This document shows, one piece after another, positions 1-64,000 of a stretch of 64,000 bases of DNA. The DNA is from a phage. Both the position numbers and the translations under genes were made by a program. The notes beneath the pieces were generated by a model. The model did no database searches. It had not been told where the DNA came from and was given only the letters and a program-made list of their open reading frames with translations. The stretch's first letter is position 1; the number at the start of each line of letters is the position of its first letter. Location of the stretch: the sequence record PZ386974.1; one strand, given 5' to 3'.

Positions 1-353
1 CTATATTGGTCAATAAATCCTTGGTCATCATCACAAACTTGTTGAGTAACTAATTGAGGTTTAACTACATCTAAAACTTCTGCCATATCTTTAGAATAAT
101 GGCGAGCACCTGGAATAATAAGAGTTCGTCCATCTTTTAATTTAAAACGATTAGCTGCACAGACAATTCGTCGTTGATACTTTTGGTTTTCATCCCAATA
201 CAGAGTCTGCCAACAGATTTCAGGAACTTCATCTAAAACATTTTGTTCTGTATATTCACCGCCGTAAGAAGCTAATTTAGCAGCCAGACTTTCCGGAGTC
301 TCACGCGACAAAGCTTTATCTAACAGAGCTAAACGTTCTTTAAAAGTTTTCAT
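1..353 (-). CDS. hypothetical protein, partial (C-terminus beyond window start)
   Basis: ATG at 353-351 overlaps stop of upstream ORF (ATGA); frame open to position 1. Confidence 0.35.
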
Positions 354-679
354 TTAAACCATCCTTTAATACGTTGCCAAATAGATTTTTGTGCTTGTTT
401 ATTTACACCAATCGAACGAATAACCGGTTGTGACTGCTGATATTCTTTATAATCTTCTTTATAGATTTCGTAAGCTGCATCAACAAATGAACTGATCGCT
501 GCCATGTAGTTTTTACGAAGGCCAAATGGCGCGTCATTATTTTCACGAATAACCGTATATTGGCCTGCTTTAATCTTTACAATTGTCCCTAAATAAGCCC
601 CGTGGTACCAAATATCCCATCCTTCTTGAGTAGGTTCTGCACATTTACGAAGTTCGTTAATAATATTCAGCTTATTCAT
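350..679 (-). CDS. hypothetical protein (109 aa)
   Basis: ATG start with GAGGA SD; ATGA-coupled to downstream ORF. Confidence 0.5.
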
Positions 680-689
680 TATGTATTCC

Positions 690-1322
690 TCACAGTACGT
701 TAGTTACAAGGGTAATGATTTCTTTGGACACATTAGGGAAGTCAATGTAAGTATATTTACCACCGATCTTAATCTTAACATCATTTTCAAGAGAAGTAAA
801 CAGCTTTGATTCAGTTTCTGACATGTTGTATGCAAAGATTCTAAGAGAACCATCTCGACGAATTTCGATCTGACGAATACCTAGAACTCGTTTAGCGAAT
901 CGAACTTCTAAGTTACTACGGTTTTCACCAATTTCTTTAACTTCAACTTTATCTTTAATATTTTCAAAAACAAAGTTTGCTAATTCATGCATTTCAGGAG
1001 TAACTCCACGTGCTTTTCTAGTGTTACGTTTCTGAAGAAGTTCTGGAGCATTTTCTTGGGCAAAGAGGTCTGCAGCTTTTTGGATAATATCCATTGCTTC
1101 GCCTGTTGCTACAAGTCCATCACCGGATTTTTCGACTAAACCTTTCTTAATCAATACACCAATGTTAGAGTTAACAACCGATGCATTGTATTCTGCTTCC
1201 AGAGCTTCACGGACATTGGCAGCAGTGGTGAAGTTGTTCTTAATGATATAAACCATTATTGCAGCAGTTTTTTCATTCAGAGCGTTTTCAGAAGCTTTGA
1301 TGATGTAAGTAACTTTAGACAT
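690..1322 (-). CDS. motA: MotA-like middle transcription activator
   Basis: 210 aa; N-terminus MSKVTYIIKAS matches recalled T4 MotA; located beside gene 52 as in T4; GGAGA SD. Confidence 0.75.
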   Translation of the reverse strand: MSKVTYIIKASENALNEKTAAIMVYIIKNNFTTAANVREALEAEYNASVVNSNIGVLIKKGLVEKSGDGLVATGEAMDIIQKAADLFAQENAPELLQKRNTRKARGVTPEMHELANFVFENIKDKVEVKEIGENRSNLEVRFAKRVLGIRQIEIRRDGSLRIFAYNMSETESKLFTSLENDVKIKIGGKYTYIDFPNVSKEIITLVTNVL

Positions 1323-1391
1323 TTTATTTCTCCAATTTGGGTGTTTTGTTTTGATAGGTCTATACTATCATGTTTGAAGCAAAAGTAAACT
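1314..1391 (-). repeat. 78 bp direct repeat copy A (promoter-leader cassette including first 9 nt of motA)
   Basis: Identical to 1635..1712 except one mismatch. Confidence 0.8.
1362..1390 (-). promoter_or_regulatory. early-type promoter cassette (GTTTAC-N17-TAGTAT) with flanking inverted repeat TGATAG/CTATCA
   Basis: Minus-strand GTTTAC at 1390-1385; -10 at 1367-1362; upstream of motA. Confidence 0.5.
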
Positions 1392-1427
1392 TTATTTTGG
1401 GCTCTTTTTCAAAAGCCCTGGTAAAAT

Positions 1428-1643
1428 TTACAAACTCATTTCTTTAATAAGGCTAATAAGTTTTGCCTTTTTAGAACGAAGCTTTTCTAAATGATGTCCA
1501 TTTGAACCGCGAACCACTAAAGAATTGATTTCAACTTCTAAGAAATTTAATTCTTCAACAAGTGCTTTACGTGGAGCATTCATACCAGGTTTAACTTTAC
1601 CGAAACGAGTAGTTGTGTTTTGGGTTAATTTCATTTTAGACAT
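1428..1643 (-). CDS. hypothetical protein (71 aa)
   Basis: ATG with GGAGA SD; shares identical 78 bp promoter-leader with motA. Confidence 0.5.
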   Translation of the reverse strand: MSKMKLTQNTTTRFGKVKPGMNAPRKALVEELNFLEVEINSLVVRGSNGHHLEKLRSKKAKLISLIKEMSL

Positions 1644-1712
1644 TTTATTTCTCCAATTTGGTTGTTTTGTTTTGATAGGTCTATACTATCATGTTTGAAG
1701 CAAAAGTAAACT
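1635..1712 (-). repeat. 78 bp direct repeat copy B (promoter-leader cassette including first 9 nt of 71-aa ORF)
   Basis: Identical to 1314..1391 except one mismatch; period 321 bp. Confidence 0.8.
1683..1711 (-). promoter_or_regulatory. early-type promoter cassette (duplicate of motA promoter)
   Basis: GTTTAC-N17-TAGTAT; upstream of 71-aa ORF. Confidence 0.5.
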
Positions 1713-1721
1713 GTTTTGTGA

Positions 1722-1752
1722 GAAAAATGCACAAAAGGGAGCCGAAGCTCCC
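1722..1752 (-). terminator. intrinsic terminator, UUCG-tetraloop hairpin GGGAGC/GCTCCC plus U-rich tail
   Basis: Stem 1737-1752, T-rich 1722-1736 on minus strand; downstream of gene 52. Confidence 0.5.
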
Positions 1753-1828
1753 TAATCATGTTTGTCCAACCAATACAGCCAAATCACTAGTACAGCTATT
1801 GCACCGAGAAATCCTAAGGCTAGGGCAC

Positions 1829-3154
1829 TCAAAGTGCCTCCAAGTCTTTAGTGTACTCGGTCACAACATCAGTAGACTTCCAATACTCATTTTCTTCTTT
1901 CTTAGCTTTAGCTTCTTCTGCTAGTTTACGTGCTTCGTCGGAAGTGATATGGAAGATGTTAAGACCTACCAGTTTATCGACATGTTCTTTATACATTTCG
2001 ATTTGTGCTAGCTCTTCAGTCAAAGCTTTACGAGTCTTGCCCTGAATCACAATTTCACCTGTAATAACTTTTTTGATGAAGTGTGCCTTAGCAAAAGCCA
2101 GTTTAAATGCTTTTTCAGATTCAAGGATTTTGTTGTCAATACGTTTCTGAACGTAAGTCTTACGGACTTCAACAAAATCTTTGATTAAGTCCACTACGTT
2201 ATCGTAGACAGCTAATTTACCCTTTTCATTAATCACTGTGATGTTTTGAGAACGGCGTTCGATGAGACTAAAATCTTTCATGATTTTTTCATGACGTAGC
2301 TCTTCATCATCAGGAAGCGAGTACTCTTTACGGAACTTCACTTTAAACCCAAAGCCGTGTTCACCACAATCATCTTCCCAAGAGATTAGACCTTTGTCTT
2401 CCAACGGGTCAAGAACCTTACTCACATACGTTTCACGGTCGAATTTATATGGGATTTCAGTTATCTGCATTTGAGTGCGAGATGTGAACTTATATGTTCC
2501 GTGAATCTCATAACGCCCATCAACTTCATGTACTTCACCACGGAATTCCGGGAATTCAACTTTTGGCTTAGTGACATTTTTACCTTGAAGAGCTTGTAAT
2601 ACAGCCTTTTTGACTGATTTAAAACTATGAGGCAGAATATTTGTTGCGTAACCGGTTGCAATACCAGAAACACCATTCAAAAGAACTGTCGGAATAATAG
2701 GAAGATAGAATTTTGGTGGAATGTGTTCTTTATCTTCATGAGCTGGAGCATATTCAGTATCTTTATATACGTTATAGAAATTTTTACTTACACGAGCAAA
2801 AATATAACGAGATGCTGCAGCTTTTTGGACTGTTCTAGAACCAAAGTTGCCTTGGCCATCTAACAGTGGATAGTTGTTGTTCCATGTGTTAGCCATCAAT
2901 GCACCTGCATCTTGTGCAGAAGATTCACCATGGTGATAACCTAAATCTGCAACACCACCTGCAATTGACGCAAGTTTATGAAATTTTTCTTTATTACCAC
3001 GAGCCAAATCTAACGCACGATGAACCACAAAACGTTGAACCGGCTTAAATCCATCAATCATGTTTGGGATTGCACGGTTTTCAACGGTGTACATCGCATA
3101 TGCTAAGGCTTCGTTATCAATAATACTTTTTAGATTACGAGAATTCAATTGCAT
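1829..3154 (-). CDS. 52: DNA topoisomerase II medium subunit (GyrA-like)
   Basis: 441 aa; N-terminus MQLNSRNLKSIIDNEALAYAMYTVENRAIPN matches recalled T4 gp52. Confidence 0.9.
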   Translation of the reverse strand: MQLNSRNLKSIIDNEALAYAMYTVENRAIPNMIDGFKPVQRFVVHRALDLARGNKEKFHKLASIAGGVADLGYHHGESSAQDAGALMANTWNNNYPLLDGQGNFGSRTVQKAAASRYIFARVSKNFYNVYKDTEYAPAHEDKEHIPPKFYLPIIPTVLLNGVSGIATGYATNILPHSFKSVKKAVLQALQGKNVTKPKVEFPEFRGEVHEVDGRYEIHGTYKFTSRTQMQITEIPYKFDRETYVSKVLDPLEDKGLISWEDDCGEHGFGFKVKFRKEYSLPDDEELRHEKIMKDFSLIERRSQNITVINEKGKLAVYDNVVDLIKDFVEVRKTYVQKRIDNKILESEKAFKLAFAKAHFIKKVITGEIVIQGKTRKALTEELAQIEMYKEHVDKLVGLNIFHITSDEARKLAEEAKAKKEENEYWKSTDVVTEYTKDLEAL

Positions 3155-3158
3155 ATTT

Positions 3159-3299
3159 TCACCATATTAATGAACGAATAGCCATTATAACATCTGAAAT
3201 GAAAAGCACTACTTTGATTAGTCCAAACATCACACCATAGTACAGAACCGTAAGCAACAACAAGAGCCCGAAGGCTCCTGCTAAGATTTTCTTAATCAT
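3159..3299 (-). CDS. small hydrophobic peptide (46 aa), below track threshold
   Basis: ATG at 3299-3297; translation MIKKILAGAFGLLLLLTVLYYGV...; TAATG-coupled to upstream small ORF; position equivalent to T4 52.1/ac/stp region. Confidence 0.3.
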   Translation of the reverse strand: MIKKILAGAFGLLLLLTVLYYGVMFGLIKVVLFISDVIMAIRSLIW

Positions 3300-3445
3300 T
3301 ACTCGCCTTTTAATACGTTAAGAAGAGCTAAGACCGCTAAGGTACCTTGTGATACGGCCTGTTGAAATACTGTTGTTTCACCTGTAACTAAAGTGTTAAC
3401 GAATAAAAACGACCAACACAGCAATGCAATAATCCATGCTACCAT
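3299..3445 (-). CDS. small membrane peptide (48 aa), below track threshold
   Basis: ATG at 3445-3443; translation MVAWIIALLCWSFLFVNTLVTGETTVFQQ...; position equivalent to T4 ac/stp region. Confidence 0.3.
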   Translation of the reverse strand: MVAWIIALLCWSFLFVNTLVTGETTVFQQAVSQGTLAVLALLNVLKGE

Positions 3446-3497
3446 TTTAATTACCTCAAAAATAAATTAAAGGCCTATTAAGCTAGGCCCGTATAAA

Positions 3498-3944
3498 TTA
3501 GTAACTCTGCAGAATGAATTTGAAATTATCTGCCAGAAGACGGTTCATTTCAGTGAGTGTTTGATATTCTGATGTATGGTTGCGAGTGAATGCCAGAGCC
3601 AATTGTCCTTTACCATAACCAGTAGTCAGTGGTTTCATGTTCTTAGCTGCAACAAAGATTACATCATATTCAATATTGTTAGTGCCCATGGTACGGGCTA
3701 GTTGCGAACGGCCTTGACGAATGTGAGAAAGAATTGCATCCAACCCTTGTTTAGAACGTTGACGTCCTACAAAGAATCGTGCTGCTACTTGTCGCCAATC
3801 AGATGAACCTTTAACAAAGAAGTAAAAACCTTCGCGAGAACGAAACTCTTTAGAAACTTCAGAACCGTATTCGCCATTACGAACTACTGCAACAACTTCA
3901 CCACCAACTGCCAGAAGGTCTTTACGAGTTAAATATTTGGACAT
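3498..3944 (-). CDS. ndd: possible Ndd nucleoid-disruption protein (148 aa)
   Basis: Size and position (clockwise of 52) match T4 ndd; ATG with GAGGAA SD; identity not verified by alignment. Confidence 0.4.
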
Positions 3945-3988
3945 GCTAATTTCCTCAATTGATTAATGTTTTTGTAATCCATGAGAGC

Positions 3989-4016
3989 ATTATACTCTGC
4001 TCTCAAGAGTTTGTAC
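3989..4016 (-). promoter_or_regulatory. early-type promoter (GTACAA-N-TATAAT) with inverted repeat GAGAGCA/TGCTCTC around -10
   Basis: Upstream of ndd-like ORF. Confidence 0.45.
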
Positions 4017-4020
4017 AATT

Positions 4021-4221
4021 TTATTCGGCTATATCAGAACGTTCAAAAAGCTCTTCAACAGTTAAACATTCAGTGTCATCTTCAATAAAGAATCGAGTCC
4101 AACACGTTGGGGCGATACAGTTATGAGTTTGTCCGGCGATAGAAGCTACACGAATAAGCTGCTGACCATTATTCAGAACAAATTTTTCACCAATTTCAAC
4201 ATCTTTAAAAAGCTTAGCCAT
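4021..4221 (-). CDS. hypothetical protein (66 aa)
   Basis: ATG with GAGGAA SD; own early promoter upstream. Confidence 0.45.
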   Translation of the reverse strand: MAKLFKDVEIGEKFVLNNGQQLIRVASIAGQTHNCIAPTCWTRFFIEDDTECLTVEELFERSDIAE

Positions 4222-4249
4222 TTTGTGTTCCTCGTGTTTCAGTAGGACT

Positions 4250-4279
4250 ACTATACCATAATCCTACCTTGATGTAAAC
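4250..4279 (-). promoter_or_regulatory. early-type promoter cassette (GTTTAC-N18-TATAGT), IR TAGGA.TA
   Basis: Upstream of 66-aa ORF. Confidence 0.45.
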
Positions 4280-4471
4280 AATTAAATTACATTAAAATAT
4301 GTTAAAGCCAACCATGTTCCAGTGAACGAACATGCGATGTAAAAACCCGTATCACAAATTGTTCTTAGTACAATAAGAAGTGCATTTTTCATAAGTACCT
4401 CAATACAATTGAAAATATTATACAAATCATAGGGATACTAAGCAACCATATTCCGATCCACATTTTAGAGC

Positions 4472-4735
4472 TCATATCTCAACTTCCGCGAGTTCCATAT
4501 ATCCTTTGTTGATAACCTCTTTAAGGTCTTTAGAAAGAATAACACTAAAATGGTCGTTCATATGCCCATTAACCAGACGAGTTATTTCGGCTTCAGATGA
4601 CATATAAGGCACGTCTGAGTCCCAATGAGATAGACCCAAATGGGTATAAATCATCCCTTCGTCATCTGCAGTGTTGTACATTGAAACAAATTCGCCTGTT
4701 ACTTTATGTTTTGCGTAGAAAAATTTAAATTTCAT
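4472..4735 (-). CDS. hypothetical protein (87 aa)
   Basis: ATG with AAGAGGA SD; own early promoter upstream. Confidence 0.45.
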   Translation of the reverse strand: MKFKFFYAKHKVTGEFVSMYNTADDEGMIYTHLGLSHWDSDVPYMSSEAEITRLVNGHMNDHFSVILSKDLKEVINKGYMELAEVEI

Positions 4736-4761
4736 GATGTTATCCTCTTTTAGATAGGACT

Positions 4762-4791
4762 ACTATATCATAGTCCTACTTAGTTGTAAAC
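4762..4791 (-). promoter_or_regulatory. early-type promoter cassette (GTTTAC-N18-TATAGT), IR TAGGACTA/TAGTCCTA
   Basis: Upstream of 87-aa ORF. Confidence 0.5.
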
Positions 4792-4803
4792 ACTTTTATG
4801 AAA

Positions 4804-5361
4804 TTAAAGTTGAAGATACCACCCGTTGTAGTTGCTCTTGCGGACGATTTTCTTTAGGTCTTCATGGTCTCCCACAAACTTTATAGAATAAGAGAAGACG
4901 TCAGGTGAGGTTTCTTTGGCATCTAATATAATAATGCAATCTGCGACTCGATGGTTCAAGAAGGGGCCTATATTGATTCCATTACCACCCGGATAATCAC
5001 CACTGTATCCTGTGGTAACCGAAATCCATTTAGAATCCATCTGATGTGTCTTGACTTCTACACGAATTCCACAATATTTGGGATGGGCTAACACGTCCCA
5101 TGCATACGTGTACGGGTCTTCTACATCTTCAATACCTTTATTAACATATCCGTCTAGCCAATTTGCTACTACATACTCTGCAAAGACCGCAACCTTACAA
5201 CGTCGAACTACATCTTCTTTGTTTTGGTCAGGATTTTGGCTCAGGGAATACCGAGCCGTGTCAGCAATCTTCACCTTCATTTCACTAGTCAAAAACTCAT
5301 TCGACAGGATAAATGTCGGAAGATTCTTCAGTCTCAACAGTCCCAAGTTCGTCTTTACCAT
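4804..5361 (-). CDS. possible DenB endonuclease IV (185 aa from internal ATG)
   Basis: Track ORF 4804..5424 trimmed to ATG at 5361 with AGAGG SD; 185 aa equals T4 DenB length; position between ndd and rIIB. Confidence 0.4.
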   Translation of the reverse strand: MVKTNLGLLRLKNLPTFILSNEFLTSEMKVKIADTARYSLSQNPDQNKEDVVRRCKVAVFAEYVVANWLDGYVNKGIEDVEDPYTYAWDVLAHPKYCGIRVEVKTHQMDSKWISVTTGYSGDYPGGNGINIGPFLNHRVADCIIILDAKETSPDVFSYSIKFVGDHEDLKKIVRKSNYNGWYLQL

Positions 5362-5584
5362 AGATACCTCTGATGTGTAGTTCGCCAAAATAAATGCGGT
5401 CACCTTCTTCAAGATATTCTGCATCTACAGGCGGAATTTCAATAACAACTTCGTCGCATTCTAACCAGCCGTAGTGTGCATCGCCGGGATGTTTTACCAA
5501 TTTAGCACAATAAACTGATTTACACTTATGATGACCACGAAGACTAGCAATTTTGGATTCTGATACGTCAAATGGATGAATCAT
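5297..5584 (-). CDS. hypothetical protein (95 aa; denB.1 position)
   Basis: Track start is TTG; first ATG at 5584 follows the rIIB terminator. Confidence 0.4.
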   Translation of the reverse strand: MIHPFDVSESKIASLRGHHKCKSVYCAKLVKHPGDAHYGWLECDEVVIEIPPVDAEYLEEGDRIYFGELHIRGIYGKDELGTVETEESSDIYPVE

Positions 5585-5594
5585 AATTACCCCT

Positions 5595-5619
5595 AAAGAA
5601 AAAGGGGACCGAAGTCCCC
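5595..5619 (-). terminator. intrinsic terminator, UUCG-tetraloop hairpin GGGGAC/GTCCCC plus U-run
   Basis: Immediately downstream of rIIB stop. Confidence 0.55.
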
Positions 5620-5624
5620 AATTA

Positions 5625-6560
5625 TTATTCTGCAAACAATTCAGTAACGTCTGAAATTACTTCATAACGACATGTACGCATCTTAGCATCACCATAGTCA
5701 ACTGGGATGGACACAACATCACGTGGATGAACTTTAACCTTAACAACTTTATCTGAGCTAGAACCAAAGTAACGAATATATGATTTAGCACAAACATGTA
5801 GACCGCGAGAACAAGTTTGTGTATCATCGTCGTTAACTCGAGTACGAGGCATTGAAACAACTTTACCTGGGGAGTTATCAAATGTACCACTATAGCAGTC
5901 TAAATAGTCCTTACGAACTACTTTCCACGCATAGAAATGACCATCTTCAGTGATTTCAATATCGTTTGCAACCAAGAAGTCGAATAAACGTTGTACAGCT
6001 TTTTCGCTTGGGTTTTCTAACAGGTTTTCAAGGAATGGCAGATAGAATTTAAAGTCTTCACCTTTTTCCATGGAATCAATAATACGGTTAACCAGCCCTG
6101 AACGAATCTCTATACCTTGATAAAATAAACTACCACCTTCAATAGTAACATTACCATCAACAAACTTAGTAATAGCTTTCTTGACGTTAATAAGTTCGAC
6201 AGCTTTACTAAGGTTTCCTGCGACCAAATTAGCTTTAATTTCTTCAAAATTTGCATGACTTGATGGGGTCGCATTGTATGCTACGCGTCCTTCAATGATT
6301 GAGATAAATTTAGATGACGCGTTCCATACGATTTCTGGACGATGTCCGCCGATAATAGGTTCATCATTTTCTGGGACCTGTTCTTCGTCTTCAAATTCAG
6401 CTGCTTTCTCTTCAGCTTTAAAATTCTTAACAATCTTACGAAGAGTATCTGTTGAAATGTCGAAGTAATCGGCAATTTCTTTACGGGTCCATTTGCCTGA
6501 TTTGACCAGGTCGTAAGCTTCTAACTGTTCTTCTTGGGACAAGCATTTGATATTGTACAT
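5625..6560 (-). CDS. rIIB: rIIB membrane-associated protein
   Basis: 311 aa; N-terminus MYNIKCL matches recalled T4 rIIB; adjacent to rIIA. Confidence 0.85.
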   Translation of the reverse strand: MYNIKCLSQEEQLEAYDLVKSGKWTRKEIADYFDISTDTLRKIVKNFKAEEKAAEFEDEEQVPENDEPIIGGHRPEIVWNASSKFISIIEGRVAYNATPSSHANFEEIKANLVAGNLSKAVELINVKKAITKFVDGNVTIEGGSLFYQGIEIRSGLVNRIIDSMEKGEDFKFYLPFLENLLENPSEKAVQRLFDFLVANDIEITEDGHFYAWKVVRKDYLDCYSGTFDNSPGKVVSMPRTRVNDDDTQTCSRGLHVCAKSYIRYFGSSSDKVVKVKVHPRDVVSIPVDYGDAKMRTCRYEVISDVTELFAE

Positions 6561-6569
6561 AATGTTTCC

Positions 6570-8783
6570 TTATTTGGCCGCTTCCACGGCCTTCATGAAT
6601 TTAACGATTTGAGCGACCTGTTCTTTAGAAAGAGTACCACGTCGTCCCATGTATTCTGACACAATATGATAATTGGTTTCAAATTCAATAACCATTTTAT
6701 CATCATTATCGTAAGCATTATCTTTAAGCTTATCGAAAATTTTAGCACACAATTCTAACTTCTTATTCAGATCTCTGTTAGTAGCACCTGAGAATCGATT
6801 CCATCCCCAACGATTATTTACTGTTGAAAGTTTTGCAAAATCTTTACTGATTTCTTTGTTCTTAGAGCTAAAATACTTACTAAGGAAGTTGAGCTCTTCA
6901 TTACGAGTAATATGATTCAAATAAGGCTGTGCTCTACGACTTGGTGATACATACTCATCATAATCTACTTTATCGATTAGCATAATATAGTCATTAATTG
7001 ATTTTTCAAACAAACATTCTACTTCACCAAGTTTACGAACTTTCTTAGCAATCTGTGGACGGACTACAGTGAACTCTTTAATACCTGACAAATCAGCAAT
7101 ACGGGTCAAGAAATTGGAGTCATAGTTCAACCAACCTTTATCTGCGTCAAGACATTCAGCATTAGAACGATTACGAACTATAGCATAACCTTGGATTTCA
7201 TCAGCTTCACTCGCCGGAATAAAGAGATCTTCTGATACCCAAACATCGTTTTCATTCTTAAAGAACCGATGAGCACTCGGGGATTTAGGACGAGGCCCAT
7301 TAGAACGAGTCTTGACTTCAATCCATGGCTTAACGATTTGTAAAAGCTCTGAAGTCTTGTACATGTTAATGTTGTCGCCATCAAAGATAACTTTAAGGCG
7401 TTCCAGAAGTTTCATTGCGTCTTCGTCTGTAGGGTCAACGAATAGTACGCTTTTACCAAAACCACGTGGGACTTTACCGGTTAATTTAACCTCGTCTTTA
7501 GACATTTCAATTGAATTAAGAGCTCGCATTAATGGAACACGTCCCTTAACGTCATCAATAACAATTTCAACGTTTTTAATGTTAATGCCAATCAGACTGT
7601 TAATTGAAATAGTTGCAGATGAGCTACCACTTTCACGAATACGACGAAGACGAGGGTCTTCAATGATATCGTATACGACGCCGAGATTACACCATTCGGG
7701 TCCCATTTTAAAACGTTTGTACAACTCAGAATAAGTTAGTTGTTCTTTAGAATATTTCAGAGATTCAATATTAGACCCAGCCTTTTCCATGTATTTGCGA
7801 GCGGTATAGCCAAGAGAATCAATTTCACGGAACACATGGCGCGGGTATTTACAATCAATCCATTTCTTAGAATCTTCAGCGAACAATTTAGCATCGATTT
7901 CTGCAACGCGTTTATGGATATTTGCTACTGTACGTTTATCAAATGACAATGCTTCACGAGACGGGGCTACATCTAGTTCACCCATAGGGAATTTAATATA
8001 AGCTGTAGTGCATCGCGTCATCATCCATGTTTGTTCTTTAATAACACTTCCGATTGGATATACAATACCACCATAAACAGCCATGATATTACCACGTTCA
8101 CCCCATGGAGCTTCCTTGGCCAAATATACATCGTCAAATTCAGGGAAGTATTTGATATCTTTAACACCGCGAACTTCTGCAATATCACCTAGAGGACGCA
8201 TAACATATGCAATTTCAGATGCGAACTTTTCAAAATCTTCTGGGTTAACCGGTACAACTACTTCTACACCCGTACGGTCATCAGGGCCCATCTTATCTAC
8301 GAAGGTTGGCTTAATCTGTGGACCACTGTCATCTTGATAAATTACATAACCACGAACTTCACCGTTGTGATAAGATGTAAGGTTAAACGTATCGGTATAT
8401 GCTAGTGGAGCTTTAGAGCCGAGTCCGAATCCACCAATGAAATCGTTACTCGATGTTTTAGTTGAAGCAAAATATGAGTTATAGATTCCTGGCTCTTCGT
8501 CATTACCTCGAATGGTGAAATCACTCATACCAGGACCAAAGTCTCGAACTACAAAACGCGGGTCTAAACGACCTGGAGCCTGAACAATAAACTTATCAGT
8601 GCAACCATTAAGAATTTGTCCATCGATACAGTTTGTGATTAATTCACGTACACAAGCCAATTCTTTGTTTGTATAAAGGTCATTAGACAAAATCTTATAA
8701 ACTTTGCTATTGCCTTGAATAGTAAATGCTGTGCTCTTACCGCCTGAACCAATAATCGTTTCTTTAGCCGTTTCAATAATCAT
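6570..8783 (-). CDS. rIIA: rIIA protein
   Basis: 737 aa; N-terminal region with DLYTNK...RELITN...PGRLDPRFV...DFGPGMS matches recalled T4 rIIA. Confidence 0.85.
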   Translation of the reverse strand: MIIETAKETIIGSGGKSTAFTIQGNSKVYKILSNDLYTNKELACVRELITNCIDGQILNGCTDKFIVQAPGRLDPRFVVRDFGPGMSDFTIRGNDEEPGIYNSYFASTKTSSNDFIGGFGLGSKAPLAYTDTFNLTSYHNGEVRGYVIYQDDSGPQIKPTFVDKMGPDDRTGVEVVVPVNPEDFEKFASEIAYVMRPLGDIAEVRGVKDIKYFPEFDDVYLAKEAPWGERGNIMAVYGGIVYPIGSVIKEQTWMMTRCTTAYIKFPMGELDVAPSREALSFDKRTVANIHKRVAEIDAKLFAEDSKKWIDCKYPRHVFREIDSLGYTARKYMEKAGSNIESLKYSKEQLTYSELYKRFKMGPEWCNLGVVYDIIEDPRLRRIRESGSSSATISINSLIGINIKNVEIVIDDVKGRVPLMRALNSIEMSKDEVKLTGKVPRGFGKSVLFVDPTDEDAMKLLERLKVIFDGDNINMYKTSELLQIVKPWIEVKTRSNGPRPKSPSAHRFFKNENDVWVSEDLFIPASEADEIQGYAIVRNRSNAECLDADKGWLNYDSNFLTRIADLSGIKEFTVVRPQIAKKVRKLGEVECLFEKSINDYIMLIDKVDYDEYVSPSRRAQPYLNHITRNEELNFLSKYFSSKNKEISKDFAKLSTVNNRWGWNRFSGATNRDLNKKLELCAKIFDKLKDNAYDNDDKMVIEFETNYHIVSEYMGRRGTLSKEQVAQIVKFMKAVEAAK

Positions 8784-8795
8784 ATTTTTCTCTCA

Positions 8796-8996
8796 TCACA
8801 AGTTACGTTTAAAAATTTCTGCTACTTCAAGAAGTTCTTCTTTAGTAGCTGTATCGGTTTGTATTTTATATCGAATTTCTTTAAAGCGTTCTTTAAAGGA
8901 CTCTGCTGACTCGATATCAAAAAATCTTTGGATAAGCCGGAATTCCCGGAGCACTGCTTTATCAAAAAGTTCCAAGTCCACGTTATATGTTCTCAT
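8796..8996 (-). CDS. hypothetical protein (66 aa; rIIA.1 position)
   Basis: ATG start; positional equivalent of T4 rIIA.1. Confidence 0.45.
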   Translation of the reverse strand: MRTYNVDLELFDKAVLREFRLIQRFFDIESAESFKERFKEIRYKIQTDTATKEELLEVAEIFKRNL

Positions 8997-9088
8997 AATA
9001 TTCTCTTCAGTAGATTCCTAGGGCACTATTACTAAAGACCATATAATCTATCATCTTATGTGTAATAGTGCCTCAGGCGATTCAGGAT

Positions 9089-10189
9089 TTACGCTGTGAA
9101 GATTTTATCCCACATCGCAACAACTGCATCTCGATTATACTTCTTCCATACTGCTTCAGCACGTTTAACTCGAGCTTCGTATGTGTCAGTGAATTCTAAT
9201 ACAGCTTTTGTGTAAAGCGCAACTACTTCTTTCTTAGGAGTAGAGGAATCAATTTCTACACGCACAGTATCTGGGTCATATTCGAATGTCGCGTGCGGAT
9301 AATCCTTAAAAACTAACTGGATTACAGGGACACCTTTAGAGATGGCTTCAATAGAACTATTCTCTACCGTACCTGTGTCAGGACACGTATTAATAAGTGC
9401 TTTAGCTGTTTTAAGACGTTCCATAATTTCACTGTGTGGAGCATCAATAATAACAGGATATTTAGCCGGTGGTGCCCATTTACTAGGACAGTATCCTACA
9501 CCATTTTCGCCTAGTGCTTTAATCGCTTCAAGAGCAACATCAGTACGACGCATTTTAGTGTCATAACGTTGTGCACTAATAATCAGATCAGTCGCCGGAA
9601 GAACTTCAGGTTTCTCATTCAAACAAATAACCGGATAATCTTCGGCTTCAAACAACGGATTTGCTCGCCAATAATCATAATCAATTTTGTCAGTCAGACC
9701 CGAAGTCATATAACAATATTTACGTTCAAATTCACGGAAGGCTTTAGTAGGAGCATAACTCTTACCACCATTCTTATGAATTTGAATAGTCTGGTCCCAA
9801 ATTTGAACAATGCCACGAGATACCGGTTCAAATGGTGTTGCCATAAAATTCTTATGAACTTTAGAGAGACCTGCGTCTTTAATTGCCTGAACGGTTAGTT
9901 TGGTCGGTTCCATTGTAACAACGAAATCATACTCATTAATGCCGGCTAGTTCAACAATCTTACGAGCCATAGTATAACTCATACCTAGACTGAATTTAGT
10001 CAGATGACCAACAGGATGATGATTAACTTTCCAATCACCAAATGTGTCATTATCAAAACCGATATAATCAATATCGGCACCGATGGACACAAGATATTTC
10101 AACACATTTAAATGTACTGCTTCAAGACCACCTTGTACACGTTCTGGGTTAAATGGGACTGCGCGAGATGGGATAAACATAACTTTCAT
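9089..10189 (-). CDS. GT-B fold glycosyltransferase, candidate hmC-DNA pentosyl(arabinosyl)transferase
   Basis: 366 aa; C-terminal segment TGTVENSSIEAISKGVPVI resembles GT4-type donor-binding motif; sits where T4 has gene 60/mobA. Confidence 0.6.
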   Translation of the reverse strand: MKVMFIPSRAVPFNPERVQGGLEAVHLNVLKYLVSIGADIDYIGFDNDTFGDWKVNHHPVGHLTKFSLGMSYTMARKIVELAGINEYDFVVTMEPTKLTVQAIKDAGLSKVHKNFMATPFEPVSRGIVQIWDQTIQIHKNGGKSYAPTKAFREFERKYCYMTSGLTDKIDYDYWRANPLFEAEDYPVICLNEKPEVLPATDLIISAQRYDTKMRRTDVALEAIKALGENGVGYCPSKWAPPAKYPVIIDAPHSEIMERLKTAKALINTCPDTGTVENSSIEAISKGVPVIQLVFKDYPHATFEYDPDTVRVEIDSSTPKKEVVALYTKAVLEFTDTYEARVKRAEAVWKKYNRDAVVAMWDKIFTA

Positions 10190-10200
10190 AATTAAGCCTT

Positions 10201-10233
10201 ATTAAAATTAAAATGAAGCTCCCGAAGGAGCTT
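10201..10233 (-). terminator. intrinsic terminator, UUCG-tetraloop hairpin AAGCTCC/GGAGCTT plus U-rich tail
   Basis: Overlaps gene 39 stop codon. Confidence 0.5.
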
Positions 10234-12049
10234 AGGACATCCATTCTTTACGAAGTTCTGAATCATCACCCATCAACATTTCAAAGAGTTCTTTCCAATT
10301 TTCAGGAAGTTTAACTACGTCGTACACAGGGTTCTGAATCATTTCACGATATTCTGACTTTTCAAGGGAGCCTAATCCCTTGATGTATCGAATACTATGC
10401 TTAGGCAGTGTATATTTAACTTCTTCATACTCAGCTACAGTATAAAACCATTTTTGAGTTTTGCCAATTTGTGCAATAATTACAGGTGTTTTAACAAAGC
10501 GAATACGTCCTTGTTCAAACAATTCAGGCCAATTACTAAAGAAAGCAAGCAAAGCTGGATAAATGCTTCCAAGACCGTCATGATCGGCATCAGTCATAAT
10601 TGCAATATTACGATAGTTCGTATTCTCTGCCTTTTCACCAAGAATAAGACCTGTGATAGCACAGATATCAAAGAGCTCTTTGTTCTTCATCATATCAGCA
10701 TATGACATACCCCAGCTATTCATCACCTTACCACGTAATGGGAATCCACCATGTAGTTCACGGTCACGAACATCAATGAGATAACCAATTGCCGAATCAC
10801 CTTCTGTTAAGAACAATGTCGTATCTGCATCTTTACCACATTGGTTAGCTTTAATATGCTTATGAACCTTAGCTTTAGTTGCCTTTTTAGCTGCTTTAGT
10901 TTCTGCAGCCTTTTCTGCCGCCAATTTACGAGCTAATGCTGCTTCAACAATAGGCATAATCAAGGCTTCGTTTTTAAGAAGTGCCTGAGCAATTTTCTTA
11001 GCATCTAATTGGATATGATTACGAATATCACCATATGTTGACGTTAAACGTTCTTTAGTCTGAGAATCAAAACGCATGTTGCTCATGTCTCTAATAAACA
11101 TCAACATTGTGAGACATTCTTTAACACGAGCTTTAGTGACTTCAATACCCTTATATTTCTTTTTAATACCGGGCAAAAGATGTTCGCAGATATCATCCAT
11201 TACACATTCAACATGATGACCACCATTTTTAGTATGGATGTTATTCACATAAGTTAAATGACGGAAGCCATCTGGTGATGTTGTGAATGCTATAGAGACT
11301 TTATCATTTTCTTGAATGATGTTATCTTCGCCAAATTGTTTAGCAAATCGTTTAAAATTACCATCAACCTTTTTACCATTAAATGTGAACTTGATATCAG
11401 GATAAACGACTGCCAACGTTTGAAGTCGGTCTAAAGTAATATCTAAATAAACTTGAGATAAATTATGCTCTTCAAATGAAGAGAAATCAGGAGTGAAGAT
11501 TACTTTAGTGCCTTTACCTTTAGATTTCTTAGAAGACCATGATTTGTTTTCCATTCCGTTTGAACAGTTAACAGTGATTTCATTTTCGCCATCTGACGTG
11601 ATGCCTGTAAACAACGTAGAGAAGATATTAGTTAAACTACTCCCGACGCCGTTCATACCACCAGTCTTGCGTTCAGAGTCATCACCAAAGTTACCACCGG
11701 CCTTTGGAATAGTCCAGGCTGCTACAGGCCCAGGAATTTGTTCACCTGTTTGGTCTGTAACTAAACCTTGAGGAATACCACGTCCGTTATCTTCCACCGA
11801 AACTTGATTATTTTTAATTTGCACATCAATTTTATTTGCAAACTTAAATGATGTACGAATAGCTTCATCAACCGAGTTGTCAATAATCTCATCGATTAAT
11901 TTAACCAGACCAGGAACATATTCAACTTGCTGATATTTACCAAACAAAAAACGCTCATGTGCTTCTTTGGCCGAAGAACCAATATACATACCACTGCGTT
12001 TCTTAATATGTTCTACATCTGACAATACCTTAATTTCATTTTTAATCAT
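10232..12049 (-). CDS. 39: DNA topoisomerase II large subunit (GyrB-like), unsplit
   Basis: 605 aa single ORF; N-terminus MIKNEIKVLSDVEHIKKRSGMYIGS matches recalled T4 gp39; GAGGAGA SD. Confidence 0.9.
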   Translation of the reverse strand: MIKNEIKVLSDVEHIKKRSGMYIGSSAKEAHERFLFGKYQQVEYVPGLVKLIDEIIDNSVDEAIRTSFKFANKIDVQIKNNQVSVEDNGRGIPQGLVTDQTGEQIPGPVAAWTIPKAGGNFGDDSERKTGGMNGVGSSLTNIFSTLFTGITSDGENEITVNCSNGMENKSWSSKKSKGKGTKVIFTPDFSSFEEHNLSQVYLDITLDRLQTLAVVYPDIKFTFNGKKVDGNFKRFAKQFGEDNIIQENDKVSIAFTTSPDGFRHLTYVNNIHTKNGGHHVECVMDDICEHLLPGIKKKYKGIEVTKARVKECLTMLMFIRDMSNMRFDSQTKERLTSTYGDIRNHIQLDAKKIAQALLKNEALIMPIVEAALARKLAAEKAAETKAAKKATKAKVHKHIKANQCGKDADTTLFLTEGDSAIGYLIDVRDRELHGGFPLRGKVMNSWGMSYADMMKNKELFDICAITGLILGEKAENTNYRNIAIMTDADHDGLGSIYPALLAFFSNWPELFEQGRIRFVKTPVIIAQIGKTQKWFYTVAEYEEVKYTLPKHSIRYIKGLGSLEKSEYREMIQNPVYDVVKLPENWKELFEMLMGDDSELRKEWMS

Positions 12050-12090
12050 GTTGTCTCCTCGTTATGAAGGTATTCTATCATCCGAAATCT

Positions 12091-12112
12091 AAAGCAAAAA
12101 GGGCCGAAGCCC
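12091..12112 (-). terminator. intrinsic terminator, UUCG-tetraloop hairpin GGGC/GCCC plus UUUUU
   Basis: Between 39.1-position ORF and gene 39. Confidence 0.5.
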
Positions 12113-12535
12113 TTATTTAAATTTAATTTTCTGAAGTGCATCAATTGCAGCCAAACGCCCTTGTTCACTTTTAACTGTAATGACCACATCGCCTGATACG
12201 ATCACCGAACCATCAACAAATTCTATAGAGCCTTTTTTGAAATCGACAGCTGTATCTGGTTCCGGAACTTCTTCAAAGAATTTAAATTCTGCACCATAAA
12301 GCAGAATATCACCTTGCATACTAATGATTGTACGTCCAGGTCCATCGGTTTCAGCGGCAATCATTGAAACACCGTAACCAATCATCTCTTCTACAATAAA
12401 ATCTCTTGATAATAAAACTGTATGCAGAGTAGTGTTAAGACGTTTACCAGTTGTATTAAGAATTCTCAAGAAATTATCTTCTTGACCTTTGATAATACGA
12501 TATTTCTTACCAACTTCAAAACCTTTAAAAGCCAT
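12113..12535 (-). CDS. hypothetical protein (140 aa; 39.1 position)
   Basis: ATG start; followed by UUCG-loop terminator. Confidence 0.5.
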   Translation of the reverse strand: MAFKGFEVGKKYRIIKGQEDNFLRILNTTGKRLNTTLHTVLLSRDFIVEEMIGYGVSMIAAETDGPGRTIISMQGDILLYGAEFKFFEEVPEPDTAVDFKKGSIEFVDGSVIVSGDVVITVKSEQGRLAAIDALQKIKFK

Positions 12536-12537
12536 AA

Positions 12538-12717
12538 TTAACCCTTCTTAAGTAAGTCGTAAAAACCACCGTTCACATGTTTAGGAGCAGAAACCCGACG
12601 AGTAGACAGACGATGACATTCAGGGCAAACATCGTTTTCTCGTTCAGAAATCCTTTTAATTTTTTCATATTCATGGCCACAATCTTCAGATTGGCATTTA
12701 TAGTCGTATAACGGCAT
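12538..12717 (-). CDS. FmdB-like zinc-ribbon protein (59 aa), below track threshold
   Basis: Translation [59 protein letters not shown]; two CxxC pairs; TAATG-coupled to upstream ORF. Confidence 0.45.
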   Translation of the reverse strand: MPLYDYKCQSEDCGHEYEKIKRISERENDVCPECHRLSTRRVSAPKHVNGGFYDLLKKG

Positions 12718-13130
12718 TATTGTTCCTTAAAGTGAGCTTTCAACATTTGATACAAAGACCATGCCTGGTCATTATTTTCGATAGTAATCGTCATCACAGG
12801 AAATTCAGACAATTCGTCAAGTTCACCAGAATCTTGCTCTTCGGACGCTTGATATGGATTTCCAACTTCGTCAAAGAACTCTGCTTCATTCGTGGAGAGC
12901 CAGATAAAGTTTTCATCAAGGATATCACCACCTGTTGCGTATCCAACCATGCCAGTAGATGTCACAATTTTAGTAGGACGACCAAGATGGTCAACATCTA
13001 ATACTTTAAATGGTTCCATGCCAAGACGTCGTGCATAAATCCCATTATCAGTGTGGTCTTTAATAAACTCTTCTTGGGCACGTTTATCTATGAACTGATA
13101 CCATTTATTAACTTCAAATTTATTAGCCAT
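12717..13130 (-). CDS. hypothetical protein (137 aa; goF position)
   Basis: Track start is TTG; ATG at 13130 with GGAAGGAA SD. Confidence 0.5.
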
Positions 13131-13357
13131 TAGTAAGTTTCCTTCCAATAAGTTGTGCCGTTTTCAGTGATTTCACGGAAGATACCATAGATAGGCATTT
13201 CATCGCCGAGTTTTTCGTAAACGTAAACCACTTCGGTGTAGCATAAAAATTCGGTCCAGTTTTTCTGTACAACAACTAAATCAGGATTAAACAGAACATC
13301 TTCAAACTCATCAATGTTTGAATCAGTAGTTACGTTTTTAATGATTTGACGTTTCAT
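13130..13357 (-). CDS. hypothetical protein (75 aa; cef position)
   Basis: Track start at 13402 lies inside promoter element; ATG at 13357 with AGGAGA SD. Confidence 0.4.
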
Positions 13358-13385
13358 AATATTCTCCTCTTGTTTTGATAGGTCT

Positions 13386-13413
13386 ATAGTATCATAGGCC
13401 ATAGTTGTTGTAC
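13386..13413 (-). promoter_or_regulatory. early-type promoter cassette variant (GTACAA ... TACTAT AGACCTATCA)
   Basis: Upstream of 75-aa ORF. Confidence 0.4.
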
Positions 13414-13414
13414 A

Positions 13415-13939
13415 TCATTTTAGCAAAATAAAATCAACTTGTTCTGCCAATGAACGTCTAAACATTAATTGACAACTTCCGAGGATGAAATCAGGTGCTT
13501 CATAGACAGCGATGTAGTATCCTTTAGCTTTCAAGAGTTCAACATCCACCTGGTCATCAAACCATGCATAAACCGCGTCAACACTTTCAAATCCAAAATA
13601 GAACCCTTGAGCCCAATCTTCACTCAATTCAAATGTGTGCTCAATTCTATGGTATCTTAAGATATTTTGTTCAAGGAGTTTGTCTTCATTTACTGTAGGA
13701 CGATTAGGGACATTATAGTTGTCGCCGTGATGGTAGAAGTTACCTGAGATTATTCCGTGTTTATCAAGGAACTCCCATGTTTCTTCAGAGTTGTCGGTGC
13801 CAGACCAACCGTATGGCGAGCGAGGTTCTTTATTCCAAGAGGTTTCCCAAATTCTGACGGCTTTACCGTCTTCGATAGCAATTCCTGGTAATGATTCACG
13901 TTGAGTACAAAAACTACGTTCTACGCGGTAAACTAACAT
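13415..13939 (-). CDS. hypothetical protein (174 aa; motB position)
   Basis: ATG with GAGGAGA SD; own early promoter. Confidence 0.5.
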   Translation of the reverse strand: MLVYRVERSFCTQRESLPGIAIEDGKAVRIWETSWNKEPRSPYGWSGTDNSEETWEFLDKHGIISGNFYHHGDNYNVPNRPTVNEDKLLEQNILRYHRIEHTFELSEDWAQGFYFGFESVDAVYAWFDDQVDVELLKAKGYYIAVYEAPDFILGSCQLMFRRSLAEQVDFILLK

Positions 13940-13965
13940 ATTATTCTCCTCTGGTTGATAGGTCT

Positions 13966-13994
13966 ATAATACCAAAACCAGAGGAGAAGTAAAC
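13966..13994 (-). promoter_or_regulatory. early-type promoter cassette (GTTTAC-N17-TATTAT AGACCTATCA)
   Basis: Upstream of 174-aa ORF. Confidence 0.5.
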
Positions 13995-13998
13995 AACT

Positions 13999-14418
13999 TT
14001 ATGCGAAAGCCGCTGGGCTATATTTTTTAATTTGGAATTCAGGAACTACCATGAACTGTCCAGCAAAAACAATATTGTAGAGCTTGACGCCATCTTCTAT
14101 CCAACGGTCGCTAATAAATCCGGCGATTTGCTTAGTTTTCCATGGCGTTCCATCAGTTGCCGCAGCAATAGTGAATTCATGGTCTTTTTCAACAGAAACT
14201 GATCTGCATAGTCCCCATTTGAACGCACGTTCTTCTGGCTCAATGAACTGGCTTGAGACGTAGCCAATATTACCATTGGCATCACGAACTTTAACTTGGT
14301 TACGACCAAAAACCGGATCACTCACAGAAAGAACTTCAACCAACTTCCCGGCAACTTTAGAGCGAGAAGCAACAGATACATATACGTAATCACCTGTAGA
14401 GAGATTTACAATATTCAT
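13999..14418 (-). CDS. hypothetical protein, tandem paralog family member A (139 aa)
   Basis: Shares C-terminal motif GFISDxWIEDGxKLYNIVFxGxF with next two ORFs. Confidence 0.5.
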   Translation of the reverse strand: MNIVNLSTGDYVYVSVASRSKVAGKLVEVLSVSDPVFGRNQVKVRDANGNIGYVSSQFIEPEERAFKWGLCRSVSVEKDHEFTIAAATDGTPWKTKQIAGFISDRWIEDGVKLYNIVFAGQFMVVPEFQIKKYSPAAFA

Positions 14419-14427
14419 AATAATTCC

Positions 14428-14892
14428 TTAAGCTTTACGAGGAGACACATAGCGAGTGATTTCAGATTCTTTAACAACTCGGAAGTCACCTAAGAATACG
14501 ATATTGTATAACTTTTCACCATCTTCAACCCATTGGTCACTAATGAAGCCACACATAGTATCAGTTTTGCTTGGATAACCGTATTCATCGATGAAGTCAA
14601 ATTCTTTATCGGTTATAAATTCAACGCCTTTGCAAAGGGCCCATTTGAACTGTGTAGTAGGCTCAACGATATCGCTTGAAGCAAAGTGGGCACTTACACG
14701 AGTTTCCAAGAATTTAGGACTTACATAGGCGAACTGAGTTTCAGTTTTTCCAGAACTAGGAATGATTCGAACTTTAACTTCTTTAATACGTCCCATGCCA
14801 TTTGTGCGAAGTCCGACAACTTCAACCAGACGACCTGCGGCTTTAGAACGGGATGCAGTTGATACACGCTTAATTTCACCAATATTAATCAT
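14428..14892 (-). CDS. hypothetical protein, tandem paralog family member B (154 aa)
   Basis: Start moved to ATG at 14892 by alignment with paralog A (MINIGEIKRVSTASRSKAAGRLVEV); track start lies in promoter element. Confidence 0.5.
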   Translation of the reverse strand: MINIGEIKRVSTASRSKAAGRLVEVVGLRTNGMGRIKEVKVRIIPSSGKTETQFAYVSPKFLETRVSAHFASSDIVEPTTQFKWALCKGVEFITDKEFDFIDEYGYPSKTDTMCGFISDQWVEDGEKLYNIVFLGDFRVVKESEITRYVSPRKA

Positions 14893-14923
14893 ATTTTTTC
14901 TCTCTTTGTTTAAATTGAATTCA

Positions 14924-14951
14924 TTATACTCCATCCATCCTTGGATGTACA
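14924..14951 (-). promoter_or_regulatory. early-type promoter cassette variant (TGTACA ... TATAAT)
   Basis: Upstream of paralog B; overlaps track-predicted N-terminal extension. Confidence 0.4.
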
Positions 14952-14954
14952 ACA

Positions 14955-15449
14955 TTAATTTAGAATATTAACCATAGCACTACGTGGAACTACACTAAAA
15001 TCACCTGCATGAACAACGTTCAGAAGTTCAACACCGTCTTCAATCCACTGATCAGTTACCCATCCACTCACTGGACCTGCGAACGGACGTCGAATTGAAA
15101 CAGCTTTACACAACAAATCAGTAGGCTCAATAGGCTTAATCAGAGTACCGTACATACAAGCGATATCCATATCAATACAGATGTCTTTAACGGGTTCTAC
15201 TTCTTCAATCAACAGTTCAAAGTCAGTGCTTGGAATGGCGGTAGTAGAAATTGTACCGTGTGAATTTTTAATTTCTAAGAATAACCAAGGGCCTTCAGCT
15301 TGTTTGATGAAGTTAACAATAGTGAAACTATTACCTTGAGTGGCACCTAAAATTTCACAAAACTTTTCATAAGCTCGCACTGAAGCACCGTACCAGTTGA
15401 TTTGTTTTTCGTCTTTCATGATGTAAGTAGCCGTAGTATTGATGTTCAT
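14955..15449 (-). CDS. hypothetical protein, tandem paralog family member C (164 aa)
   Basis: C-terminal motif WVTDQWIEDGVELLNVVHAGDF shared with paralogs A/B. Confidence 0.5.
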   Translation of the reverse strand: MNINTTATYIMKDEKQINWYGASVRAYEKFCEILGATQGNSFTIVNFIKQAEGPWLFLEIKNSHGTISTTAIPSTDFELLIEEVEPVKDICIDMDIACMYGTLIKPIEPTDLLCKAVSIRRPFAGPVSGWVTDQWIEDGVELLNVVHAGDFSVVPRSAMVNILN

Positions 15450-15480
15450 AATGTTTTTCCTGTTTGGTTAAGATAGAAAG

Positions 15481-15510
15481 ATTATACTCCAACCATCCTT
15501 GGTTGTAAAC
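15481..15510 (-). promoter_or_regulatory. early-type promoter cassette (GTTTAC-N18-TATAAT) with spacer hairpin CAACCA/TGGTTG
   Basis: 30 bp identical to 56985..57014; upstream of paralog C. Confidence 0.5.
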
Positions 15511-15515
15511 TGATT

Positions 15516-16193
15516 TTATCGCTGTTTTACACTTAACGGGTCAGGATTCTCAGGGACATCTTCAAGGCCAAGCGCATAACGCTGAGCATATTTTAACATC
15601 AAAATATCTTTAGCACAATCATGAATACTATCATGAGCAACGAATCCTTTTAGCGTACCCATCGGTAATGGACACATACTTAATCCTCGTGTCAACGAGT
15701 AAGCTTCGATTGCCGTACGAATATCACGTTGAGCCCAGAATTTAACCGGTTCTAATTTATCAGTATCAATCTCTGGTTCAAGAACACCTTCATCACGATA
15801 GAGGTCACGAATCAAATCGACCAAGATCGGGAAGTCAAAGCTCATACCGCGGCACCACATCTGTGATTTCCATTGGTCAACTTTATTAGCTCGACAATAA
15901 TCTAAAAAGATTTTAATGCCTTCAAGCGTAGTGACATCGTCTTCAGACGGAGCCAAGTTTTTACGCGCTTCAGCCGATTGTTCTTTCCACCATTTCATAG
16001 TGGATTTAGCGAAAACTCGCTTCCCTTTCTGAGAAGCTAAATTAAATTTAATTCGCTTACCTCGTTGAACAAGTTCTTCAAATGATTCAACAACTTCAGG
16101 GTCGGAATTATATGCAATAACCGCAAGGTCAATAACAGCCGCTTTTGATGTATTGCCGAATGTTTCAAAATCTATAATAACATCAGTGCTCAT
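15516..16193 (-). CDS. dexA: exonuclease A (DEDD-type)
   Basis: 225 aa; N-terminal DFETFG exonuclease motif; adjacent to dda as in T4. Confidence 0.75.
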   Translation of the reverse strand: MSTDVIIDFETFGNTSKAAVIDLAVIAYNSDPEVVESFEELVQRGKRIKFNLASQKGKRVFAKSTMKWWKEQSAEARKNLAPSEDDVTTLEGIKIFLDYCRANKVDQWKSQMWCRGMSFDFPILVDLIRDLYRDEGVLEPEIDTDKLEPVKFWAQRDIRTAIEAYSLTRGLSMCPLPMGTLKGFVAHDSIHDCAKDILMLKYAQRYALGLEDVPENPDPLSVKQR

Positions 16194-16202
16194 AATTTTC
16201 TC

Positions 16203-17516
16203 TCAAATAAAATGGACGTCAAACCGGCCACGAGTTGTGCCGACATACAATAACTGTTTAGCTAATTCCGAATCAGCATAATGGATACACGGTGTATAAA
16301 CAAAGGCCGTGTCAACAGACATACCCTGGGCCTTATGGAAGGTTGATACTGGTAGTGCCTTCACCTTAGTGAACATACGTTTAGCATCCCAGAATTCGCT
16401 CCATGGAGCTTTACCACCTTTATTCCAGAATTTGTATGTTTCTGCGGCCTTAGCCAAAAACAAATTGAATTTATAAAGCTCTTCTTCTGAAGAAATAACC
16501 TTTATATCTTCGCGGATGTATTCTTCATCATCCCCATATGTTTCTACTGTAAGATTCCAGTATCGTATCATATATTCGCCTGAAACACCACGTGCTTTAA
16601 CGAATGTAGACGTTTCTACAGCATCTCGAATACGAACGAATTGCCCGTTATTGAAAAGCATTTCGGTCATATTTTTACAATCTAGCTTATATGTCTTAGT
16701 AAATGGCTCTTGTAGAACAATGACTTCGTCTTTAATAAATGGTTTTTCTGTTTCAAGAAGTTTTCGGCGAATAATTGAATTTAACTTGTCCACCGACTTA
16801 TTTGTGAATGCCATCATTCGATTTTCGAAAAGGTCTTCAGGAGTTTTAACGACATTAAAATAGTTCGTCATATACGATTTAAGGTCTGTATATCCATGAA
16901 CACCATGCCCGTCAACTACTTTATCGTAAATCCATTTGCCATTACGAATATCAGTCGCAACATCAATAATTGGTGCATTGCTACGTTTAACTTCTGTAAG
17001 GTTGCATTGCACGAAGTCTTTGTGAGTGAAGAAAGGACTTAGATACGCAGTTGATTCGCCTGGATCTACCGGACGAATCTGGCATCGGTCGCCGATTCCA
17101 ATTACTGTACACCATTTAGGGATACTAGCTAACATTATTTTAAACAGAGAACGGTCGCACATTGACGCTTCATCAAATAACAGTACACGACACAAGGCTA
17201 AGTCGGGAACCTTTTTCTGTTCAAACAATACGTTTTCTTCGTATGTAGTTGGGTTGATTTTAAGAATGCTATGAATAGTCGATGCTTCTTGACCAGCAAG
17301 TTTGCTTAGAACCTTTTTAGCAGCATGTGTAGGGGCTGCTAAAATAATGCCTGATTCTCCGGCAGAAATAAGAGCTTCAACGATGAATCTAGTAAGGGTT
17401 GTTTTACCTGTACCAGCAGGCCCATTAATAGTTACGTGATGTTTCTTTTCTTTAATAGCTTTCATAACAACGTTGAAGGCGTTTTTCTGGCCTTCAGTCA
17501 AATCATCAAATGTCAT
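16203..17516 (-). CDS. dda: Dda DNA helicase (SF1)
   Basis: 437 aa; MTFDDLTEGQKNAF...GPAGTGKTT matches recalled T4 Dda. Confidence 0.9.
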   Translation of the reverse strand: MTFDDLTEGQKNAFNVVMKAIKEKKHHVTINGPAGTGKTTLTRFIVEALISAGESGIILAAPTHAAKKVLSKLAGQEASTIHSILKINPTTYEENVLFEQKKVPDLALCRVLLFDEASMCDRSLFKIMLASIPKWCTVIGIGDRCQIRPVDPGESTAYLSPFFTHKDFVQCNLTEVKRSNAPIIDVATDIRNGKWIYDKVVDGHGVHGYTDLKSYMTNYFNVVKTPEDLFENRMMAFTNKSVDKLNSIIRRKLLETEKPFIKDEVIVLQEPFTKTYKLDCKNMTEMLFNNGQFVRIRDAVETSTFVKARGVSGEYMIRYWNLTVETYGDDEEYIREDIKVISSEEELYKFNLFLAKAAETYKFWNKGGKAPWSEFWDAKRMFTKVKALPVSTFHKAQGMSVDTAFVYTPCIHYADSELAKQLLYVGTTRGRFDVHFI

Positions 17517-17824
17517 CGTAAAGTCCCTGCAATTGGAATACTAACAATACGGCCTGTGTCCAGGATTCGTTGATACAATCTTTGCGTCTCCGCATCTAGT
17601 TTAATGTGTTTCATTTCGAGCTTATTAAACCAGAACTTACGCGGAGTTTCGACCATTCTTAGAACTCCCATTTTTAAATCTGTTTTATACTGTGTTTTCA
17701 AAGTATCGAAAACTTTATCTGCAATATCCTTTCTAAAAAATACTGCAGGACGATGCTCATCAAGTGGAACCGGGACAGTAAATCCTTCCATATCTCGATA
17801 AACTATTGCATATACATAAACCAT
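17513..17824 (-). CDS. hypothetical protein (103 aa; dda.1 position)
   Basis: ATG start overlapping dda stop region. Confidence 0.5.
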   Translation of the reverse strand: MVYVYAIVYRDMEGFTVPVPLDEHRPAVFFRKDIADKVFDTLKTQYKTDLKMGVLRMVETPRKFWFNKLEMKHIKLDAETQRLYQRILDTGRIVSIPIAGTLR

Positions 17825-17826
17825 AA

Positions 17827-18573
17827 TTAACCTTTAATCAGTTGGAATAATGATGCGCTAAGTGGTAGGCCACGTTTCAATTTTAATTTACCAATGAAAC
17901 CAATCTTTTCAAAACGTTGCAGACCTTGGATAACTTTATCATATGTATCGAAAAGCGATTCAGCGTCAGTTAATTTAGTTTTAGTTTTCCAGTCAGAGCC
18001 TTTAAGAAGAACATTGAGTTTAGTAAGTTCATGGCCTTCTGCTTGATGTGAGCCATTAATGCGTGCTTTCAAAGCAACAATTCTAAGTTTAGATTCGTTA
18101 GATAAAGGTTGATTTTTCATCATGTTCGCCATATGCTTAACACGATTTTCACGTTTTGCTCGGATTTTTAAAATAGTGCCATAAACCTTTTTAATTTGGG
18201 CCCATTTCTTCTCGTCGAGATTAAGTTTCTCTACTTTACGGGCAGAAGGATTAGCGATACGTCTTGCAATGGCATCACGTTTCTCAATAAGTTCTTCTAA
18301 TGTTAAATCAGAACGAGCCGTGTTATATTTTTTCTTAACTGGGATGACATTACCTTTAATGTAGCCTATATCATTATTAAAACGTTCTAAGGATAATTTC
18401 TCACCTTCAACAGAGTTATTAAAAGATTCACCTGAGTAAGCGCAGACCTTTTGATCAAGAATGTTTTTAAGGTAATTAAAGTCTAAGTTAAAATCCTTAG
18501 AGCGTCTCTTCGCAGAAGCTCTGGTGTGGTCAAGACGACGATTGATTTTGTTAATTTTATTATTTGATAACAT
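17827..18573 (-). CDS. srd: Srd (sigma-70-like decoy/regulator)
   Basis: 248 aa; N-terminus MLSNNKI.KINRRLDHTRASA matches recalled T4 Srd; position between dda and mod genes. Confidence 0.65.
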   Translation of the reverse strand: MLSNNKINKINRRLDHTRASAKRRSKDFNLDFNYLKNILDQKVCAYSGESFNNSVEGEKLSLERFNNDIGYIKGNVIPVKKKYNTARSDLTLEELIEKRDAIARRIANPSARKVEKLNLDEKKWAQIKKVYGTILKIRAKRENRVKHMANMMKNQPLSNESKLRIVALKARINGSHQAEGHELTKLNVLLKGSDWKTKTKLTDAESLFDTYDKVIQGLQRFEKIGFIGKLKLKRGLPLSASLFQLIKG

Positions 18574-18622
18574 AATATTTTCCTCTGTCTTACGGACGTT
18601 AGGTCATTTAGCTGATAGGTCT

Positions 18623-18650
18623 ATAATATCATGCCCTCAGGTAGTGTACA
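18623..18650 (-). promoter_or_regulatory. early-type promoter cassette variant (TGTACA ... TATTAT AGACCTATCA)
   Basis: Upstream of srd. Confidence 0.4.
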
Positions 18651-18725
18651 CTCTTTTTTCGTAAAATGCTTTAATTTTTTATGTGTTATAATGGTTCTGA
18701 GTTCCATCCGGTTATTCCAATCCAG

Positions 18726-19334
18726 TCAGTAACTGACAATAGACAGATTCCAAATTGTATAACGTCCATCTTGAATAATAGAATCTACACGCAGTGTAGT
18801 CCCTATAGGGAGCATAAATTCACATTCGTCAGATATAAGTCTAGCATTAGACCGTCTTGTCGCTTCAGGGAAAGCTCCATTGAACTCACAAGATGGCGCA
18901 GCCAGAATCATGTTAAGCATATGTTCACGGAAGTTGAAAGCAAATGATGCATCTTTGATGCAGAACATATTAAATGTTCCATAAAAATTATATGAAGCGA
19001 AGTTACGTGCTACACCAAACACCGGACTAAAGCTCATTACTCTGTCAAATTTAATAATACTACCAATGCCTTTATCATCAAGTGTGGCCATAGTTTTCTT
19101 AGAGATTCCACGATACATTGTCTCAGGAACAGAAGACGTCCAATTTCTACGAACGATTGAACTTAACTCCTGTTGAATACAGTCTGGCTTGTTTTCCATA
19201 CACTGCCAAAGGATGCTTTGTTCATTATCGTTGAATTGACTATCAATTTCGTACTGCAATACATCTTGATATTCGGGGTTTTGAGCACGACGAACCATTT
19301 CTTCAATTTCACACTCGTTATACGGCATAAACAT
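18726..19334 (-). CDS. modA: ADP-ribosyltransferase, ModA-like
   Basis: 202 aa; R (YRG), S-x-S and E-x-E motifs; paralog of adjacent ORF; T4 order srd-modA-modB. Confidence 0.5.
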   Translation of the reverse strand: MFMPYNECEIEEMVRRAQNPEYQDVLQYEIDSQFNDNEQSILWQCMENKPDCIQQELSSIVRRNWTSSVPETMYRGISKKTMATLDDKGIGSIIKFDRVMSFSPVFGVARNFASYNFYGTFNMFCIKDASFAFNFREHMLNMILAAPSCEFNGAFPEATRRSNARLISDECEFMLPIGTTLRVDSIIQDGRYTIWNLSIVSY

Positions 19335-19362
19335 TTAGGTTTCTCCTCTGGTTGATAGGTCT

Positions 19363-19390
19363 ATAGTATCATCGTCCTTGTTGTTTGTAC
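19363..19390 (-). promoter_or_regulatory. early-type promoter cassette variant (GTACAA ... TACTAT AGACCTATCA)
   Basis: Upstream of modA-like ORF. Confidence 0.4.
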
Positions 19391-19391
19391 A

Positions 19392-19973
19392 CTAAAAATT
19401 CAACATTTTCAAATGAATGATTTTGTATAATCGAGATAAAGGGTCATATTCTAAGTCTTCAATTTCAACAATCTCAAATCTAGAGATACCTGAGACCATG
19501 TACTCTTGTTCAGATTCAATCATATCTAGGACGTCAACACGCTTTTCTTCCATAACATGCTTAGGGTTCTTTCCGGCGAGTACAATGTTAACCATGTTTT
19601 GGTAGTAATCAAAAATGAATGGAGCATTCCTGAGACTAAGAATAGTGTACGTCTGATATTCCCAACTCCCAGAGAATTGACGAGCTGTACTGAAATCAGT
19701 TGTGAACGATGTTACTCGTCCAGGAGACCAATGGCATCCAACAGAAAGAAGTGAAAGACGTTCTACTTCTTCTGGAGTTACACCACGGTAGAGTTCTACT
19801 GGTACTGTAGAAGTCATATGCTTACGAACAAGATGGTCTAATTCATAGTGGAAATCCGGGTCTTCCTTAGAATCGGTGCAAGCCCAGAGAATGTTTTGTT
19901 CTTGGCGGGTGAATTTGCTATCAATCAGATTTGTTAGGTATTCACGTTCTTGAAGTTCAGATTGACATGTCAT
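19392..19973 (-). CDS. modB: ADP-ribosyltransferase, ModB-like
   Basis: 193 aa; YRG...SFTT...EQE motifs; paralog of previous ORF. Confidence 0.5.
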   Translation of the reverse strand: MTCQSELQEREYLTNLIDSKFTRQEQNILWACTDSKEDPDFHYELDHLVRKHMTSTVPVELYRGVTPEEVERLSLLSVGCHWSPGRVTSFTTDFSTARQFSGSWEYQTYTILSLRNAPFIFDYYQNMVNIVLAGKNPKHVMEEKRVDVLDMIESEQEYMVSGISRFEIVEIEDLEYDPLSRLYKIIHLKMLNF

Positions 19974-20000
19974 GATAGACCTCCATTTAAAGATAAGCCT

Positions 20001-20029
20001 ATCATAACACGAGAGGAGGGAATGTAAAC
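20001..20029 (-). promoter_or_regulatory. early-type promoter (GTTTAC-N17-TATGAT)
   Basis: Upstream of modB-like ORF. Confidence 0.45.
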
Positions 20030-20189
20030 TACTTTTTAAGCTTTCCTACTAAAGGTCCATCAGGGCCAGGTTGTTCTAACATGAATAACGATGCTTTAAA
20101 AAGCAATGTCAACCCTTTCACCATTCGATACCATGTCTCAAAGTCTTTTTCCTTGATTTCTAGTAAGAATTTCTCTTTCAATTTCTCTT

Positions 20190-20369
20190 TCATTTCCAAG
20201 GACTCCATGGTGGAGGGTCATCATAATAAGAGGCGAGGTCTTTCAGGACATCTAATGGTAAACTAAAGCCATGACGCTGTATAATACTATCTAGTTCATC
20301 AACAAGTTCACTACGATGCACTTTAGGAGCCTCAACTTCAGGCTCGTCAAACATACTCATAAGGTCCAT
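20190..20369 (-). CDS. hypothetical protein (59 aa)
   Basis: Track start is GTG; first ATG at 20369. Confidence 0.35.
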   Translation of the reverse strand: MDLMSMFDEPEVEAPKVHRSELVDELDSIIQRHGFSLPLDVLKDLASYYDDPPPWSPWK

Positions 20370-20370
20370 A

Positions 20371-20835
20371 TTATTCACCTAAATAAAAACTAGCAGGTTC
20401 AGAGAATGTTTCTAGTGCTACACCTTTTGTCTTAAAAAATTTCCAAATAGCTCGTTGCAAATGGATTAAATCTGCTAATGATGTAATAAAGTATTTTTTG
20501 GCAAAATACGTATGGTCTCGCTTTTCAAACAGGTCTAAACGCTTTTCAGGATTCACATAAACCGCATTTTCTGTGGATTCATACCCTAAGTCCTTTATGC
20601 CTTCTTCAAGACTAAACGGAGAATTTTTAGAACGAGTAATAGCTCCAACTCGCTCTACACGAATTTTGTAACCTTTAGGAATCTGCAATTTGCAGAATTC
20701 TTCTACGATATATTGCGGATTATTTAGACTTTTGTTAATGAGAATAGCTATTTCTAGTGGAGTCTTATCTTCTACTGGTATATGTTTAAACGACTTGGCT
20801 TCAAGCAAGTACATTTTAAATAACATAGCATCCAT
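20371..20835 (-). CDS. hypothetical protein (154 aa; mrh position)
   Basis: ATG start. Confidence 0.5.
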   Translation of the reverse strand: MDAMLFKMYLLEAKSFKHIPVEDKTPLEIAILINKSLNNPQYIVEEFCKLQIPKGYKIRVERVGAITRSKNSPFSLEEGIKDLGYESTENAVYVNPEKRLDLFEKRDHTYFAKKYFITSLADLIHLQRAIWKFFKTKGVALETFSEPASFYLGE

Positions 20836-21014
20836 TATAATTTCCTCGATGGTTCACCCATATAAAGTTTTACAATACGTTCGCCTTCATCTTCGACGAG
20901 CTTTTCTTCATGTTTCTGGAATTCTTTAGCCATATTCTCTTCAAGAACATCCAGCCAATCTTCTGGACCGACACCATAGTCCCAGCTTTTAAACCATTTA
21001 ACTATCTTGTTCAT
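20835..21014 (-). CDS. hypothetical protein (59 aa)
   Basis: Track start is TTG; ATG at 21014 ATGA-coupled to upstream ORF. Confidence 0.35.
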   Translation of the reverse strand: MNKIVKWFKSWDYGVGPEDWLDVLEENMAKEFQKHEEKLVEDEGERIVKLYMGEPSRKL

Positions 21015-21211
21015 TCGCAGCTCCCTGAGCTTGAACCACAATCAGAATAACTTGACCCAGAATCACCAGGCCAAGACGATACGTATGAATGATTATAACT
21101 TGAAGAGCTTGAAGCATTAATCTGTTTTGTTTTTGGACGAACAACTTCTTCCATCATTCCGTCACCAATGTATTCCCAACTTTTTTCGTGTGTATCAGGA
21201 ATAGGCATCAT
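21011..21211 (-). CDS. hypothetical Ser-rich protein (66 aa)
   Basis: Track start is GTG with hydrophobic extension; ATG at 21211. Confidence 0.35.
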   Translation of the reverse strand: MMPIPDTHEKSWEYIGDGMMEEVVRPKTKQINASSSSSYNHSYVSSWPGDSGSSYSDCGSSSGSCE

Positions 21212-21224
21212 ACCTTCGCCTGGT

Positions 21225-21452
21225 TTAACAGCAAATAACTTCTTCAGTATCGTAAGCATTAATTGTTCCTCGAACAAAACGAACACCACCATCATCCCAG
21301 CGGATTTCGGCATTAAATTTGATGTCTTCACCGTCCATCATGAAAGAATGTACCACAACATCATCATAGTATCCAAGACCGTACTTTAATGAAACTTCTT
21401 GAGCAATCAAAGCGCCTAATGTGTTATTAGGTTTAATCCAACGATTTAACAT
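21225..21452 (-). CDS. hypothetical protein (75 aa)
   Basis: ATG start; weak promoter-like element upstream. Confidence 0.4.
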   Translation of the reverse strand: MLNRWIKPNNTLGALIAQEVSLKYGLGYYDDVVVHSFMMDGEDIKFNAEIRWDDGGVRFVRGTINAYDTEEVICC

Positions 21453-21519
21453 ATTGTTCTCCTCTTGAGTAAGTAAGAATATCTTAACACAGTTTTTAGT
21501 GGTTGTAAACTCTAGAAAC

Positions 21520-21545
21520 GAAAAAAGGAATCCCGAAGGATTCCT
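21520..21545 (-). terminator. intrinsic terminator, UUCG-tetraloop hairpin AGGAATCC/GGATTCCT plus U6
   Basis: Immediately downstream of soc. Confidence 0.6.
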
Positions 21546-21553
21546 TAAATTAT

Positions 21554-21790
21554 TTAACCACTTACTGGTGTAGGGGTAAACATTGCAGCGTTCTTAGTTT
21601 TCCAAGTTGCTGCGTCAGAAACGACATCAGAATAAGCTGCCTTTTCTGACGGAAAGATTTGGTAATGGGAATCTGCAATTCGATGTTCGTTTGAATAAAT
21701 CTCAAACGGTACAGAAACTTCCATACCTTTAACTTCTTTACCTTCACCAGCTGGACGTGTAAAGGTTTTGATATTAACGTAACCACCCAT
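21554..21790 (-). CDS. soc: small outer capsid protein Soc
   Basis: 78 aa; GYVNIKTF...HYQ.FPSEKAAYS matches recalled T4 Soc; AAGGAG SD; terminator downstream. Confidence 0.7.
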   Translation of the reverse strand: MGGYVNIKTFTRPAGEGKEVKGMEVSVPFEIYSNEHRIADSHYQIFPSEKAAYSDVVSDAATWKTKNAAMFTPTPVSG

Positions 21791-21835
21791 AATTAACTCC
21801 TTTGTTGTTTAATTACAGGTGTATTTATAACTTAA

Positions 21836-22357
21836 TTAGTAACCATTATCCTGGCGTTCAAAGTTGTGTTGGTTTTTCAAGTAGTAAAGTTTAAAGATTT
21901 CTTCAGCAGTAAGACCAAGACCTTGGAACATATTCAGAACAAAGTGGAGGATATCAATCATTTCAAATTTAATTTCAAGCTGGTCTTCAGGAGACAGTTC
22001 ATCGATACGACGATTTCGATATTCAGCATGTTGTGCCTTCCACGGCTTCCATACACTGCTGGCGGCTTTTTCACCATTGCTCATACCACCAAGTGAAGTC
22101 AGCAGTTCACGAAATTCATCATCAATATAATCTTTCTGATTACGCAGCCAATCAACAACATCACCAGCAGTGGCCAATTCATCAGGATGTTTGTTATGTT
22201 CAGGCTTGTCATTTGCCAGACGAACCTGTAAAGATTTCTGCATATCAAGCATTACCTGCAGTGGGTCTTTATCTTCGTGAATCAGAGCATTAAAATAAGC
22301 TTCTTCTGCTTTATCAACACCAGAAATAAGTTGTGAACATTCGTTAAAGTGTGCCAT
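21836..22357 (-). CDS. 56: dCTP pyrophosphatase (MazG-like)
   Basis: Start set to ATG at 22357 (MAHFNEC...) with AAAGGAA SD; matches recalled T4 gp56. Confidence 0.85.
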   Translation of the reverse strand: MAHFNECSQLISGVDKAEEAYFNALIHEDKDPLQVMLDMQKSLQVRLANDKPEHNKHPDELATAGDVVDWLRNQKDYIDDEFRELLTSLGGMSNGEKAASSVWKPWKAQHAEYRNRRIDELSPEDQLEIKFEMIDILHFVLNMFQGLGLTAEEIFKLYYLKNQHNFERQDNGY

Positions 22358-22445
22358 TATTTTTCCTTTCAATTCAGTATAAGAGAGTTAATTCTAACAT
22401 TAATTTTATAAAGCGTAATAAATAATAGGTAACTAAGGAGATATT

Positions 22446-22643
22446 ATGTTTAAACTTCCATCGTTAATCAACGCTATTAAAGGCAATAAAAAGAAAACTG
22501 CTATCGCTGCAATAGTTGTAGGTGGCATTATTTCATGGAACTTCGGGATTGCACCATTGTTAGTTGCCCATGGTATTATAGTTCCTTCTGTTCCATTGGA
22601 TACTGTAGTTGATTTGGCCTTTGCTATTATAGGGCTTGTTTAA
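22446..22643 (+). CDS. small membrane protein (65 aa), only convincing plus-strand gene
   Basis: ATG with TAAGGAG SD 6 nt upstream; hydrophobic; fills the gap between gp56 start and gp61 stop. Confidence 0.45.
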   Translation: MFKLPSLINAIKGNKKKTAIAAIVVGGIISWNFGIAPLLVAHGIIVPSVPLDTVVDLAFAIIGLV

Positions 22644-23662
22644 ATCTTCGAATAACGAGATAATCTCATTTTAGCATGCAACCCACTTGAAATATTCTGT
22701 TTCATATATTCTAAAATTTCTTGTGGTGTTGCATTTTCTTTCATTACCATATCATTCACATCCTTTGATCTCCATGGAGCTCGATCCCAGAACATGACAC
22801 GTTCGCCTGCATCAACTAATCGCTTCATGCGAGCTATAGTATCCGGATGCCTAGGTTCATTATCCATTACCCATACCCGACGCTCTTTAAATGGTACCAC
22901 ATCTAAATCTATTGAGCCGCCTGTAATAGCGATTGCGTTGGGTATGAATAAACTATCAATAGGACCTTCCATTACCCAGACGTCCCCTTCCTTAACACGT
23001 TCAACACCATAAATTTTTGTTGCAGACTCAAACGCTTTAATAGTGATATATTTCTGAGGAGCATCTTTACGAAGTGCACGTCCTTGGAACGACTCTGCCT
23101 TCCCATCTTTATTAAAAATAGGAATCACTAAACGCGGTTCAGGAATCTCTTTCTTATACGTACCCGGTTGAATCTTGTTGACCAATTTAGGCCATTCTAA
23201 TGTGAACCATAATCTGTTCCATGATTCTTTAGGAATGCATCGAGACTTAACATATTTCACAATAGGATGCTCTTCAGGCAGCTTGTCCAGACGAGAACAA
23301 GACGGCAAAGAATTTATAGTCTTTTTCTCCGGTTCTGGTTTATGTTCAGGAACCTTTTCAATCTTTGGTTCCATTCTAGCTTTTTCTTTACGAACTTCCA
23401 TTAGATACTCACGATAAAGCTCTTCATCATACTCTTTTAAGTATCCGGAAATTGTATTGTGGTATTGACAGTTATAGCAATGTACATTACCAGGAGTACC
23501 GCCATAATACCACCCGCGAGCTTTCATTGCATCTGTCTGGGAGTCGCCACAAACTGGACATCGAAACGTTAATTTAAATGTGCTTGAATTATTGATTTGT
23601 CTAAAACGAGGGAGGTGAGAAAACGCACGATAAGCAAATTCATTATCTATCCATTCAGCCAT
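22640..23662 (-). CDS. 61: DNA primase
   Basis: 340 aa; zinc ribbon CPVCGD...CYNC and Toprim EGPID; matches recalled T4 gp61. Confidence 0.9.
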   Translation of the reverse strand: MAEWIDNEFAYRAFSHLPRFRQINNSSTFKLTFRCPVCGDSQTDAMKARGWYYGGTPGNVHCYNCQYHNTISGYLKEYDEELYREYLMEVRKEKARMEPKIEKVPEHKPEPEKKTINSLPSCSRLDKLPEEHPIVKYVKSRCIPKESWNRLWFTLEWPKLVNKIQPGTYKKEIPEPRLVIPIFNKDGKAESFQGRALRKDAPQKYITIKAFESATKIYGVERVKEGDVWVMEGPIDSLFIPNAIAITGGSIDLDVVPFKERRVWVMDNEPRHPDTIARMKRLVDAGERVMFWDRAPWRSKDVNDMVMKENATPQEILEYMKQNISSGLHAKMRLSRYSKI

Positions 23663-23701
23663 AGTATTCTCCAGAGGCCTTAAATTAATAAGGCCATCTT
23701 A

Positions 23702-24169
23702 TCACAACTTATTAATATTTACTTTAATTCGCTTTCTTTTCTTGGAAGGAATTTGTTCTGGACCTTTATTTACGACTGCACCCGTAGTTGTTCCTGATGC
23801 AATAGCTTGAGGACTGCCGCCTGAATCACCAGCAACCATATCCTCAAATAAAGGGAGTTCTTTAAATATTTCTTTCTGTTGTTCTTCCGTAATGTTATAG
23901 CGTGAAGCTACAGCACTCCAAGCAGACATCATTGATGCCATTCCATTAAGACCTGGAACAGTGCTCATCATTCGCTTCATTGAACGAACTGAAGCATGAA
24001 AAGGTGTATACGCCGCTTTTTCTTCGGGAGTAGAAGGACGTTTAAGAACACTTCCACGTTCATCGATGATTTTGGCTTCGTATGCTTTCCATTCGGTAAA
24101 AGGTTTTTGCATTAGTCGAATAAACTTATATGCATAAACAGAATCTATTGCAGTGTTAATAATACCCAT
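23702..24169 (-). CDS. hypothetical protein (155 aa; 61.1 position)
   Basis: Track start is TTG; ATG at 24169 with AGGAGG SD. Confidence 0.5.
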   Translation of the reverse strand: MGIINTAIDSVYAYKFIRLMQKPFTEWKAYEAKIIDERGSVLKRPSTPEEKAAYTPFHASVRSMKRMMSTVPGLNGMASMMSAWSAVASRYNITEEQQKEIFKELPLFEDMVAGDSGGSPQAIASGTTTGAVVNKGPEQIPSKKRKRIKVNINKL

Positions 24170-24188
24170 AGGTACCTCCTGAGTATAT

Positions 24189-24386
24189 TTAATCAATTAC
24201 AAAGATTGCTTTGGCACCATTTATATCTGTGACTTCATATGTAGTGCCTTCATACTGTGGAATATTCCAAATTACACCATCATTAGCTTTTACGCTAATA
24301 TGGTATTGGTGTTTTGAAACAACTTCATAATCTTCAAAACTTGTAAAAACACTAATTTTAGAACCAGTGCAAATTGCAGTAGTCAT
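24189..24386 (-). CDS. hypothetical protein (65 aa)
   Basis: ATG with GAGG SD. Confidence 0.4.
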   Translation of the reverse strand: MTTAICTGSKISVFTSFEDYEVVSKHQYHISVKANDGVIWNIPQYEGTTYEVTDINGAKAIFVID

Positions 24387-24387
24387 T

Positions 24388-25038
24388 TTAACCTCGATTC
24401 ATAAATGCATTAAATATTTGGTCATCAACAGAAATTTCTAATTCGACTTCAATTGCTTCAGCCTTTTCTTCAGGTGGTAATTCGTATCCACACACTACAA
24501 TTTTTTCATCGATATCAAAATATACAGAAGCAATACGATTAATGTTATTTTCAGTTAAGTCCAAATCAACATCAACGTCTTTTTGGCCTACACTTAGAGG
24601 ATAACTAATACGGGTTATTTTATTATCTTTAACAAAGAGTCCACCAACATACTCTGTACTACGTTTGAAGTCTACACGTTTCCGAATTGAAAGATATGAT
24701 ACATCTTTACCGTGAGCTCGGCTCATAGGACATAATGAATAACTAGAATAAGAGATGTCAAATCCTACACCTTCAATATGAGCCAACGCGTCATGATTAA
24801 ACCAATTATAATCATATGCCAAATCCATTATATTGTAATATGTGAAAGGCACAGGATTAACATCATATGTTGTACCTTTAAAATCTGCCCAGGCAACGAT
24901 TTCGTTATCTTTAACAATTACAAAAATTACACCGAGATGGTATCCGTTATTATTTTCATTAGGCGTTATATTATAACATTGTGCATTAGGAAATTTACCA
25001 TATTTAAATGGTGCGTTTTTGTGCATATAATAAATCAT
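24388..25038 (-). CDS. hypothetical protein (216 aa; 61.2 position)
   Basis: Track start is GTG; ATG at 25038 with AGGTG SD. Confidence 0.5.
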   Translation of the reverse strand: MIYYMHKNAPFKYGKFPNAQCYNITPNENNNGYHLGVIFVIVKDNEIVAWADFKGTTYDVNPVPFTYYNIMDLAYDYNWFNHDALAHIEGVGFDISYSSYSLCPMSRAHGKDVSYLSIRKRVDFKRSTEYVGGLFVKDNKITRISYPLSVGQKDVDVDLDLTENNINRIASVYFDIDEKIVVCGYELPPEEKAEAIEVELEISVDDQIFNAFMNRG

Positions 25039-25039
25039 A

Positions 25040-25333
25040 TTATTCACCTGTGATTTCGGTTACGATATCTTTGTTATCGAAATTAGGGTCACAATACAAG
25101 ACATAGTTGTACTGCATGATACCACCAGACTTAAGTTGTTCAACAACTTTATTAACCATATTAGGACGGTCTCGTTTAGTGATGTTCATGATATCAGAGA
25201 AGATTTGTTGTTCAACATCTTCTTGATTTGCAGTCATTGACCACTCACAGAGGTCTTTATCATAACCTGCCGTAACTGGAGCCGGTGTACATGATACTGC
25301 AAGTAAGATTGCTGCCAATGATAACTTTTTCAT
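25040..25333 (-). CDS. sp: Spackle-like periplasmic superinfection-exclusion protein
   Basis: 97 aa; signal peptide MKKLSLAAILLAVSC; 97 aa as in T4 Sp; position 61.3; AAGGAG SD. Confidence 0.55.
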   Translation of the reverse strand: MKKLSLAAILLAVSCTPAPVTAGYDKDLCEWSMTANQEDVEQQIFSDIMNITKRDRPNMVNKVVEQLKSGGIMQYNYVLYCDPNFDNKDIVTEITGE

Positions 25334-25362
25334 TTTAACTCCTTAGTTGATTTGATAGGACT

Positions 25363-25392
25363 ACTATACTATAGTCCATCTATAATGTAAAC
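25363..25392 (-). promoter_or_regulatory. early-type promoter cassette (GTTTAC-N18-TATAGT)
   Basis: Upstream of sp. Confidence 0.5.
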
Positions 25393-25396
25393 AAGT

Positions 25397-25645
25397 TTAT
25401 TCTTTTTCGCGAATAATAATTACTTGTTGAGGCTGCTGAGCAGATTTCTTTTCGGCAACGATAGACCAAATTAAAGTTCCAATCCAACCAACCATCGTCC
25501 AGTTAAAGAGTAAAGATACAAAGAAGATTGCTGTTGTGCTTTTTGTGCCACGAATAAGTGCGATTATCCAAGGCAACATGTAAATGATGATTGAACCAAT
25601 ACCTGCGATTAAAACTGCTACTGAACTAGCTACGAATAATTCCAT
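25397..25645 (-). CDS. small membrane protein, two predicted TM helices (82 aa; 61.4 position)
   Basis: Hydrophobic segments; own early promoter. Confidence 0.5.
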   Translation of the reverse strand: MELFVASSVAVLIAGIGSIIIYMLPWIIALIRGTKSTTAIFFVSLLFNWTMVGWIGTLIWSIVAEKKSAQQPQQVIIIREKE

Positions 25646-25673
25646 GTTAATTTCCTCTTGATTTGTTATGTTT

Positions 25674-25703
25674 ATAGTATCTTATTTTAACTTTGGTGTA
25701 AAC
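25674..25703 (-). promoter_or_regulatory. early-type promoter (GTTTAC-N18-TACTAT)
   Basis: Upstream of 82-aa membrane ORF. Confidence 0.45.
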
Positions 25704-25706
25704 CAA

Positions 25707-26075
25707 TTAGTTAAATTTGTTTAAACGTTCAATACACTGGATGTAGTTATTCGCTATTTGTTTCTGGGTAGGCTCTTTACCGGTTGTTTCAACATAGCGA
25801 ATGAATGCGATTTCAGTAGCCTGTAAGCAATGTTCTTTAACGCGTTGTTCTTTTGACAATGCTACAGTATCAGAGTCACGATACCGTTGAGCATGAGCAT
25901 CAGCTTGAATCATTCGATTACCTACAGTAACCGGGTCTTCCACTTCAACTTTAGGTTGGTCATACTGTTTAACATTCGGATTGTAAATCAATTGGCCAAC
26001 GTTATTAGGGATAAAGCCATGGGCACCACATCCGGTTAATCCGAATACCATTGCTAAAGCGATTAATTTTTTCAT
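25707..26075 (-). CDS. putative lipoprotein (122 aa)
   Basis: Signal peptide with lipobox LTGC (MKKLIALAMVFGLTGC). Confidence 0.5.
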   Translation of the reverse strand: MKKLIALAMVFGLTGCGAHGFIPNNVGQLIYNPNVKQYDQPKVEVEDPVTVGNRMIQADAHAQRYRDSDTVALSKEQRVKEHCLQATEIAFIRYVETTGKEPTQKQIANNYIQCIERLNKFN

Positions 26076-26146
26076 TTCAATTTCCTCTGTAGTTGATAGA
26101 AAGATAGTAACACAGTATGCGGTGCTTGTAAACAGTTTATTTAAAA

Positions 26147-26335
26147 TTATCGAAAATCTGCTTCGAAAACTTTCTCGTCATTAACAAATGCTTTAACCAG
26201 TGCACTGTTCACTTCAGCAAGTTGTACCGTAACCCACTCGATTTCTTCGCGATCACCTGATAACATGATATCTTTAGTGAACATCTCACCGCTTTTAAAC
26301 CAGCCAATAAAAGTAACTTTAGTTAATTTGCTCAT
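26147..26335 (-). CDS. dmd: Dmd-like antitoxin (discriminator of mRNA degradation)
   Basis: 62 aa; FxGWFK..MFTK...AEVN.ALVKAF pattern matches recalled T4 Dmd; position 61.5 next to gene 41. Confidence 0.6.
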   Translation of the reverse strand: MSKLTKVTFIGWFKSGEMFTKDIMLSGDREEIEWVTVQLAEVNSALVKAFVNDEKVFEADFR

Positions 26336-26649
26336 ATTTCCTCACAGAATGCCCATTCAGCATGATAAACTGTAGCACCTTTAGTATCATTCATTTGAAC
26401 TACATCTACCGGAGAAATTACTCGATAGAGACGTGGTTCACCTCCATAAGAGCGTGCTGCTCGTCCTGCATAAATCTTTGCTAAACCGATATCTTCAGTA
26501 AAGAATACACGATCCAAGTTTTTCTTACGTCCAGTTTCAGACAGAACTCCTGTTTCCTCAGGAGGACAAAGCATGTTTTCGATGTTAGCTGAACTACTTG
26601 AACCGTGATAAAAAATCTTAAATTCTGCTTTACAATCGATGGTTTTCAT
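26332..26649 (-). CDS. hypothetical protein (105 aa)
   Basis: ATG; ATGA-coupled to dmd. Confidence 0.5.
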   Translation of the reverse strand: MKTIDCKAEFKIFYHGSSSSANIENMLCPPEETGVLSETGRKKNLDRVFFTEDIGLAKIYAGRAARSYGGEPRLYRVISPVDVVQMNDTKGATVYHAEWAFCEEI

Positions 26650-26675
26650 TTTGTTCTCCAGTAGTTGATAGGTCT

Positions 26676-26704
26676 ATAATAACACAACTACTGGAGAAGT
26701 AAAC
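26676..26704 (-). promoter_or_regulatory. early-type promoter cassette (GTTTAC-N17-TATTAT AGACCTATCA)
   Basis: Upstream of 105-aa ORF. Confidence 0.5.
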
Positions 26705-27079
26705 TTAAAAATGTAATTTAGATACATCTGCGTTGATTTCACTTTGGTTTGCGTCATATGCAATTAAACGAACCGCTTTAGATGGGTCATTCAATGCATA
26801 GAAATGATGGAACATTGCTCGAACGATATCACCATTTACGAGTTCTACCTGGATAGGAGAACCTTTTTCGAGTTGGAAATGTTCATAAGCTTTGATGGTT
26901 CGCAGATAATCAAGTTTTTGATTTCCGGCTCCAACGATTTGTACGATACGTTTGCCCATGTTTTCCATACGAGATACAATAGATTTAGGAGCAAGAATAA
27001 CGTAGGTTGCCAGCGGAGAAACTACTTCAACAGTTGTGTTTTCGGTGATTGCAGTAAAAATTGCTTGAGACATATTCAT
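26705..27079 (-). CDS. hypothetical protein (124 aa)
   Basis: ATG; own early promoter. Confidence 0.5.
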   Translation of the reverse strand: MNMSQAIFTAITENTTVEVVSPLATYVILAPKSIVSRMENMGKRIVQIVGAGNQKLDYLRTIKAYEHFQLEKGSPIQVELVNGDIVRAMFHHFYALNDPSKAVRLIAYDANQSEINADVSKLHF

Positions 27080-27108
27080 AATGTTTTCCTCTTGGTTGGT
27101 GTAAGTAC

Positions 27109-27138
27109 ATCATATCATGCCTAGAGGAAGATGTAAAC
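27109..27138 (-). promoter_or_regulatory. early-type promoter (GTTTAC-N18-TATGAT)
   Basis: Directly after gene 41 hairpin; upstream of 124-aa ORF. Confidence 0.45.
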
Positions 27139-27140
27139 CC

Positions 27141-27161
27141 CGAAAGGAGACCGAAGTCTCC
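27141..27161 (-). terminator. UUCG-tetraloop hairpin GGAGAC/GTCTCC (weak U-tail on minus strand, T5 on plus)
   Basis: 7 nt downstream of gene 41 stop. Confidence 0.35.
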
Positions 27162-27167
27162 TTTTTA

Positions 27168-28610
27168 TTAAAATTTTAACTCATTGGCTAAGCTATCTAG
27201 GTCAGCACGTGTTGCTTTGGCTTTACCTACGCGTTCCGTACGATTCACCTCTGCCTGACGCATCTGAGCACCTGCGTTTTCATTTACTGTGTTAGGTGTG
27301 TTCATGCCTTCTTGCTCAATCTCGATCCATTTCTGGTTGCCTTTACGTACACCCATCAGGAATTTATTCCACTTATTCTTATCACCATATCGTGATTTTA
27401 TTTGTTTGATAAGTTGTTGTTCAGCTTGTGCAAGTTCTTCGGTTTCAATTACGGCCAACATGAAATCTGCCGTTGCTGGTAAACCTGCTGATTCTGCGAT
27501 ATCACTCATGTTCATGTCTGAAGCATCCCATGCTGCACGTCCTACTTGAGCTGCAGTCCATAGAACTGTTTCAGATTCTACTGCTAATGCACGAAGTTCT
27601 TCTGCGATAGCTTTAACTAATGTGTAGCTATTTTCAGTGTAAACTCTGATACGACAAGACCCACAAATACCTAAGTAATCAACCATGATTACAGACGGCA
27701 CAAAGTTCTTCTTAAGTTTTAACTCATTAAGCAATGCACGAAATGTATTAGCATTAGCTCCACCAGTAGGATACTGTTTAACTACTAAACGTCCTAATGT
27801 GGATTTTGAACGCCATTTTTCCATCTTGGCTTTATATTCAGCATAAGATACGTTACCATCATCGATATCATCGAGTGATACGTCAAGCATGTTTGCATCT
27901 ATACGCTTAGCACAAACTTCTTCAGCCATTTCCATGGAAATATAAAGAACATTATGACCTGTTTGAAGATAATCTGCAGCAAGTGAACAAAGGCCTAAAG
28001 ATTTACCAACGTTAACACCGGCCATTAAAACATTCAGTGTACCGGTTTCAGCACCACCTTTAGTGATTTTATTCAGAATGTTTAATTTGAACGGGACCTT
28101 ACGTGCTTTATTTAGATAAGAAAGCCAGCGTGCTTCGTAGTCTTCCATCCAGTCATGTCCAACATAACTATCAAACGAAATTGAAAGTGCTTGACGCATA
28201 ATATCAGGAATAGCTCCTACGTCAGGCATTTTCTTGTTACGTTGTTCTGGAGGTAGTTCAGCATTAGACTGAATCTCAATGATTTTGGATGTAGCATTAT
28301 ACATCGCTTTTTGCTGGACATATTTCTCAGTTTCTTTAACCAACCATTCATGGTCTTCAGGAGTATCAGCCAATTTTTCAATTAGGTCTGAAGTTCCTTT
28401 ATATTCTGCTTCAGTTAAAGAACTATTATCTAAAGCCACCTTTAATGCATTGATAGATGGCATTGCATTATATTCGTTAACGTGGCTCTTTATAATTTTA
28501 AAGACGTTTTTTGCCGGTCCACGCTCAAAATACTCAGAATCCATATAAGGCCAGACCTTAGAAAAATAAGCCTGGTCATATACTAGATGAGACAAAATAA
28601 TTTCTACCAC
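27168..28610 (-). CDS. 41: replicative DNA helicase (DnaB-like)
   Basis: 480 aa; MVEIILSHL... and Walker A GVNVGKS match recalled T4 gp41; start codon is GTG after AAGGAG SD. Confidence 0.9.
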   Translation of the reverse strand: MVEIILSHLVYDQAYFSKVWPYMDSEYFERGPAKNVFKIIKSHVNEYNAMPSINALKVALDNSSLTEAEYKGTSDLIEKLADTPEDHEWLVKETEKYVQQKAMYNATSKIIEIQSNAELPPEQRNKKMPDVGAIPDIMRQALSISFDSYVGHDWMEDYEARWLSYLNKARKVPFKLNILNKITKGGAETGTLNVLMAGVNVGKSLGLCSLAADYLQTGHNVLYISMEMAEEVCAKRIDANMLDVSLDDIDDGNVSYAEYKAKMEKWRSKSTLGRLVVKQYPTGGANANTFRALLNELKLKKNFVPSVIMVDYLGICGSCRIRVYTENSYTLVKAIAEELRALAVESETVLWTAAQVGRAAWDASDMNMSDIAESAGLPATADFMLAVIETEELAQAEQQLIKQIKSRYGDKNKWNKFLMGVRKGNQKWIEIEQEGMNTPNTVNENAGAQMRQAEVNRTERVGKAKATRADLDSLANELKF

Positions 28611-28619
28611 GATAACTCC

Positions 28620-28961
28620 TTAAAAGAATTTAAATTTTTTCTTGGTCCGTTCATTAAAAGCTTGTTGTACTTGCATTGTAACACATTTTTCAACATGTGG
28701 TGCAAGTTCTGCTTTTCTGTCCTGATCAAGAACTGCAAAGTCCATTACGATTTTACCATCAACCCAGTCTAGTTTTGTAATATAGACTATATGATGGGAA
28801 CCGTCTTCAAGTGTAATCAGAATCTCTTGAATGACATTTTCCATTGCTGAACGGACAATTTTAAGAGATTCATTAAACACTCGTTCTTTGCGAATGTCTT
28901 CCCCTTCCGAAGAAGGGGATTCATCAACGATTTCTAGATTTAAATCATCGAGATTATTCAT
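28620..28961 (-). CDS. 40: gp40-like protein (113 aa)
   Basis: Position between uvsX and 41 as in T4; track start is TTG, ATG at 28961. Confidence 0.45.
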   Translation of the reverse strand: MNNLDDLNLEIVDESPSSEGEDIRKERVFNESLKIVRSAMENVIQEILITLEDGSHHIVYITKLDWVDGKIVMDFAVLDQDRKAELAPHVEKCVTMQVQQAFNERTKKKFKFF

Positions 28962-30126
28962 CGAAATCTTCCATTTCGTCAAGGTCGTTTTCTATATCTG
29001 CTGCAGATGGAGCATCAGAAGTTTTAACCGGAACTTTAGTTGTTGCTTTGCAATTAATAAGGTCGTTAACAGCGTCATCAACTTCTTTAATAGAAGAGAT
29101 AGCACCTAGTTTATATTTAGTTTCAATTGCATCTCGGAAAGGTTTGTGTTTAAACAAAGGTCCCCAGAATTCTACACAATCAGTAGCTTTAGCACGCCAT
29201 GATTTTTCTTCACGAATCATTTCACCTGTTTCTTCGTCAAGGAATTCACGAGCATACCAACCGGCTTTAGGCTTAACTACAAAACCAATTTCAGTTGCCA
29301 TTTCTAACAAGCCACTGAATGGGTCAATACCGCCATCAAAATTAACCGTGATTGGGAAAGTAGATTTCTCTTTAACTGTACGAGATTTTTCTGCTTTCAA
29401 CGTGAAGTCATAACCGGTCAATTCTGTACCTTCTTTAACCTGACGTTTAGAGATAAAGAATACAGTGTTAGCAGAGTAAAGAATACCTGTACCACCACCC
29501 ATAATCTCTTTAGGATACAATCCGCCGATTTCCATTGCTGTATGGTTGATTGCAACACACGGAATATCTTTAATAGTCAGATAAGGAGTCACAATGCGGA
29601 ACAGAGATTTAAGTGCCTTAGCACGAGACATATCACCTACAACTTTCTCGTTCAACGCATCTTCGGTTTCTTTCTTAGATGCAGTATTACCAATCGAGTC
29701 AATAAAGATAATAACTTTATCACCGCGTTCAATAGCATCAAGCTGATTAGTCATATCAACTTTAAGTTGTTCGACAGATTGAATCGGAGTATGAACTACA
29801 CGGTCTAAATCAACACCCATTGAACGAAAATAAGATTCTGAAGCACCAAATTCCGAATCATAGAACAAACAAATTGCATCTTTATATTTCTTCATATATG
29901 CTGCAACCATGGTCAGTCCAAACAATGTTTTAAAATGTTTAGAAGGAGCAGCAAAAATAGTTAAGCCTGATTGCAACCCGGCATTCAGTGCACCACCTAA
30001 TGCAATATTCAACATCGGAATACGAGTAGGGACTTCATCACGATTATTAAACAGCTTAGACTTAGTCAAGTCTGCAGTCATTTTAGAAGTAGAAGCTTTA
30101 ATCAGACGAGATTTTAAATCAGACAT
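28954..30126 (-). CDS. uvsX: UvsX RecA-like recombinase
   Basis: 390 aa; RecA fold motifs; matches recalled T4 UvsX length and position. Confidence 0.9.
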   Translation of the reverse strand: MSDLKSRLIKASTSKMTADLTKSKLFNNRDEVPTRIPMLNIALGGALNAGLQSGLTIFAAPSKHFKTLFGLTMVAAYMKKYKDAICLFYDSEFGASESYFRSMGVDLDRVVHTPIQSVEQLKVDMTNQLDAIERGDKVIIFIDSIGNTASKKETEDALNEKVVGDMSRAKALKSLFRIVTPYLTIKDIPCVAINHTAMEIGGLYPKEIMGGGTGILYSANTVFFISKRQVKEGTELTGYDFTLKAEKSRTVKEKSTFPITVNFDGGIDPFSGLLEMATEIGFVVKPKAGWYAREFLDEETGEMIREEKSWRAKATDCVEFWGPLFKHKPFRDAIETKYKLGAISSIKEVDDAVNDLINCKATTKVPVKTSDAPSAADIENDLDEMEDFDE

Positions 30127-30224
30127 TGTATTTTTCCATAGGCATCATTATATTTTACTCATGTTTAAAAGATAAGACGATTATATACTAAGGGTTATAC
30201 AGCATTTAAAACTTTAAATGGCTC

Positions 30225-30773
30225 TTAACGAGCCCATTTGATGATTTCTGTAATCAAACCATTACGTTCGCTTGCATTAAATCCTATAACTTTGTTAGCA
30301 CCATCATGATTAAGTAATTGATACGTTTGGATTTTGTTATGAATTGCAAACTCTTCAAAATGTGAAATGACTGTATTAAAACCGAATGAAGACAAAGTAA
30401 TAAGGTCGTCTTCAAAACTTTCAGTCATTTCGTTACGTGTTAAAATAATTGTGAACACATCATGGTTTTGGCAAAGACGAACATAATCCTGTTCATAAAC
30501 ATCAAGAACCGAGTCCGCATCTTGTCGAATACGTCCATAAACCCAGTTACTAATATATCCACGGTCTAACAGATAAATCTTAGTAGGGTCTAAATAATTC
30601 AACATCGTTTCGAAACAGCCAACTTCATTTCGAGACTTAACATCGAAACGTCCATCAACCGTTCGTTTAGGGAAATCAATCTTTACATATCTTTCACTAA
30701 TTTCCATTATGTCATTAATGAAAGTTGTTTTACCAGCATTATCCGGGCCATCTACTAAAATAATTTTAGCCAT
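30225..30773 (-). CDS. P-loop kinase-like protein (182 aa)
   Basis: Walker A GPDNAGKTT near N-terminus; small nucleotide/sugar kinase-like size. Confidence 0.5.
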   Translation of the reverse strand: MAKIILVDGPDNAGKTTFINDIMEISERYVKIDFPKRTVDGRFDVKSRNEVGCFETMLNYLDPTKIYLLDRGYISNWVYGRIRQDADSVLDVYEQDYVRLCQNHDVFTIILTRNEMTESFEDDLITLSSFGFNTVISHFEEFAIHNKIQTYQLLNHDGANKVIGFNASERNGLITEIIKWAR

Positions 30774-30774
30774 T

Positions 30775-31674
30775 TTATTCCTCGATTACGACATCTTCGT
30801 ATTTAGGTATATTATACGGCGAAGAAATTAAAGCATTAAAGTAGATGAACTCACCAAGACCTGGATGGAATACTTCTTCAGGATTTTCGAAATATTGAAT
30901 CTTCGGACGTCCTTTAAGAATTTGATAGTACTCAGTTTTAGTTGGTTTAAAAATTCGAATCAGCGCTTCTTCAGGATACTTATTTCTGTCGAAGCTATTA
31001 TTTGGATCGGTTATATAAAGCGGTTGGCCTAATTGAATTGCACATTCAACCACTTGTTCAAAACGATAGCATGGGTCACTAATTCGAAATGGATGAAAAA
31101 TACCATCTAGATGAATAGGAGCCAAATCACCTACAAGACGCTGCATGATGGAAGGACGTATAACTTTCTGCGTTACGATAATCTTATTACCATCTGCACC
31201 TGCGTTAACCAGCACTTCTTTTTGACGTTCATTCAACACAGTAGTTTGAAGTGAACGATTAACAGACAACATGTCGGTTTTTAAGAATTCATCAATATAA
31301 AAACGTGGTTTATTAGGGTCTGCAGTGATATTGAAATTGAATTCTACGTCAAAAGCGCCATCATATCCAGTGATATCTGTGATTAGAAAATCACAATCAT
31401 AATAAGCAATTAATGAATCAACCACAAATTCATTTTCAGACCAGAAATATTTACGAGTGTTATACGCGTTATCTTTATACCATAATGGAACAAACTTAAA
31501 TTCTGGGAAAAGACGTTCACATTCTTTAATATCAGATGCATTACGTGGATATGTAATCACATCGCCTGGATTAGCACGGTGCAAATGAAGTTGGAAGTTG
31601 CCATCCTTAAGGATAGCATACTGTCCAGTTTCATAAGACCGCATACTCAAAATAGGTACGCGGAAAATAGCCAT
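30775..31674 (-). CDS. hypothetical protein in beta-glucosyltransferase position (299 aa)
   Basis: Occupies T4 beta-gt locus between 42 and uvsX; no recognisable motif; TAATG-coupled to gene 42. Confidence 0.45.
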   Translation of the reverse strand: MAIFRVPILSMRSYETGQYAILKDGNFQLHLHRANPGDVITYPRNASDIKECERLFPEFKFVPLWYKDNAYNTRKYFWSENEFVVDSLIAYYDCDFLITDITGYDGAFDVEFNFNITADPNKPRFYIDEFLKTDMLSVNRSLQTTVLNERQKEVLVNAGADGNKIIVTQKVIRPSIMQRLVGDLAPIHLDGIFHPFRISDPCYRFEQVVECAIQLGQPLYITDPNNSFDRNKYPEEALIRIFKPTKTEYYQILKGRPKIQYFENPEEVFHPGLGEFIYFNALISSPYNIPKYEDVVIEE

Positions 31675-32390
31675 TAGTCAAGAAATCCTTTAACATAATC
31701 AAAATCACGTTCAAACACATGGGCACTTACCATGGTATGAGTATAATCACCAACTTCTACACCACATTCGTTAGCGATATAATGAAGTAATTTTCCTTGG
31801 AGATAAAAATCCAACTGCATAACAACAGCACAGTTCTGAGAACGCATATGACAGTGGGTATAAAGCTTACCATCGCGAATATAATAAGTCACTGAGTCAG
31901 TACATGGATATTCAAGCGTTTCGTCCGAATCAAGCAAAGCCTGATCAGAACTTTCTAGAATTTGGAACACAACTCTTCGAGAGTTAGGCTTCTCTTTAAG
32001 TTCTTTTAGAAGAGCCGGTAATTGGGCCGCAATGCGAGGACCATAGAAAGTGTTGAAGTTCGCAGGCAAAGCATCTGATTTTGGTTTAGAAATAAATTTA
32101 GCGACATTAGGATATGCTTTAAACGCTTCTTCTGCATCAGTACCACCAGAAATCATAAACTTCCAGAAGTCTTCGGCATATTCATAAGAGATGCGGTTAA
32201 TACGTGGGTCGGTCATTTTGAATGATGATGGATTGTCAACAACTACTGTCATGGACCCGATTTCATTACAACGTCCAATACGAGAATTAGTTACGAATTC
32301 GGGGTTTTCTAAAATTTCACGATTGACTGCTTTAAATGCGGTTTGAAAATCTGCGGCTTTGATATATTTCATTGTGTTATGTTTTCCCAT
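31674..32390 (-). CDS. 42: dCMP hydroxymethylase (thymidylate synthase family)
   Basis: 238 aa; active-site region YPCTDSVTYYIRDGKLYTHCHMRSQN parallels TS/gp42 PC(H)...YQRSxD core. Confidence 0.65.
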   Translation of the reverse strand: MGKHNTMKYIKAADFQTAFKAVNREILENPEFVTNSRIGRCNEIGSMTVVVDNPSSFKMTDPRINRISYEYAEDFWKFMISGGTDAEEAFKAYPNVAKFISKPKSDALPANFNTFYGPRIAAQLPALLKELKEKPNSRRVVFQILESSDQALLDSDETLEYPCTDSVTYYIRDGKLYTHCHMRSQNCAVVMQLDFYLQGKLLHYIANECGVEVGDYTHTMVSAHVFERDFDYVKGFLD

Positions 32391-32432
32391 GTTTACCTCA
32401 ATACAATTTATTATATACTCAATTCGTAAAGC

Positions 32433-32672
32433 TTATTTGAATTTCTTGGCAATGTTGATATAACGTAAAGCTTCAGAATCTATACTTCCAAGAACACTAT
32501 GAAGGAATGCATCAGTGTAGTATTCCAATTGAACAGGTTCTTTAATCACTTTAGCCGCTTTGGTTTCAAACAGGCCCATAAGGGCCTTTTTAAGAATTTG
32601 TTCGTTAGTGTTCAGTTTAATAGTCAAAATCTCTTCGTTAAGATTATAATTAAAAGTTTTTCTAGAAATCAT
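32433..32672 (-). CDS. hypothetical protein (79 aa)
   Basis: ATG ATGA-coupled to upstream ORF. Confidence 0.4.
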   Translation of the reverse strand: MISRKTFNYNLNEEILTIKLNTNEQILKKALMGLFETKAAKVIKEPVQLEYYTDAFLHSVLGSIDSEALRYINIAKKFK

Positions 32673-33838
32673 TCCGGGTACCTCAAAGCGTCATCAGAGT
32701 TAGTTATATCAATAATAGATATAGAGTTTTCTGCTAACCCGTTTTTAGATAATTGACGTTTATAATACCTTTCACAATATGTACACGTTGACCCACAGAT
32801 TTCATTAGCACAATCAAAATCTGGATGTCTGAACCACCTTTTTTCTAAAAAGCCATCTAACAAAGAGGTTTCAATATTTACTGTATGTGAAAACTCAGTC
32901 TCATTTTCAAGAGTGAAAATAGTCTCTAAAGGCTTCCACAGTTCTAACAAATTACCTTCAAACTTTTCAGAAGCGTATGCTTCAAGAACTTTCAAAATGT
33001 AGTCTGTGCTACCTGTACGTCCTGAAACTTTGAATTGAGTGATACCAATATCATTATAAAGTTTCAAATCTTGAGGACGAACAAAACGAGTTCTCAACCA
33101 ATTAAATGGGTCTGTATCACGAGCTTTAATACAGTGCTGCATTGGATATCCGTTTAAGGATTTAGCATCATCAGCTGTAACATCAGTACTATGGAAAATA
33201 TAGCAAGAGTCACGATAGCTACAATGTGTTGTATACCCTTTACCAGCATTAGAACAGAACTCGTTTACAAGAACTTCAAATATTATATTGTTCTTATTGC
33301 AAAACTCTGCTGCACGCTTCAGGAAAGAAACTGAACGGTTCTTATGAATTCCGCAACAGACCTTTTTGATGTTATATTGGTCATGCAAGTATTTGATTTG
33401 AGTTACAGCATCGACATGTAGAATTGTTGAAACTTCAATCTCAATATCTTTATTGACTTCACGAACAATTTCCATAACAACAGGGTTAGCGATAGTAATA
33501 CGCCATACGCCTATTGACCAAAGATACTGAACATAATCCTGAATAGCTTTCTTCTTCCACTCAACTAGTTCTCTTTTTGAACCAGGATTTATCGTGTTGA
33601 GTGTATAGTTAAAGCAAATACCTAATTCGTTACAACGTTTAACGTAATCTTCTAACATCTTTTTGTCAACGTCAGGAAGCCTAAAATCAGGTCTGGCTGC
33701 TACAAAAGCCATTTCTCTTGTAGAGCCGTATACTTCGTTTATCAAGCTATTAGGATAAGTTTTATTGAGCTCTACGATTTTATCAAGAAGAGCTAAATCA
33801 AAATTCGTTCCGATTTTAAAAGTATTCATTTTTTGCAT
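32669..33838 (-). CDS. Cys-rich enzyme of unknown function (389 aa), candidate Fe-S protein
   Basis: C-terminal CANEICGSTCTYC (CX4CX3CXYC) plus internal CSNAGKGYTTHCSYRDSC cluster; embedded in sugar module. Confidence 0.5.
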   Translation of the reverse strand: MQKMNTFKIGTNFDLALLDKIVELNKTYPNSLINEVYGSTREMAFVAARPDFRLPDVDKKMLEDYVKRCNELGICFNYTLNTINPGSKRELVEWKKKAIQDYVQYLWSIGVWRITIANPVVMEIVREVNKDIEIEVSTILHVDAVTQIKYLHDQYNIKKVCCGIHKNRSVSFLKRAAEFCNKNNIIFEVLVNEFCSNAGKGYTTHCSYRDSCYIFHSTDVTADDAKSLNGYPMQHCIKARDTDPFNWLRTRFVRPQDLKLYNDIGITQFKVSGRTGSTDYILKVLEAYASEKFEGNLLELWKPLETIFTLENETEFSHTVNIETSLLDGFLEKRWFRHPDFDCANEICGSTCTYCERYYKRQLSKNGLAENSISIIDITNSDDALRYPE

Positions 33839-33884
33839 CTCGCGTTAATTGATGCGATGGTTTTTGCAGGTCTTACTTAAATTA

Positions 33885-34286
33885 TTATAGGTTCGGTTTA
33901 TATGATTTAAATGTTTCGAATTCGCCTTTATTCATAAGAGCTTTGAATTCGTCGGGACGCATAGCTTTGTCGTCGATAATCCAATCATATACTGGTTTAT
34001 GTGTTAGCAAATTATGGTACTTCAAACCAATGTTTTCCAAGTTCTGAATCAGACTTGGGAGAATGTCAATTGCTATACGACCAGGACCTACTGACTTCAT
34101 ACCGCGAGCAGTGTAAAGCGTTATGGTATGCCCTGCATCATACAGGGCATTAATGGCAGACACCATTTCGACGTCTGGTTTGAAGTTCACGTAATCACGA
34201 TTGTTATTCCACTCTGTTATACAATCATCGACATCAAAATAAAGATTAAGCATGTTTTCTACACGGTGCATTAGATTCGTTCCCAT
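33885..34286 (-). CDS. HAD-superfamily phosphatase-like protein (133 aa)
   Basis: Motif I FDVDDCIT near N-terminus and DD motif DWIIDD near C-terminus. Confidence 0.5.
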   Translation of the reverse strand: MGTNLMHRVENMLNLYFDVDDCITEWNNNRDYVNFKPDVEMVSAINALYDAGHTITLYTARGMKSVGPGRIAIDILPSLIQNLENIGLKYHNLLTHKPVYDWIIDDKAMRPDEFKALMNKGEFETFKSYKPNL

Positions 34287-35956
34287 TGATGAGTGATATC
34301 GCCACCGATTGGACGGTAAGAAACACCAGTTTCTTTATCAGTTAGTACCCATTTACCAGGATTTTTTGTAATCAGAGTAGCCGTTACAGGTTCTGCTACG
34401 TCATAACTAATAGAGCCGTCTTGAAGTACACGGCCCATGTTACGTAATTGCTTAGTCAGAAGTTCCATACCTTTATAATATGCGGCTACCGCTTTAAGTG
34501 GATTATTCTTGAAATAACCACCTAATGCAATCCAGATAATTGCTACGGCCAAATGATGATACTCGTTAAACGAACTCAGCTTTCCATATTTGTAAATTAA
34601 TGGATTGATGTTAATAGTCACATTACAAGTTGTTTCGTCAATAGTAAACTGTCCCCAGGTCGGATTAGCGTTGAATTCATCATAACCTGAAACAGCATAA
34701 AGCACTTTAGCTTCATCATACAATTTTGGCCCGTAAATCTTGGTTTCACCAAAATATCCACGAGGGTCGATAAACTTGACTTCGCCGTTATCAGTAATCA
34801 TAGTATTACTGAAGTTCGGGTCACCATGAATAACAGAGTACTGTCCCTGAGAACGGTTATGATAACGAATAAGGTGTTCTAAAGCTTGTTTCAGCATTGG
34901 CTTCAGACGCCCAATCTTAGTGTAGTTCACATGGGTGATTTTACCAAATGAATCAATCAATGGTTGAATGCTTTCACAACGATCAATAACTTTCGTATAG
35001 AATTCTTTAGTGAAATCACGACGAACAGTTTCAGGACTTACAAAATAAGTGTCTGTGCTGAATTTCAGTGCATCTAAAATTGCATCAACAATTTGTGGAC
35101 GAGCAAGACTTGATTTGGATTTAATATATTCAAATGCCGGCTTACCTTTAATGCGTTCCATTTCAAAGTTATTTTCATTAACAGAAACTAACTGAGGAAC
35201 TGAATCTGATTTCACTTTAAGATACCATGAAATCTCATCTTTCTGAAGAGCTCGACCCTGTTCGGTTAATGCGAATTTAGTTACAGTTTCTTCACCAATT
35301 TCAACTGCATTAAAACTACGATTAAGTTCACGAACTTCATGAGCTTTTTCAAGTTTAGGCATATCACCTAAATCAATTAGATTCATAAGCTCTGATTTAT
35401 TGAATGCGCTGCCGTAAAGGAATTCTACGAAATCACGTCCTTTGCAGTATTCATGAATTTCCTCATCGGTAGAACCCATATAGAATTCCCAGTCTTTGAA
35501 CTGATAAATTCCTACAACATTACCACCTGTTGAACCTACGTTAGTGATATTTTCACCGTCGAAATTATATCGACATTCGTCACCCTTAACATAGATTGCG
35601 TTAACATTCCAAGACCATGAACCAAAATCGGGAATAATATCACACCAGTTAACAATTACATTATGGCCGTCTAAATCTTTGTGTAATTTAGCAAGAGCAT
35701 AAGCAGAACCATACGCTTCATCAACTGTGCGAATAGTCACATTGAACCCTTCTTGCTCACAATAAGCTCGAACAGTTTCAGCAAATTTTGAATGAACTAC
35801 TACAATAATTTCATCTGCGCCAAGGTCAGAATAAATTGTATACAAATTGCTCAGAATAGTGTCTTGTTTATAGTTAACAAGCACCTTAGGAATATGATGC
35901 GTTATTGGATATAAACGAGTCGCCAGTCCAGCACCAAGAATAACAGCTTTTTTCAT
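34271..35956 (-). CDS. bifunctional sugar-1-phosphate nucleotidyltransferase / APH-like sugar kinase
   Basis: N-terminus ILGAGLATRLYPIT (G-x-G-T-R-L NTase motif); C-terminal HGDPNFSNTMITDNGEVKFIDPRG (Brenner kinase motif). Confidence 0.7.
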   Translation of the reverse strand: MKKAVILGAGLATRLYPITHHIPKVLVNYKQDTILSNLYTIYSDLGADEIIVVVHSKFAETVRAYCEQEGFNVTIRTVDEAYGSAYALAKLHKDLDGHNVIVNWCDIIPDFGSWSWNVNAIYVKGDECRYNFDGENITNVGSTGGNVVGIYQFKDWEFYMGSTDEEIHEYCKGRDFVEFLYGSAFNKSELMNLIDLGDMPKLEKAHEVRELNRSFNAVEIGEETVTKFALTEQGRALQKDEISWYLKVKSDSVPQLVSVNENNFEMERIKGKPAFEYIKSKSSLARPQIVDAILDALKFSTDTYFVSPETVRRDFTKEFYTKVIDRCESIQPLIDSFGKITHVNYTKIGRLKPMLKQALEHLIRYHNRSQGQYSVIHGDPNFSNTMITDNGEVKFIDPRGYFGETKIYGPKLYDEAKVLYAVSGYDEFNANPTWGQFTIDETTCNVTININPLIYKYGKLSSFNEYHHLAVAIIWIALGGYFKNNPLKAVAAYYKGMELLTKQLRNMGRVLQDGSISYDVAEPVTATLITKNPGKWVLTDKETGVSYRPIGGDITHQWERI

Positions 35957-35997
35957 GTTGAAGTCCTCATTGGTAAGTAGGAGTATTGTACACTATT

Positions 35998-36141
35998 CTA
36001 GTTAAAGCATTCATACTTTGCTTGTAGTCCAATCATAATCCATCCAATTACAAGTGTTGGAATCATTACTGGAGCCGTTAAGCTCCAGTAGATAGTCATG
36101 ACAAGCATCAATAGTAAAAGTCCTATTGTTATTGCTTTCAT
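35998..36141 (-). CDS. small membrane peptide (47 aa), below track threshold
   Basis: ATGA-coupled to SIS gene stop; translation MKAITIGLLLLMLVMTIYWSLTAPVMIPTLVIGWIMIGL... Confidence 0.3.
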   Translation of the reverse strand: MKAITIGLLLLMLVMTIYWSLTAPVMIPTLVIGWIMIGLQAKYECFN

Positions 36142-36773
36142 TGTTCGCCTCGTAACATGGCACCTAGTGCACCGCCTGGATGGAACTTAAGGAAGTCATT
36201 AGAGGTAAATCCACGCTCAGACGAAAGGTTGATAGCGAACGTATCGATAAGCGCTAACAACAATGTAGTGGACATAGTCGGAGCTAAAGAGTTCTCGTCA
36301 ACTTCTACCGCGATACCGGTACAGAACGTATAATCAAAAAGAGCTTCGTATTCTTGTGGAATGTCAGGGTTACAATGTAACAGAATCTGTTTAACCTGAG
36401 GACGAATCATACGAAGATGTTTAGCAACACCTATCATTTCTTCAGTCTTACCAGAACGACTGATGTGAACTAATACATCATTAGGTGCAATAAATCCTGC
36501 GTCACCATGAGAATAATGCCCGGTGTTCAAGTACATACTCGGGATACCGAGTGAAGCAAATGTCTCAGAAGCTTTAGTTGCAATATTAGCATTCTTACCA
36601 ACACCTGTAATAATTACTCGGCTTTCATAATTACTAAGTCCTGGGCGTCGAAGAGTTTCTAGAATAGCATTATAACGAGCAGGGTTTTGACTAATTACTT
36701 TGGCCATAGCGGCCAAAGAAGAAGCTTGTTTTATGATTGCGTCAATAGCGATAGTAATAGGAGTAGTTTTCAT
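36138..36773 (-). CDS. SIS-domain sugar-phosphate isomerase (KdsD/GutQ-like arabinose-5-phosphate isomerase type)
   Basis: 211 aa; GVGKNANIA...HGDAG...SRSGKTEE...LAPTMSTT match SIS/API motifs. Confidence 0.7.
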   Translation of the reverse strand: MKTTPITIAIDAIIKQASSLAAMAKVISQNPARYNAILETLRRPGLSNYESRVIITGVGKNANIATKASETFASLGIPSMYLNTGHYSHGDAGFIAPNDVLVHISRSGKTEEMIGVAKHLRMIRPQVKQILLHCNPDIPQEYEALFDYTFCTGIAVEVDENSLAPTMSTTLLLALIDTFAINLSSERGFTSNDFLKFHPGGALGAMLRGEQ

Positions 36774-36813
36774 ATTTCTCTCATTTAATTAGTTTACCGT
36801 CCATGTCATTATA

Positions 36814-39525
36814 TCAAAAATCGAACATATCGAACAGAGATGCTTTCTTCTCGTAATCGAGTTTCGCTGCTGATGTGAATCCTTCAAGTGGTTTAATAAA
36901 TGTCTTCTCAAGGAGAACAGTGTAGTCCATCCAATGAAGTACGTCGTCTTTAATTAAATCTGTGATTTCAGTACCAGAAGGCCATGCGATACATTTATCA
37001 CCGAATGGGTTTCCTTCACGTAAAGGCAGAACATATACTTTTTCACCTTCTACAACTTGCGGCGCATCGATATTACCTTTGATAGCCCGGTTATACGTCA
37101 GAATTCCACGAATATGGAACGGGCATTTGGGACCAGGGAATCCACCGACGTCATATTTAGCAATGTTATTCGCAGAAGATACCGACGCGATGCTAATATA
37201 ATTCAATTGACGGAATTCTTTTTCAAACTCTTTAAAATATTCTTGTAATGATTCTTCACCTTCTTGAAGCATACGACGAATACATTCCTTAAGAGCTTTC
37301 TGTACTGCTTTAGGGGTCGAAGATTTCTGAGTCTCTAGACCCATGATTTTGAGTTTAGGCTCAGCGTATCTGGTTCCTTCCATATCCCACACGTTTAATG
37401 CATAACGTTTCTTACCAGTCCAAAATCCGCCAATACCTTTAGAACCAAGCGGAGGCCCAGCGATAGCTTCTCGGTCCATGAACATTAAGTGTTGTTTATT
37501 GTTCATGTATTCACACATTTCACGGAAACCTCTATCAATAGCAGGTTCCATACGTTCACGTGCAAACTTATCTAAGAAGTCTACCCAATGGTTGGTATCA
37601 CGGAATTTAGATTCACCAACCTTATCGATAATTTTATCAGCAGATACGTAAATAGAGTCTGTATCACCATAAAGAACGAAAGCTTCACCTTCTGTACCAC
37701 AAACTTCATTCAGATATTCATTAACTTTACGTTCAATCCACTGTAAAGCCATTTGCCCGAATGTTGTGATTGCAGTAGCATTACGCAAATCATAATAACG
37801 GAACCAAACGTTGCCAAGTGCACCATAAAGTGAGTTGATGAGCAATTTACGGTTAATTTGTGCAGTCATACCTGCAACTTCAGTACGTTGAGCTCTAAAC
37901 AACATTTCGTTAAGAGATTTAGCAGACAACTTTTTAATCTTTTCTTTAATCTCATCACTGAAGTCGAAACGATAATCAACATCTAATGGTTCGTCAACAG
38001 AAAGATTAGGATTATGCAATGCCTCTTTAATTATTTCACCATTGCGTTGAGCCGCAAGCATATAACCTTTGTGTTCTTTACGTTGATTAAAGACTTTAGT
38101 GATTTCAGTTGGAACAACACCGTCACGGTCTTTATAATACATCATGCCGTTAGGAGAACAACTGTACACATCAGAAGGACGTTCAGCAACAGCGTTAATA
38201 TAATCATGCAATGGAGCTACTTTAAACGTTCCTGCTATTGTTTCTGGGCTAATATTCACTTGGCGAATAATACTTGGATACAGAGATGTGAGGTCGAAGC
38301 TCATCACATATTTGTATCGATTTGGAATAGGTTCCTTAACAAAAGCGCCAGGATAAGGTTGAACCGGATGAGAACGACCTTGTGGAATCACCTTGTTCTG
38401 CTCTTTAAGGCTATTAAAAATAATAGCATCCCATGTTTTAATTGGGCTAAACACAGATTGAATCTGTATCTTAGCATAATAACCCATGTCCAAGCTCAAG
38501 TTAATGAACTGACGTTTACCATCAATTTGCAATACACGATACACGTCGATAATGTTATAAGAAATATATCGTTGGTGATTGCTTTCACGAAGCTTAGAAA
38601 TAGGGCCGTCATATTTCAGTTTACCAACGTTCAATTCAAATTCTGAAATGTAATCCAGAGAATACGACGGTTGATTGGTAAAAGAGAATTTTTTGTAAAG
38701 GTCAATGTAATCAAGAACAGAGATACCGAACAATGTAATGATTTCACGAGAACCATACATGTTTTCGATAACTTTAACACGAGTTTTACGATGTGGTGAT
38801 AAACGTTTCGCAGTAGATTCGCCAAAAATATTCTTGATTCGGTTATACACATATGGAATATCAAATGACTCAACGTTCCATCCAGTCAAAATGACAGGAG
38901 TTTTCTGTTGCCAGAAGTTGAGATATTCCATCAACAATTCTTTTTCATTATCGAACGGCATATAAATGATTTTATCGATAATTTCGGATGGAACTTCATC
39001 ACCACCTTGTTCTTGAAGCTTAGCCGCAATTTCGATAGACCATTCTTCCACATTACCGTATGGAGAATTCAAAAGGTCAAATACGTAGAACCTGTCGTCA
39101 ATTGAGTCATAATGGGTGATAGCATCAATCGGATGTTTTGCTTGTGACGGCTCAGGGAACCCGTCCGGAGATGTTACTTCGATGTCGAAGTTAGCCACAC
39201 GAATTTTTGTATGGTCGTATTTGATTTCATAGTTATAAGTGTCAGACAAATACGCCAATTTGAAATCGTCCATGCCAAGTGCTTCAAGTCCGATATCTTC
39301 CATGCGTTTAATCCATTGGGAGGCATCACGCATATTAGCGAACAACTTACGAGTACACGGCTTACCGTAGATATCGAAATATTTCGTAGCCTGACTTTCT
39401 GGACAATGAGCAAACAGTGATGGTTTATATTCTACTTCACGAGTACGTTCACGGCCATTAGAATCGATGTAACGTTCAAAAATTGAATCACCAATCTGTT
39501 CAACCGTTAAGTAAAATTCTTTCAT
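36814..39525 (-). CDS. 43: DNA polymerase (family B)
   Basis: 903 aa; sequence appears essentially identical to RB69 gp43 as recalled (MKEFYLTVEQIGDSIFERYIDSNGRER..., YGDTDS). Confidence 0.95.
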   Translation of the reverse strand: MKEFYLTVEQIGDSIFERYIDSNGRERTREVEYKPSLFAHCPESQATKYFDIYGKPCTRKLFANMRDASQWIKRMEDIGLEALGMDDFKLAYLSDTYNYEIKYDHTKIRVANFDIEVTSPDGFPEPSQAKHPIDAITHYDSIDDRFYVFDLLNSPYGNVEEWSIEIAAKLQEQGGDEVPSEIIDKIIYMPFDNEKELLMEYLNFWQQKTPVILTGWNVESFDIPYVYNRIKNIFGESTAKRLSPHRKTRVKVIENMYGSREIITLFGISVLDYIDLYKKFSFTNQPSYSLDYISEFELNVGKLKYDGPISKLRESNHQRYISYNIIDVYRVLQIDGKRQFINLSLDMGYYAKIQIQSVFSPIKTWDAIIFNSLKEQNKVIPQGRSHPVQPYPGAFVKEPIPNRYKYVMSFDLTSLYPSIIRQVNISPETIAGTFKVAPLHDYINAVAERPSDVYSCSPNGMMYYKDRDGVVPTEITKVFNQRKEHKGYMLAAQRNGEIIKEALHNPNLSVDEPLDVDYRFDFSDEIKEKIKKLSAKSLNEMLFRAQRTEVAGMTAQINRKLLINSLYGALGNVWFRYYDLRNATAITTFGQMALQWIERKVNEYLNEVCGTEGEAFVLYGDTDSIYVSADKIIDKVGESKFRDTNHWVDFLDKFARERMEPAIDRGFREMCEYMNNKQHLMFMDREAIAGPPLGSKGIGGFWTGKKRYALNVWDMEGTRYAEPKLKIMGLETQKSSTPKAVQKALKECIRRMLQEGEESLQEYFKEFEKEFRQLNYISIASVSSANNIAKYDVGGFPGPKCPFHIRGILTYNRAIKGNIDAPQVVEGEKVYVLPLREGNPFGDKCIAWPSGTEITDLIKDDVLHWMDYTVLLEKTFIKPLEGFTSAAKLDYEKKASLFDMFDF

Positions 39526-39584
39526 TTAATTTCCTTTAGACGAGTTATTGTCTTTTGTTTGTTGATGAACTTATTATACTCCAA

Positions 39585-39602
39585 ATGGGACCGAAGTCCC
39601 AT
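39585..39602 (-). terminator. UUCG-tetraloop hairpin ATGGGAC/GTCCCAT (terminator-like or RNA-stability element)
   Basis: Between regA stop and gene 43 start; short U-tail; TATAAT follows on minus strand. Confidence 0.3.
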
Positions 39603-39606
39603 TGCT

Positions 39607-39975
39607 TTAATTACCAATTGTATATTTTGCTTTCAAAGTCCAGTCATCTTTCTGTTTAAAAGAGATAACACGGAAGTTATTAGTCAGGCCAAACAGATCT
39701 TCACGAGCAGAGTCTTCAATAACAATCAATCCCCAGTCTTCAAGCAACTGGGCAATCGAATCACGTCGTTGGTAGTCTTCACCATCAATATCAACTTGAC
39801 GCCCGTCCATACGCAACATTTCTTTAAAGTGGACGATGTAATATTTACCTTGCTTTTGGAGGATATGACAGGACTGATAAAGAACTTTATCCTTGTTATT
39901 AGCGATGCCCATACGGGTCAGAGTCTCTTTGACTTTAAGAAAATCTTCGGGGTTCTTCAATTTAATTTCAATCAT
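39607..39975 (-). CDS. regA: RegA translational repressor
   Basis: Start set to ATG at 39975 (MIEIKLKNPEDFLKVKETLTRMGIANNKDKVLYQSCHILQK) matching recalled T4 RegA, 122 aa. Confidence 0.8.
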   Translation of the reverse strand: MIEIKLKNPEDFLKVKETLTRMGIANNKDKVLYQSCHILQKQGKYYIVHFKEMLRMDGRQVDIDGEDYQRRDSIAQLLEDWGLIVIEDSAREDLFGLTNNFRVISFKQKDDWTLKAKYTIGN

Positions 39976-39977
39976 TT

Positions 39978-40541
39978 TTACCATTCCAATGCTAATTTTT
40001 TAAATTGTTTTTGTTCTTTCACATTTTTTGTAACTTCTTTGAGAAACTCATCAGTGACCATGGCCTTCAGTTCTTTAAGGACTATTGGCAACTTGTTATT
40101 TTTTTCAAGGAGCCGCTTATACTCAGTAGCATCATTCATGTTGATTGTGTAACGTTTCATCAACAGTTTGATAACTAGTAACTCTGAAGTGTCTTCGACT
40201 AGTTTAGCCCATTTAGAGAATCGACGACCACGCGGAATTGCCGCCATCATATAGTTGAAGTGCGCTTCATCACTTAATTCAGAACCGACTAAGTTCATCA
40301 TGTAAACAGCTGGCATACATTCTGGAAACTGGGATAATGAGTTCTCAACCATAAATTTTGAGTAGTCAACCTGAGCAATTGACATAGGTTTCTTTTCATT
40401 AATAGCATTAATGATTTTAAAGAATTCATTCTCAGGTTTTTCTTTAAACATATCAGCACATTTTTGAATCGCATCAGCGTCATTAGACTTCCATGCAATT
40501 TGGTGCTCGTTAAGCCGGACGTCATCATCGAATAAGTTCAT
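39978..40541 (-). CDS. 62: clamp loader small subunit
   Basis: 187 aa; matches recalled T4 gp62 (…[15 protein letters not shown]). Confidence 0.85.
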
Positions 40542-40542
40542 A

Positions 40543-41505
40543 TTATTTCCAAGTCAGTTCGCAGGTCAGTTGAAGAAGCATATACATAACATGTAATTCA
40601 ATATTACTTGCTAATCCATGAAACTTGTTGTTTTCGCCTGCAATTTCATAAAGCGAAATAATACTTTTACCAGGTGCAACTTGGTCATAACATTCTGAAA
40701 CTAATTTATCGATGAACCATGAATAATCTGCGGCATATTTTGGAGCTAATGCACGAAGCTGTTTGATATCTTTGTTCTTCATTGCTTCGATAACATCAGA
40801 GACTGTGCCACGGTCATTAGTTACGATAGACAAAATACCCGCATCAAGAACACCTTTAGACGAGTACTGGTCTAATTGGCCAATTGTACGACGAAAGTCC
40901 GGGAAGTTCTTTTTAACCAGAGCTGCAACAACTTTCATATCAGCGATTTCGATATTTTCATTCTTACAGATTTCAACCATACGATGAATCATTTTCTTCA
41001 TCATCGAGATTTTATCTTCTTCGGTTGGACGTCCGAATTCGATAACTCGACAACGACTACGTAACGGTTCGATAATTCCATCGATGTTGTTGGCAGTAAT
41101 AATAATAGAACAGTTACTAGAGAATTCTTCCATAAACGTACGAAGGTGACGTTGTGATTCGGCGAGACCACTACGATCAAATTCATCAATAACAATAACT
41201 TTAGGCTTGCCTTCCATTGAGACTGAACGAGCGAATGCAGTTAATGGACCACGCACAAAATCAATCTTACAATCAGAACCGTTGACGAACATCATTTCGG
41301 CATTGATATCATTACATAATGCTTTTGCTACGGTTGTTTTACCTGTACCAGGAGAAGGAGAGTGCAAAATAATATGAGGAAGTTTTCCTTTAGATACTAA
41401 AGACTTGAATGTTTCATGGTCATACGCAGGCAGAATACATTCGTCAATGGAAGAAGGACGATATTTCTGTTCTAGAATGTGTTCTTTGGAATTGATAGTA
41501 ATCAT
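40543..41505 (-). CDS. 44: clamp loader large subunit (AAA+)
   Basis: 320 aa; [18 protein letters not shown]...[10 protein letters not shown] matches recalled T4 gp44. Confidence 0.9.
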
Positions 41506-41580
41506 GTAATTTTCCTCATTATCATTAAACTGGAGGATTTCTCCTCCATAATCGTACTACATTAAACGTAAAGCTTTGAC

Positions 41581-42267
41581 TTAGAAGTCGTGAGTAGAAT
41601 CGGCTTCCATCGCAATAACATAACTTACTTGAGAGCTTTCAAACTTAGCTGCAACTTTATCACCAGCTCCCCACAACATTACTTTATAGTTACCTGGCTG
41701 AATTTTCATATTAGCCATATTGATTACGAAGTTAAAGTTGTTAGAACCATCATAATCAGTAAGAGTCAAAGAATACTTAGGACGAGTTAGTCCAGAATCT
41801 TCAACTTTATTATAACCATTGATAACAATTTTACCATCTTTATTTGTAATAGCAATTGTATCAATCTGGAGACCACGTGAAACTCGAAGCAATTGTTGAA
41901 GGTCTTCAGCTTTAATTTCAGTAATCACAGAAGCCACCGGGAATTGAATTGGCTTATTAGGAAAAACAATGGTGCTCTTGTCGGCAGCAGGCCAATAAAC
42001 TGTGGAACGTGTATCTGCAATTTTAATATTGCCGTCAGTGTGCATTGAAATTTCAGCATCGTCAGACACTAGACTCAAAATGCTTAAGAAGCTATTCAAA
42101 TCATAAAGTGCTACGTCAAAATCAATTTCATCAGAGATATTTGCTTCCGCATAAGTGGTGCCATTAACTGCACGAGTCATAATAAATTTACCTTGACTCA
42201 GCAGAATGCCGGAGTTAATAGAGGCAAAGTTTTTCAGAATAGCGATAGTATCTTTAGACAGTTTCAT
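41581..42267 (-). CDS. 45: sliding clamp
   Basis: Start set to ATG at 42267 (MKLSKDTIAILKNF...), 228 aa as T4 gp45; AAGGAAA SD. Confidence 0.9.
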   Translation of the reverse strand: MKLSKDTIAILKNFASINSGILLSQGKFIMTRAVNGTTYAEANISDEIDFDVALYDLNSFLSILSLVSDDAEISMHTDGNIKIADTRSTVYWPAADKSTIVFPNKPIQFPVASVITEIKAEDLQQLLRVSRGLQIDTIAITNKDGKIVINGYNKVEDSGLTRPKYSLTLTDYDGSNNFNFVINMANMKIQPGNYKVMLWGAGDKVAAKFESSQVSYVIAMEADSTHDF

Positions 42268-42309
42268 TTTATTTCCTTTCAAGACAATTCAAAGTTTATA
42301 ACAAATTTA

Positions 42310-42726
42310 TTATGCAGCAACCATCTGCTTTTTAATAGCTTCAGGCAGTGATTCAATATATTCTGGAATTTTAGAAGCAACAATTTCACCAGCTGCAATT
42401 AGTTGTTCGTCGGCATCAACACAGTAAAAATCTTCAAGGCGTTCAGAACCGTCTTTATCAAGAACGATTTTAGCACCTGCTTCGATAGAATCTTTATAGT
42501 GCTTACGCATCAAATGAATCCACATATCAGACACATCGTTATCAATAAAACCATAAATCATAAAACGAGTTTCTTGTGGCAAAGATTGGAGTTTTTTAGC
42601 ACTTGCGTCATCACAATGCAGGACCCATGCTTTACGAACACGATTATGGTTATGCGGGTTAGCGTCAGTACGGATAGAAGTAACTTTCAGATCAGCAGCG
42701 GTAAAACCTTTAGCAGTAGTAAACAT
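42310..42726 (-). CDS. rpbA: RNA polymerase-binding protein RpbA-like (138 aa)
   Basis: Position between 45 and 46 as in T4; size similar; not sequence-verified. Confidence 0.45.
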   Translation of the reverse strand: MFTTAKGFTAADLKVTSIRTDANPHNHNRVRKAWVLHCDDASAKKLQSLPQETRFMIYGFIDNDVSDMWIHLMRKHYKDSIEAGAKIVLDKDGSERLEDFYCVDADEQLIAAGEIVASKIPEYIESLPEAIKKQMVAA

Positions 42727-42738
42727 ATTATTTCTCTC

Positions 42739-42939
42739 TTATTCGTAGAAGTCGGTAACTGTCCATGCGGAATTGCGATTAGACATTATTTTATTATACT
42801 CATCTTTAAAAGCAGATTTGAGCATTTGTTCAGTAACAATATGTTCTTCACCTGAAAACGTATTGGTCAAAACATATTTTTTAATTTCAGGGACAACGAG
42901 AAGATGTTGGCCAGTTGAATACTCCATGTTGTTCTCCAT
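42739..42939 (-). CDS. hypothetical protein (66 aa)
   Basis: ATG start. Confidence 0.4.
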   Translation of the reverse strand: MENNMEYSTGQHLLVVPEIKKYVLTNTFSGEEHIVTEQMLKSAFKDEYNKIMSNRNSAWTVTDFYE

Positions 42940-42981
42940 TTAATTTGATGTGGTCATTATAACCACATCGTGTTAAAGCGT

Positions 42982-44670
42982 TTATGAAACAGTCATTACA
43001 GTAAATCGTCCAACTTTGCTCATCCGAAGATGTTGTCCATAACGTTGAGGGTCATGGTCTCGATGAGAGATAATGAACACATTAGTATTTTGTAAACTTC
43101 CAAGAATGGTATCTATAGCCTTAACAGCCTCAGAATCGACAGCCCCGTCAAAAACCTCATCAAGAATCAGAGTGTTGATTTTAACACCAGAGACCTTTTC
43201 AGCAATATCTCTCCATGTAAACAACAATGCGATATCGATACGTGCCTTTTCACCTTGACTAAATGAAGCATAACTAAAATCTTCACGACCACGTGATTTT
43301 ATAGATTCATTGAATTCTTCGTCAATAGAAAACACGTAATCAGCTTCCATGATTTTAAGATAATGGTTAATCTGCTTGTTGAACAGAGGCACATATTTTT
43401 TAATGATAGCACCTTTAATACCAGAATCTTTTAACATATCTGTGATAATACCACGATGGTATTTTTCAAGAACGATATCCGATTTTGTTTTAATGATTTT
43501 ATCAAGTTCTTTTTGAAGCAAAGCTATCTCATCGGCATGGTCGATAAATTCTGCTGAGGCTTGCTCTATTGCAGCTTTAACTTTCTTAGCTTTATCAATA
43601 GTGGCAATCATTGCTTGTTTCTTGGTATGAATATCAGATGCAAGGTCCTGTTTAGTCTTAACATTAGCTCTATATTCGTCCACTAGGACACTCAGATTAT
43701 CTCTGTGACATGTAAGTTGCTCGAATGAGTGATTACATTCGTGAAGCTTATCGGTAATCTTAGAGACAATAGGATCACCCTGGTGCAACTGTGATGCACA
43801 AGTAGGACATGTGCCACCATCATGATACATCTTAATAACTTTGTTGTATGAGTCGATTTTAGATTTAATCAAGAATGCTTCTTGTCCTATCTTGTTGAAT
43901 GCCTCAGTAGGGTCTTCATCAAGAACGATATTAAGTAGTCGCTCATTAGCTTCTTCGATTTCTGCTTTTAATGAACGAGCTTCTTTGGCTAGGTCGTCAT
44001 ACATATTCTGTAGACGCGCTACATTATCACCAGATAATTTCTTTTGACGTTCGATATTCTCGTTATAAATCTTAATTTGTTGGATAACACCATCTTTCTT
44101 GGCATCGAGAACTTGTCCCTGGGAATTAAGTTCTCGAACTTGAGACTTATTGATTTTATCCATTTCGGCGAGTGTGCCGACTTCTAAAAGGTCTTCGACA
44201 AGTTTTCTACGAGCAGGGGTGCTAAGAGCCATGAAAGGGGTATACCCTGCCGTCCCAAGCACAACGATCTGTTTAAAAGACGCGTATGACATTCCGATGC
44301 TACGTTCAAATTCTTCTTGGAAGTCACGACTGCTGGCAGATTCATCGAGACGAACACCGTCAACGGAGATTTCGAAAATATTGGGCTTTTGGCCACGTCT
44401 AATGAAGTATTTTTTATCATCGAATTCCATCCAAAGCTCAACTAAGAGCTCTTTCTTGTTCGTGCTATTAATGATTTGTCCTTTCTTAACATCACGAAAT
44501 GGTTTACCGAAAAGTCCGAAAGTAATGGCTTCTAACATCGTAGATTTACCACCGCCATTTTTACCAGTGATTAATGTCTTTTGGACTTTATCTAATTGGA
44601 TATCAATAGGATTCCCACCTACCGACATGATGTTTTGATAACGAACACGATTTAATTTAAATGATTTCAT
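42982..44670 (-). CDS. 46: recombination endonuclease subunit (SbcC/Rad50-like)
   Basis: 562 aa; Walker A GKNGGGKST; coiled-coil centre with CPTC zinc hook; matches T4 gp46. Confidence 0.9.
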   Translation of the reverse strand: MKSFKLNRVRYQNIMSVGGNPIDIQLDKVQKTLITGKNGGGKSTMLEAITFGLFGKPFRDVKKGQIINSTNKKELLVELWMEFDDKKYFIRRGQKPNIFEISVDGVRLDESASSRDFQEEFERSIGMSYASFKQIVVLGTAGYTPFMALSTPARRKLVEDLLEVGTLAEMDKINKSQVRELNSQGQVLDAKKDGVIQQIKIYNENIERQKKLSGDNVARLQNMYDDLAKEARSLKAEIEEANERLLNIVLDEDPTEAFNKIGQEAFLIKSKIDSYNKVIKMYHDGGTCPTCASQLHQGDPIVSKITDKLHECNHSFEQLTCHRDNLSVLVDEYRANVKTKQDLASDIHTKKQAMIATIDKAKKVKAAIEQASAEFIDHADEIALLQKELDKIIKTKSDIVLEKYHRGIITDMLKDSGIKGAIIKKYVPLFNKQINHYLKIMEADYVFSIDEEFNESIKSRGREDFSYASFSQGEKARIDIALLFTWRDIAEKVSGVKINTLILDEVFDGAVDSEAVKAIDTILGSLQNTNVFIISHRDHDPQRYGQHLRMSKVGRFTVMTVS

Positions 44671-44915
44671 ATGTATTCTCTTCGAATGAAGTCCTCTACA
44701 TATTTTAACATGTCATCTCTATCAGCAAAATATTCATCTAGTTCTGCATACATAACAACACCTGGCGCGTACTCACAGGTAACATACATTGTTCCAAAGA
44801 AACTAGGAGTTGATTCCTCGTAATTCTCAGTCCATTCAACGATACCAATATAACCGTCACCAATACTAAATTCATGACGATGGATTTCATAATCAGTCTT
44901 CGTCATTATACGCAT
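44667..44915 (-). CDS. hypothetical protein (82 aa; 46.1 position)
   Basis: Track start is TTG; first ATG at 44915. Confidence 0.4.
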   Translation of the reverse strand: MRIMTKTDYEIHRHEFSIGDGYIGIVEWTENYEESTPSFFGTMYVTCEYAPGVVMYAELDEYFADRDDMLKYVEDFIRREYI

Positions 44916-45150
44916 CCTCAATACACGCTTCAGCCATTTTAAGAATAGAGCCAGGAGTATCGTTGTCCATTATATTAAAGCTAAATTCAATAGCCCAGTC
45001 GGTGCAGACATGAACTGCTTTAACTTCATTGCCTTCAACGCGTAATGGCTCAATCCAATACTTGATAGTGTTCTCGAATCCATCATCATCTTTAACGTCA
45101 ATTTCAACTTCAAGGTTGAGTCCAGCATTGTTAAATTCATCTAAAGTCAT
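44893..45150 (-). CDS. hypothetical protein (85 aa; 46.2 position)
   Basis: ATGA-coupled to gene 47. Confidence 0.4.
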   Translation of the reverse strand: MTLDEFNNAGLNLEVEIDVKDDDGFENTIKYWIEPLRVEGNEVKAVHVCTDWAIEFSFNIMDNDTPGSILKMAEACIEDAYNDED

Positions 45151-46166
45151 TGTGTTGCCTCGATATAAAGTTCGTTGGAATATTTGACCAGCGCTTCTCT
45201 GTCTTCGTCTGAGATATCTGGAATCGCGTCAATATATTCTTTAATGATATCTTGAAGTGATTTAATCTCTATTTCCTGGTCGTCATCAGATTCAACACTG
45301 TTATCAACTTTAGAAACCATACGAAGAGAGTGAACTACTTTTTCAAGTTCAGATTCAAACTTAGTCAACTCTGAATCGATTTCTGATACTATAACACGTA
45401 CGGCTAGATTAGTATAATCAGAATAATTGATTTTGCCTTTAAACGGATAAGTGATTCGTCGATGCCATGTTGTTTCATTAGGAATAAATTCCATACGTTC
45501 AACATCAGTGTCAAATACCCAGAATCCTCGAGGGTCGTTCTCATCGCCTGCAGTAAGGGTCCATGGTGTCCCAATATATTTGACGTTAGCAGCTTCAGAG
45601 ATTGTGTGGAAGTGGCCGGACCAGACTTGTTTATAGGTCTTTAAGAAATCAGGTTCAAGCCCATGAGACTTCATTCCTTTATAGAAATAAAAGCCATTCA
45701 GTTCCCAGTGCCCAACACAATACGCTGCGGAAGAAGTCTTGATGTGCTCTAAGATTTCACCTGTATTTTCTTCACACATCCATGGAACGATATCAATCAG
45801 ACATCCGTCAAAATCTACAGTAGTTGGATGTTCATAAATAGTAAAGTTTTCAAATTGAGTTAACAATTCAGAAACAGTGTTAGGTGTTATTGTATTCTTA
45901 AACGCCATGTCATGGTTTCCTATCGTGACATGAACGTGAATGCCTGCTTTAGAAATCATATCAACGATTTCACGATTGAATTCCATTGTACGATGTGTTA
46001 TTGCTTTACGGACGTCAAACCAATCACCGTACTGAATCCAAGTTTTAATCCCGTGTTTCTTAGAGTATTCAATTGCTTGTCGAATACCATCACGTTGAAT
46101 ATCTTGAACCCATGGGTCGTCTTGTTTGACTCCGATATGGAAGTCGCCTAAGTGCAAAATTTTCAT
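45147..46166 (-). CDS. 47: recombination endonuclease subunit (SbcD/Mre11-like)
   Basis: 339 aa; phosphoesterase motifs (LHLGDFH, GNHD); matches T4 gp47. Confidence 0.9.
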   Translation of the reverse strand: MKILHLGDFHIGVKQDDPWVQDIQRDGIRQAIEYSKKHGIKTWIQYGDWFDVRKAITHRTMEFNREIVDMISKAGIHVHVTIGNHDMAFKNTITPNTVSELLTQFENFTIYEHPTTVDFDGCLIDIVPWMCEENTGEILEHIKTSSAAYCVGHWELNGFYFYKGMKSHGLEPDFLKTYKQVWSGHFHTISEAANVKYIGTPWTLTAGDENDPRGFWVFDTDVERMEFIPNETTWHRRITYPFKGKINYSDYTNLAVRVIVSEIDSELTKFESELEKVVHSLRMVSKVDNSVESDDDQEIEIKSLQDIIKEYIDAIPDISDEDREALVKYSNELYIEATQ

Positions 46167-46212
46167 ATTATTTCCTCATTAGTTAATTCATTTTATCATC
46201 CGTTTATAAAGC

Positions 46213-46236
46213 AAAAAAGGAACTCCGAAGAGTTCC
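46213..46236 (-). terminator. intrinsic terminator, UUCG-tetraloop hairpin GGAACTC/GAGTTCC plus U6
   Basis: Upstream of gene 47. Confidence 0.55.
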
Positions 46237-46409
46237 TATCCACATAATACACCGTACAGAGGCTCATTTGAACTTTTAAATCGAATGGGCTTGTACGTAA
46301 TAGTTCCTTCGGCTTTAGCTTTATCATAAGACTCTTTAAAACGTCTCATTCTTTCTGCTTTGCCTTTACGGATTTTATCGAAATTTTCAGAAGTCGGGAT
46401 GTTCGTCAT
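46236..46409 (-). CDS. hypothetical basic protein (57 aa), below track threshold
   Basis: ATG with GAGGTG SD; stop overlaps UUCG-loop terminator. Confidence 0.3.
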   Translation of the reverse strand: MTNIPTSENFDKIRKGKAERMRRFKESYDKAKAEGTITYKPIRFKSSNEPLYGVLCG

Positions 46410-46448
46410 GCATAAGCACCTCTCAGAAAATGCCTAAATCAATTTCTC

Positions 46449-46655
46449 TCATCGTTTCCACCATTTCTTAACTTGAAATGAATCGACCCACACGAGTTGT
46501 TTTGGGTCTGCCTTTACAATAGGCGGACAAATTTCTGTAATAGAACCGTCGTGATATTCCTTTTCAGAAATTTTAACACAAAGAGGACCTCCCAATTTAA
46601 GGGTGAACCCTGCGTTCAGCTTCAGACGTTTAAACTTTGTTTGAACTAGCGCCAT
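46449..46655 (-). CDS. hypothetical protein (68 aa)
   Basis: Track start is TTG; first ATG at 46655. Confidence 0.35.
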   Translation of the reverse strand: MALVQTKFKRLKLNAGFTLKLGGPLCVKISEKEYHDGSITEICPPIVKADPKQLVWVDSFQVKKWWKR

Positions 46656-46953
46656 TAATGATGTCCTCAATAGCCTGACGAGTAGTAACCCACTGGATTT
46701 TAATTAACTTGTCATTGTACGGTTGTCGTAGAATATCCCGAGATTTCTTAATAGCATATTCGTAAGCTTCGAAGTTGTTTTGAATTGCTGCTTCTTGAGC
46801 ATGAGCATAAAGACGGTTTAGTTCAAAACGATTCTTTTTAAGAATCTTTTCGGATTTTTTACGTGCTTCAGCTTCATTTTTCTTTTGGATTTCTTGTAGC
46901 ATTTTAGCTACTGCATCTTCTGCTTCTTTATTTTCAATAATCTCGGTAGTCAT
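46630..46953 (-). CDS. hypothetical protein (107 aa)
   Basis: ATG start. Confidence 0.45.
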   Translation of the reverse strand: MTTEIIENKEAEDAVAKMLQEIQKKNEAEARKKSEKILKKNRFELNRLYAHAQEAAIQNNFEAYEYAIKKSRDILRQPYNDKLIKIQWVTTRQAIEDIINGASSNKV

Positions 46954-46954
46954 A

Positions 46955-47164
46955 TTATCTCATTAAATTAAAATAAAAACGTCCATCCTCTTCAATACAG
47001 AACTCATACTCAACCGGAGTCCCGTTTATTGAAAATGACACGTCATGTGGGTTCAAAGGGTCGATGTCAAAATTAATTTTAAATTCACGACCCAACAGTT
47101 TTACCAAATAAGGGATTGCTTCGTCAAAAGGTTCTTCTAAGTAGTTAGAGATGTCAATTGTCAT
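46955..47164 (-). CDS. hypothetical protein (69 aa)
   Basis: Track ORF overlaps gene 55; trimmed to ATG at 47164 just after gene 55 stop. Confidence 0.4.
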
Positions 47165-47711
47165 CCTCATATAAAAAATCCAAACTAGGCGAATCGCTAA
47201 CAACTTCCTTCTTTTCAGCCCCAGGAGCTTTATAAGCGGATTCTTCATAATGCGTCATTTTATCGTAGATGTCTTGAATAAACGTTTCATCTACCAACGC
47301 TACCATATCATCGTCATGACTGTCATAGACATTATGAACGAAGTAACTATATTTCTTTGCAACTTCCTTACGTTCTTTTTTGATACGTTGGACAAAAGCA
47401 TTAAAACAAGCTCGAGTTATGTATGCATGTGGGTTATTGTACTTAGTTTCGTCGAAATTATGAAGTCCCTTAATAGAGGCTTCAATCCCATCTGCAATCA
47501 TCTCCTGCTTCCAAGACTGGGTATATCCTGAAAAGTTGAAACGTTTGGACAGGCCTTCGGCGATAAGCATAATTGCTAAACCGATGGTATCATTCTGACG
47601 AATAATTTTGTTTGGGTCTTTATTATTTAAGAGCTCCTTTTTCCACTCGATTATAGCGGCGAGAAGCTCTTTATTATTCACATAGTTATTTTTAGGTTTT
47701 TGTTCAGTCAT
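47154..47711 (-). CDS. 55: late-transcription sigma factor
   Basis: Start set to ATG at 47711 giving 185 aa; internal …[48 protein letters not shown] matches recalled T4 gp55. Confidence 0.85.
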
Positions 47712-47783
47712 AAGTACCTCTTGGCTCAATTCATAGGTCTATTATATCATAATATTTAGAGACCTATCTTAAAGCACGAGATA

Positions 47784-48053
47784 CTATCGGAGCAAACAAT
47801 AAGCCTGAAACACTTTTTCCATTAAACGTTTGAACTCATGGATATCGATATAAAACTCAGTAAGACCGGCATTATAAAGAAAATCTAAAAAGTTATCATG
47901 TGTTTCGTTATAGTCGCCTTCGTTTAATTGAGATACATGAGTTTCCCAAAAACCAACACCTTTAACGAATGGAAAATACGTGACTTTCATGAAGTTATCG
48001 ACGTAAAATTCGCCCAGCTTTTCTTCAGTTATACTGATTCGAGTTAATTTCAT
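47784..48053 (-). CDS. hypothetical protein (89 aa)
   Basis: ATG; ATGA-coupled. Confidence 0.45.
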   Translation of the reverse strand: MKLTRISITEEKLGEFYVDNFMKVTYFPFVKGVGFWETHVSQLNEGDYNETHDNFLDFLYNAGLTEFYIDIHEFKRLMEKVFQAYCLLR

Positions 48054-48277
48054 TTTAGTTCCTTTGCTGCTTCAAGAGCAGCATCCAGCGAATCAAATTG
48101 GTCAACGAAATCAATATTCAACGCATCGTCAACCGTAGCATATAACCACCATTGTTTGAATTCATATTCTAGGATAAATCCAGGCCCTTCAATCTGAGGA
48201 AGACCTAGACTATTTGTACCAACTTCGTAACCAGCTAGACGCAGGTCATTAATCAAAGTTTCTGTTAATACGCTCAT
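48050..48277 (-). CDS. hypothetical acidic protein (75 aa)
   Basis: ATG; ATGA-coupled. Confidence 0.45.
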   Translation of the reverse strand: MSVLTETLINDLRLAGYEVGTNSLGLPQIEGPGFILEYEFKQWWLYATVDDALNIDFVDQFDSLDAALEAAKELK

Positions 48278-48606
48278 TTTACCGCCTTAACAATTTTAAG
48301 GTCAACGAATTTTTTCTTACGTTGATTTTTCATACGACGGATAGTCTTTTCAGAGATTTCATGTTTCTGATAAGCTTTAGATTCAACACCAAATGCAGCA
48401 ACGTCAAATTCAGAAAGAATATATTGTACTAGAATTTCACGAATAGAATTACGTCCAATTTTCTGGTCGTGTTTTTGCATGATTTCGTAAAGACGGAATT
48501 CCCATGCGTCAAGAACTTGAGGAGTAACAATATTGCCAGATTCCAGAAGAGCAACAACTTTATCGAAAGCGAAAGAATTAACTACGTTTTTGATTTTAGT
48601 AGACAT
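48274..48606 (-). CDS. hypothetical protein (110 aa)
   Basis: Track ATG at 48645 lies inside promoter -10; ATG at 48606 has GAGGAA SD. Confidence 0.45.
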   Translation of the reverse strand: MSTKIKNVVNSFAFDKVVALLESGNIVTPQVLDAWEFRLYEIMQKHDQKIGRNSIREILVQYILSEFDVAAFGVESKAYQKHEISEKTIRRMKNQRKKKFVDLKIVKAVK

Positions 48607-48643
48607 ATTATTTTCCTCGGTTATTTTATTATCCAACGAGAGC

Positions 48644-48672
48644 ATTATACTCTGCTCCCAAGAGTCTGTACA
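48644..48672 (-). promoter_or_regulatory. early-type promoter variant (TGTACA-N17-TATAAT) with IR GAGAGCA/TGCTCTC
   Basis: Upstream of 110-aa ORF. Confidence 0.45.
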
Positions 48673-48912
48673 CTATTTTTTAAGCATGAAAAGTAAGTAA
48701 TTTGTATCACGTGGAGTAATATCAACACCCATATCAAAGATGCCTTTATAGATCGGGTATTTGTTTTCGGTTGTATCGAAGCTGAAACTATTTCCATCAC
48801 AACTAACAGTAATAGCATCTGTTAAAATGTCATACTCAATCCTAACAATTGAATCCCCAATTTTAACGTCGAGGTGTTTTTTGAATTTGATAAAATCTAA
48901 TTCTTGGGCCAT
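48673..48912 (-). CDS. hypothetical protein (79 aa)
   Basis: ATG; own promoter. Confidence 0.45.
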   Translation of the reverse strand: MAQELDFIKFKKHLDVKIGDSIVRIEYDILTDAITVSCDGNSFSFDTTENKYPIYKGIFDMGVDITPRDTNYLLFMLKK

Positions 48913-48943
48913 GATATTTTCCTCATTTTAAGACGATAGGAAG

Positions 48944-48972
48944 ATAATAACATGTCTTCCTATCGTTGTACA
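48944..48972 (-). promoter_or_regulatory. early-type promoter variant with IR GATAGGAAGA/TCTTCCTATC around -10
   Basis: Upstream of 79-aa ORF. Confidence 0.4.
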
Positions 48973-48975
48973 TTA

Positions 48976-49176
48976 TTAACCGAACTTTTTAGCGCCTTTC
49001 CAGCCTTCGTACATAACTGCACAAGTCAGTAGTACAGCGTGCTGGCATTCTTTGTATTTGTAAATCCAGAACCAGCGTAAGAAGTCTTCATCCTCAACGC
49101 CGTTGAGTTTCATATTGGCAAAGAATTCGGCACGTTCTTCACGAAGCTTTTGCGATAACATAGATTCAGGATTCAT
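48976..49176 (-). CDS. hypothetical protein (66 aa)
   Basis: ATG start. Confidence 0.4.
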   Translation of the reverse strand: MNPESMLSQKLREERAEFFANMKLNGVEDEDFLRWFWIYKYKECQHAVLLTCAVMYEGWKGAKKFG

Positions 49177-49307
49177 TTTGTGTTCCAGGCCCCATTTTCA
49201 TCGATGAACTTAATCCAGTCATTTACAGACCATTTAGTTGTATCACCCTTTGGATTAACATTTAAAGTATATAATCCCTGCTTAAAAAGCATTCGTTTGA
49301 TATTCAT
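49173..49307 (-). CDS. hypothetical small protein (44 aa)
   Basis: Track ORF 49173..49400 overlaps next gene by 86 nt; ATG at 49307 has GAGGAA SD. Confidence 0.3.
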   Translation of the reverse strand: MNIKRMLFKQGLYTLNVNPKGDTTKWSVNDWIKFIDENGAWNTK

Positions 49308-49314
49308 AATTTCC

Positions 49315-49608
49315 TCAACTGTAACGATAACATTCGTTAGCTTTACGTTTGGCTTCAGTATGAGAAGTATTATAATCATAATCTTCTTTACTGTAAACAT
49401 CTTTTTTCAACTTACGAACTTCTTTGCGGAGTTGTCGATTCATTTCATTCTTGACTTCAGAATCAACGCCTTTCATACGTTTCCATTTATCTGAGCGGAA
49501 AATGTTTTCAACCATGTCTTTGTGGCTAACACCGTCAGGAGCTTTACGCTTACCAAAATAGTCGTAATCGCGAACTTTCAAATCTTTACGACGATATGTT
49601 TTACCCAT
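49315..49608 (-). CDS. hypothetical basic protein (97 aa)
   Basis: Track start is TTG; ATG at 49608 with GAGGT SD. Confidence 0.4.
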   Translation of the reverse strand: MGKTYRRKDLKVRDYDYFGKRKAPDGVSHKDMVENIFRSDKWKRMKGVDSEVKNEMNRQLRKEVRKLKKDVYSKEDYDYNTSHTEAKRKANECYRYS

Positions 49609-49615
49609 AAGTACC

Positions 49616-49864
49616 TCAGAGGTTGATCGATACAACGCGTTTGATAAAATTCACTTCACTTACTGAAAGGTCTTTAAGACCGATTGATTCTAAACGCTGA
49701 GTAAGCGTCAACATCGGGATATAATCCCATTGAGTTTTATTTGCTTGATAAGTACGAACGCCATTAGCAATTTCAACATGCAAATCGGAAATGGTAATGA
49801 ATACCGGATGCTCGTCATTAACTTTAAGGGTTAGAACAACCTTCTTTGAATCTAAACTAATCAT
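49616..49864 (-). CDS. hypothetical protein (82 aa)
   Basis: ATG; ATGA-coupled. Confidence 0.45.
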   Translation of the reverse strand: MISLDSKKVVLTLKVNDEHPVFITISDLHVEIANGVRTYQANKTQWDYIPMLTLTQRLESIGLKDLSVSEVNFIKRVVSINL

Positions 49865-50043
49865 GGCTTAATTTCCTTCGCAATTGAACAGAAGATACTA
49901 CGGTCACAAAGCATTTCACCAATTTCTGGATATTTGATTGAACGGTACCAAACATCCAGGCTTGAAACTCTGGTTATCTGTACTGCATTACCGTTGACAG
50001 AATAGTACTGGTCAACCTTAATTTCTTTATCTTCAATTGTCAT
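49861..50043 (-). CDS. hypothetical protein (60 aa)
   Basis: Track start is GTG with junk-like extension; ATG at 50043 with AGAGGAA SD. Confidence 0.4.
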   Translation of the reverse strand: MTIEDKEIKVDQYYSVNGNAVQITRVSSLDVWYRSIKYPEIGEMLCDRSIFCSIAKEIKP

Positions 50044-50209
50044 TTTGTTTTCCTCTGTGGTAGATGGTGCTAATCTTAACATATCTATCGAGGATGTAAA
50101 CTGTTTTATGAAAATATTTTTGATTTGAGAGGGGCACAAGGAGATAATGAAGTGAAGATTCCAATGGATTATATTAGAAATGAGATAAAGAAGACCAGGC
50201 GGCACCTGG

Positions 50210-50533
50210 TCAATCTTCTATGATATCAGAGTCATATCCTAATGAAATCAAGGACTTTTTAAACTCTGCAATATTCTTTTGTTTCTTATCATTTAAAAAT
50301 ATGACAGGATAACGAATATTAAGTGAAGTGAATCCTGCACGTTTAGCAAGAGATACGATTAAAGGACGGTCATATTCAATCTTACCATTATTAGTGAGGA
50401 CTTTATAAAATGTATAAGGAGCATTGAGCTCCTTTAAAAGTTTTGTAACAGTATAACATCCTGGACAACGTCCTACTTCTTCAGGGATGCCATAGATTTC
50501 AATCTTGTTCTTTAAGTTCGAGTTTTGTTCCAC
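50210..50533 (-). CDS. nrdH: NrdH-like glutaredoxin (107 aa)
   Basis: CPGC redox motif; position between nrdG and 55; start set to GTG at 50533 after AAGGAA SD (track extension is hydrophobic low-complexity). Confidence 0.5.
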   Translation of the reverse strand: MEQNSNLKNKIEIYGIPEEVGRCPGCYTVTKLLKELNAPYTFYKVLTNNGKIEYDRPLIVSLAKRAGFTSLNIRYPVIFLNDKKQKNIAEFKKSLISLGYDSDIIED

Positions 50534-50817
50534 GAGAAATAATTCCTTGGTAAGCCCAATAAGGAGGATTAACAGAATCCTCGCCAGAGTTTTCTTCAGG
50601 AAAATAAACCTGGATAACAAATCCAGACTCATCAAAGGTAAAATAAACCGTAGGCAGTTCACCTAACAATTCGACACGAGCATTAATTTCTTCTAGATCT
50701 CGTTCACGTCCAGCCCAAAAAACTAGGATTTAGACTACATTCATAGAAATAATAGTCATTACCGAACATATCAAAACCTTTCCAACTCTCTACCACATAC
50801 CGCTCAAAACTAATCAT
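50499..50817 (-). pseudogene. ORF interrupted by a +1 frame change at a T6 run (programmed frameshift, pseudogene or sequencing error)
   Basis: ATG at 50817 opens 37 codons then TGA at 50706-50704; +1 frame is open from 50729 to stop at 50501-50499; frames overlap at minus-strand TTTTTT (plus 50717-50722). Confidence 0.3.
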
Positions 50818-50819
50818 AA

Positions 50820-51035
50820 TTAAGCCTTTTTATCAAGAACAGAATTCAGTTTATTAGTAATTTTGTCCAAACGTTCATTGAATTCGCTGGAGGATAAACC
50901 CTTTTCTGGAGAAATTAAACTAATCACGAAAAATACACCAGTAAAAGGAATAAGAAAAATAGCTCCAACTGCCATAAACAAAAAGAACGTTACAGTTGTA
51001 AGAAAATCAGCTAAACCTTTACGAAATTTATACAT
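50820..51035 (-). CDS. small membrane protein (71 aa)
   Basis: ATG; hydrophobic segments. Confidence 0.45.
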   Translation of the reverse strand: MYKFRKGLADFLTTVTFFLFMAVGAIFLIPFTGVFFVISLISPEKGLSSSEFNERLDKITNKLNSVLDKKA

Positions 51036-51145
51036 ATTTACCCTTAATTAACTAAGCATTGATAATCATTAAACTATATTGCGAATAAAATTCTGGGCCA
51101 AAACGAAAAATCATATCATTTATAGTATCCATAATATAATTCAAT

Positions 51146-51616
51146 TTAATCATGTTTCCACACCCCATCGGTATTTGACCAAAGTCGCTGATTATCTGAT
51201 CCTCGCCACAGCTTTTTAGTCGGAAGATTTTTCTCATACTTCCCATCAATAATAACATCAACATATTTAAGCATTTCTAGTTGTTTAATATCTTCAAACT
51301 TATATCCTGTCCACAACCAAATGCTTTTATTGGGATAAAGATTTTTTACTGTTTGAACAATGCGATGAATAACATCTCGGTTATCAGGATAGAGAGGGTC
51401 TCCTCCGGTTATAGTTAATCCTTCTATATAATCATTATTCAAACATTCAATTAATTGTTCTAGTGTCTCTCCAGTGAATGGAACACCGTTTCTAGCATTC
51501 CATGTTGATTTATTATAACACCCTTCGCATTTATGCAAACAACCTGTGACGAAAAGAACGACCCTGCAACCAGGGCCATTCACAAAATCGCAAGGATAAA
51601 ATCTATCATAATTCAT
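51146..51616 (-). CDS. nrdG: anaerobic ribonucleotide reductase activating protein (radical SAM)
   Basis: 156 aa; N-terminal CDFVNGPGCRVVLFVTGCLHKCEGC; ATGA-coupled to nrdD. Confidence 0.85.
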   Translation of the reverse strand: MNYDRFYPCDFVNGPGCRVVLFVTGCLHKCEGCYNKSTWNARNGVPFTGETLEQLIECLNNDYIEGLTITGGDPLYPDNRDVIHRIVQTVKNLYPNKSIWLWTGYKFEDIKQLEMLKYVDVIIDGKYEKNLPTKKLWRGSDNQRLWSNTDGVWKHD

Positions 51617-53430
51617 TGGTGTTTAACCCTATGCATGATTTCTTTATTTTTGCCTAGATTAAATCCGCGTTCGTTCGGGTTTCCAAGATAACCACACGTT
51701 CTTCTTATTGTGTTCATCTTTTTAGGATCAGTTTCTCCACAAATAGAACAAACAAATCCGTTTTCAGTAGGAGTCATTTCATGGGTACTTCCACACGTAA
51801 AACATTTATCTACTGGCATATTAACACCAAAATAATCTAAATGTTGTGCAGCATAATCCCAGACAGCCTCAAGTCCCTTTAAATTGTTTTTCATATCTGG
51901 AAGTTCAACATAAGAAATGTGACCACCTGACGCAATGAAATGATATGGCGCTTCACGAGAAATCTTTTCAAACGGAGTAATATTTTCTTCTACTGAAACA
52001 TGGAAACTATTAGTGTACCAGCCTTTATCAGTGACATCCTTTACACTTCCATATTTTTCCGTGTCGAGTTTACAGAAACGATAACACAAGTTTTCAGCAG
52101 GAGTAGAATACAAGCTAAAAGCAAAACCGGTTCTTTCGGTCCACTGTTTAAGATGAGTATTCATTTTAGTTAAAATTTCTTGTCCAATATCACGACCGAC
52201 AAGAATATTCAATTCGTGAATACCAATGTATCCTAGGGACACTGAACTTCTACCGTTTTTAAATAACTCAATTATATCGTCATCAGGTTTAAGACGGACC
52301 CCGAATGCACCTTCTTGGTAAAGAATAGGAGCAACAGTCGCTTTAACCCCTTTTAAGGAACTAATTCTACACATCAAAGCTTCAAAACACAAATCCATTC
52401 GTTCATCGAACAATTCGGCAAATTTCTGTTCATTGAACTGTGTTCCAATATAAGAATCTAATGCGATACGAGGAAGATTCAGTGTTACAACACCGAGATT
52501 ATTACGTCCATCAAGAATTTCATTACCGGTCGAATCTTTCCATACGCTCAAGAAACTACGGCAACCCATTGGAGAAACAGGAACTGAAGAACCGGTAATA
52601 GCTTTATTATTCTTAACCGAAATAATATCAGGATACATTCTTTTGCTTGCGCACTCTAGAGCAAGCTGCTTAATATCATAGTTCGGATCATCTTTATAAA
52701 GATTAACACCTTCTTCAACAAACATAACAAGCTTAGGGAAAATAGGAGTTATTCCATCACGACCAAGACCTTTAATGCGGTTTTTAAGAATTGCCTTCTG
52801 AATCATTCGTTCAGTCCAATCGGTTCCCGTACCAAATGTAATTGTTACAAAAGGCGTTTGTCCGTTTGAACTAAAGAGAGTATTTACTTCATATTCATAA
52901 GCTTGGAATGCGTCATAGACATCTTTTTCTGTTTTGGATTGAGCATAATTCAACGCATCAGCGATTTGCCATTTTTCTGCATCTTCAATATGTTTTGCAT
53001 AGGTGCGTTTAACATAAGGAGAAAGTACTTTATCTACATTAGCAAAAGTCGTTCCGCCATACTGGTGAGAAGCAACTTGTGCGGTAATTTGTGCCATAAT
53101 TGCAGTAGCAACGCCAATAGATTTAGGCGTTTCAATTTGAGCATTGCCTAATTTAAATCCATTCTCAAGCATCCCATTTAAATCGACTAAACAGCAATTA
53201 GTAAATGGAAGAGCAGGAGAATAATCAATATCATGCATGTGAATGATTCCGCTTTCATGCGCATTCATAATAAAAGACGGGACCATATTTTTGGCAATGT
53301 GCTTAGACACAATACCAGCCATAAGGTCCCGTTGAGTTGGAAAAACACGAGAATCTTTATTAGCATTCTCGTTTAAAAGGTCTTTATTAGTTTTATGAAT
53401 TAATCCTTCAATTTCTTTTTCAATTTTCAT
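51613..53430 (-). CDS. nrdD: anaerobic ribonucleoside-triphosphate reductase, intact
   Basis: 605 aa; C-terminal zinc ribbon and glycyl-radical region (RTCGYLGNP); single uninterrupted ORF. Confidence 0.9.
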   Translation of the reverse strand: MKIEKEIEGLIHKTNKDLLNENANKDSRVFPTQRDLMAGIVSKHIAKNMVPSFIMNAHESGIIHMHDIDYSPALPFTNCCLVDLNGMLENGFKLGNAQIETPKSIGVATAIMAQITAQVASHQYGGTTFANVDKVLSPYVKRTYAKHIEDAEKWQIADALNYAQSKTEKDVYDAFQAYEYEVNTLFSSNGQTPFVTITFGTGTDWTERMIQKAILKNRIKGLGRDGITPIFPKLVMFVEEGVNLYKDDPNYDIKQLALECASKRMYPDIISVKNNKAITGSSVPVSPMGCRSFLSVWKDSTGNEILDGRNNLGVVTLNLPRIALDSYIGTQFNEQKFAELFDERMDLCFEALMCRISSLKGVKATVAPILYQEGAFGVRLKPDDDIIELFKNGRSSVSLGYIGIHELNILVGRDIGQEILTKMNTHLKQWTERTGFAFSLYSTPAENLCYRFCKLDTEKYGSVKDVTDKGWYTNSFHVSVEENITPFEKISREAPYHFIASGGHISYVELPDMKNNLKGLEAVWDYAAQHLDYFGVNMPVDKCFTCGSTHEMTPTENGFVCSICGETDPKKMNTIRRTCGYLGNPNERGFNLGKNKEIMHRVKHQ

Positions 53431-53900
53431 TTTAAACTCTTTCTAAGCTGCTTTTTGAATGAAGCTATTAATTGTGTTTTAGTGTCAGATTCATTATATT
53501 TAAATCCTCTTTGAAGCATCTCAGTCATCATTTCCTCTTTACCTAGTCTTGAGAACTCTTTAGTTTTGTCTGGAACAAAATTAGGATGGATATTATTATC
53601 AGAATAATCTTGTTTCAAATAAGCAAGAAGAGCTTCAAGCCATTCGAGGTAATCAACGTTTTGACCTTTAAGACCAGAACGGTTGAACTTATGCTTCATT
53701 TGACCTTCTGCTGCGTTGCACAGGTTACATAGTAAACCACGAACCTTACCTGCTTTTGGCCCGTTTAATTCATGGTCGTGGTCAAGATGGTTACCTTGAA
53801 CATCAGGGTCTAATTCACGGTGGCAAATAGGACACTTACCGTTCTGTGCATCATAAAATTTTTGTTTTTCTTCTTTATATTTTGCGCCTGATAATAACAT
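53427..53900 (-). CDS. 49: endonuclease VII (Holliday junction resolvase)
   Basis: 157 aa; CPICHRELD...H-N-H-like motifs; length equals T4 gp49. Confidence 0.85.
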   Translation of the reverse strand: MLLSGAKYKEEKQKFYDAQNGKCPICHRELDPDVQGNHLDHDHELNGPKAGKVRGLLCNLCNAAEGQMKHKFNRSGLKGQNVDYLEWLEALLAYLKQDYSDNNIHPNFVPDKTKEFSRLGKEEMMTEMLQRGFKYNESDTKTQLIASFKKQLRKSLK

Positions 53901-53935
53901 GATAAACCCTTACCTTAAATAGATAAGGGTATTTA

Positions 53936-54349
53936 TTAACTTAAACGTCTTTCTAAATATTCAATGTATTCTGCGGCTGCTTGCATCAGGTTACCTTCAT
54001 AGCCGTCGTTATTTTCTTGTCCGGCTAATTTAGCTAATGCATAAGAAATTCGTTCACCTTCGAATTCACCAAGTCCGCCATCACAAACTTCTTGGTCAAT
54101 TTCTTCGAGTTCATCTATTGAATGGGATTCCCAGAAGCACCAAAGAGAAGTATCACGGTCATAGATGCAAAGTTTCTCACCTGTGTTCAACATCACTTCG
54201 ATAATGCCATGGTCGCCATAACCATCTTCGGTAGTAGTACCAATTACCTTGATGATTGTTCCTTTCTTTAATTCAGGAAACTTGACTTGTAGTTCTTCAT
54301 CTTCTTTAACAATCTTGAACCATTTACCGCGAGTTTCAGAAATATTCAT
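53936..54349 (-). CDS. hypothetical acidic protein (137 aa)
   Basis: Track start extended through hydrophobic junk; ATG at 54349. Confidence 0.45.
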   Translation of the reverse strand: MNISETRGKWFKIVKEDEELQVKFPELKKGTIIKVIGTTTEDGYGDHGIIEVMLNTGEKLCIYDRDTSLWCFWESHSIDELEEIDQEVCDGGLGEFEGERISYALAKLAGQENNDGYEGNLMQAAAEYIEYLERRLS

Positions 54350-54350
54350 A

Positions 54351-54521
54351 TCAATATTCTCTATAAAAGTTACGATGAGAACGTTTAGCTTTGCGAAGCT
54401 GACGTTTAGTAGGACGAACTGTAAATGGTTGTCCAGAGAAAAAATTCGGATCGGTTTTAATAAGCAAATACCAATCATGCTTGCCATTTTTTAATAAACG
54501 GTACAATAATTTAACTTGCAT
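54351..54521 (-). CDS. hypothetical basic protein (56 aa)
   Basis: Track start is TTG; ATG at 54521 with GGAAGAG SD. Confidence 0.3.
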   Translation of the reverse strand: MQVKLLYRLLKNGKHDWYLLIKTDPNFFSGQPFTVRPTKRQLRKAKRSHRNFYREY

Positions 54522-54822
54522 AATAATCTCTTCCCATTTCCATATCAATTAATTCATTTATTGAAGGTTCATCATAACACGTTTCTTCGTCGTTGTAAAA
54601 TGTTTCGACGTCTGGCTCGACCGTCTCCCATCGAGCCGAATACCACGGTTTAACCGCGGAGCTTATTGAGCTCTTCATAATCAATCCAGGATTCTAGTCC
54701 GGATGGTAAAGCCGATTCAATTTCCCAAAGAAGCTCTTCAATTTTTTGAAGACGATCTAATTCTTCAACAGGAATAGTAACCATTGATGGAGCTCTTGCT
54801 GCACTAATATCGTAAATCATAT

Positions 54823-55038
54823 TTACCCCAGTTTAACCATGCAATCGCCGTATTTCCATTTAGAAATAGACTTTTCGCCATTAGAATAATAAACTTCGAG
54901 TTTAGCACGATTATTTTTAATTTGAATAACCTTGGCTGTCATCAAAGTTCCATACCCATAGTAAACTGCAACTTCATCACCTACATACACCGCGTTTCCA
55001 CGGTAGTCATGGATATAATCAGTTCCTTTAAGCATCAT
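54823..55038 (-). CDS. hypothetical protein (71 aa)
   Basis: ATG; ATGA-coupled to nrdC. Confidence 0.45.
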   Translation of the reverse strand: MMLKGTDYIHDYRGNAVYVGDEVAVYYGYGTLMTAKVIQIKNNRAKLEVYYSNGEKSISKWKYGDCMVKLG

Positions 55039-55298
55039 TTAAAATATTCCCGCAGTTGATCAAATCCACCGATCGAAGTTCCATCAGGAGCAAACACCTG
55101 AGGCATCGTCAACCCAACATGTGTTTCACGTCCTAGTTTATTCAGAAGCTCGTCAATTTTTTCTTCATCAAATACACCTTTCTCTGGCATCACGTTAATG
55201 AATTCGAACGGCTGTTTCTTAACAGTCAGCAATCGTTTCGCATTATCACAATAAATGCATTTATGAATAGTAGAGTCATACCCGTACACTTTAAACAT
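55035..55298 (-). CDS. nrdC: glutaredoxin/thioredoxin NrdC
   Basis: Start set to ATG at 55298 (MFKVYGYDSTIHKCIYCDNAKRLL...) giving 87 aa as recalled T4 NrdC; AAAGGA SD. Confidence 0.85.
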   Translation of the reverse strand: MFKVYGYDSTIHKCIYCDNAKRLLTVKKQPFEFINVMPEKGVFDEEKIDELLNKLGRETHVGLTMPQVFAPDGTSIGGFDQLREYFK

Positions 55299-55704
55299 TA
55301 TTTTTCCTTTCATCAATTAAATATGCAATGCCAAATACAATACATGTAATAAAACCTGTGATACAGATAGAAACCAACAACACTGTACCAAAGAACCAAA
55401 TCAAGTTATCTTTAGTAGTTTGTTTGATATCCATCTCACGAATTTCTATAGCTATCGTATCACCTTTATTCAGAAGCGTATAAAACGATGGCGATACACG
55501 CCTGTCAAAAACTCGTCCTTGCTCATCTTTATAGACGGCAATAAATTCTAATTTAGAATATTTTCCTGTAGATTGACCTGAGATTAGCTCTACTACCTCC
55601 ACAGGAATTACTTTAGTTTCCATGTAAGTATTCTGGCTGTTCCAAATGAACGGGATGATGGCAAAAACTAAAGCTGCAATAAAACAACGAAGACTATATC
55701 TCAT
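55291..55704 (-). CDS. membrane protein (137 aa, two hydrophobic segments)
   Basis: ATG; TAATG-coupled. Confidence 0.5.
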   Translation of the reverse strand: MRYSLRCFIAALVFAIIPFIWNSQNTYMETKVIPVEVVELISGQSTGKYSKLEFIAVYKDEQGRVFDRRVSPSFYTLLNKGDTIAIEIREMDIKQTTKDNLIWFFGTVLLVSICITGFITCIVFGIAYLIDERKNNV

Positions 55705-56009
55705 TATAATGTTCTCTCAAATTTGTGGAAGCATTTACGGCATTTCAATTTCAAGTTATCACTGGTCCAGTTAACCAGTTGGACTTGGATAGTTCCACAT
55801 TCTGGGCATGGGTGTTTTGCTGCCGATTTGGCAGCATTTTCACGTCGTTCAACCATTTTCATTATTTCGTTCCATGCTGGAGGAACGAACTCTTCTTCAC
55901 CATGAATTTTATCTCGCTGAACAAATTCAATCTTTGAACTATCATCAATAAACTTAACTAAGCCATGATTAGTGCTCATATCAATATCCTCTAGAAGACG
56001 TAGGTTCAT
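55704..56009 (-). CDS. zinc-ribbon protein (101 aa)
   Basis: CPECG...CRKC pairs; TAATG-coupled. Confidence 0.5.
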   Translation of the reverse strand: MNLRLLEDIDMSTNHGLVKFIDDSSKIEFVQRDKIHGEEEFVPPAWNEIMKMVERRENAAKSAAKHPCPECGTIQVQLVNWTSDNLKLKCRKCFHKFERTL

Positions 56010-56956
56010 TATAACACCTCAATGGCATTTCGTAAACCATCCGCTTTCGCGTTCAGAGCTTTTAACGATTTAGTCTGTTCTTTAATCTGGGCTTCGACTT
56101 CTTTAAGACGAGATTTGAGATATTCACGTTCTTCGCTCAAGTTGTCAACTTTTTCTACTTTAGGTTCTTTAATAGTCTTAAGTTTATACTCGTTAGGGTT
56201 CTTCAACTTAATTTGAATGCGAGAACTGAATAACATCGAACCGTTATCTTCGGTTTCGTCATACATTTCTACTACGTCCATGATTCTTAACATCATGCGA
56301 AGTTTATAAGACAGCGAACGAACGGTTTTATTGTGCTTCTTAATTTCTTCAGCTTTCATGGTGCCGAGATTACGTGAGTAGTAATAAGGAACCTGGATAT
56401 CAATTGACAATGATGCGTTACCATTACCTGTTGGTTTGAATACTGCAGTAACCCAATCTTTAACATGAACTTTATTTGTACGATCATCGCCACCAGTGAA
56501 TAATTTACGAGAATGTTTAAAAAGCATATTCACTTGGTTATTGAATTCACAAGCAAATTTATCAGCAAATTTAGTTTCAGGAATGGTAGATAACCAATCA
56601 GCCAAATGAGTCTTTTTAACATCATTAACAATAGTGAATTCAACCAAATCGGTTTTAGATGTCACAGATTTAATAAAGCTCGGCTTCATAAAGTTTTTAA
56701 TGTTATCGCGAGCTACAGTAGAAGATAATAAACGAGAACGTTTGAACCATTGAAGCAGCGTCCCTAATGAATGAGAATATGCATTTTGAGTATCTTTACA
56801 GATATGATTTTCTTGGCCTGTGTATGTAAGAAAATCACGAAGAATACTATAAACCACACCTTTATGTGGAACATCAGTCCAAGCACCAGTAGCACGTTGA
56901 GCGTGAGCGTTAGCGATAAGACCGGCAAAGTATTCAATGTAATGTGAACGTGTCAT
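56009..56956 (-). CDS. hypothetical protein with C-terminal coiled coil (315 aa)
   Basis: ATG; own promoter cassette. Confidence 0.5.
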   Translation of the reverse strand: MTRSHYIEYFAGLIANAHAQRATGAWTDVPHKGVVYSILRDFLTYTGQENHICKDTQNAYSHSLGTLLQWFKRSRLLSSTVARDNIKNFMKPSFIKSVTSKTDLVEFTIVNDVKKTHLADWLSTIPETKFADKFACEFNNQVNMLFKHSRKLFTGGDDRTNKVHVKDWVTAVFKPTGNGNASLSIDIQVPYYYSRNLGTMKAEEIKKHNKTVRSLSYKLRMMLRIMDVVEMYDETEDNGSMLFSSRIQIKLKNPNEYKLKTIKEPKVEKVDNLSEEREYLKSRLKEVEAQIKEQTKSLKALNAKADGLRNAIEVL

Positions 56957-56984
56957 AATATTTTCCTCTCGTTAAGATAAATTC

Positions 56985-57014
56985 ATTATACTCCAACCAT
57001 CCTTGGTTGTAAAC
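56985..57014 (-). promoter_or_regulatory. early-type promoter cassette (GTTTAC-N18-TATAAT), spacer hairpin
   Basis: 30 bp identical to 15481..15510; upstream of 315-aa ORF. Confidence 0.5.
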
Positions 57015-57018
57015 TGAT

Positions 57019-57978
57019 TTATGATTTTAACGCATTCATTGCGTTAAAAAGTTTAGAATACTGCAACTGGAGATTCGTTACAACACTTTGAGCATCACGA
57101 AGCTTAGCTTGTGCTTTGTCAAGTTCAACAGACAGTTGGTCCATAGTGGCCTTGATTTGATTGTAATGGTAATCTTCGACCGGAAGAAGGTCATTAGAAA
57201 CATTTAGTTTTACTGCAGACAGTTTGCACACATTTGGCAAACCTTTAAACATTGATTTACCCGAAGTAGAATAAGCACTTAGGACTTCGGCCTGTTCAAT
57301 TGGGGTCCCAGTAAGCGATGCTTCAAACGTTGCATTTTCCTTTTTAAGATTTTGATAATATTCGGAGTCTTTGTGCCACCATGGCGCAGGAACCTTTTTA
57401 CCAATAGATACACGAGCCTGGATAGCGATATGGCCCTTATTCTTGATAGGGTTGATAATATTAAGCTCACGAGAATAAATTGCTTTAATCTGGTGGATAT
57501 TATCACCTAACACTTCCAATGCTTGGTGGAATACACGAGCAACGTTATCATTCTTAGGTTTATACGTAAGAGTGAACTCATTCTCACTGATAACCATGAT
57601 TTCCAACTTATCGTAAGTATATTTCAAATGTTTCATGTTAATTGCTTGAGGACGAATACGAGAAGCAATGGCCATCAGATTGTTAAGGTTATTCCGGAAC
57701 TGCTTAGCGAAATATTGACCTTCACCGCCAATACAAAAATTACGAAGTTTCTGTTTGGCCAATAAACGGCTGAACTCACCATTTTTAATGAACTCTTTAA
57801 CGGGTGTGTTAGTAACGCATTCAAATTGGGTAAACATACGAGAAGTAATCCCATAATATGAACAGATTTCCTCAATCTCTTCAGGAGTCTTTACAGGCAT
57901 ACGGATAGGATTAGGTCCTGGAGTATATGCGTTCGAGGTAAATTCTTTGATAAGTTCTCTACGTGTAATAAAAGCCAT
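57019..57978 (-). CDS. hypothetical protein with C-terminal coiled coil (319 aa)
   Basis: ATG; own promoter cassette. Confidence 0.5.
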   Translation of the reverse strand: MAFITRRELIKEFTSNAYTPGPNPIRMPVKTPEEIEEICSYYGITSRMFTQFECVTNTPVKEFIKNGEFSRLLAKQKLRNFCIGGEGQYFAKQFRNNLNNLMAIASRIRPQAINMKHLKYTYDKLEIMVISENEFTLTYKPKNDNVARVFHQALEVLGDNIHQIKAIYSRELNIINPIKNKGHIAIQARVSIGKKVPAPWWHKDSEYYQNLKKENATFEASLTGTPIEQAEVLSAYSTSGKSMFKGLPNVCKLSAVKLNVSNDLLPVEDYHYNQIKATMDQLSVELDKAQAKLRDAQSVVTNLQLQYSKLFNAMNALKS

Positions 57979-58004
57979 TTTATATTCCTCATGTTGAAAA
58001 ATTT

Positions 58005-58034
58005 ATTATACTCCAACCATCCTTGGTTGTACAT
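58005..58034 (-). promoter_or_regulatory. early-type promoter cassette variant (TGTACA ... TATAAT), spacer hairpin
   Basis: 28/30 identical to 15481..15510; upstream of 319-aa ORF. Confidence 0.45.
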
Positions 58035-59029
58035 CATTCCTTAAGAAGTTTTACTACTTGAATAAGATTAGCTCGTTCTGTTTTATTTTTACCGTTTAAG
58101 CCTGCTAATCGTGAGATTTCATCGTCAGTCTGTTGAATAGTTACATTAAGTTCGTTAATCAAAGCTTCAAAGTATTTGATTTGCTCAGCATGTTTTGATT
58201 CAAATTTCTGAACCGGAATAACGTCTTGGTTCAGTTCATCAATAAGGTCTTTAAGAGCATCTTCTTGGTTGATATCATATTCAACTTCTTTTATTTCTTC
58301 AACTAGCTCGTCTTTATATCTAACGTCTTTTAGTCCTGGTGCTGGTCCTGAAATCTCTTCTTTAAGAGTACAAACATACCCAATACGGTATCCAGTGCCG
58401 TCTCGCTTGATATCAACTTCGTCGATAAATCCACAATGTTTGAGACCAGAGCCGATTAGGTCAAAATATCCTTGACGACGTCCTTCAAACGTTACACGAA
58501 CTACTAAGACAGTTTTGCCTGCAATCTTTTGAAGCTCACATTTATAAAAGTCAGTTGAACCTGAATAACGTGGATGAGTTTTAAAGTTCATCTGACGATC
58601 TAGGCCCATTTGTAAACGTGCTGTTACGGCCATAAAACGTGTTTGGTTCTCGTTAAGATGAGCAACAATCCATTTCAAAGGCATTTTACACTGTTCACGA
58701 CCGAACAAATCAGTACGTCCTAGATTACGCAGGATGTTGTTAGAGTTAATCATCGACAGAACGTTAAGTTTATTCAGCGCGCTGAAGATTCCATCAGCCA
58801 TTGATTTTCCGTAGCCTTTACACGCTTTAATAAGCGCTCGCGGTAGATTAGTATAGATTTCAGACGGCATATGAAAATCAAATTTACTAACCAGTAATTG
58901 ATGAACTTGGATAGCAATTCGTTCATAATTAAGCGCTCTGCGATCATTATGGTCTTTAAACCACACTTTAATCTGTGAAGCACATAAACCGTTAATTTCA
59001 TGTTTTATCGCATCAGATGTAATGCTCAT
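58034..59029 (-). CDS. hypothetical protein with C-terminal coiled coil (331 aa)
   Basis: ATG; own promoter cassette. Confidence 0.5.
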   Translation of the reverse strand: MSITSDAIKHEINGLCASQIKVWFKDHNDRRALNYERIAIQVHQLLVSKFDFHMPSEIYTNLPRALIKACKGYGKSMADGIFSALNKLNVLSMINSNNILRNLGRTDLFGREQCKMPLKWIVAHLNENQTRFMAVTARLQMGLDRQMNFKTHPRYSGSTDFYKCELQKIAGKTVLVVRVTFEGRRQGYFDLIGSGLKHCGFIDEVDIKRDGTGYRIGYVCTLKEEISGPAPGLKDVRYKDELVEEIKEVEYDINQEDALKDLIDELNQDVIPVQKFESKHAEQIKYFEALINELNVTIQQTDDEISRLAGLNGKNKTERANLIQVVKLLKE

Positions 59030-59091
59030 AACTATTTCCTCAGATTGAATTGGAACTCAAAACCATTATAACCCGTCCTTGGGTAAAGCGT

Positions 59092-59619
59092 TTATGCGTG
59101 AACCGTCTTTAAACGTTCTTCAAATTTCCGAAGAGTACTAATACGTTCTGCTTTCTGTTTTGTATAGTTTGCAATACGTTCCGAAGTGAGAGCGTATCGT
59201 TCGTTTACTGTTTCTTTCATGAAGTCAGGGATTTCACGAGAAGCTTTAATTTCATCAAACTTATCGAGTACTGCCTGGTCTTCAGCGATTAAATTTTCGT
59301 ACATCTCGATATCTTTCTTAATAAACTCGATATCTTCCTGGGTTACTTTGGATAAACGAGATGCTTTATCCTTTTTGTACTGCTCGTTAGTTTCACGAGA
59401 CCAGAATAATGTACGGTTTTTGTTAGTGTTTTTGTAGACTTCCACAATTCCAACTGAATCGATGATAACAATCCAATTCCAGCGAGATTTGAAAATCTGA
59501 CCTCCATCTACGGTAATCTCGTTACCATAAGCAACGTCATTAAAGAACTTGCTTTGTGCTTCAGATTTAAATTTACCGTCGTTATAATTTACCAGGTTGA
59601 AAATATCTTTAGCGTTCAT
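59092..59619 (-). CDS. hypothetical protein (175 aa)
   Basis: ATG; own promoter cassette. Confidence 0.5.
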   Translation of the reverse strand: MNAKDIFNLVNYNDGKFKSEAQSKFFNDVAYGNEITVDGGQIFKSRWNWIVIIDSVGIVEVYKNTNKNRTLFWSRETNEQYKKDKASRLSKVTQEDIEFIKKDIEMYENLIAEDQAVLDKFDEIKASREIPDFMKETVNERYALTSERIANYTKQKAERISTLRKFEERLKTVHA

Positions 59620-59646
59620 GTTTTACCTCCAGTAGTTGATAGGTCT

Positions 59647-59675
59647 ATAATAACATAACCATAGACCTTGTAAAC
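59647..59675 (-). promoter_or_regulatory. early-type promoter cassette (GTTTAC-N17-TATTAT AGACCTATCA)
   Basis: Upstream of 175-aa ORF. Confidence 0.5.
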
Positions 59676-59677
59676 AA

Positions 59678-59965
59678 CTAAAAGAAACTTTTTTCGGTAT
59701 TTTTTCCACTGAACCAAACCGACTTCGGGATTTTTTGTAATTTTTCAGATTTAAGTTTCTCTTCCTGTTCTTTCTTATATACACCCTTGTCGTACTGGAG
59801 CATCTCTATGGCATTCTTTTGCAAACGATCTAAGGTAATTAAGGCTTTAGTTTTTCCTTTCAAGGAAGAGTCCTGGCGAACCTCCTCGCTATATTGCATC
59901 GTAGAACTAACCATACGATGAGCATAGAGTTCGACTGCGGCTTTAATTTTTTGCATAAAATCCAT
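59678..59965 (-). CDS. hypothetical protein (95 aa)
   Basis: ATG start. Confidence 0.45.
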   Translation of the reverse strand: MDFMQKIKAAVELYAHRMVSSTMQYSEEVRQDSSLKGKTKALITLDRLQKNAIEMLQYDKGVYKKEQEEKLKSEKLQKIPKSVWFSGKNTEKSFF

Positions 59966-60102
59966 AACATATCCTCTTTGATTTGTACATCATTATTTTA
60001 AATATTTCTATGCCCTCAGTAGGTTCCTAGTGTCCTTCTTTGAGGTAAGCCATATGATTATTCATCTTTATGGCTTTTGTTACCTCAGAACTTCCTATAA
60101 GC

Positions 60103-61083
60103 TTATTTCAGTAAAGTTACTTCGGAGATTTCCTCCCAACCATCTTTATCAGTTGAAATAAAATCTGCTACATAAAGAGCCGTACGTAATGATACATTGC
60201 GAAGACGAGATACGTTAGCCTTCATCCAGGACAATGCTTTGTACGTTTCAGCATCAGTCAGACCACGTTTCTGCATCATGTCAGTAGATAATATTACGTC
60301 TTCAACTCGAACCATAATCTCTTCATTAGAGTGTACTCCAAGGTCGAGATACACTGAACGAGATACTAAAGCTTGAAGGTGTGGGGCAAGTTTCGAACCA
60401 CGTTCTAACTCTTTATCGATATCAACGTTTGTAATGAAAACGATAGTACCTTCAAACTCAAATTCTTTATCAATACCCTTATCATCAAGATAAGATGACG
60501 CAGTGCTCCAACAAACTTTGCGTTTATCTCCGGTATCTAATGCTGCTTTAAGAAGGTTCAAGATATCCATATCAGAGAATACATCAACATCGTCGATTAA
60601 GAGAACGCTGTCTGCATCACGGTTGAGCCAAAGTTGTTCGTAAAGGCCGATACCAGAGATTTTACCATTAATGCTTTTGTATTTGATGAAACCATTATCA
60701 TTAGCATTATTAAGTGCTTTATCCAGAGAATACGTCTTACCAATACCGGCTGCACCTGAAATGATGAGTGAACGAATTTTGCCATCGATAATGCCATTCG
60801 TCATCATGTTCATTACTTTAAAGCGTTTGTTGATACGAGTTTTCATATCTTCAGTGCTTTCAACAACTGCAACTGGTGATGTCTCAACTCCTTCCATTAC
60901 GATGTCTGATTTGAAGACCCATACTCCACGTTCAGAACCATCAATCATAACGAAAATTTTACCATCACCTAAGTGGGAACATTCAGGATTAAGCTTTGCT
61001 GGGAACCATGTCTTTGTGGCGACATAAGAACCAGAGATTTCGTTATTACGATAGATACCTTTTTTGATTTGAACGTTGAACAT
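60103..61083 (-). CDS. P-loop ATPase (AAA-like), 326 aa
   Basis: Walker A GAAGIGKT and Walker B LLIDDVD; start set to ATG at 61083 with GGAGAA SD. Confidence 0.6.
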   Translation of the reverse strand: MFNVQIKKGIYRNNEISGSYVATKTWFPAKLNPECSHLGDGKIFVMIDGSERGVWVFKSDIVMEGVETSPVAVVESTEDMKTRINKRFKVMNMMTNGIIDGKIRSLIISGAAGIGKTYSLDKALNNANDNGFIKYKSINGKISGIGLYEQLWLNRDADSVLLIDDVDVFSDMDILNLLKAALDTGDKRKVCWSTASSYLDDKGIDKEFEFEGTIVFITNVDIDKELERGSKLAPHLQALVSRSVYLDLGVHSNEEIMVRVEDVILSTDMMQKRGLTDAETYKALSWMKANVSRLRNVSLRTALYVADFISTDKDGWEEISEVTLLK

Positions 61084-61121
61084 TTTATTCTCCAATTTAC
61101 TCATTTCGTTTCGATAGGTCT

Positions 61122-61149
61122 ATAATAACATATCCTAAAAGCATGTACA
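61122..61149 (-). promoter_or_regulatory. early-type promoter cassette variant (TGTACA ... TATTAT AGACCTATCGA)
   Basis: Upstream of P-loop ATPase gene. Confidence 0.4.
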
Positions 61150-61177
61150 CTACTTTTTAAAAATATTTTAACCCCCT

Positions 61178-61196
61178 AAAGGGACCCGAAGGTCCC
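61178..61196 (-). terminator. UUCG-tetraloop hairpin GGGACC/GGTCCC (terminator-like)
   Basis: Downstream of secreted-protein ORF; weak U-tail. Confidence 0.35.
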
Positions 61197-61201
61197 CACA
61201 T

Positions 61202-61483
61202 TTACTTATCGCACTTAGCAACATAATTAGGCATATCACAGAATACGGAGCGAGTAACTACTCGACCCTTTGACCATGCTTCAGTTGCTTGTCCGGCAGT
61301 GCTATTAATATAGCTTGATTTGATATTCTCAATACCCTGAGAATGTGATGCATTTACCGAACCGTTGGAAGGCCCAGAAGACTGGTTACCACCAGCTCCT
61401 GCACTACCGCTGGCTGCACCCGTGGTAGCACCAACAGAGAACGCCATCATTACTGCGAATAAACCAATTACTAATTTTTTCAT
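61202..61483 (-). CDS. secreted Gly/Ser-rich protein (93 aa)
   Basis: N-terminal signal peptide MKKLVIGLFAVMMAFSVGA; two C-terminal Cys. Confidence 0.5.
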   Translation of the reverse strand: MKKLVIGLFAVMMAFSVGATTGAASGSAGAGGNQSSGPSNGSVNASHSQGIENIKSSYINSTAGQATEAWSKGRVVTRSVFCDMPNYVAKCDK

Positions 61484-61514
61484 ATTTACCTCAAGTGAAT
61501 GGTTATTTATCTAT

Positions 61515-62504
61515 TTATTTATAGTAAGAATTATGATTTTCGAGATAGACTTGCTCAAGGAAATCATCCCAGAAACTCATATCTACTTTTTGTTGCATAC
61601 CGTTCTTAGCGGCTTGTTCTGATGCTTGTTCAACTTGGTCAACGATATCTTCTAGGAATTCTTGTACAGTTTTAAACGTATGTTTACCAAGCTTAACATC
61701 GAGAATAAATGGAGCATCCTGAAGCGGGTAAACCAGGTCACCGGTTTTGTAAATTTCCAATAATTGAAGTCCACCACGACATGCATGACTCAATGCTTTC
61801 CAGTCAATACCTTCGTTGGCTTCCGCCTTACGAGCACGTTCACCATAGTTCTCTTCCAGTTTAACCAGGATGGCATTGAACTCTTTATTGGTTAACGTGT
61901 CTTGGAATTTACGGTCCAACAGATTATAGAATGTTTGCTTACCTGTTTTCTCGTTTTCGGTTTCAACCCACGAAGCAAATTCACCTACAGGCAGAACATT
62001 CTTCATATGTGATAAACGAATTACTGCACCATTATCAAAGTATTGTCCCCATTCATTAGAACGTTTAAGGGCTTGTCGAAGAACAGCCAGTCGAGAACCC
62101 TTGACACCGTATTTAGAAGCTTGCTTACGGACATACCCTAAATAAGATTTCATGTTAGTGGTATAGAAACGAGACCTGTTATCTTGAATATACTTCCATA
62201 CATCAGGCAAATCAGATTTAACTACTAGACTTTGTGGAGTGTGAAGCATATCTAATGCGACGGTTTCACCATCTGCAGCTAGTTTAAAGAAATATTTGAG
62301 ACTATATAACTCATGGTCCACGTCGTCTTTTGTGTTCTTAGAAGATGTGTTATTCGTGTTCTTGCTCATATGTTCTTTAACGTTACCGGTCAAGATATCA
62401 CGAGCATGAGGGACATAAATTTCTTTAAAATCAACGTCAGATTCTGGGGTAGACGTTCCATAAAGGTGGCTACCAAAGTAGCCTTTCATAATTGTTTTCA
62501 TCAT
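61515..62504 (-). CDS. Pol-beta superfamily nucleotidyltransferase-like protein (329 aa)
   Basis: N-terminal GSHLYGTSTPESDVDF (G-S-x9-D-x-D) motif. Confidence 0.55.
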   Translation of the reverse strand: MMKTIMKGYFGSHLYGTSTPESDVDFKEIYVPHARDILTGNVKEHMSKNTNNTSSKNTKDDVDHELYSLKYFFKLAADGETVALDMLHTPQSLVVKSDLPDVWKYIQDNRSRFYTTNMKSYLGYVRKQASKYGVKGSRLAVLRQALKRSNEWGQYFDNGAVIRLSHMKNVLPVGEFASWVETENEKTGKQTFYNLLDRKFQDTLTNKEFNAILVKLEENYGERARKAEANEGIDWKALSHACRGGLQLLEIYKTGDLVYPLQDAPFILDVKLGKHTFKTVQEFLEDIVDQVEQASEQAAKNGMQQKVDMSFWDDFLEQVYLENHNSYYK

Positions 62505-62974
62505 TTAGCCTTATATTCAAGAGTAGGACAGACTTTTTCTTTACGAGCTTTAAGGTATTCACCTATTAATGATTTCTTACGTTCAATAGGCGCAAGTCCA
62601 TTTTTAATTCGTTCTTGGTTTTGTGCAATGAGCTCAATTTCTTTATAATATTTTCTGTCGTTATATTTGTCTAACAACCAAGACGGACCAATTACCGCCC
62701 CGACAGCAATAAGAACCATTACTGATATTGTTAAAATGCCTATACCAATTGAAGCAGGAACTAATGTCCATAAACTACTAAAGACAAAGAATTTAGTTAA
62801 AATTTCTTGGCCAATGATTGCGGCACCTGCTAAAGTTGCAAATCCAACAATTGAAACAGCCAATACCGGAATAAACGTTTTCCAAAAATAAGCACATAAT
62901 GTTTTCGGACGATTCCATGTACTATTGAACGTGGCATAAATTTTAAAGTGCCAAGAGTTTTCATTGATAATCAT
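62501..62974 (-). CDS. membrane protein (157 aa)
   Basis: Multiple hydrophobic segments; ATGA-coupled. Confidence 0.5.
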   Translation of the reverse strand: MIINENSWHFKIYATFNSTWNRPKTLCAYFWKTFIPVLAVSIVGFATLAGAAIIGQEILTKFFVFSSLWTLVPASIGIGILTISVMVLIAVGAVIGPSWLLDKYNDRKYYKEIELIAQNQERIKNGLAPIERKKSLIGEYLKARKEKVCPTLEYKAK

Positions 62975-62983
62975 AATAATTCC

Positions 62984-63514
62984 TTATTTCAAAGTCGGGA
63001 TAATAGAATCGAGATAAGCTTTAAGAGCAACTGCTTCATCTTTGTCTAATGTAATGATATGTTGACGAAGGTCGTCAATTTGACGAATAACTACAACATC
63101 ACCGTCTTCATAAGAAGGATTAACGCTCAGGACTGTTGTATAGTCAGGGTTGTCCTGATTTGTAATAAAAGCATTACGACATTTAGCCCATTGAAGTTTG
63201 GCCTTTTTGGCTGTTTCAGATTCCATGAATTCTTTCACTTTAGCGACGAATGTTTTCCAATTATTAATAGAAAAACATTCGTCTTCTGTTTCGATATTAA
63301 CCCCACTATAAAGTCCGTGATAAAAACGAACTTGAAGGTCTTCATCAATGTTAATTACAGATGCATGGCCTGGTGGATTGAGTTTCAAAATCTTGTCCAG
63401 TTCCATAGGAAGAATAGTAACAGCATCATCTTCTTGCGTCAGAACGTAAGCATAACCGCGTTTTTCAATACATAAATCACCAAACAATTCAGTTGTTTCA
63501 ATTACAGTTTTCAT
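62984..63514 (-). CDS. hypothetical protein (176 aa)
   Basis: Track start is TTG; ATG at 63514 with GGTGA SD. Confidence 0.5.
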   Translation of the reverse strand: MKTVIETTELFGDLCIEKRGYAYVLTQEDDAVTILPMELDKILKLNPPGHASVINIDEDLQVRFYHGLYSGVNIETEDECFSINNWKTFVAKVKEFMESETAKKAKLQWAKCRNAFITNQDNPDYTTVLSVNPSYEDGDVVVIRQIDDLRQHIITLDKDEAVALKAYLDSIIPTLK

Positions 63515-63515
63515 A

Positions 63516-63695
63516 TTATTCACCAATTAAAGTTTCAACAAAATTCACCAAAGCATTCTGGCAAGCGTCAACCTGATTTTCATAAAAGTCTCCGTTATCA
63601 TTTACCGCATGATAAGCTACATCATTCAAATCTGAATCGGCTTCACGTAAGTCATGGATAAGGTCCATCAATTTATTAGCTTGTTCACGGGTCAT
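63516..63695 (-). CDS. hypothetical acidic protein (59 aa), below track threshold
   Basis: Translation MTREQANKLMDLIHDLREADSDL...; ATGA-coupled to upstream 36-codon ORF. Confidence 0.3.
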   Translation of the reverse strand: MTREQANKLMDLIHDLREADSDLNDVAYHAVNDNGDFYENQVDACQNALVNFVETLIGE

Positions 63696-63802
63696 TTTAC
63701 CATACTCGTTTCAATAAGATTCACTATGCCGTTTACCATGTTATAAGTAAACATCGGATAATTGTATTGTACTACAACATAAGCGATAAGCAAAAGTTTC
63801 AT
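63692..63802 (-). CDS. small hydrophobic peptide (36 aa), below track threshold
   Basis: ATG with GGAGAA SD directly downstream of promoter cassette. Confidence 0.25.
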   Translation of the reverse strand: MKLLLIAYVVVQYNYPMFTYNMVNGIVNLIETSMVK

Positions 63803-63830
63803 TTTGTTCTCCGTTCGTTTTGATAGGACT

Positions 63831-63860
63831 ACTATAACATAGTCCTATCAAGTTGTAAAC
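63831..63860 (-). promoter_or_regulatory. early-type promoter cassette (GTTTAC-N18-TATAGT), IR TAGGACTA/TAGTCCTA
   Basis: Upstream of small ORF chain and 176-aa ORF. Confidence 0.45.
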
Positions 63861-64000
63861 TACCGATTGTGTTTTAAATGTTGATAAAGTTCTTCAACTT
63901 GTTTAGGGTCCAAAACAATTAAGTCATTTTCTTGACGAAGATAAATCCATCCCTTATCCCCAGGGCCATTTTTACAAAACATCACCGTCGTCATATCGTC
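63860..64000 (-). CDS. hypothetical protein, partial (N-terminus beyond window end)
   Basis: Open frame from window end to TAG at 63862-63860. Confidence 0.35.
   Translation of the reverse strand, partial: DDMTTVMFCKNGPGDKGWIYLRQENDLIVLDPKQVEELYQHLKHNR

Follow-up and report, generated by a model that had tools for sequence, protein, structure and literature searches.

A predicted intercistronic mRNA hairpin between a candidate arabinosyltransferase gene and rIIA.1 in Mosigvirus phages

An 11-bp perfect inverted repeat in the spacer upstream of rIIA.1 of a T-even phage is predicted to form the core of a 61-base hairpin (9017-9077) in the minus-strand RNA, which is the sense RNA of the surrounding genes. 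We tentatively favour, as the best explanation of this structure, an intercistronic mRNA stem-loop that would stabilize or process the message, either by defining and protecting the 3' end of the transcript of the upstream gene, a homologue of RB69ORF003c (hereafter ORF003c), or by acting as a processing site. Most likely, then, the hairpin sets an mRNA boundary and is an element of an ordinary kind rather than a promoter.

The window, by which we mean the whole 64,000-nucleotide stretch of DNA analysed, belongs to Mosigvirus (the RB69 group of T-even phages), as 155 records match it at 90-99.3% identity and all but one of these at 95% or above. In the hairpin region the window coordinate equals the RB69 coordinate plus 6569. 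All genes around the hairpin lie on the minus strand, and the gene context given in the original prediction, namely a glycosyltransferase gene followed by an ORF at the rIIA.1 position, is correct. The product of ORF003c is a published candidate for the transferase of arabinosyl-hydroxymethylcytosine, a DNA modification that sets RB69-like phages apart (PMC6024577). The features of the region and of a related element elsewhere in the window are as follows.

9089-10189, minus strand: upstream gene, the ORF003c homologue
9089..9091, minus strand: stop codon (TAA) of the ORF003c homologue; the hairpin begins 11 nt downstream
8997-9088 (RB69 2428-2519): 92-nt spacer that contains the hairpin
9017..9077, minus strand: whole predicted hairpin; from base to tip, an outer helix of 4 bp (CCUG / UAGG), a 1x1 mismatch, the 11-bp core stem, a 4x2 internal loop, a helix of 5 bp, a second 1x1 mismatch, a helix of 3 bp and the 5-nt loop
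9062..9072, minus strand: 5' arm of the core stem in the sense RNA, GGCACUAUUAC
9035..9057, minus strand: predicted apical sub-hairpin, within the loop as first reported, AAGAU-G-AUA-GAUUA-UAU-G-GUCUU
9022..9032, minus strand: 3' arm of the core stem in the sense RNA, GUAAUAGUGCC, with a weak alignment to the -10 region of a promoter cassette (G-TATAGT-AGTCC)
9005..9021, minus strand: 3' flank, CTAGGAATCTACTGAAG, whose first bases close the outer helix and which is common to the second element
8994..8996, minus strand: rIIA.1 start codon, 20 nt past the end of the hairpin
8796-8996, minus strand: downstream gene rIIA.1, followed by rIIA and rIIB
60014..60088, minus strand: related, promoter-less hairpin between nrdC.10 (60103-61104) and a 95-codon nrdC.9-like ORF

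Reading of the sequence and a repeat finder both confirmed the letters of the repeat, in which GGCACTATTAC (9022-9032) pairs perfectly with GTAATAGTGCC (9062-9072), in plus-strand letters, the arms being 29 nt apart. It is in fact larger than first noted: the finder extended the arms to 9017-9032 and 9062-9077 (16 nt, 88% complementarity), and the 29-nt 'loop' is itself mostly paired, with AAGAU opposite GUCUU and AUA opposite UAU on either side of a G.G mismatch and a 5-nt apical loop at the tip. This sub-hairpin includes the block CATAAGATGATAGATTATATGG, which is common to the second element, and an alternative apical register (CAUA/UAUG plus GAU/AUU), possible in both copies, is less favourable by 6.6 kcal/mol. 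On the minus strand 9017-9077 folds as a 23-bp hairpin of -28.5 kcal/mol (z -5.8 relative to 200 shuffles), while the corresponding values are -23.7 kcal/mol (z -4.3) for the plus strand and -11.6 kcal/mol for single-stranded DNA. The greater strength of the sense-strand fold is helped by two G.U pairs in the sense RNA that become A.C mismatches on the other strand. The MFE and centroid structures of a 241-nt context both retained the hairpin, and base-pair probabilities were 0.988-1.0 for the 11-bp stem. The core stem begins at +17 from the ORF003c stop codon, and the stem ends at 9017, so that the rIIA.1 Shine–Dalgarno sequence GAAGAG (9003-9008), which the end of the 3' flank overlaps, falls outside it; this sequence and the AUG are unpaired in the centroid structure. 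A 15-codon ORF can be read within the hairpin (MIDYMVFSNSALGIY); it lacks a ribosome-binding site, and the codon at which it would start falls within the fold.

The window contains six perfect inverted repeats of at least 11 bp with loops of 3-40 nt, compared to 0.84 +/- 0.84 (maximum 3) in 200 dinucleotide shuffles. One 11-bp repeat is only moderately unlikely by this measure, as it is the class that is enriched, about seven-fold, and any single member could be due to chance. Three of the other five (13944, 26654 and 63820) sit within early-promoter cassettes. In terms of stability, the hairpin region was the ninth most stable distinct region among 25,570 overlapping 76-nt windows covering both strands, and no hairpin was more stable in the minus-strand intergenic gaps of at least 35 nt, which number 50 and total 4,559 nt (7% of the window). 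Several equally stable structures were found within coding regions in the 76-nt scan. The two most stable 76-nt folds of the window were 61366-61441 and 54586-54661 on the minus strand (-34.2 and -31.9 kcal/mol). A search of the whole window against Rfam 15 gave no match at the gathering score and, at E<=10, only generic microRNA-precursor matches of 14-15 bits.

We examined promoter signals using a profile built from 13 early promoters of the window (GTTTAC-N17/18-TAT(A/T)(A/G)T, followed by the leader AG(A/T)CCTATCAA). This profile recovered further promoters in the window, several of which are published RB69 early-promoter predictions after the coordinate shift, and detected the T4 promoter upstream of rIIA.1 with 13.1 bits. 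At 9017-9077 it had no match on either strand (E<=1000, filters off), a sigma-70 consensus scan of the spacer found no site on either strand, and the MotA box (TGCTT) and the late motif TATAAATA were absent from both strands of the spacer. In the published predictions for RB69, 2428-2519 is free of early promoters, middle promoters and terminators; the closest entries are the terminator at 3649-3662, Pm:156 and, upstream of gene 39, Pm:5538 (PMC1524935 supplements). A functional early, middle or late promoter was rejected on the basis of these scans, published predictions and missing motifs. Even so, promoters can be drawn in the loop, from a perfect plus-strand TATAAT (9042-9047) or from TATTAC-N18-TATGGT or ATGATA-N18-AATAGT on the minus strand, which are weak sigma-70 consensus matches (8/12). 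Such a promoter is highly improbable, since none of the above approaches places a site here, the plus-strand TATAAT has neither a -35 element nor a TG extension, and RB69 alters the key last T of the minus-strand AATAGT.

The original prediction had pointed to a plus-strand TATAATCTATCA in the loop that resembled the -10 of a promoter cassette in reverse orientation, and had offered a cruciform or regulator site, an RNA-processing hairpin or the remnant of an inverted cassette as explanations. The 12-mer is present at 9042-9053; its frequency, however, is at chance level, with 14 matches at up to two mismatches in the window against 13.2 expected. Together with the lack of a profile match on either strand, this speaks against an inverted remnant, and the sole cassette-like similarity found, a weak one through the 3' arm and 3' flank, runs in the same direction as the genes. 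Of the three options the RNA hairpin fits best, given the strand-biased fold, the placement and the sequence constraint described below, whereas the inverted-cassette remnant had to be abandoned.

Inverted repeats are also carried by many of the early-promoter cassettes on the minus strand, with the 5' arm in the -35/-10 spacer and the 3' arm formed by the transcribed leader (13944-13988, 26649-26703, 63820-63851, 25346-25392, 4743-4791 and 4229-4279). In two of these, 13944-13988 and 26649-26703, the 3' arm includes a GGAG ribosome-binding site. Read-through RNA from such cassettes could form the hairpin and hide this site, while RNA started at the promoter itself could not.

The position of the hairpin immediately after a stop codon raises the alternative that it is a transcription pause, an attenuator or a non-canonical terminator that reduces read-through from ORF003c into rIIA.1-rIIA, such that hairpin control would have replaced the promoter control of T4. 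The related hairpin at 60014-60088 is annotated in phage SA79RD as a 'rho-independent terminator (WebGeSTer)', although it has no U-run, and rIIA has its own candidate middle promoter within rIIA.1, marked in one genome record. We nevertheless consider this alternative unlikely. The stem is not followed by a U-tract (the tail is CUAGGAAUCUACUG), a terminator scan detected only the hairpin at 10216-10233 and none at the spacer, and TransTerm called no terminator at the hairpin in RB69. The clear terminator-like hairpins of this genome are also different, having short G+C-rich stems, usually a UUCG tetraloop and mostly a T-rich tail. An example is 10216-10233 in the promoter-less gap between gene 39 and ORF003c, where AAGCUCC-UUCG-GGAGCUU is followed by a U-rich tail. 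By comparison the hairpin studied here is atypical, with a long stem and a structured loop. Although a stable stem-loop follows the gene, a canonical intrinsic terminator was rejected because no U-rich tract comes directly after the stem.

A search for the spacer among phages showed that it is present in all 155 Mosigvirus records found, with at least 96.7% identity, so the repeat is conserved in relatives. Outside Mosigvirus the 92-nt spacer gave only short chance matches at E<=10. None of 5,426 E. coli genomes had a match, and a mobile or host-derived sequence was ruled out on this ground. At the syntenic position in T4, after gene 60, lies a 54-nt spacer whose early promoter is of canonical form, GTTTAC-N18-TATAAT, and has TGG ahead of the -10. 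Representatives of Dhakavirus, Gaprivervirus, Jiaodavirus, Gelderlandvirus, Kanagawavirus and Winklervirus, six further genera of T-even phages, have a small ORF that overlaps the rIIA.1 start and no spacer at all, and the idea of a hairpin conserved upstream of rIIA.1 in other genera was rejected accordingly. A hairpin travelling with the glycosyltransferase gene was likewise rejected, because in Acinetobacter phages the 43%-identical homologues have different genomic surroundings, and the hairpin that comes after them is a short one with a UUCG tetraloop. The absence of the hairpin from the T4, other-genera and Acinetobacter-homologue sites indicates that it is specific to the Mosigvirus ORF003c/rIIA.1 junction.

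Searches of metagenomes and IMG/VR with the ORF003c protein found only relatives with at least 97% identity. Scans of IMG/VR detected the apical motif in 21 stretches and the flank motif in 41, with the whole element matched only in Mosigvirus contigs. Identical arms (GGCACTATTAC / GTAATAGTGCC) around a 10-nt loop occur between genes in two related IMG/VR Microviridae contigs (2657-2688 and 2351-2382); this match is probably a coincidence, as a rough estimate gives about 0.2-2 expected by chance. The records of phages JK45 and F2 are filed under Tequatrovirus, whereas their sequence in the regions compared is Mosigvirus-like (97-99% identity). Shigella phage JK45 (NC_054940.1, 2428-3022) has a 503-bp tandem duplication that takes in the final 411 nt of ORF003c, runs through the entire hairpin-bearing spacer and stops 16 nt into rIIA.1, creating a chimeric ORF (MRTYNGKWAPP...). 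This duplication could be real or an assembly artefact.

Variation was analysed in 19-20 sequences picked for having the most spacer differences, 17 of which had full flanks and were used for site counts. About 8-9 spacer positions vary. Three changes are at unpaired positions, namely C->A in the 5' flank outside the hairpin (many sequences), G->A in the apical loop (many sequences) and G->A in the bulge (JS09). Five changes affect paired positions. Two of these keep or improve pairing: C->U in the core stem of EP32B keeps a G.U pair, and CU->UC at the base of the core stem and outer helix of AV109 and AV114 converts A.C and G.U into A-U and G-C. Two others, U->C in the upper stem of moha and U->C in the core stem of RB69, produce A.C mismatches, and G->C in three sequences breaks the terminal pair. 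This split matches the neutral expectation, and the single transitions therefore say nothing for or against the structure. Compensatory double-sided substitutions were absent among the approximately 20 sequences, in which within-genus divergence is low, and variability did not differ between paired and unpaired positions (p 0.39).

Despite this, the spacer is under sequence constraint. Among the 17 sequences, 8/92 spacer sites and 4/51 sites of the core (9022-9072) were segregating, versus 100/393 at third codon positions of the flanking genes (Fisher p 0.0002 and 0.002, respectively) and 22/786 at first and second codon positions. Thus, the spacer is about three times less variable than the neighbouring third positions and varies at around the average rate of coding sites, an estimate that is conservative because the sequences were selected for the most spacer differences. 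AV114, the most divergent relative examined, has 52 mismatches in 1,286 flanking nucleotides (4%), and its sole spacer difference is the dinucleotide change CT->TC (window 9020-9021), also seen in AV109, which results in a perfect 16-bp stem of -34.0 kcal/mol. This event looks like a templated quasi-palindrome correction. In AV109 and AV114 the change also abolishes an in-frame TAG, and because of this loss rIIA.1 is annotated there as 231 nt rather than 201 nt, with a GTG start inside the stem.

These patterns bear on another alternative, that the hairpin is a relic with no current function. Here the spacer would derive from a decayed early-promoter cassette like that of T4, the palindrome would have arisen or been perfected by templated mutation, as the CT->TC change resembles, and the element would persist because the genus is young. 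In line with this, T4 keeps a promoter at the syntenic spot that the Mosigvirus profile detects, single stem substitutions behave neutrally, and the 3' half of the spacer can be aligned, in the direction of the genes, to the 25392 cassette (score 18, reached in 1/2000 shuffles). The alignment places the 3' arm, G-TAATAGT-GCC, against the -10 region G-TATAGT-AGTCC, and CCCTAGGAATCTACTGAAGAG against the leader CCTATCAAATCAACTAAGGAG. This similarity, however, is marginal after correction for 49 comparisons and lies at about the 95th percentile of spacer pairs, and the promoter profile has no match at the hairpin. A relic is also hard to reconcile with the low variability of the spacer, and leaves unexplained why a second, diverged copy has a strong stem of different sequence. 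We regard a functionless relic as possible but doubtful. With respect to origin only, and not present function, the marginal alignment and the syntenic T4 promoter, taken together, suggest descent of the spacer from a promoter cassette whose -35 and -10 elements have been lost. Among all spacer pairs, the highest alignment score (72) belongs to the near-duplicate spacers 1644-1828 and 1323-1427 on the minus strand, each of which has a promoter-profile match.

The survey of intergenic gaps brought up one other long hairpin with no promoter, at 60014-60088. This second copy has three blocks in common with the first, and their order agrees: CTGAGG at the 5' side, an apical block (CATAAGATGATAGATTATATGG versus CATAAAGATGAATAATCATATGG) and a 3' flank (CTAGGAATCTACTGAAG versus CTAGGAACCTACTGAGG). 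Its main stem differs in sequence (TGAGGTAA / TTACCTCA) and begins at +16 from the nrdC.10 stop codon, compared to +17 in the first element. A BLAST comparison of the two elements within the window gave an E of 0.012, and their local alignment score of 20.5 was not reached in 2,000 shuffles (9.1 +/- 1.5 for shuffled sequences). The two spacers were reciprocal best matches among all 50 gaps; their score is only at about the 96th percentile of all spacer pairs, as promoter cassettes are common to many spacers. Hence the two elements are likely, though not certainly, to be related. A two-copy profile found no third copy in the window or in RB69 57.4-157.4 kb, and IMG/VR held no full-length copy outside Mosigvirus contigs. 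RB69 does not have the second element, carrying instead a different nrdC.9 allele and no spacer. In phage TH12 a 5-nt deletion (window 60075-60079) removes exactly the CAAAA bulge of the second element and leaves both helices intact.

The locations of the two copies could also indicate a DNA-level element, such as a cruciform, a binding site of a dimeric protein, or a short junction sequence, common to both copies, that favours the exchange of gene modules in the manner of promoter-early stem-loop (PeSL) cassettes. Both copies lie at points where T-even genomes differ: ORF003c stands in for small ORFs of other genera, or for gene 60 plus a promoter in T4, and the nrdC.10-side element is missing from RB69 along with the change of nrdC.9 allele. 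Furthermore, the palindrome is perfect over 16 bp in AV109 and AV114. Set against this, the fold relies on G.U pairs and loses strength as DNA, the palindrome is imperfect at its centre, a feature unfavourable to cruciform extrusion, and two copies in a genome of about 164 kb are too few for a shuffling system. The JK45 duplication, the only rearrangement seen, has its junction 16 nt inside rIIA.1 and not at the hairpin, and neither site is syntenic with a T4 replication origin. No observation points specifically to a cruciform or protein-binding site, and action at the DNA level is distinctly improbable. A link to T4 replication origins was rejected, oriA being near soc and oriC near rI.-1. 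A miniature transposable element was also rejected; direct repeats (CTGAGG / CTGAAG) flank the region, but the 3' arm is 13 nt away from the repeat, just two copies are present and the E. coli genomes searched gave no match.

A more speculative proposal is that 9017-9077 and 60014-60088 represent an undescribed family of promoter-less Mosigvirus junction elements, in which the apical loop and flanks would be recognized by a phage or host factor that binds or cuts RNA, and which travelled with, or helped to install, gene modules such as the arabinosyltransferase gene. The consensus of the two elements reads CUGAGG ... CAUAAGAUG-N4-AUYAUAUGG ... CUAGGAAYCUACUGARG. We hold this proposal with little confidence.

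Returning to the intercistronic mRNA stem-loop, we infer that the hairpin is transcribed as part of a long 39-ORF003c-rIIA.1-rIIA message, because no early or middle promoter is predicted from the middle promoter upstream of gene 39 as far as rIIA.1, and that it acts on this RNA. The 23-bp irregular helix would begin at a sufficient distance from the ORF003c stop codon (core stem at +17) to remain folded during ribosome termination, and would end before the rIIA.1 ribosome-binding site, leaving that site single-stranded. It may block 3'-to-5' exonucleases, or may be cut by a double-strand-specific endonuclease or a neighbouring single-strand-specific one (of the RNase III or RNase E type). In either case the arabinosyltransferase message would gain a defined, stable 3' end and a lifetime uncoupled from that of the rIIA.1-rIIA segment; the hairpin may also slow read-through.

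Several observations argue for this stem-loop reading, including the stability of the sense-strand fold and its survival in longer context, the top rank among gaps, the genus-wide presence and the constraint, the change in AV114 and AV109 that perfects the stem, the second copy with a strong but different stem, the loss of only the bulge in TH12, and the RB69 predictions that place neither promoter nor terminator at 2428-2519. Arguing against it are the lack of double-sided substitutions, the neutral-like changes, the equal variability of paired and unpaired positions, the equally stable folds inside coding regions and the fact that T-even phages are not known to depend on RNase III for mRNA processing. 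No transcript data or transcriptome literature were found for RB69 or any other Mosigvirus, and a 2026 preprint describes RNA sequencing of AV110 as still to come.

The hairpin directly follows the proposed arabinosyl-hydroxymethylcytosine gene, at the place where T4 has its rIIA.1 early promoter. If our reading is correct, the expression of rIIA.1 and rIIA in RB69-like phages would depend on read-through from the transferase gene and would be controlled through the RNA instead of a dedicated early promoter, which would be a modest point on how T-even regulation is rewired when a gene module is swapped. Intercistronic hairpins are familiar from the operons of phages and bacteria; the present one is unmarked in every record whose features were viewed, and its description is useful for annotating the 155 Mosigvirus genomes.

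Among known systems, the PeSL cassettes of T4-type phages consist of a functional early promoter after a stem-loop and are present in many copies (PMC2839356, PMC4122927), the promoter being of the TTTACW-N17-TAYWAT type and beside the stem-loop (PMC4122927). The elements described here resemble PeSLs in being intergenic stem-loops, with sequence common to the copies, at the borders of variable gene modules, but differ in that neither the profile nor the consensus scan finds a promoter beside the stem-loop and in having only two copies. In T4 gene e, the ribosome-binding site is hidden by a hairpin that contains a promoter (review PMC3014915). As in this type, and in the window cassettes 13944-13988 and 26649-26703, our inverted repeat lies in a spacer upstream of a gene and would form only on read-through RNA; unlike in this type, the Shine–Dalgarno sequence (9003-9008) and AUG are outside the stem and the hairpin contains no promoter. 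Hairpins of this type, whose internal promoter gives shorter transcripts without the 5' arm, are also found at T4 soc, 49 and I-TevI. The T4 early promoter upstream of rIIA.1 occupies the same position as the hairpin, directly upstream of the rIIA.1 ribosome-binding site, except that T4 has GTTTAC-N18-TATAAT and no long hairpin whereas Mosigvirus has the hairpin and no promoter. Like T-even intrinsic terminators such as 10216-10233, the hairpin is just past a stop codon; those terminators, however, have G+C-rich stems of 5-9 bp, usually a UUCG tetraloop and a U-run, in contrast to the long A+U-rich composite stem without a U-run seen here. Finally, the RNase III hairpins of the early genes of phage T7 (R0.3 to R1.3) are intercistronic, and their cleavage leaves a 3' hairpin that stabilizes the upstream message. 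Processing of T-even mRNA is mainly attributed to RNase E and RegB rather than to RNase III. There is no sequence similarity to the T7 sites; like them, our predicted hairpin is intercistronic, is about 60 nt long, has two helical segments around an internal loop and lacks a U-tract. With 23 bp, where an RNase III site calls for about two turns of irregular double-stranded RNA (at least 20 bp), small internal loops and a location between a stop codon and a ribosome-binding site, the predicted structure is of the form expected for such a site.

Follow-up and report, generated by a model that had tools for sequence, protein, structure and literature searches.

The window analysed here, 64,000 nucleotides of phage DNA (sequence record PZ386974.1), carries an ORF of 366 amino acids between rIIA and the topoisomerase gene 39, which raises the question of what its product does and, if it modifies the phage DNA, at which step it acts. 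A first-pass annotation, made from the letters alone, read the product as a GT-B glycosyltransferase and as the best candidate for the enzyme that joins a pentose directly to hydroxymethylcytosine (hmC). The evidence presented below indicates that the enzyme is likely to act one step later: as the orthologue of RB69 gp3, it would add the second arabinose to arabinosylated 5-hydroxycytosine (5hoC) in the phage DNA.

In the ORF listing of the window, the 366-aa ORF runs from an ATG start on the minus strand (9089-10189) and has a Shine-Dalgarno-like AAGG (10197-10200) 7 nt 5' of it. Its downstream neighbour is rIIA.1 (8796-8996, minus strand; PHROG 1683), with 71% identity to T4 rIIA.1, followed by rIIA (6570-8783, minus strand), and its upstream neighbour encodes the topoisomerase II large subunit (10232-12049, minus strand; 605 aa). 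Residues 1-474 of this subunit correspond to T4 gp39 (79%) and residues 473-605 to T4 gp60; since both T4 proteins match within one product, gene 39 is unsplit, with T4 39 fused to 60. The location between rIIA and an unsplit gene 39, as initially annotated, is therefore confirmed by the coordinates. The ORF had also been placed in the slot of gene 60 and mobA, and this part needs refining: gene 39 already includes the gene 60 content, and the ORF accordingly replaces neither gene 60 nor mobA. The T4 gene order is rIIA, rIIA.1, 60, 60.1, mobA, 39. The ORF has been inserted after the 3' end of the fused 39+60 gene and ahead of rIIA.1, at a point where only a 54-nt spacer is present in T4.

The stop codon of gene 39 lies within a perfect, GC-rich hairpin of 7 bp (10216-10233, minus strand) that has TTCG as its tetraloop. 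A T-rich tract comes after this hairpin, which is situated 27 nt ahead of the start of the 366-aa ORF. The hairpin is the sole terminator-like site in the region, a count that is at chance level. A promoter scan around the ORF gave scores at the level of shuffled sequence and was set aside.

The ORF is not a chance ORF, as homologues are present in 212 phage records and the crystal structure of a 98%-identical protein is available. The 2.3-kb region around it exhibits 98-99% identity to about 150 Mosigvirus genomes, among them AV110, Shf125875, NicPhage, and APCEc01, and the gene is annotated in Shf125875 as 'similar to RB69 Orf003c'. The product is identical to RB69p003 (NP_861693.1) at 362 of 366 residues (99%), with equal length and with an identical map position, flanked by rIIA.1 and the fused gene 39. 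RB69 ORF003c/gp3 is thus the same gene in a sister phage, and differs from the window protein by four substitutions only.

A sequence search of the PDB with the 366-aa protein returned a 98%-identical chain, 9IQZ/9IR0, for which the entry titles given by Foldseek read 'phage HY126 glycosyltransferase' and 'with UDP' (released 2025-07-16). Six substitutions separate the window protein from this enzyme, which was deposited as the apo form (9IQZ) and, according to its title, as a UDP complex (9IR0); the latter indicates that the protein binds an NDP-sugar donor. The paper behind these structures is probably He et al. 2026 (Nat Chem Biol). An AlphaFold model calculated with a 10-sequence family alignment as input reached a pLDDT of 90.3 and a pTM of 0.87, as compared to a pLDDT of 37.7 with single-sequence input. 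In the structure comparison, the protein exhibited the features of a GT-B fold, namely a pair of Rossmann-like beta/alpha/beta domains, a cleft between them, and helices at the C-terminus that return to the N-domain. Its nearest structural neighbours include PimA, BshA, and WaaG, which act on lipids, small molecules, or LPS, and its identity to bacterial GT4 retaining enzymes (sucrose-phosphate synthase 6KIH, BshA, PimA, MshA, and WaaG) is 10-14%.

Searches of family databases placed the protein in PHROG 8302, of 'unknown function' (E 7.6e-223, residues 1-366 of 366), and returned no Pfam family even at E <= 10, Glycos_transf_1 and Glyco_transf_4 included, and no NCBIfam family above threshold. 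When the family profile was compared with 1.84 billion representative proteins, only 25 matches were obtained. Eight of the 10 distant matches that were scanned contained Pfam Glycos_transf_1, and 7 of those 8 also contained Glyco_transf_4. Against the PDB by sequence, the profile matched only the phage HY126 structure. The small number of relatives, together with the GT4 domains in the distant ones, indicates that the GT-B/GT4-like call is correct and that the family is small and isolated. Fold prediction and structure comparison could have yielded a non-GT fold, contrary to the first-pass annotation; they yielded GT-B, and the GT4-like assignment is thus borne out by the model, by Foldseek, by the 98%-identical glycosyltransferase in the PDB, and by the domains of the distant relatives.

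The most conserved block of the 366-aa family is TGTVENSSIEAISKGVPVI, a segment of the C-terminal domain (residues 272-290; positions 9320-9376, minus strand). In the 10-sequence alignment, T272, G273, T274, V275, E276, S279, E281, A282, I283, S284, G286, P288, and V289 are invariant. By analogy with GT4 enzymes, this segment would correspond to the 'E..EA..G.P' loop and helix that bind the nucleotide sugar, suggesting a role in donor binding. With regard to the canonical E-x7-E motif of retaining GT4 enzymes, the alignment has invariant E276 and E281 (in EAIS), with G273 eight residues ahead of E281; as read from this alignment, the first Glu of the motif appears not to be conserved in the family.

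The relationship to the T4 DNA glucosyltransferases was examined at the levels of sequence and profile. A tblastn search of the whole window with T4 alpha-gt and beta-gt gave nothing better than E = 1.3, the 47-55 interval contains only ORFs of about 100 aa, and hhalign of the 366-aa family gave no signal against T4 alpha-gt, T4 beta-gt, or the family of a 299-aa protein encoded elsewhere in the window. Neither sequence nor profile homology therefore links the 366-aa protein to the T4 alpha-GT/beta-GT family. The initial view that the window lacks recognisable homologues of alpha-gt (47-55) and beta-gt (42-uvsX) is correct at the sequence level, whereas the 42-uvsX gap does hold a candidate transferase, namely the 299-aa protein. 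T4 AGT (PDB 1Y6F/1XV5) and the T4 beta-glucosyltransferase transfer Glc to 5hmC, whereas the 366-aa enzyme would transfer Araf in the context of 5hoC. The probable acceptor is a sugar hydroxyl for the 366-aa enzyme and the base hydroxymethyl for the T4 enzymes, and the genome positions differ as well. A functional analogue is found in the second-sugar glucosyltransferase of T2/T6, which extends a monosaccharide on a DNA base to a disaccharide (gentiobiosyl-hmC), and which differs from the 366-aa enzyme in sugar, linkage, and base. A role of the ORF in a defence system was considered and dropped, as PADLOC returned no match.

The sugar module, which is complete in the window, lies at 30.2-36.8 kb, 20-26 kb from the 366-aa ORF, in agreement with the separation of about 20 kb from the 43-42 module noted initially. 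All of its genes described here are on the minus strand. They encode a thymidylate-kinase-like nucleotide kinase (30225-30773; RB69 gp45 homologue; PHROG 761); the 299-aa protein (30775-31674; PHROG 3891), a homologue of RB69 gp46:47 and DLP3 gp79 and a proposed alpha arabinosyltransferase; a gene-42/thymidylate-synthase homologue (31674-32390; Pfam Thymidylat_synt), orthologous to RB69 gp48 and by this orthology a 5-hydroxy-dCMP synthase (PMC13326640); a Peptidase_U32-family protein of 389 aa (32669-33838; RB69 gp50 homologue; Pfam E 7e-11, weak NCBIfam UbiU match); a HAD-type sugar phosphatase (33885-34286; equivalent to RB69 gp51 and HY126 AfhF; NCBIfam TIGR01689); a bifunctional sugar kinase and UDP-arabinose pyrophosphorylase of 561 aa (34271-35956; equivalent to RB69 gp52:53 and HY126 AfhE; Pfam NTP_transferase and kinase-like matches); and an arabinose-5-phosphate isomerase with a SIS domain (36138-36773; RB69 gp55 homologue; Pfam SIS, NCBIfam KpsF/KdsD). 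The genes for the 299-aa and 561-aa proteins are each a single intact ORF in the window, whereas the RB69 reference has their counterparts split as 46/47 and 52/53, owing to sequencing errors according to Lee et al. (PMC13326640).

The chemistry of the modification is known from published work. Thomas et al. 2018 reported arabinose in RB69 DNA and, using custom HMMs, HHpred, and Phyre2, named ORF003c a candidate arabinosyltransferase (PMC6024577); the argument of the first-pass annotation for the 366-aa ORF is the same as theirs. Two later studies, Lee et al. 2026 (PMC13326640) and Readshaw et al. 2026 (PMC13390438), reported that the Mosigvirus base is 5-hydroxycytosine, not hmC, that an ether bond joins the sugar to 5-hydroxycytosine in both RB69 and phage NP, and that the gene-42 homologue is a flavin/O2-dependent 5hodCMP synthase. 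The cytosine of RB69 is beta-D-Araf-(1-3)-alpha-D-Araf-O5-5-hydroxy-dC, with the structure determined by NMR, together with a mono-arabinosyl form. Phage NP contains the mono- and di-arabinosyl forms at 1:4, DLP3 DNA carries a third, beta-1,5-linked Araf, and chains of a single arabinose in Serratia phage LC53 and of two in Bas46 are on record. The initial view of the 366-aa ORF as a DNA pentosyltransferase fed by the 43-42 module can thus be retained, with the base corrected from hmC to 5hoC. Mosigvirus is considered to have two putative arabinosyltransferases in sequence, the first within the sugar cluster, and the gene between rIIA and the topoisomerase is assigned as the second (PMC13326640, PMC13390438); Lee et al. 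list RB69 gp3 as 'beta-arabinosyltransferase 2' (PMC13326640). The arabinosyltransferase idea has therefore been in print since 2018 (PMC6024577), a crystal structure is available too, and the substance of the present finding is already known.

The gene for the 299-aa protein is situated directly downstream of the gene-42 homologue, which is the slot of beta-gt in T4, and hhalign of the protein against T4 beta-gt gave no signal despite this position. Searches of Pfam, NCBIfam, PADLOC, and the PDB, the last by sequence and profile, returned no match for it. The protein exhibits 47% identity to Lazarus_075, and its gene is present in 349 phage records of many genera, with hosts that include Escherichia, Klebsiella, Serratia, Enterobacter, Proteus, Yersinia, Providencia, Erwinia, Acinetobacter, and others. 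Its homologue gp46:47 has been proposed as the initiating arabinosyltransferase (PMC13326640), and on the basis of this assignment the 299-aa protein, a putative glycosyltransferase, probably attaches the first arabinose.

Conversely, the distribution of the 366-aa family is narrow. By tblastn, the 212 records with the family are all from Mosigvirus-type phages, with one place each, or Acinetobacter phages, with two places each; both of these phage groups have the 299-aa gene, and the family thus occurs only in genomes with the 5hoC/UDP-arabinose module. The same search showed that the family is absent from module-bearing Serratia and Shewanella phages. The Serratia ATCC 39006 phages, 92A1, and Shewanella phage Thanatos lack it despite having pentosylated or arabinosylated cytosine or the module.

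In Lazarusvirus phages, two paralogues, 40-43% identical to the window ORF and arranged in tandem in Lazarus and DLP3, directly follow the module, in which the order is isomerase, pyrophosphorylase, phosphatase, TS homologue, 299-aa homologue, and kinase. The position of these Acinetobacter homologues, immediately behind the arabinose module, links the 366-aa family to the module, from which the Mosigvirus gene is 20 kb away. DLP3_077 and DLP3_076 are the very proteins assayed by Lee et al. The window protein exhibits full-length identities of 42.6% to DLP3 gp77 (XEO41443.1) and 40.3% to gp76 (XEO41444.1), which are 57.5% identical to each other and contain the same invariant TGTxE..S.EAI..G.PV segment; the 366-aa protein is thus a full-length member of the RB69 gp3/DLP3 gp76-77 family (PHROG 8302). 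The DLP3 proteins are encoded as a tandem pair and add the third, beta-1,5-linked sugar, whereas the Mosigvirus gene is single. Both DLP3 paralogues are co-orthologues of the Mosigvirus enzyme, which precludes a one-to-one transfer of function.

The number of family copies was compared with the reported chain lengths. Zero copies correspond to one sugar (LC53), one copy to the mono- and di-arabinosyl forms (Mosigvirus), and two copies to the tri-arabinosyl form (DLP3), so that the sugars outnumber the family members by one. This relationship, together with the module phages that lack the family, suggests that the family extends the glycan rather than starts it. The first-pass annotation, which favoured the 366-aa ORF for the base-proximal transfer, was therefore probably wrong on the step: the 299-aa protein is proposed for initiation instead, and the phyletic pattern points to chain extension.

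These comparisons are consistent with the following pathway. The 43-42 module would supply UDP-D-arabinofuranose, and the gene-42 homologue would supply 5-hydroxy-dCMP, which would substitute for dC in the phage DNA. The 299-aa module protein would then probably join the first arabinose, in alpha linkage, to O5 of the base. The 366-aa protein, as a soluble two-Rossmann-domain (GT-B, GT4-like) glycosyltransferase that binds a UDP-sugar, would subsequently add the second sugar on the DNA polymer, and by analogy with the DLP3 proteins we infer that it transfers Araf from UDP-Araf to arabinosylated 5hoC DNA and forms the beta-1,3 linkage. The product would be beta-D-Araf-(1-3)-alpha-D-Araf-O5-5-hydroxy-dC, which is the principal form of cytosine in Mosigvirus DNA, and the longer glycan would protect the DNA more broadly from nucleases of the host and from defences that depend on the modification. 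As a rule, enzymes with GT4-type folds are retaining. Given a beta linkage for the second sugar and an alpha linkage for the first, the fold could point to one of the two steps only in combination with the anomeric configuration of the donor.

The assays of the DLP3 proteins bear on the step. In the presence of UDP-Araf, gp76 and gp77 added a third arabinose to RB69 DNA in vitro; the single DLP3 transferases were inactive, and gp76 and gp77 were needed together (PMC13326640). Within the 366-aa family, transfer in vitro is accordingly known for the gp76/gp77 combination only. The literature surveyed, to which Mahler et al. 2025 and He et al. 2026 did not belong, contained no report on the activity of the Mosigvirus enzyme itself.

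The 366-aa enzyme might itself be the initiating transferase on the modified cytosine (5hoC, once thought to be hmC), as in Thomas et al. 2018, with the 299-aa protein acting elsewhere, for example in sugar-nucleotide metabolism. It is the sole protein in the window with a demonstrable GT fold, and the 299-aa protein exhibits no GT signature by sequence or profile. In addition, Thanatos TH1_063, which Lee et al. equate with gp46:47 on synteny, was reported to have UDP-xylose pyrophosphorylase activity in vitro and no transfer to plain plasmid DNA, in conflict with the glycosyltransferase assignment of gp46:47 (PMC13326640), and DLP3 gp79 alone was inactive on 5hoC DNA (PMC13326640). However, phages with modified cytosine or the module and no family member attach the first sugar without one, the copy number tracks the extra sugars, and gp76 and gp77 work on DNA that is already arabinosylated, which together make initiation by the 366-aa enzyme unlikely. 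The arabinosyltransferase gene aat of Bas46 is, we presume, the gene of the 366-aa ORF. If so, the viability of the Bas46 mutant without Aat, which is described as sensitive to plasmid-borne defence in the passage of PMC13216743 that cites Mahler 2025, also argues against an initiating role. In the corresponding passages of the citing papers, the Aat and Afh genes and the HY126 work are credited to Mahler et al. 2025 and He et al. 2026.

An extending enzyme could also require the first transferase as its partner in a complex, or could act on nucleotides that have yet to be polymerised. The activity of the DLP3 paralogues only in combination is compatible with such a mode of action, as is the conclusion of Lee et al. 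that their experiments leave both the mononucleotide and DNA possible as substrates of the first arabinosylation (PMC13326640). The addition of the third sugar was, however, shown on DNA (PMC13326640), and Mosigvirus has a single family member, which makes a pair of the gp76/gp77 type impossible there. We thus regard both versions as improbable, and a second-sugar enzyme acting on the DNA polymer as the better description.

A further possibility is that the 366-aa enzyme of Mosigvirus both initiates the glycan on 5hoC and extends it, in which case the 299-aa 'gp46:47' protein would be a sugar-nucleotide enzyme like TH1_063. We consider this very unlikely; if true, it would overturn the pathway of the 2026 papers. 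In a milder version, the normally retaining GT4-type scaffold may form the beta-Araf-(1-3) linkage by an unusual mechanism and may recognise the major-groove sugar without base flipping. Finally, a target other than DNA, for example a protein, a lipid, or a glycan of the host envelope, with a coincidental link to DNA modification, would suit the substrates of PimA, BshA, and WaaG and the distance of the Mosigvirus gene from the module, but is scarcely credible for a family that is confined to arabinose-module phages, is physically fused to the module in Acinetobacter phages, and has homologues, gp76 and gp77, that modify DNA in vitro (PMC13326640).

The second-sugar assignment concerns a modification of practical weight. 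In many T4-like phages, some of them candidates for therapy against E. coli, Shigella, and Acinetobacter, arabinosylated 5-hydroxycytosine is a shield against restriction enzymes and against CRISPR systems that target DNA, and the number of sugars alters which defences see the phage DNA. When the gene that sets the chain length is known, the modification state becomes predictable from the genome and phages become engineerable. This knowledge is already in the literature (2018, 2025, 2026), and the present finding is a correct rediscovery rather than a new lead.

In Shigella phage JK45 (MK962757.1, 1501-3104), the complete 366-aa gene is followed by an extra 411-nt ORF that matches the same protein, which looks like a partial tandem duplication between the 366-aa gene and rIIA.1. 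In phage LH01 (PP434429.1), the gene is in two pieces, owing to a frameshift or a sequencing error. The record OZ038340.1 ('Tegunavirus sp. BRC001') contains two family copies, 92.5% identical to the Acinetobacter Lazarusvirus protein, and its genus label looks inconsistent with its content.

Within the module, the gene for the U32 protein (32669-33838) adjoins that for the O2/flavin-dependent 5hodCMP synthase. Characterised non-protease U32 proteins, namely RlhA (ho5C2501 of 23S rRNA), TrhP (ho5U of tRNA), and UbiU/UbiV, are O2-independent hydroxylases, and by this analogy the U32 protein could provide an anaerobic route to 5-hydroxycytosine. It is present at >= 82% identity in 222 phage records with facultative-anaerobe hosts, including Shewanella phage Thanatos-2, and is absent from all phages of Acinetobacter, a strict aerobe, in which the module is otherwise present. 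A possible counter-example is provided by about 40 Escherichia phage records in which the 299-aa gene occurs without the U32 gene. Lee et al. describe RB69 gp50 only as a 'sugar or heterocycle reductase' (PMC13326640).

Elsewhere in the window, three adjacent ORFs of 139, 175, and 164 aa (13999-15449, minus strand) share a conserved C-terminal block, ...(I/V)(S/T)D(Q/R)W(I/V)EDG..L(Y/L)N(I/V)V..G.F.VV..., and, judged from this block, they appear to form a tandem paralogue family of unknown function.

Follow-up and report, generated by a model that had tools for sequence, protein, structure and literature searches.

The type II DNA topoisomerase of the T-even phages, which relaxes DNA and does not supercoil it, is an A2B2 hetero-tetramer; the T2 and T6 enzymes have two kinds of subunit, whereas T4 possesses the only known three-subunit type IIA enzyme (PMC11461880). 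In T4 the large subunit is split between genes 39 and 60, and gene 60 in turn requires the translational bypassing of 50 nucleotides – facts that the original prediction for the locus described here had stated, and that agree with the T4 record and the literature. Manning & Atkins (bioRxiv 10.1101/2022.08.31.505936) attribute such splits to a MobA element of ~1.1 kb, inserted repeatedly, recently and independently into 'parental' unsplit large-subunit (Topo2L) genes, and Edgell et al. (PMC2988022) agree that MobA entered an unsplit gene. The tails at the inner ends of the two T4 proteins (the CTE of gp39 and the NTE of gp60) come, according to Manning & Atkins, from the inserted mobile element and not from the topoisomerase gene.

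Unsplit versions are equally well documented. The T6 enzyme, deposited in the 8ylu-type entries, has been solved by cryo-EM (PMC11461880), and in RB69 the gene has been annotated as '60plus39' since the genome record of 2003, which names the product 'gp60plus39 large subunit topoisomerase II' and adds in a note that an insertion in T4 splits the subunit into gp60 and gp39. We consider here the corresponding gene in a 64,000-nucleotide stretch of phage DNA (sequence record PZ386974.1; hereafter the window). Our reading, to which we give a probability of about 97%, is that it represents the gene 39 that a T4-type phage of the RB69-like group (Mosigvirus) carries, encoding an ordinary, uninterrupted GyrB-like type IIA subunit in the parental state.

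The gene 39 locus and its RB69-like surroundings

A 3.9-kb stretch around gene 39 shares 97.9–98.6% DNA identity with ~145 records of RB69-group (Mosigvirus) phages, RB69 included, and the gene order of the window – rIIA, rIIA.1, ORF003c, gene 39, ORF005c, 39.2 – is that of RB69. The genes and signals of this neighbourhood are as follows.

6570..8783, minus strand: rIIA, in the gene order of RB69
8796..8996, minus strand: rIIA.1, in the gene order of RB69
9089..10189, minus strand: glycosyltransferase of 366 aa (RB69 ORF003c/gp3), directly downstream of gene 39 and not part of the topoisomerase
10216..10233, minus strand: UUCG-tetraloop hairpin followed by a T-rich run, starting within the gene 39 stop codon and preceding the glycosyltransferase gene
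10232..12049, minus strand: gene 39 ('60plus39'), unsplit GyrB-like large subunit of the phage DNA topoisomerase II, 605 aa, ATG start, one stop
12055..12060, minus strand: Shine-Dalgarno sequence GAGGAG, 6 nt upstream of the gene 39 ATG, as read from alignment
12099..12114, minus strand: hairpin with a UUCG tetraloop and a T-run behind it, separating gene 39 from the ORF upstream, from a scan for terminator-like sites
12113..12535, minus strand: ORF005c (RB69ORF005c), 140 aa, at the place of T4 gene 39.1, directly upstream of gene 39
12538..12717, minus strand: 39.2, in the gene order of RB69

That the large subunit is encoded by a single continuous ORF of 605 aa, as originally predicted, is confirmed by the list of open reading frames, which gives exactly 10232..12049 on the minus strand, with an ATG and one stop. 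The base composition of the window predicts stops at 7.2% of codons, so that 605 sense codons in a row have a chance of ~2.5e-20 and ~3e-15 such ORFs would be expected in the whole window; the same list places two ORFs of 92–102 aa on the opposite strand inside the gene. Translation is predicted to be conventional, with one start, one stop and no recoding, and the Shine-Dalgarno sequence is conserved in T4 and T6, as GAGGA compared with GAGGAG in the window. Both hairpins flanking gene 39 are G+C-rich. Between 8700 and 12800, nine terminator-like sites were found against 2.2 expected from shuffles, while a scan for promoter-like sequences yielded no enrichment (14 found, 13.3 expected).

The RB69 orthologue (AAP75906.1) occupies the same locus and its protein is 96% identical to that of the window. 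At the start of the gene, the RB69 reference record (AY303349, 5330-5483) differs from window 11900-12049, from T4 and from T6 by indels of +2 and +1 nt and by many substitutions; confined to the first ~150 nt of gene 39, these garble aa 14–46 of the protein, including the conserved HIKKRSGMYIGS motif. Where the RB69 record deviates, the window reads like T4 and T6, and the deviation probably reflects a sequencing-quality problem of the 2003 record, in which other such errors were reported in a 2026 paper.

Further from gene 39, the minus strand between 690 and 6560 carries a usual T4-type early region, consisting of motA, gene 52, ndd and an ORF at the position of rIIB; this context confirms that the conventional 'origin' of the genome, between rIIB and rIIA, falls inside the window. 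On the other side lie three successive ORFs with the common C-terminal motif GFISD.WIEDG..LYN.VF.G.F.VVP, which look like tandem MotB-like paralogues, and two of which RB69 labels as motB and 'similar to motB'.

690-1322, minus strand: motA, in the T4-type early region
3498-3944, minus strand: ndd, in the T4-type early region
5625-6560, minus strand: ORF of 311 aa at the rIIB position, in the T4-type early region
13999-14418, 14428-14955 and 14955-15449, minus strand: the three ORFs with the common C-terminal motif

RB69ORF005c falls in PHROG 622 (unknown function), with a weak goF-like match at its C-terminus, and a Pfam search with rIIA returned no match. Where Pfam was silent (rIIA and the 366-aa ORF) or stayed under its cutoff (TOPRIM_C), PHROGs and the search of PDB sequences supplied the identification.

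Colinearity with T4 gp39 and gp60 through the junction

For comparison with the split gene, T4 gp39 and gp60 were built from the T4 reference record, with the annotated 50-nt gap taken out of gene 60. Together they cover the gene 39 protein from end to end, and the places at which T4 is interrupted can be assigned to particular codons.

10628..12049, minus strand: aa 1–474, the equivalent of T4 gp39 (79% identity to gp39 aa 1–473, blastp)
10235..10633, minus strand: aa 473–605, the equivalent of T4 gp60 (86% identity to gp60 aa 27–159, E 5e-86, blastp)
10619..10630, minus strand: codons 474–477 (A-E-N-T), where T4 gene 39 departs into its 43-aa insert-derived tail and the window continues uninterrupted
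10574..10618, minus strand: codons 478–492 (NYRNIAIMTDADHDG), corresponding to what is called 'homR' in T4 gene 60
10573..10576, minus strand: codon 492/493 boundary GGT/CTT, the place of the 50-nt untranslated gap of T4 gene 60, contiguous in the window

In DNA, window 12049-10629 corresponds to T4 5328-3911 at 74% identity (blastn). The alignment of the C-terminal region with T4 gp60 had been set beforehand as the test of the original prediction, and the similarity that it found, listed above, bears out the gp60-like character of this region; the predicted length of about 160 aa, however, needs correction. The last 43 residues of T4 gp39 and the first ~30 of gp60 have no counterpart in the window protein, and as both tails derive from the insert, the true equivalent of gp60 amounts to ~133 residues. 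The further suggestion that the gene 60 region is absent holds for a separate gene 60, for the MobA/60.1 insert and for the 50-nt gap, but not for the coding content of gp60, which is there, fused in frame.

At the codon level the window runs GGT GAA AAG GCA / GAG AAT ACG / AAC TAT CGT through the junction, that is, GEKA-ENT-NYRN, whereas T4 gene 39 diverges into its tail after GEKA and gene 60 rejoins at NY. Further on, at codons 492/493 (window 10576..10571), the sequence reads GAC GGT / CTT GGA, with nothing in between at the position of the T4 gap, which follows gp60 Gly46; the take-off GGA-UAG that T4 needs for bypassing is not found at codons 492/493, which are GGT-CTT instead.

Searches of the whole 64 kb point the same way. 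T4 gp60 (tblastn) matches only the stretch inside the gene 39 ORF, with no second gp60-like ORF; the T4 CTE and NTE (tblastn) give nothing above chance; the T4 cassette (tblastx) finds only the 20-codon stretch equivalent to homR within the gene 39 ORF, and neither a mobA gene nor a remnant of one; and the 50-nt gap sequence (blastn-short) returns only chance 11–15-mers. The window thus lacks a separate gene 60, a mobA gene and any scar, and of the components of the T4-type split with MobA and bypassing – CTE, mobA and the 50-nt gap – it contains none.

The probable parental state, its rivals and the downstream glycosyltransferase

How unusual an unsplit gene is can be judged from the 2001 phage records found with a query of 110 residues spanning the junction, a record being counted as contiguous when a single place accounts for 80% or more of the query. 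By this measure 1926 are contiguous across the junction. The insert-derived 43-aa tail occurs in 62 records, or ~3% of sequenced phages with the gene; T4 cassette DNA is present at an identity of at least 95% in ~43 records, and weaker relatives are found in Salmonella, Proteus, Acinetobacter and Shewanella phages. Many of the low-coverage matches to the cassette come from other HNH genes, mobE being one example. An unsplit gene is thus the rule, at roughly 96–97%, and T4 the exception. This reverses what the original prediction had implied – that an unsplit gene is out of the ordinary – since the unsplit form is both common and, in the account of Manning & Atkins, parental.

On our preferred reading, gene 39 of the window would represent this parental state, never invaded by the MobA homing-endonuclease element, and T4 would be the derived form, in which the element lengthened gene 39 by a tail, brought in mobA, and left gene 60 with an added head and with its gap of 50 nt. 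A close comparison is with T2 and T6, whose gp39 is likewise unsplit and 605 aa long, 82% identical to the window protein, colinear with it through the junction (with net 2 gap positions in the alignment) and built of the same domains in the same order.

A past split might nonetheless have been repaired: in a 'hit and run' course of events, MobA would once have divided the gene and later have been excised, restoring a single ORF. Such re-fusion has been proposed for one Aeromonas phage clade, in which the full-length ORFs keep CTE-/NTE-like sequence where the element had inserted (Manning & Atkins, bioRxiv 10.1101/2022.08.31.505936). In the window there are no extra residues at the site – the length is that of T2/T6, and GEKA-ENT-NYRN stands where T2/T6 read GEKA-ENL-NYHN – and the tblastn search with the T4 CTE and NTE over the whole window, described above, likewise speaks against it. 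Re-fusion that leaves a scar is rejected on these grounds of length and junction, while a perfectly scarless excision would leave no trace in the sequence; overall we regard a re-fused gene as very improbable.

The other rival concerns the gene next door. The 366-aa ORF is near-identical to PDB 9iqz_H (aa 1–366, E 7.4e-249), whose deposited name is 'Glycosyltransferase subfamily 4-like N-terminal domain-containing protein', and by this identity with a solved protein it is classed as a GT-B/GT4 glycosyltransferase; Pfam gives no match to it, and it falls in a PHROG of unknown function. RB69 ORF003c was proposed as an arabinosyltransferase by Thomas et al. 2018 (PMC6024577), and gp3 was proposed in a 2026 study as a second, beta-arabinosyltransferase acting on arabinosylated 5-hydroxycytosine DNA (PMC13326640). 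The original prediction, in which a glycosyltransferase takes the position of gene 60, was thus right about the kind of protein but not about a replacement: T2, T4 and T6 have no ORF003c/gp3 at this locus, and in T2/T6, where gene 39 is unsplit, rIIA.1 is separated from the end of gene 39 by a 54-nt spacer with no gene between. The glycosyltransferase as a substitute for gene 60 was accordingly rejected, as T2/T6 manage without any gene in the interval.

The least probable account of all is a single recombination event that replaced or remodelled gene 39, removing gene 60 and mobA and putting a glycosyltransferase gene in their place. In its favour, the glycosyltransferase gene sits in the interval from rIIA.1 to the topoisomerase gene, where T4 has gene 60, 60.1 and mobA; against it, everything that codes for the gp60 equivalent is found upstream of the glycosyltransferase gene, and T2/T6 are unsplit with no gene in that interval. 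It follows from the T2/T6 arrangement that the two differences are independent: the MobA element was a gain of T4, the glycosyltransferase gene one of the RB69 lineage, where it is an addition downstream of a topoisomerase gene that is itself complete.

The gene of the window may also be open to invasion. In T2, the nick site of MobA has been mapped to the homR region, as related by Manning & Atkins from Bonocora et al. 2011, and in the same second-hand account the point differences of the T4 copy did not block nicking, which only the 50-nt insert did. Codons 478–492 of the window match T2 at 39/45 nt, T6 at 37/45 and T4 homR at 33/45; the homing site looks intact, and the closeness to the T2 site, together with this tolerance of point differences as there related, suggests that gene 39 of the window could be a competent homing target for MobA. 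Among the close relatives (151 records, each with a single place that accounts for 80% or more of the 3.9-kb query), the T4 MobA cassette was not seen. RB69 is genetically isolated from other T-even phages, and it is conceivable, if rather unlikely, that RB69-like genes 39 are 'naive but shielded' from MobA, either by this isolation or by arabinosylated cytosines.

Domain architecture and comparison with known enzymes

The gene 39 protein matches PHROG 543 ('DNA topoisomerase II large subunit') over its whole length with E 1e-286, and PHROG 7229, the gp60-type family, over aa 452–605. Its domains, and the partner subunit encoded elsewhere in the window, are as follows.

11483..11911, minus strand: GHKL ATPase domain, aa 47–189 (Pfam HATPase_c, E 3.5e-11, 44 bits against a cutoff of 26.4), with the GHKL motifs N-box EIIDNSVDE (aa 54–62), G1 DNGRGIP (aa 87–93) and G2 GGMNGVGSS (aa 130–138)
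10895..11305, minus strand: transducer domain, aa 249–385 (Pfam DNA_gyraseB, E 2.8e-14, 53.4 bits against a cutoff of 27), with the QTK loop QTKERL at aa 330–335
10238..10822, minus strand: TOPRIM domain and C-terminal associated region, ~aa 410–604 (motifs, and alignment to ParE, GyrB and Topo II in the PDB)
1829..3154, minus strand: gene 52, the GyrA-like DNA breakage-reunion partner, 441 aa (Pfam DNA_topoisoIV, aa 27–429, E 8.2e-78)

The TOPRIM assignment follows from motifs and from alignment to solved enzymes, since the core Toprim model of Pfam has no match in the gene 39 protein at E<=0.001 and TOPRIM_C (aa 520–604) scores 26.3 bits, under its 29-bit gathering cutoff. Residues 400–604 align with the TOPRIM regions in the structures of ParE, GyrB and Topo II, and the metal-binding motifs EGDSA (aa 416–420, with the catalytic glutamate) and DADHD (aa 487–491) lie on the same polypeptide. 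The T4 split falls between these two motifs, which means that T4 builds its metal-binding site from two polypeptides; the window keeps both in one chain. With ATPase, transducer and TOPRIM regions and a gene for a GyrA-like partner, the gene 39 product has the make-up of a GyrB/ParE-like type IIA subunit.

We infer its enzymatic activity, subunit stoichiometry and evolutionary direction from the published work on T4/T6 and MobA. By analogy with the solved T6 enzyme, two copies of gp39 and two of gp52 would assemble into an A2B2 enzyme, and this gp39(2)gp52(2), as in its close homologue, would use ATP to open a transient double-strand break in one DNA duplex and pass a second duplex through it, presumably in the service of phage DNA replication.

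Among solved structures, T6 gp39 (PDB 8ylu_C) is a full-length match over aa 1–605, with 1157.8 bits, and the engineered T4 gp39-gp60 fusion (PDB 8yo3_C) aligns in two stretches around 68 unmatched residues. The TOPRIM insertion of T4, of ~70 residues, is located outside the domain and changes relaxation activity only slightly (PMC11461880). Bacterial GyrB and ParE and the N-terminal half of eukaryotic topoisomerase II share the architecture of GHKL ATPase, transducer and TOPRIM but are far more remote in sequence, with E-values from 1e-61 to 1e-37 for human Topo II alpha/beta, yeast Top2, ParE and GyrB in a search of PDB sequences.

In its unsplit form, then, gene 39 of the window is the standard version of a well-characterised gene in a well-characterised group of phages, and as such already known. 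What it offers is a clean negative control for the bypassing story of T4 – the same gene without the mobile element. T2 and T6, which belong to another genus (Tequatrovirus) and have no glycosyltransferase gene downstream of gene 39, resemble the window in keeping their large subunit whole, and the comparison recalls that in this respect the model phage, T4, is the odd one out.

Follow-up and report, generated by a model that had tools for sequence, protein, structure and literature searches.

The open reading frame (ORF) at positions 12538..12717, on the minus strand of a 64,000-nucleotide stretch of phage DNA (PZ386974.1; the whole of that stretch is referred to below as 'the window'), is by sequence identity and position the T4-type gene 39.2 (NwgI) in its RB69-type allele. 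Its product, a zinc ribbon followed by a C-terminal tail, probably acts on the host chaperonin GroEL in the manner described for the T4 ortholog. The identity of the gene, its family, the selection acting on it, its synteny and the predicted fold of its product come from the analysis presented here, and the effect on GroEL from the published literature cited below. The gene is already known, and the window adds nothing new about it; the preliminary description of this DNA, which was made from its letters, had not recognised the ORF as a named phage gene that had been studied earlier.

The DNA of the window is 97–98.5% identical to that of RB69-like phages (genus Mosigvirus), and the product of the ORF is 100% identical to RB69 RB69p006. 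T-even (Tequatrovirus-type) homologs share 81–93% identity with it, the T4 reference protein 73% over its 45 annotated residues, and the homolog of phage JSE (RB49-like, Krischvirus), which is encoded directly upstream of gene 39, 46%. The order of genes in the window is that of RB69; T4 carries goF-39.2-39.1-39 and JSE carries dexA-39.2-39, and the record of phage PP01 gives its homolog the name 39.2. It is the identity with RB69p006, together with the shared position beside gene 39 in RB69, T4 and JSE, that assigns the ORF to gene 39.2. T4 Gp39.2/NwgI and its RB69 ortholog resemble the window gene in position, length class (58–59 amino acids), cysteine pattern and tail, and we found no difference of substance between the window and the RB69 and T4 versions; the differences that do exist are a changed goF stop codon and a downstream gene that is not the 39.1 of T4.

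The T4 reference genome (locus L002, NC_000866.4, positions 3703–3840; compared with window positions 12580–12600) annotates gene 39.2 as 45 amino acids, apparently truncated by a single extra base. The reference contains one additional T, reading GCTTCCTAAG where the window, RB69 and T4_ev240 read GC-TCCTAA, and this places the conserved tail (PKHGNNGFYDLLKG) in another frame. Removal of the extra T yields a product of exactly 58 amino acids, which is the length given by its authors in the account of PMC5153855. The extra base probably reflects an error of sequencing or annotation; failing that, it would be a frameshift peculiar to the strain.

The gene, the parts of its product and the variant homologs discussed below are located as follows.

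12538..12717, minus strand: gene 39.2 (NwgI) coding sequence, 59 codons plus a TAA stop (12540..12538), from the ORF list and its translation
12679..12696, minus strand: predicted first zinc knuckle, C8-x4-C13 (codons 8–13), with C8 and C13 invariant in 18 unique T-even coding sequences
12616..12627, minus strand: predicted second zinc knuckle, C31-P-E-C34; among 30 family members, C34 never varies and C31 is kept in at least 90%
12550..12591, minus strand: C-terminal tail S43–L56 (SAPKHVNGGFYDLL), predicted to be flexible, with residues 43–56 invariant in 18 unique T-even coding sequences
3001–3174 of locus L003 (phage JSE), and P0013, P0017, P0030 and P0038: homologs with C-x-x-H-G in the first knuckle

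The ORF runs from an ATG at 12717..12715 to its terminal TAA and encodes a product of 59 residues (6.9 kDa, pI 7.7) that begins MPLYDYKC and ends GGFYDLLKKG. The preliminary description had reported a 59-residue ORF with this N-terminus at exactly these positions; it did not name the strand, which is the minus strand, and translation of the plus strand over 12538..12717 gives only stops. The length of the ORF is by itself no evidence for a gene, since the window contains 158 ATG-initiated ORFs of at least 59 amino acids in its six frames. The product does, in addition, match two family profiles above their curated cut-offs: PF09723 (Zn_ribbon_8) with 49.3 bits (cut-off 34.4, E = 5e-13), where residues 1–42 align to profile positions 1–40 of 41, and TIGR02605 ('FmdB family zinc ribbon protein') with 48 bits (cut-off 31.3, E = 9e-13), where residues 1–44 align to profile positions 1–42 of 52. 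It also matches phrog_1076. An HMM search of this kind had been proposed in the preliminary description, and its assignment of the ORF to the FmdB-type zinc-ribbon family is confirmed by matches that align from the first residue.

Comparison of the gene with its T-even homologs (81–93% protein identity) gave dN/dS ratios of 0.03–0.11, with saturated synonymous sites (pS of 0.73–0.85, pN of 0.04–0.10) and 25–30 synonymous as against 11–14 non-synonymous differences. Across 18 unique T-even coding sequences the four cysteines and residues 43–56 are invariant while their codons vary. Homologs were found by tblastn in 956 phage records, and the possibility, raised in the preliminary description, that relatives might lack the ORF clearly does not hold; the ORF is annotated in most public records of near-identical phages and left out of a few (such as MH837626.1). 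A word-indexed homolog search with this short query returned only 8 candidates, and an exhaustive HMMER search 252 representatives at E <= 1e-3. From the profile matches above curated cut-offs, the low dN/dS and the invariant cysteines and tail, we conclude that the ORF is a genuine gene under strong purifying selection.

The N-terminal signature of the family, M-P-x-Y-x-[YF]-x-C, is present in the product at its initiator methionine; in an alignment of 30 members, M1 and C8 do not vary, and conservation of P2, Y4 and Y6 reaches at least 90%. The preliminary description had seen two CxxC pairs in the protein. The second is indeed of that form (C31-P-E-C34), but the first reads C8-QSED-C13, which is a Cx4C arrangement, and is followed by H15 (12675..12673). 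The literal CxxC motif thus occurs only once (as CPEC), although four potential ligands are present. Other family members that score above threshold also deviate from it (CxC, Cx4C, CxxH), and among relatives the first knuckle varies in its second ligand (CxC, CxxC, Cx4C or CxxH). In the RB49-like homologs listed above the first knuckle lacks the second cysteine, its sequence being C-x-x-H-G (for example MPLYDYSCEEHGQF), a pattern in which either a histidine would replace the cysteine as ligand or zinc binding would not extend to the whole sub-family.

The C-terminal region carries a motif of its own, SAPxx[VI][NH]GGFYD, which is common to 14–15 short relatives in a 50%-identity library and appears here as SAPKHVNGGFYD; apparently it is a variant of the KGxGFY/GGGW motif found more generally in the FmdB family. 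The 39.2 product lacks the C-terminal extension, rich in serine or of low complexity, to which the TIGRFAM name alludes with 'SSSS'. Such a tail is frequent in the family, not universal, and its absence is no bar to membership.

An AlphaFold2 model of the product, computed with a 30-sequence alignment as input, has pLDDT values of about 83–85 over residues 1–40 and of 52–54 over residues 41–59. Strands are placed at residues 3–8, 16–20, 28–30 and 37–40, in the layout of a zinc ribbon with the cysteine pairs at both hairpin turns. Residues 1–42 probably form a four-stranded zinc ribbon with one zinc ion bound by C8, C13, C31 and C34, a ligation that we infer only from the invariant cysteines and the predicted topology of the ribbon. 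No solved structure of the family, alone or in a complex, was detectable by sequence in the PDB. The tandem C2H2 fingers that were the top PDB matches to the family profile were rejected as an artefact, caused by a YKCPECGK motif lying across two fingers and not by homology. A Foldseek search of the model against the PDB returned nothing significant (best E = 0.5); its best matches, the zinc ribbons of RbpA, YdjO, MCM and aRF1, have the same generic four-stranded topology but E-values of at least 0.5, TM scores of about 0.4–0.5 and no sequence similarity, and resemble the 39.2 product in fold class only. A lead from the YdjO-SigA and RbpA matches was dropped, as we found neither a sequence relation to 39.2 nor a paper.

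On the minus strand of the window, gene 39.2 is part of the order cef-goF-39.2-ORF005-hairpin-39, whose elements are as follows.

13130..13357, minus strand: cef (modifier of suppressor tRNAs), matching PF24050 T4_Cef (E = 6e-34) and phrog_1354, first in the block
12717..13130, minus strand: goF-like gene, 137 amino acids, matching phrog_622 (E = 8e-40) and goF PHROGs; corresponding to RB69 goF (RB69p007)
12723..12728, minus strand: Shine-Dalgarno-like AAGGAA, 5 nucleotides upstream of the 39.2 ATG and within the 3' end of goF
12715..12719, minus strand: TAATG stop/start overlap of goF and 39.2 by 1 nucleotide, in the window and in metagenomic locus L005
12113..12535, minus strand: RB69p005-like gene (ORF005), 140 amino acids, matching phrog_622 (E = 2e-19) and so annotated in RB69
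12091..12114, minus strand: GC-rich hairpin with a UUCG loop, and T-run (AAGGGCTTCGGCCCTT TTTGCTTT), from the terminator scan
10232..12049, minus strand: topoisomerase gene 39

The junctions within the block are TAATG, TAATG and TAA-TT-ATG. At the first, the stop codon of cef overlaps the ATG of goF (13130); at the second, the goF-like TAA (12719..12717) shares its last A with the start codon of 39.2, in agreement with the preliminary description; and at the third, the ATG of ORF005 lies 2 nucleotides past the 39.2 stop and is preceded by AAGAAGGG. Such tight packing of genes is common in the early regions of T4. The corresponding junction of goF and 39.2 in RB69 is GGAATAATAATG, in which the goF TAA is followed by 2 nucleotides and then the ATG (TAA-TA-ATG), and RB69 and most relatives have a TAA, 1–2 nucleotides and an ATG at this point. 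The window and metagenomic locus L005 read GGAACAATAATG instead. A T-to-C change (window positions 12715–12722 on the minus strand, compared with RB69 positions 3493–3503 in locus L001) has turned the goF stop of RB69 from TAA to CAA, with the result that goF is one codon longer (..FKEQ) and ends at the following TAA, the one that overlaps the 39.2 ATG. By this comparison the TAATG overlap is specific to a sub-lineage and is not conserved. The coupling of the gene to its neighbours, as put forward in the preliminary description, therefore stands as regards the tight packing and the overlap in this phage, and not as a conserved arrangement. The AAGGAA sequence upstream of 39.2 is kept in all T-even relatives examined, and because of this conservation, independent initiation of 39.2 appears at least as likely as termination-reinitiation.

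The hairpin at 12091–12114 has a perfect 6-bp stem, a UUCG tetraloop and a T-run (AAGGGCTTCGGCCCTTTTTGCTTT), and can be read as a hairpin on both strands; a 'terminator' feature is annotated at the equivalent position in several relatives. It is likely to be a terminator or an RNA-stability hairpin that marks the end of the block from cef to ORF005, ahead of gene 39. With 9 sigma-70 promoter-like sites against 7.2 ± 2.8 in shuffled sequences, the block shows no excess of such sites, and we claim no promoter. Neither 39.2 nor its neighbours matched a PADLOC defence model. The genes on either side of 39.2 in RB69-type phages, goF and ORF005, are distant paralogs of each other: both match phrog_622 and goF PHROGs, and a pairwise alignment over their first 100 residues shows 30% identity (E = 0.03). 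T4 differs in having an unrelated, signal-peptide-like ORF downstream, in place of the ORF005 paralog. Elsewhere in the window, three tandem ORFs on the minus strand (13999–14418, 14428–14955 and 14955–15449; 139, 175 and 164 amino acids) share the C-terminal pattern GF[IV][ST]D[QR]W[IV]EDG.[KE]L.N[IV]V..G.F.VV and are apparently tandem MotB-like paralogs. The last of them corresponds to two RB69 ORFs, RB69p012 (29 amino acids) and motB.1, and in the window it may start elsewhere or have another extent.

The function assigned to the gene comes from work on T4-type phages. In PMC5153855, the senior author of the original report describes the 58-amino-acid peptide encoded by T4 39.2 as modulating GroES/GroEL in a subtle way; evidence from genetics and biochemistry is said to suggest that Gp39.2 moves GroEL towards an open conformation capable of binding the co-chaperonins of host and phage; and specific groEL mutant hosts are described as blocking a T4 39.2 deletion completely. 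The corresponding passage from an independent group (PMC4396842) gives the same account of Gp39.2 on GroEL, and both citing papers (PMC5153855, PMC4396842) attribute the report of this effect to Ang and Georgopoulos (Genetics 2012).

Nothing in the sequence of 39.2 itself predicts GroEL binding. In the selection carried out by Ang and Georgopoulos, the gene first isolated was reportedly 39.2 of RB69, the product of which is identical to the protein encoded here, and the homologs of T4, RB43 and RB49 are said to behave alike. Expression of 39.2 reportedly suppresses temperature-sensitive alleles of groEL and groES in an allele-specific manner, and its over-production is said to be lethal. These published effects are reported to come from plasmid expression and mutant groEL/groES hosts, not from wild-type hosts.

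In T4-type phages, GroEL and a phage co-chaperonin are needed for folding of the major capsid protein. As the cited work on T4 suggests, Gp39.2 would shift host GroEL to an open form that is receptive to either GroES or the phage co-chaperonin, and would thereby keep GroEL-dependent folding going on hosts whose GroEL is sub-optimal. Folding of the capsid protein would presumably be among the tasks sustained in this way, and a bias of GroEL towards a form that accepts co-chaperonins could widen the range of hosts in which capsid folding succeeds. The flexible, conserved tail (residues 43–59, SAPKHVNGGFYDLL) may be the element that contacts GroEL, as far as we can infer; its GGFYDLL resembles the GGIVL of the GroES mobile loop.

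T4-type phages need GroEL plus a phage co-chaperonin. The co-chaperonins T4 gp31 and RB49 CocO and host GroES act on the same host machine as Gp39.2, and all of these factors bear on whether phage proteins can be folded by GroEL. They have no homology to Gp39.2, however, which is a monomer-sized zinc ribbon and is described as a modulator of conformation and not as a lid. With GroES and GroEL as queries, tblastn gave no match in the window or the viral loci.

We considered it unlikely, though not negligibly so, that Gp39.2 is instead a zinc- or thiol-based adaptor of another host machine (ribosome, protease or redox), with the GroEL phenotypes being secondary and arising, for instance, via altered proteostasis or heat-shock induction. 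The FmdB family includes some selenoproteins that carry CxxU instead of CxxC, an exchange that has been taken as a hint of thiol redox activity, and a gene of the family with an essential domain is on record from a Burkholderia Tn-seq study. The product also has a weak likeness to the ribosomal zinc ribbons bL31 and eL43 (E = 0.03–0.5), but these similarities are far from significant. The lethality reported for over-production would suggest a potent interaction, and not necessarily one with GroEL; the suppression of groEL and groES alleles is, on the other hand, reportedly allele-specific, which is unfavourable to an indirect effect. Both biochemical and genetic evidence is moreover cited for an effect on the conformation of GroEL itself (PMC5153855). 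An action on GroEL is the reading that we prefer.

Less probable still is that the product is an FmdB-like transcriptional regulator, which would bind DNA or RNA polymerase and control phage or host genes. RefSeq and PHROGs do label it as an 'FmdB-like transcriptional regulator', it sits among early-region genes for host RNA functions (goF, cef and motB), and its best fold matches, none of them significant, include RbpA and YdjO, which bind RNA polymerase (E = 0.5–0.7). Neither of these two proteins is related to it in sequence, however, and the product, only 59 amino acids long and with a nearly neutral pI of 7.7, shows no DNA-binding domain that we could recognise. The family is entered as 'uncharacterized' in COG2331, and in the literature that mentions it we found neither a mechanism nor a demonstrated regulatory function. 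Published genetics points to GroEL (PMC5153855, PMC4396842). The preliminary description had also called these zinc ribbons 'regulatory', a label that derives from the name of the FmdB family; we found no experimental support for it, and the phenotype published for T4 39.2 is modulation of GroEL/GroES. That description was right about the family and probably wrong in the function it implied. The reading of 12538..12717 as a chance ORF within an AT-rich intergenic stretch, coding for nothing, could draw on the abundance of short ORFs in the window (158, as above) and on deposited genomes that leave 39.2 unannotated (MH837626.1 among them), but is refuted by the Pfam and TIGR scores and the dN/dS ratios under saturated synonymous change, and has against it also the cysteines and tail invariant in 18 distinct coding sequences, the conserved Shine-Dalgarno sequence, the homologs in 956 phage records and the deletion phenotype published for T4.

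The 39.2 product shares with the FmdB family at large (PF09723, TIGR02605 CxxC_CxxC_SSSS, COG2331) the MPxYxYxC signature at residue 1 and a CPxC second knuckle, and its C-terminal GGFY corresponds approximately to the KGxGFY/GGGW motif of the family. It differs in its first knuckle, which is Cx4C and not CxxC, in having no serine-rich tail, and in its own SAPxx[VI][NH]GGFYD motif. It is, furthermore, encoded by a phage and has a reported GroEL phenotype, whereas the cellular FmdB family has no established function in the literature that we found on it. A phenotype, namely the one on GroEL, may have been described for no FmdB/Zn_ribbon_8 member other than Gp39.2.

An extension of this reading to the whole cellular FmdB family (COG2331), under which its members would be small chaperonin modulators, and not regulators, acting via a shared flexible G-G-[FW]-[YF] tail, seems to us improbable. 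That tail resembles the A-G-G-I-V-L segment of the GroES mobile loop, which docks on the apical domain of GroEL. Among 16 cellular (bacterial) loci obtained by a single-protein scan, linkage of FmdB-family genes to groES/groEL was seen in 1, and there the genes are not adjacent. In that locus (L086, a Candidatus Acidiferrales MAG; positions 8666–8971 and 11158–11445), a 101-amino-acid FmdB-family gene with a Ser/Lys-rich tail lies about 2.2–2.4 kb from a groES-like gene, with an opposite-strand ORF and a phosphatase-like gene between them and no groEL beside the stand-alone groES-like gene. At 1 of 16 loci this proximity is not above chance, and we rejected it as evidence of a chaperonin link and judged it a coincidence.

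For the window itself these results are of little significance, since 39.2 already has a name, a published phenotype and an annotation in most related genomes. The widespread label 'FmdB-like transcriptional regulator' probably misleads in the case of 39.2, for which 'GroEL modulator Gp39.2/NwgI' would be a better name. For the family, which is large and consists of uncharacterised bacterial zinc-ribbon micro-proteins, Gp39.2 represents a rare functional foothold.
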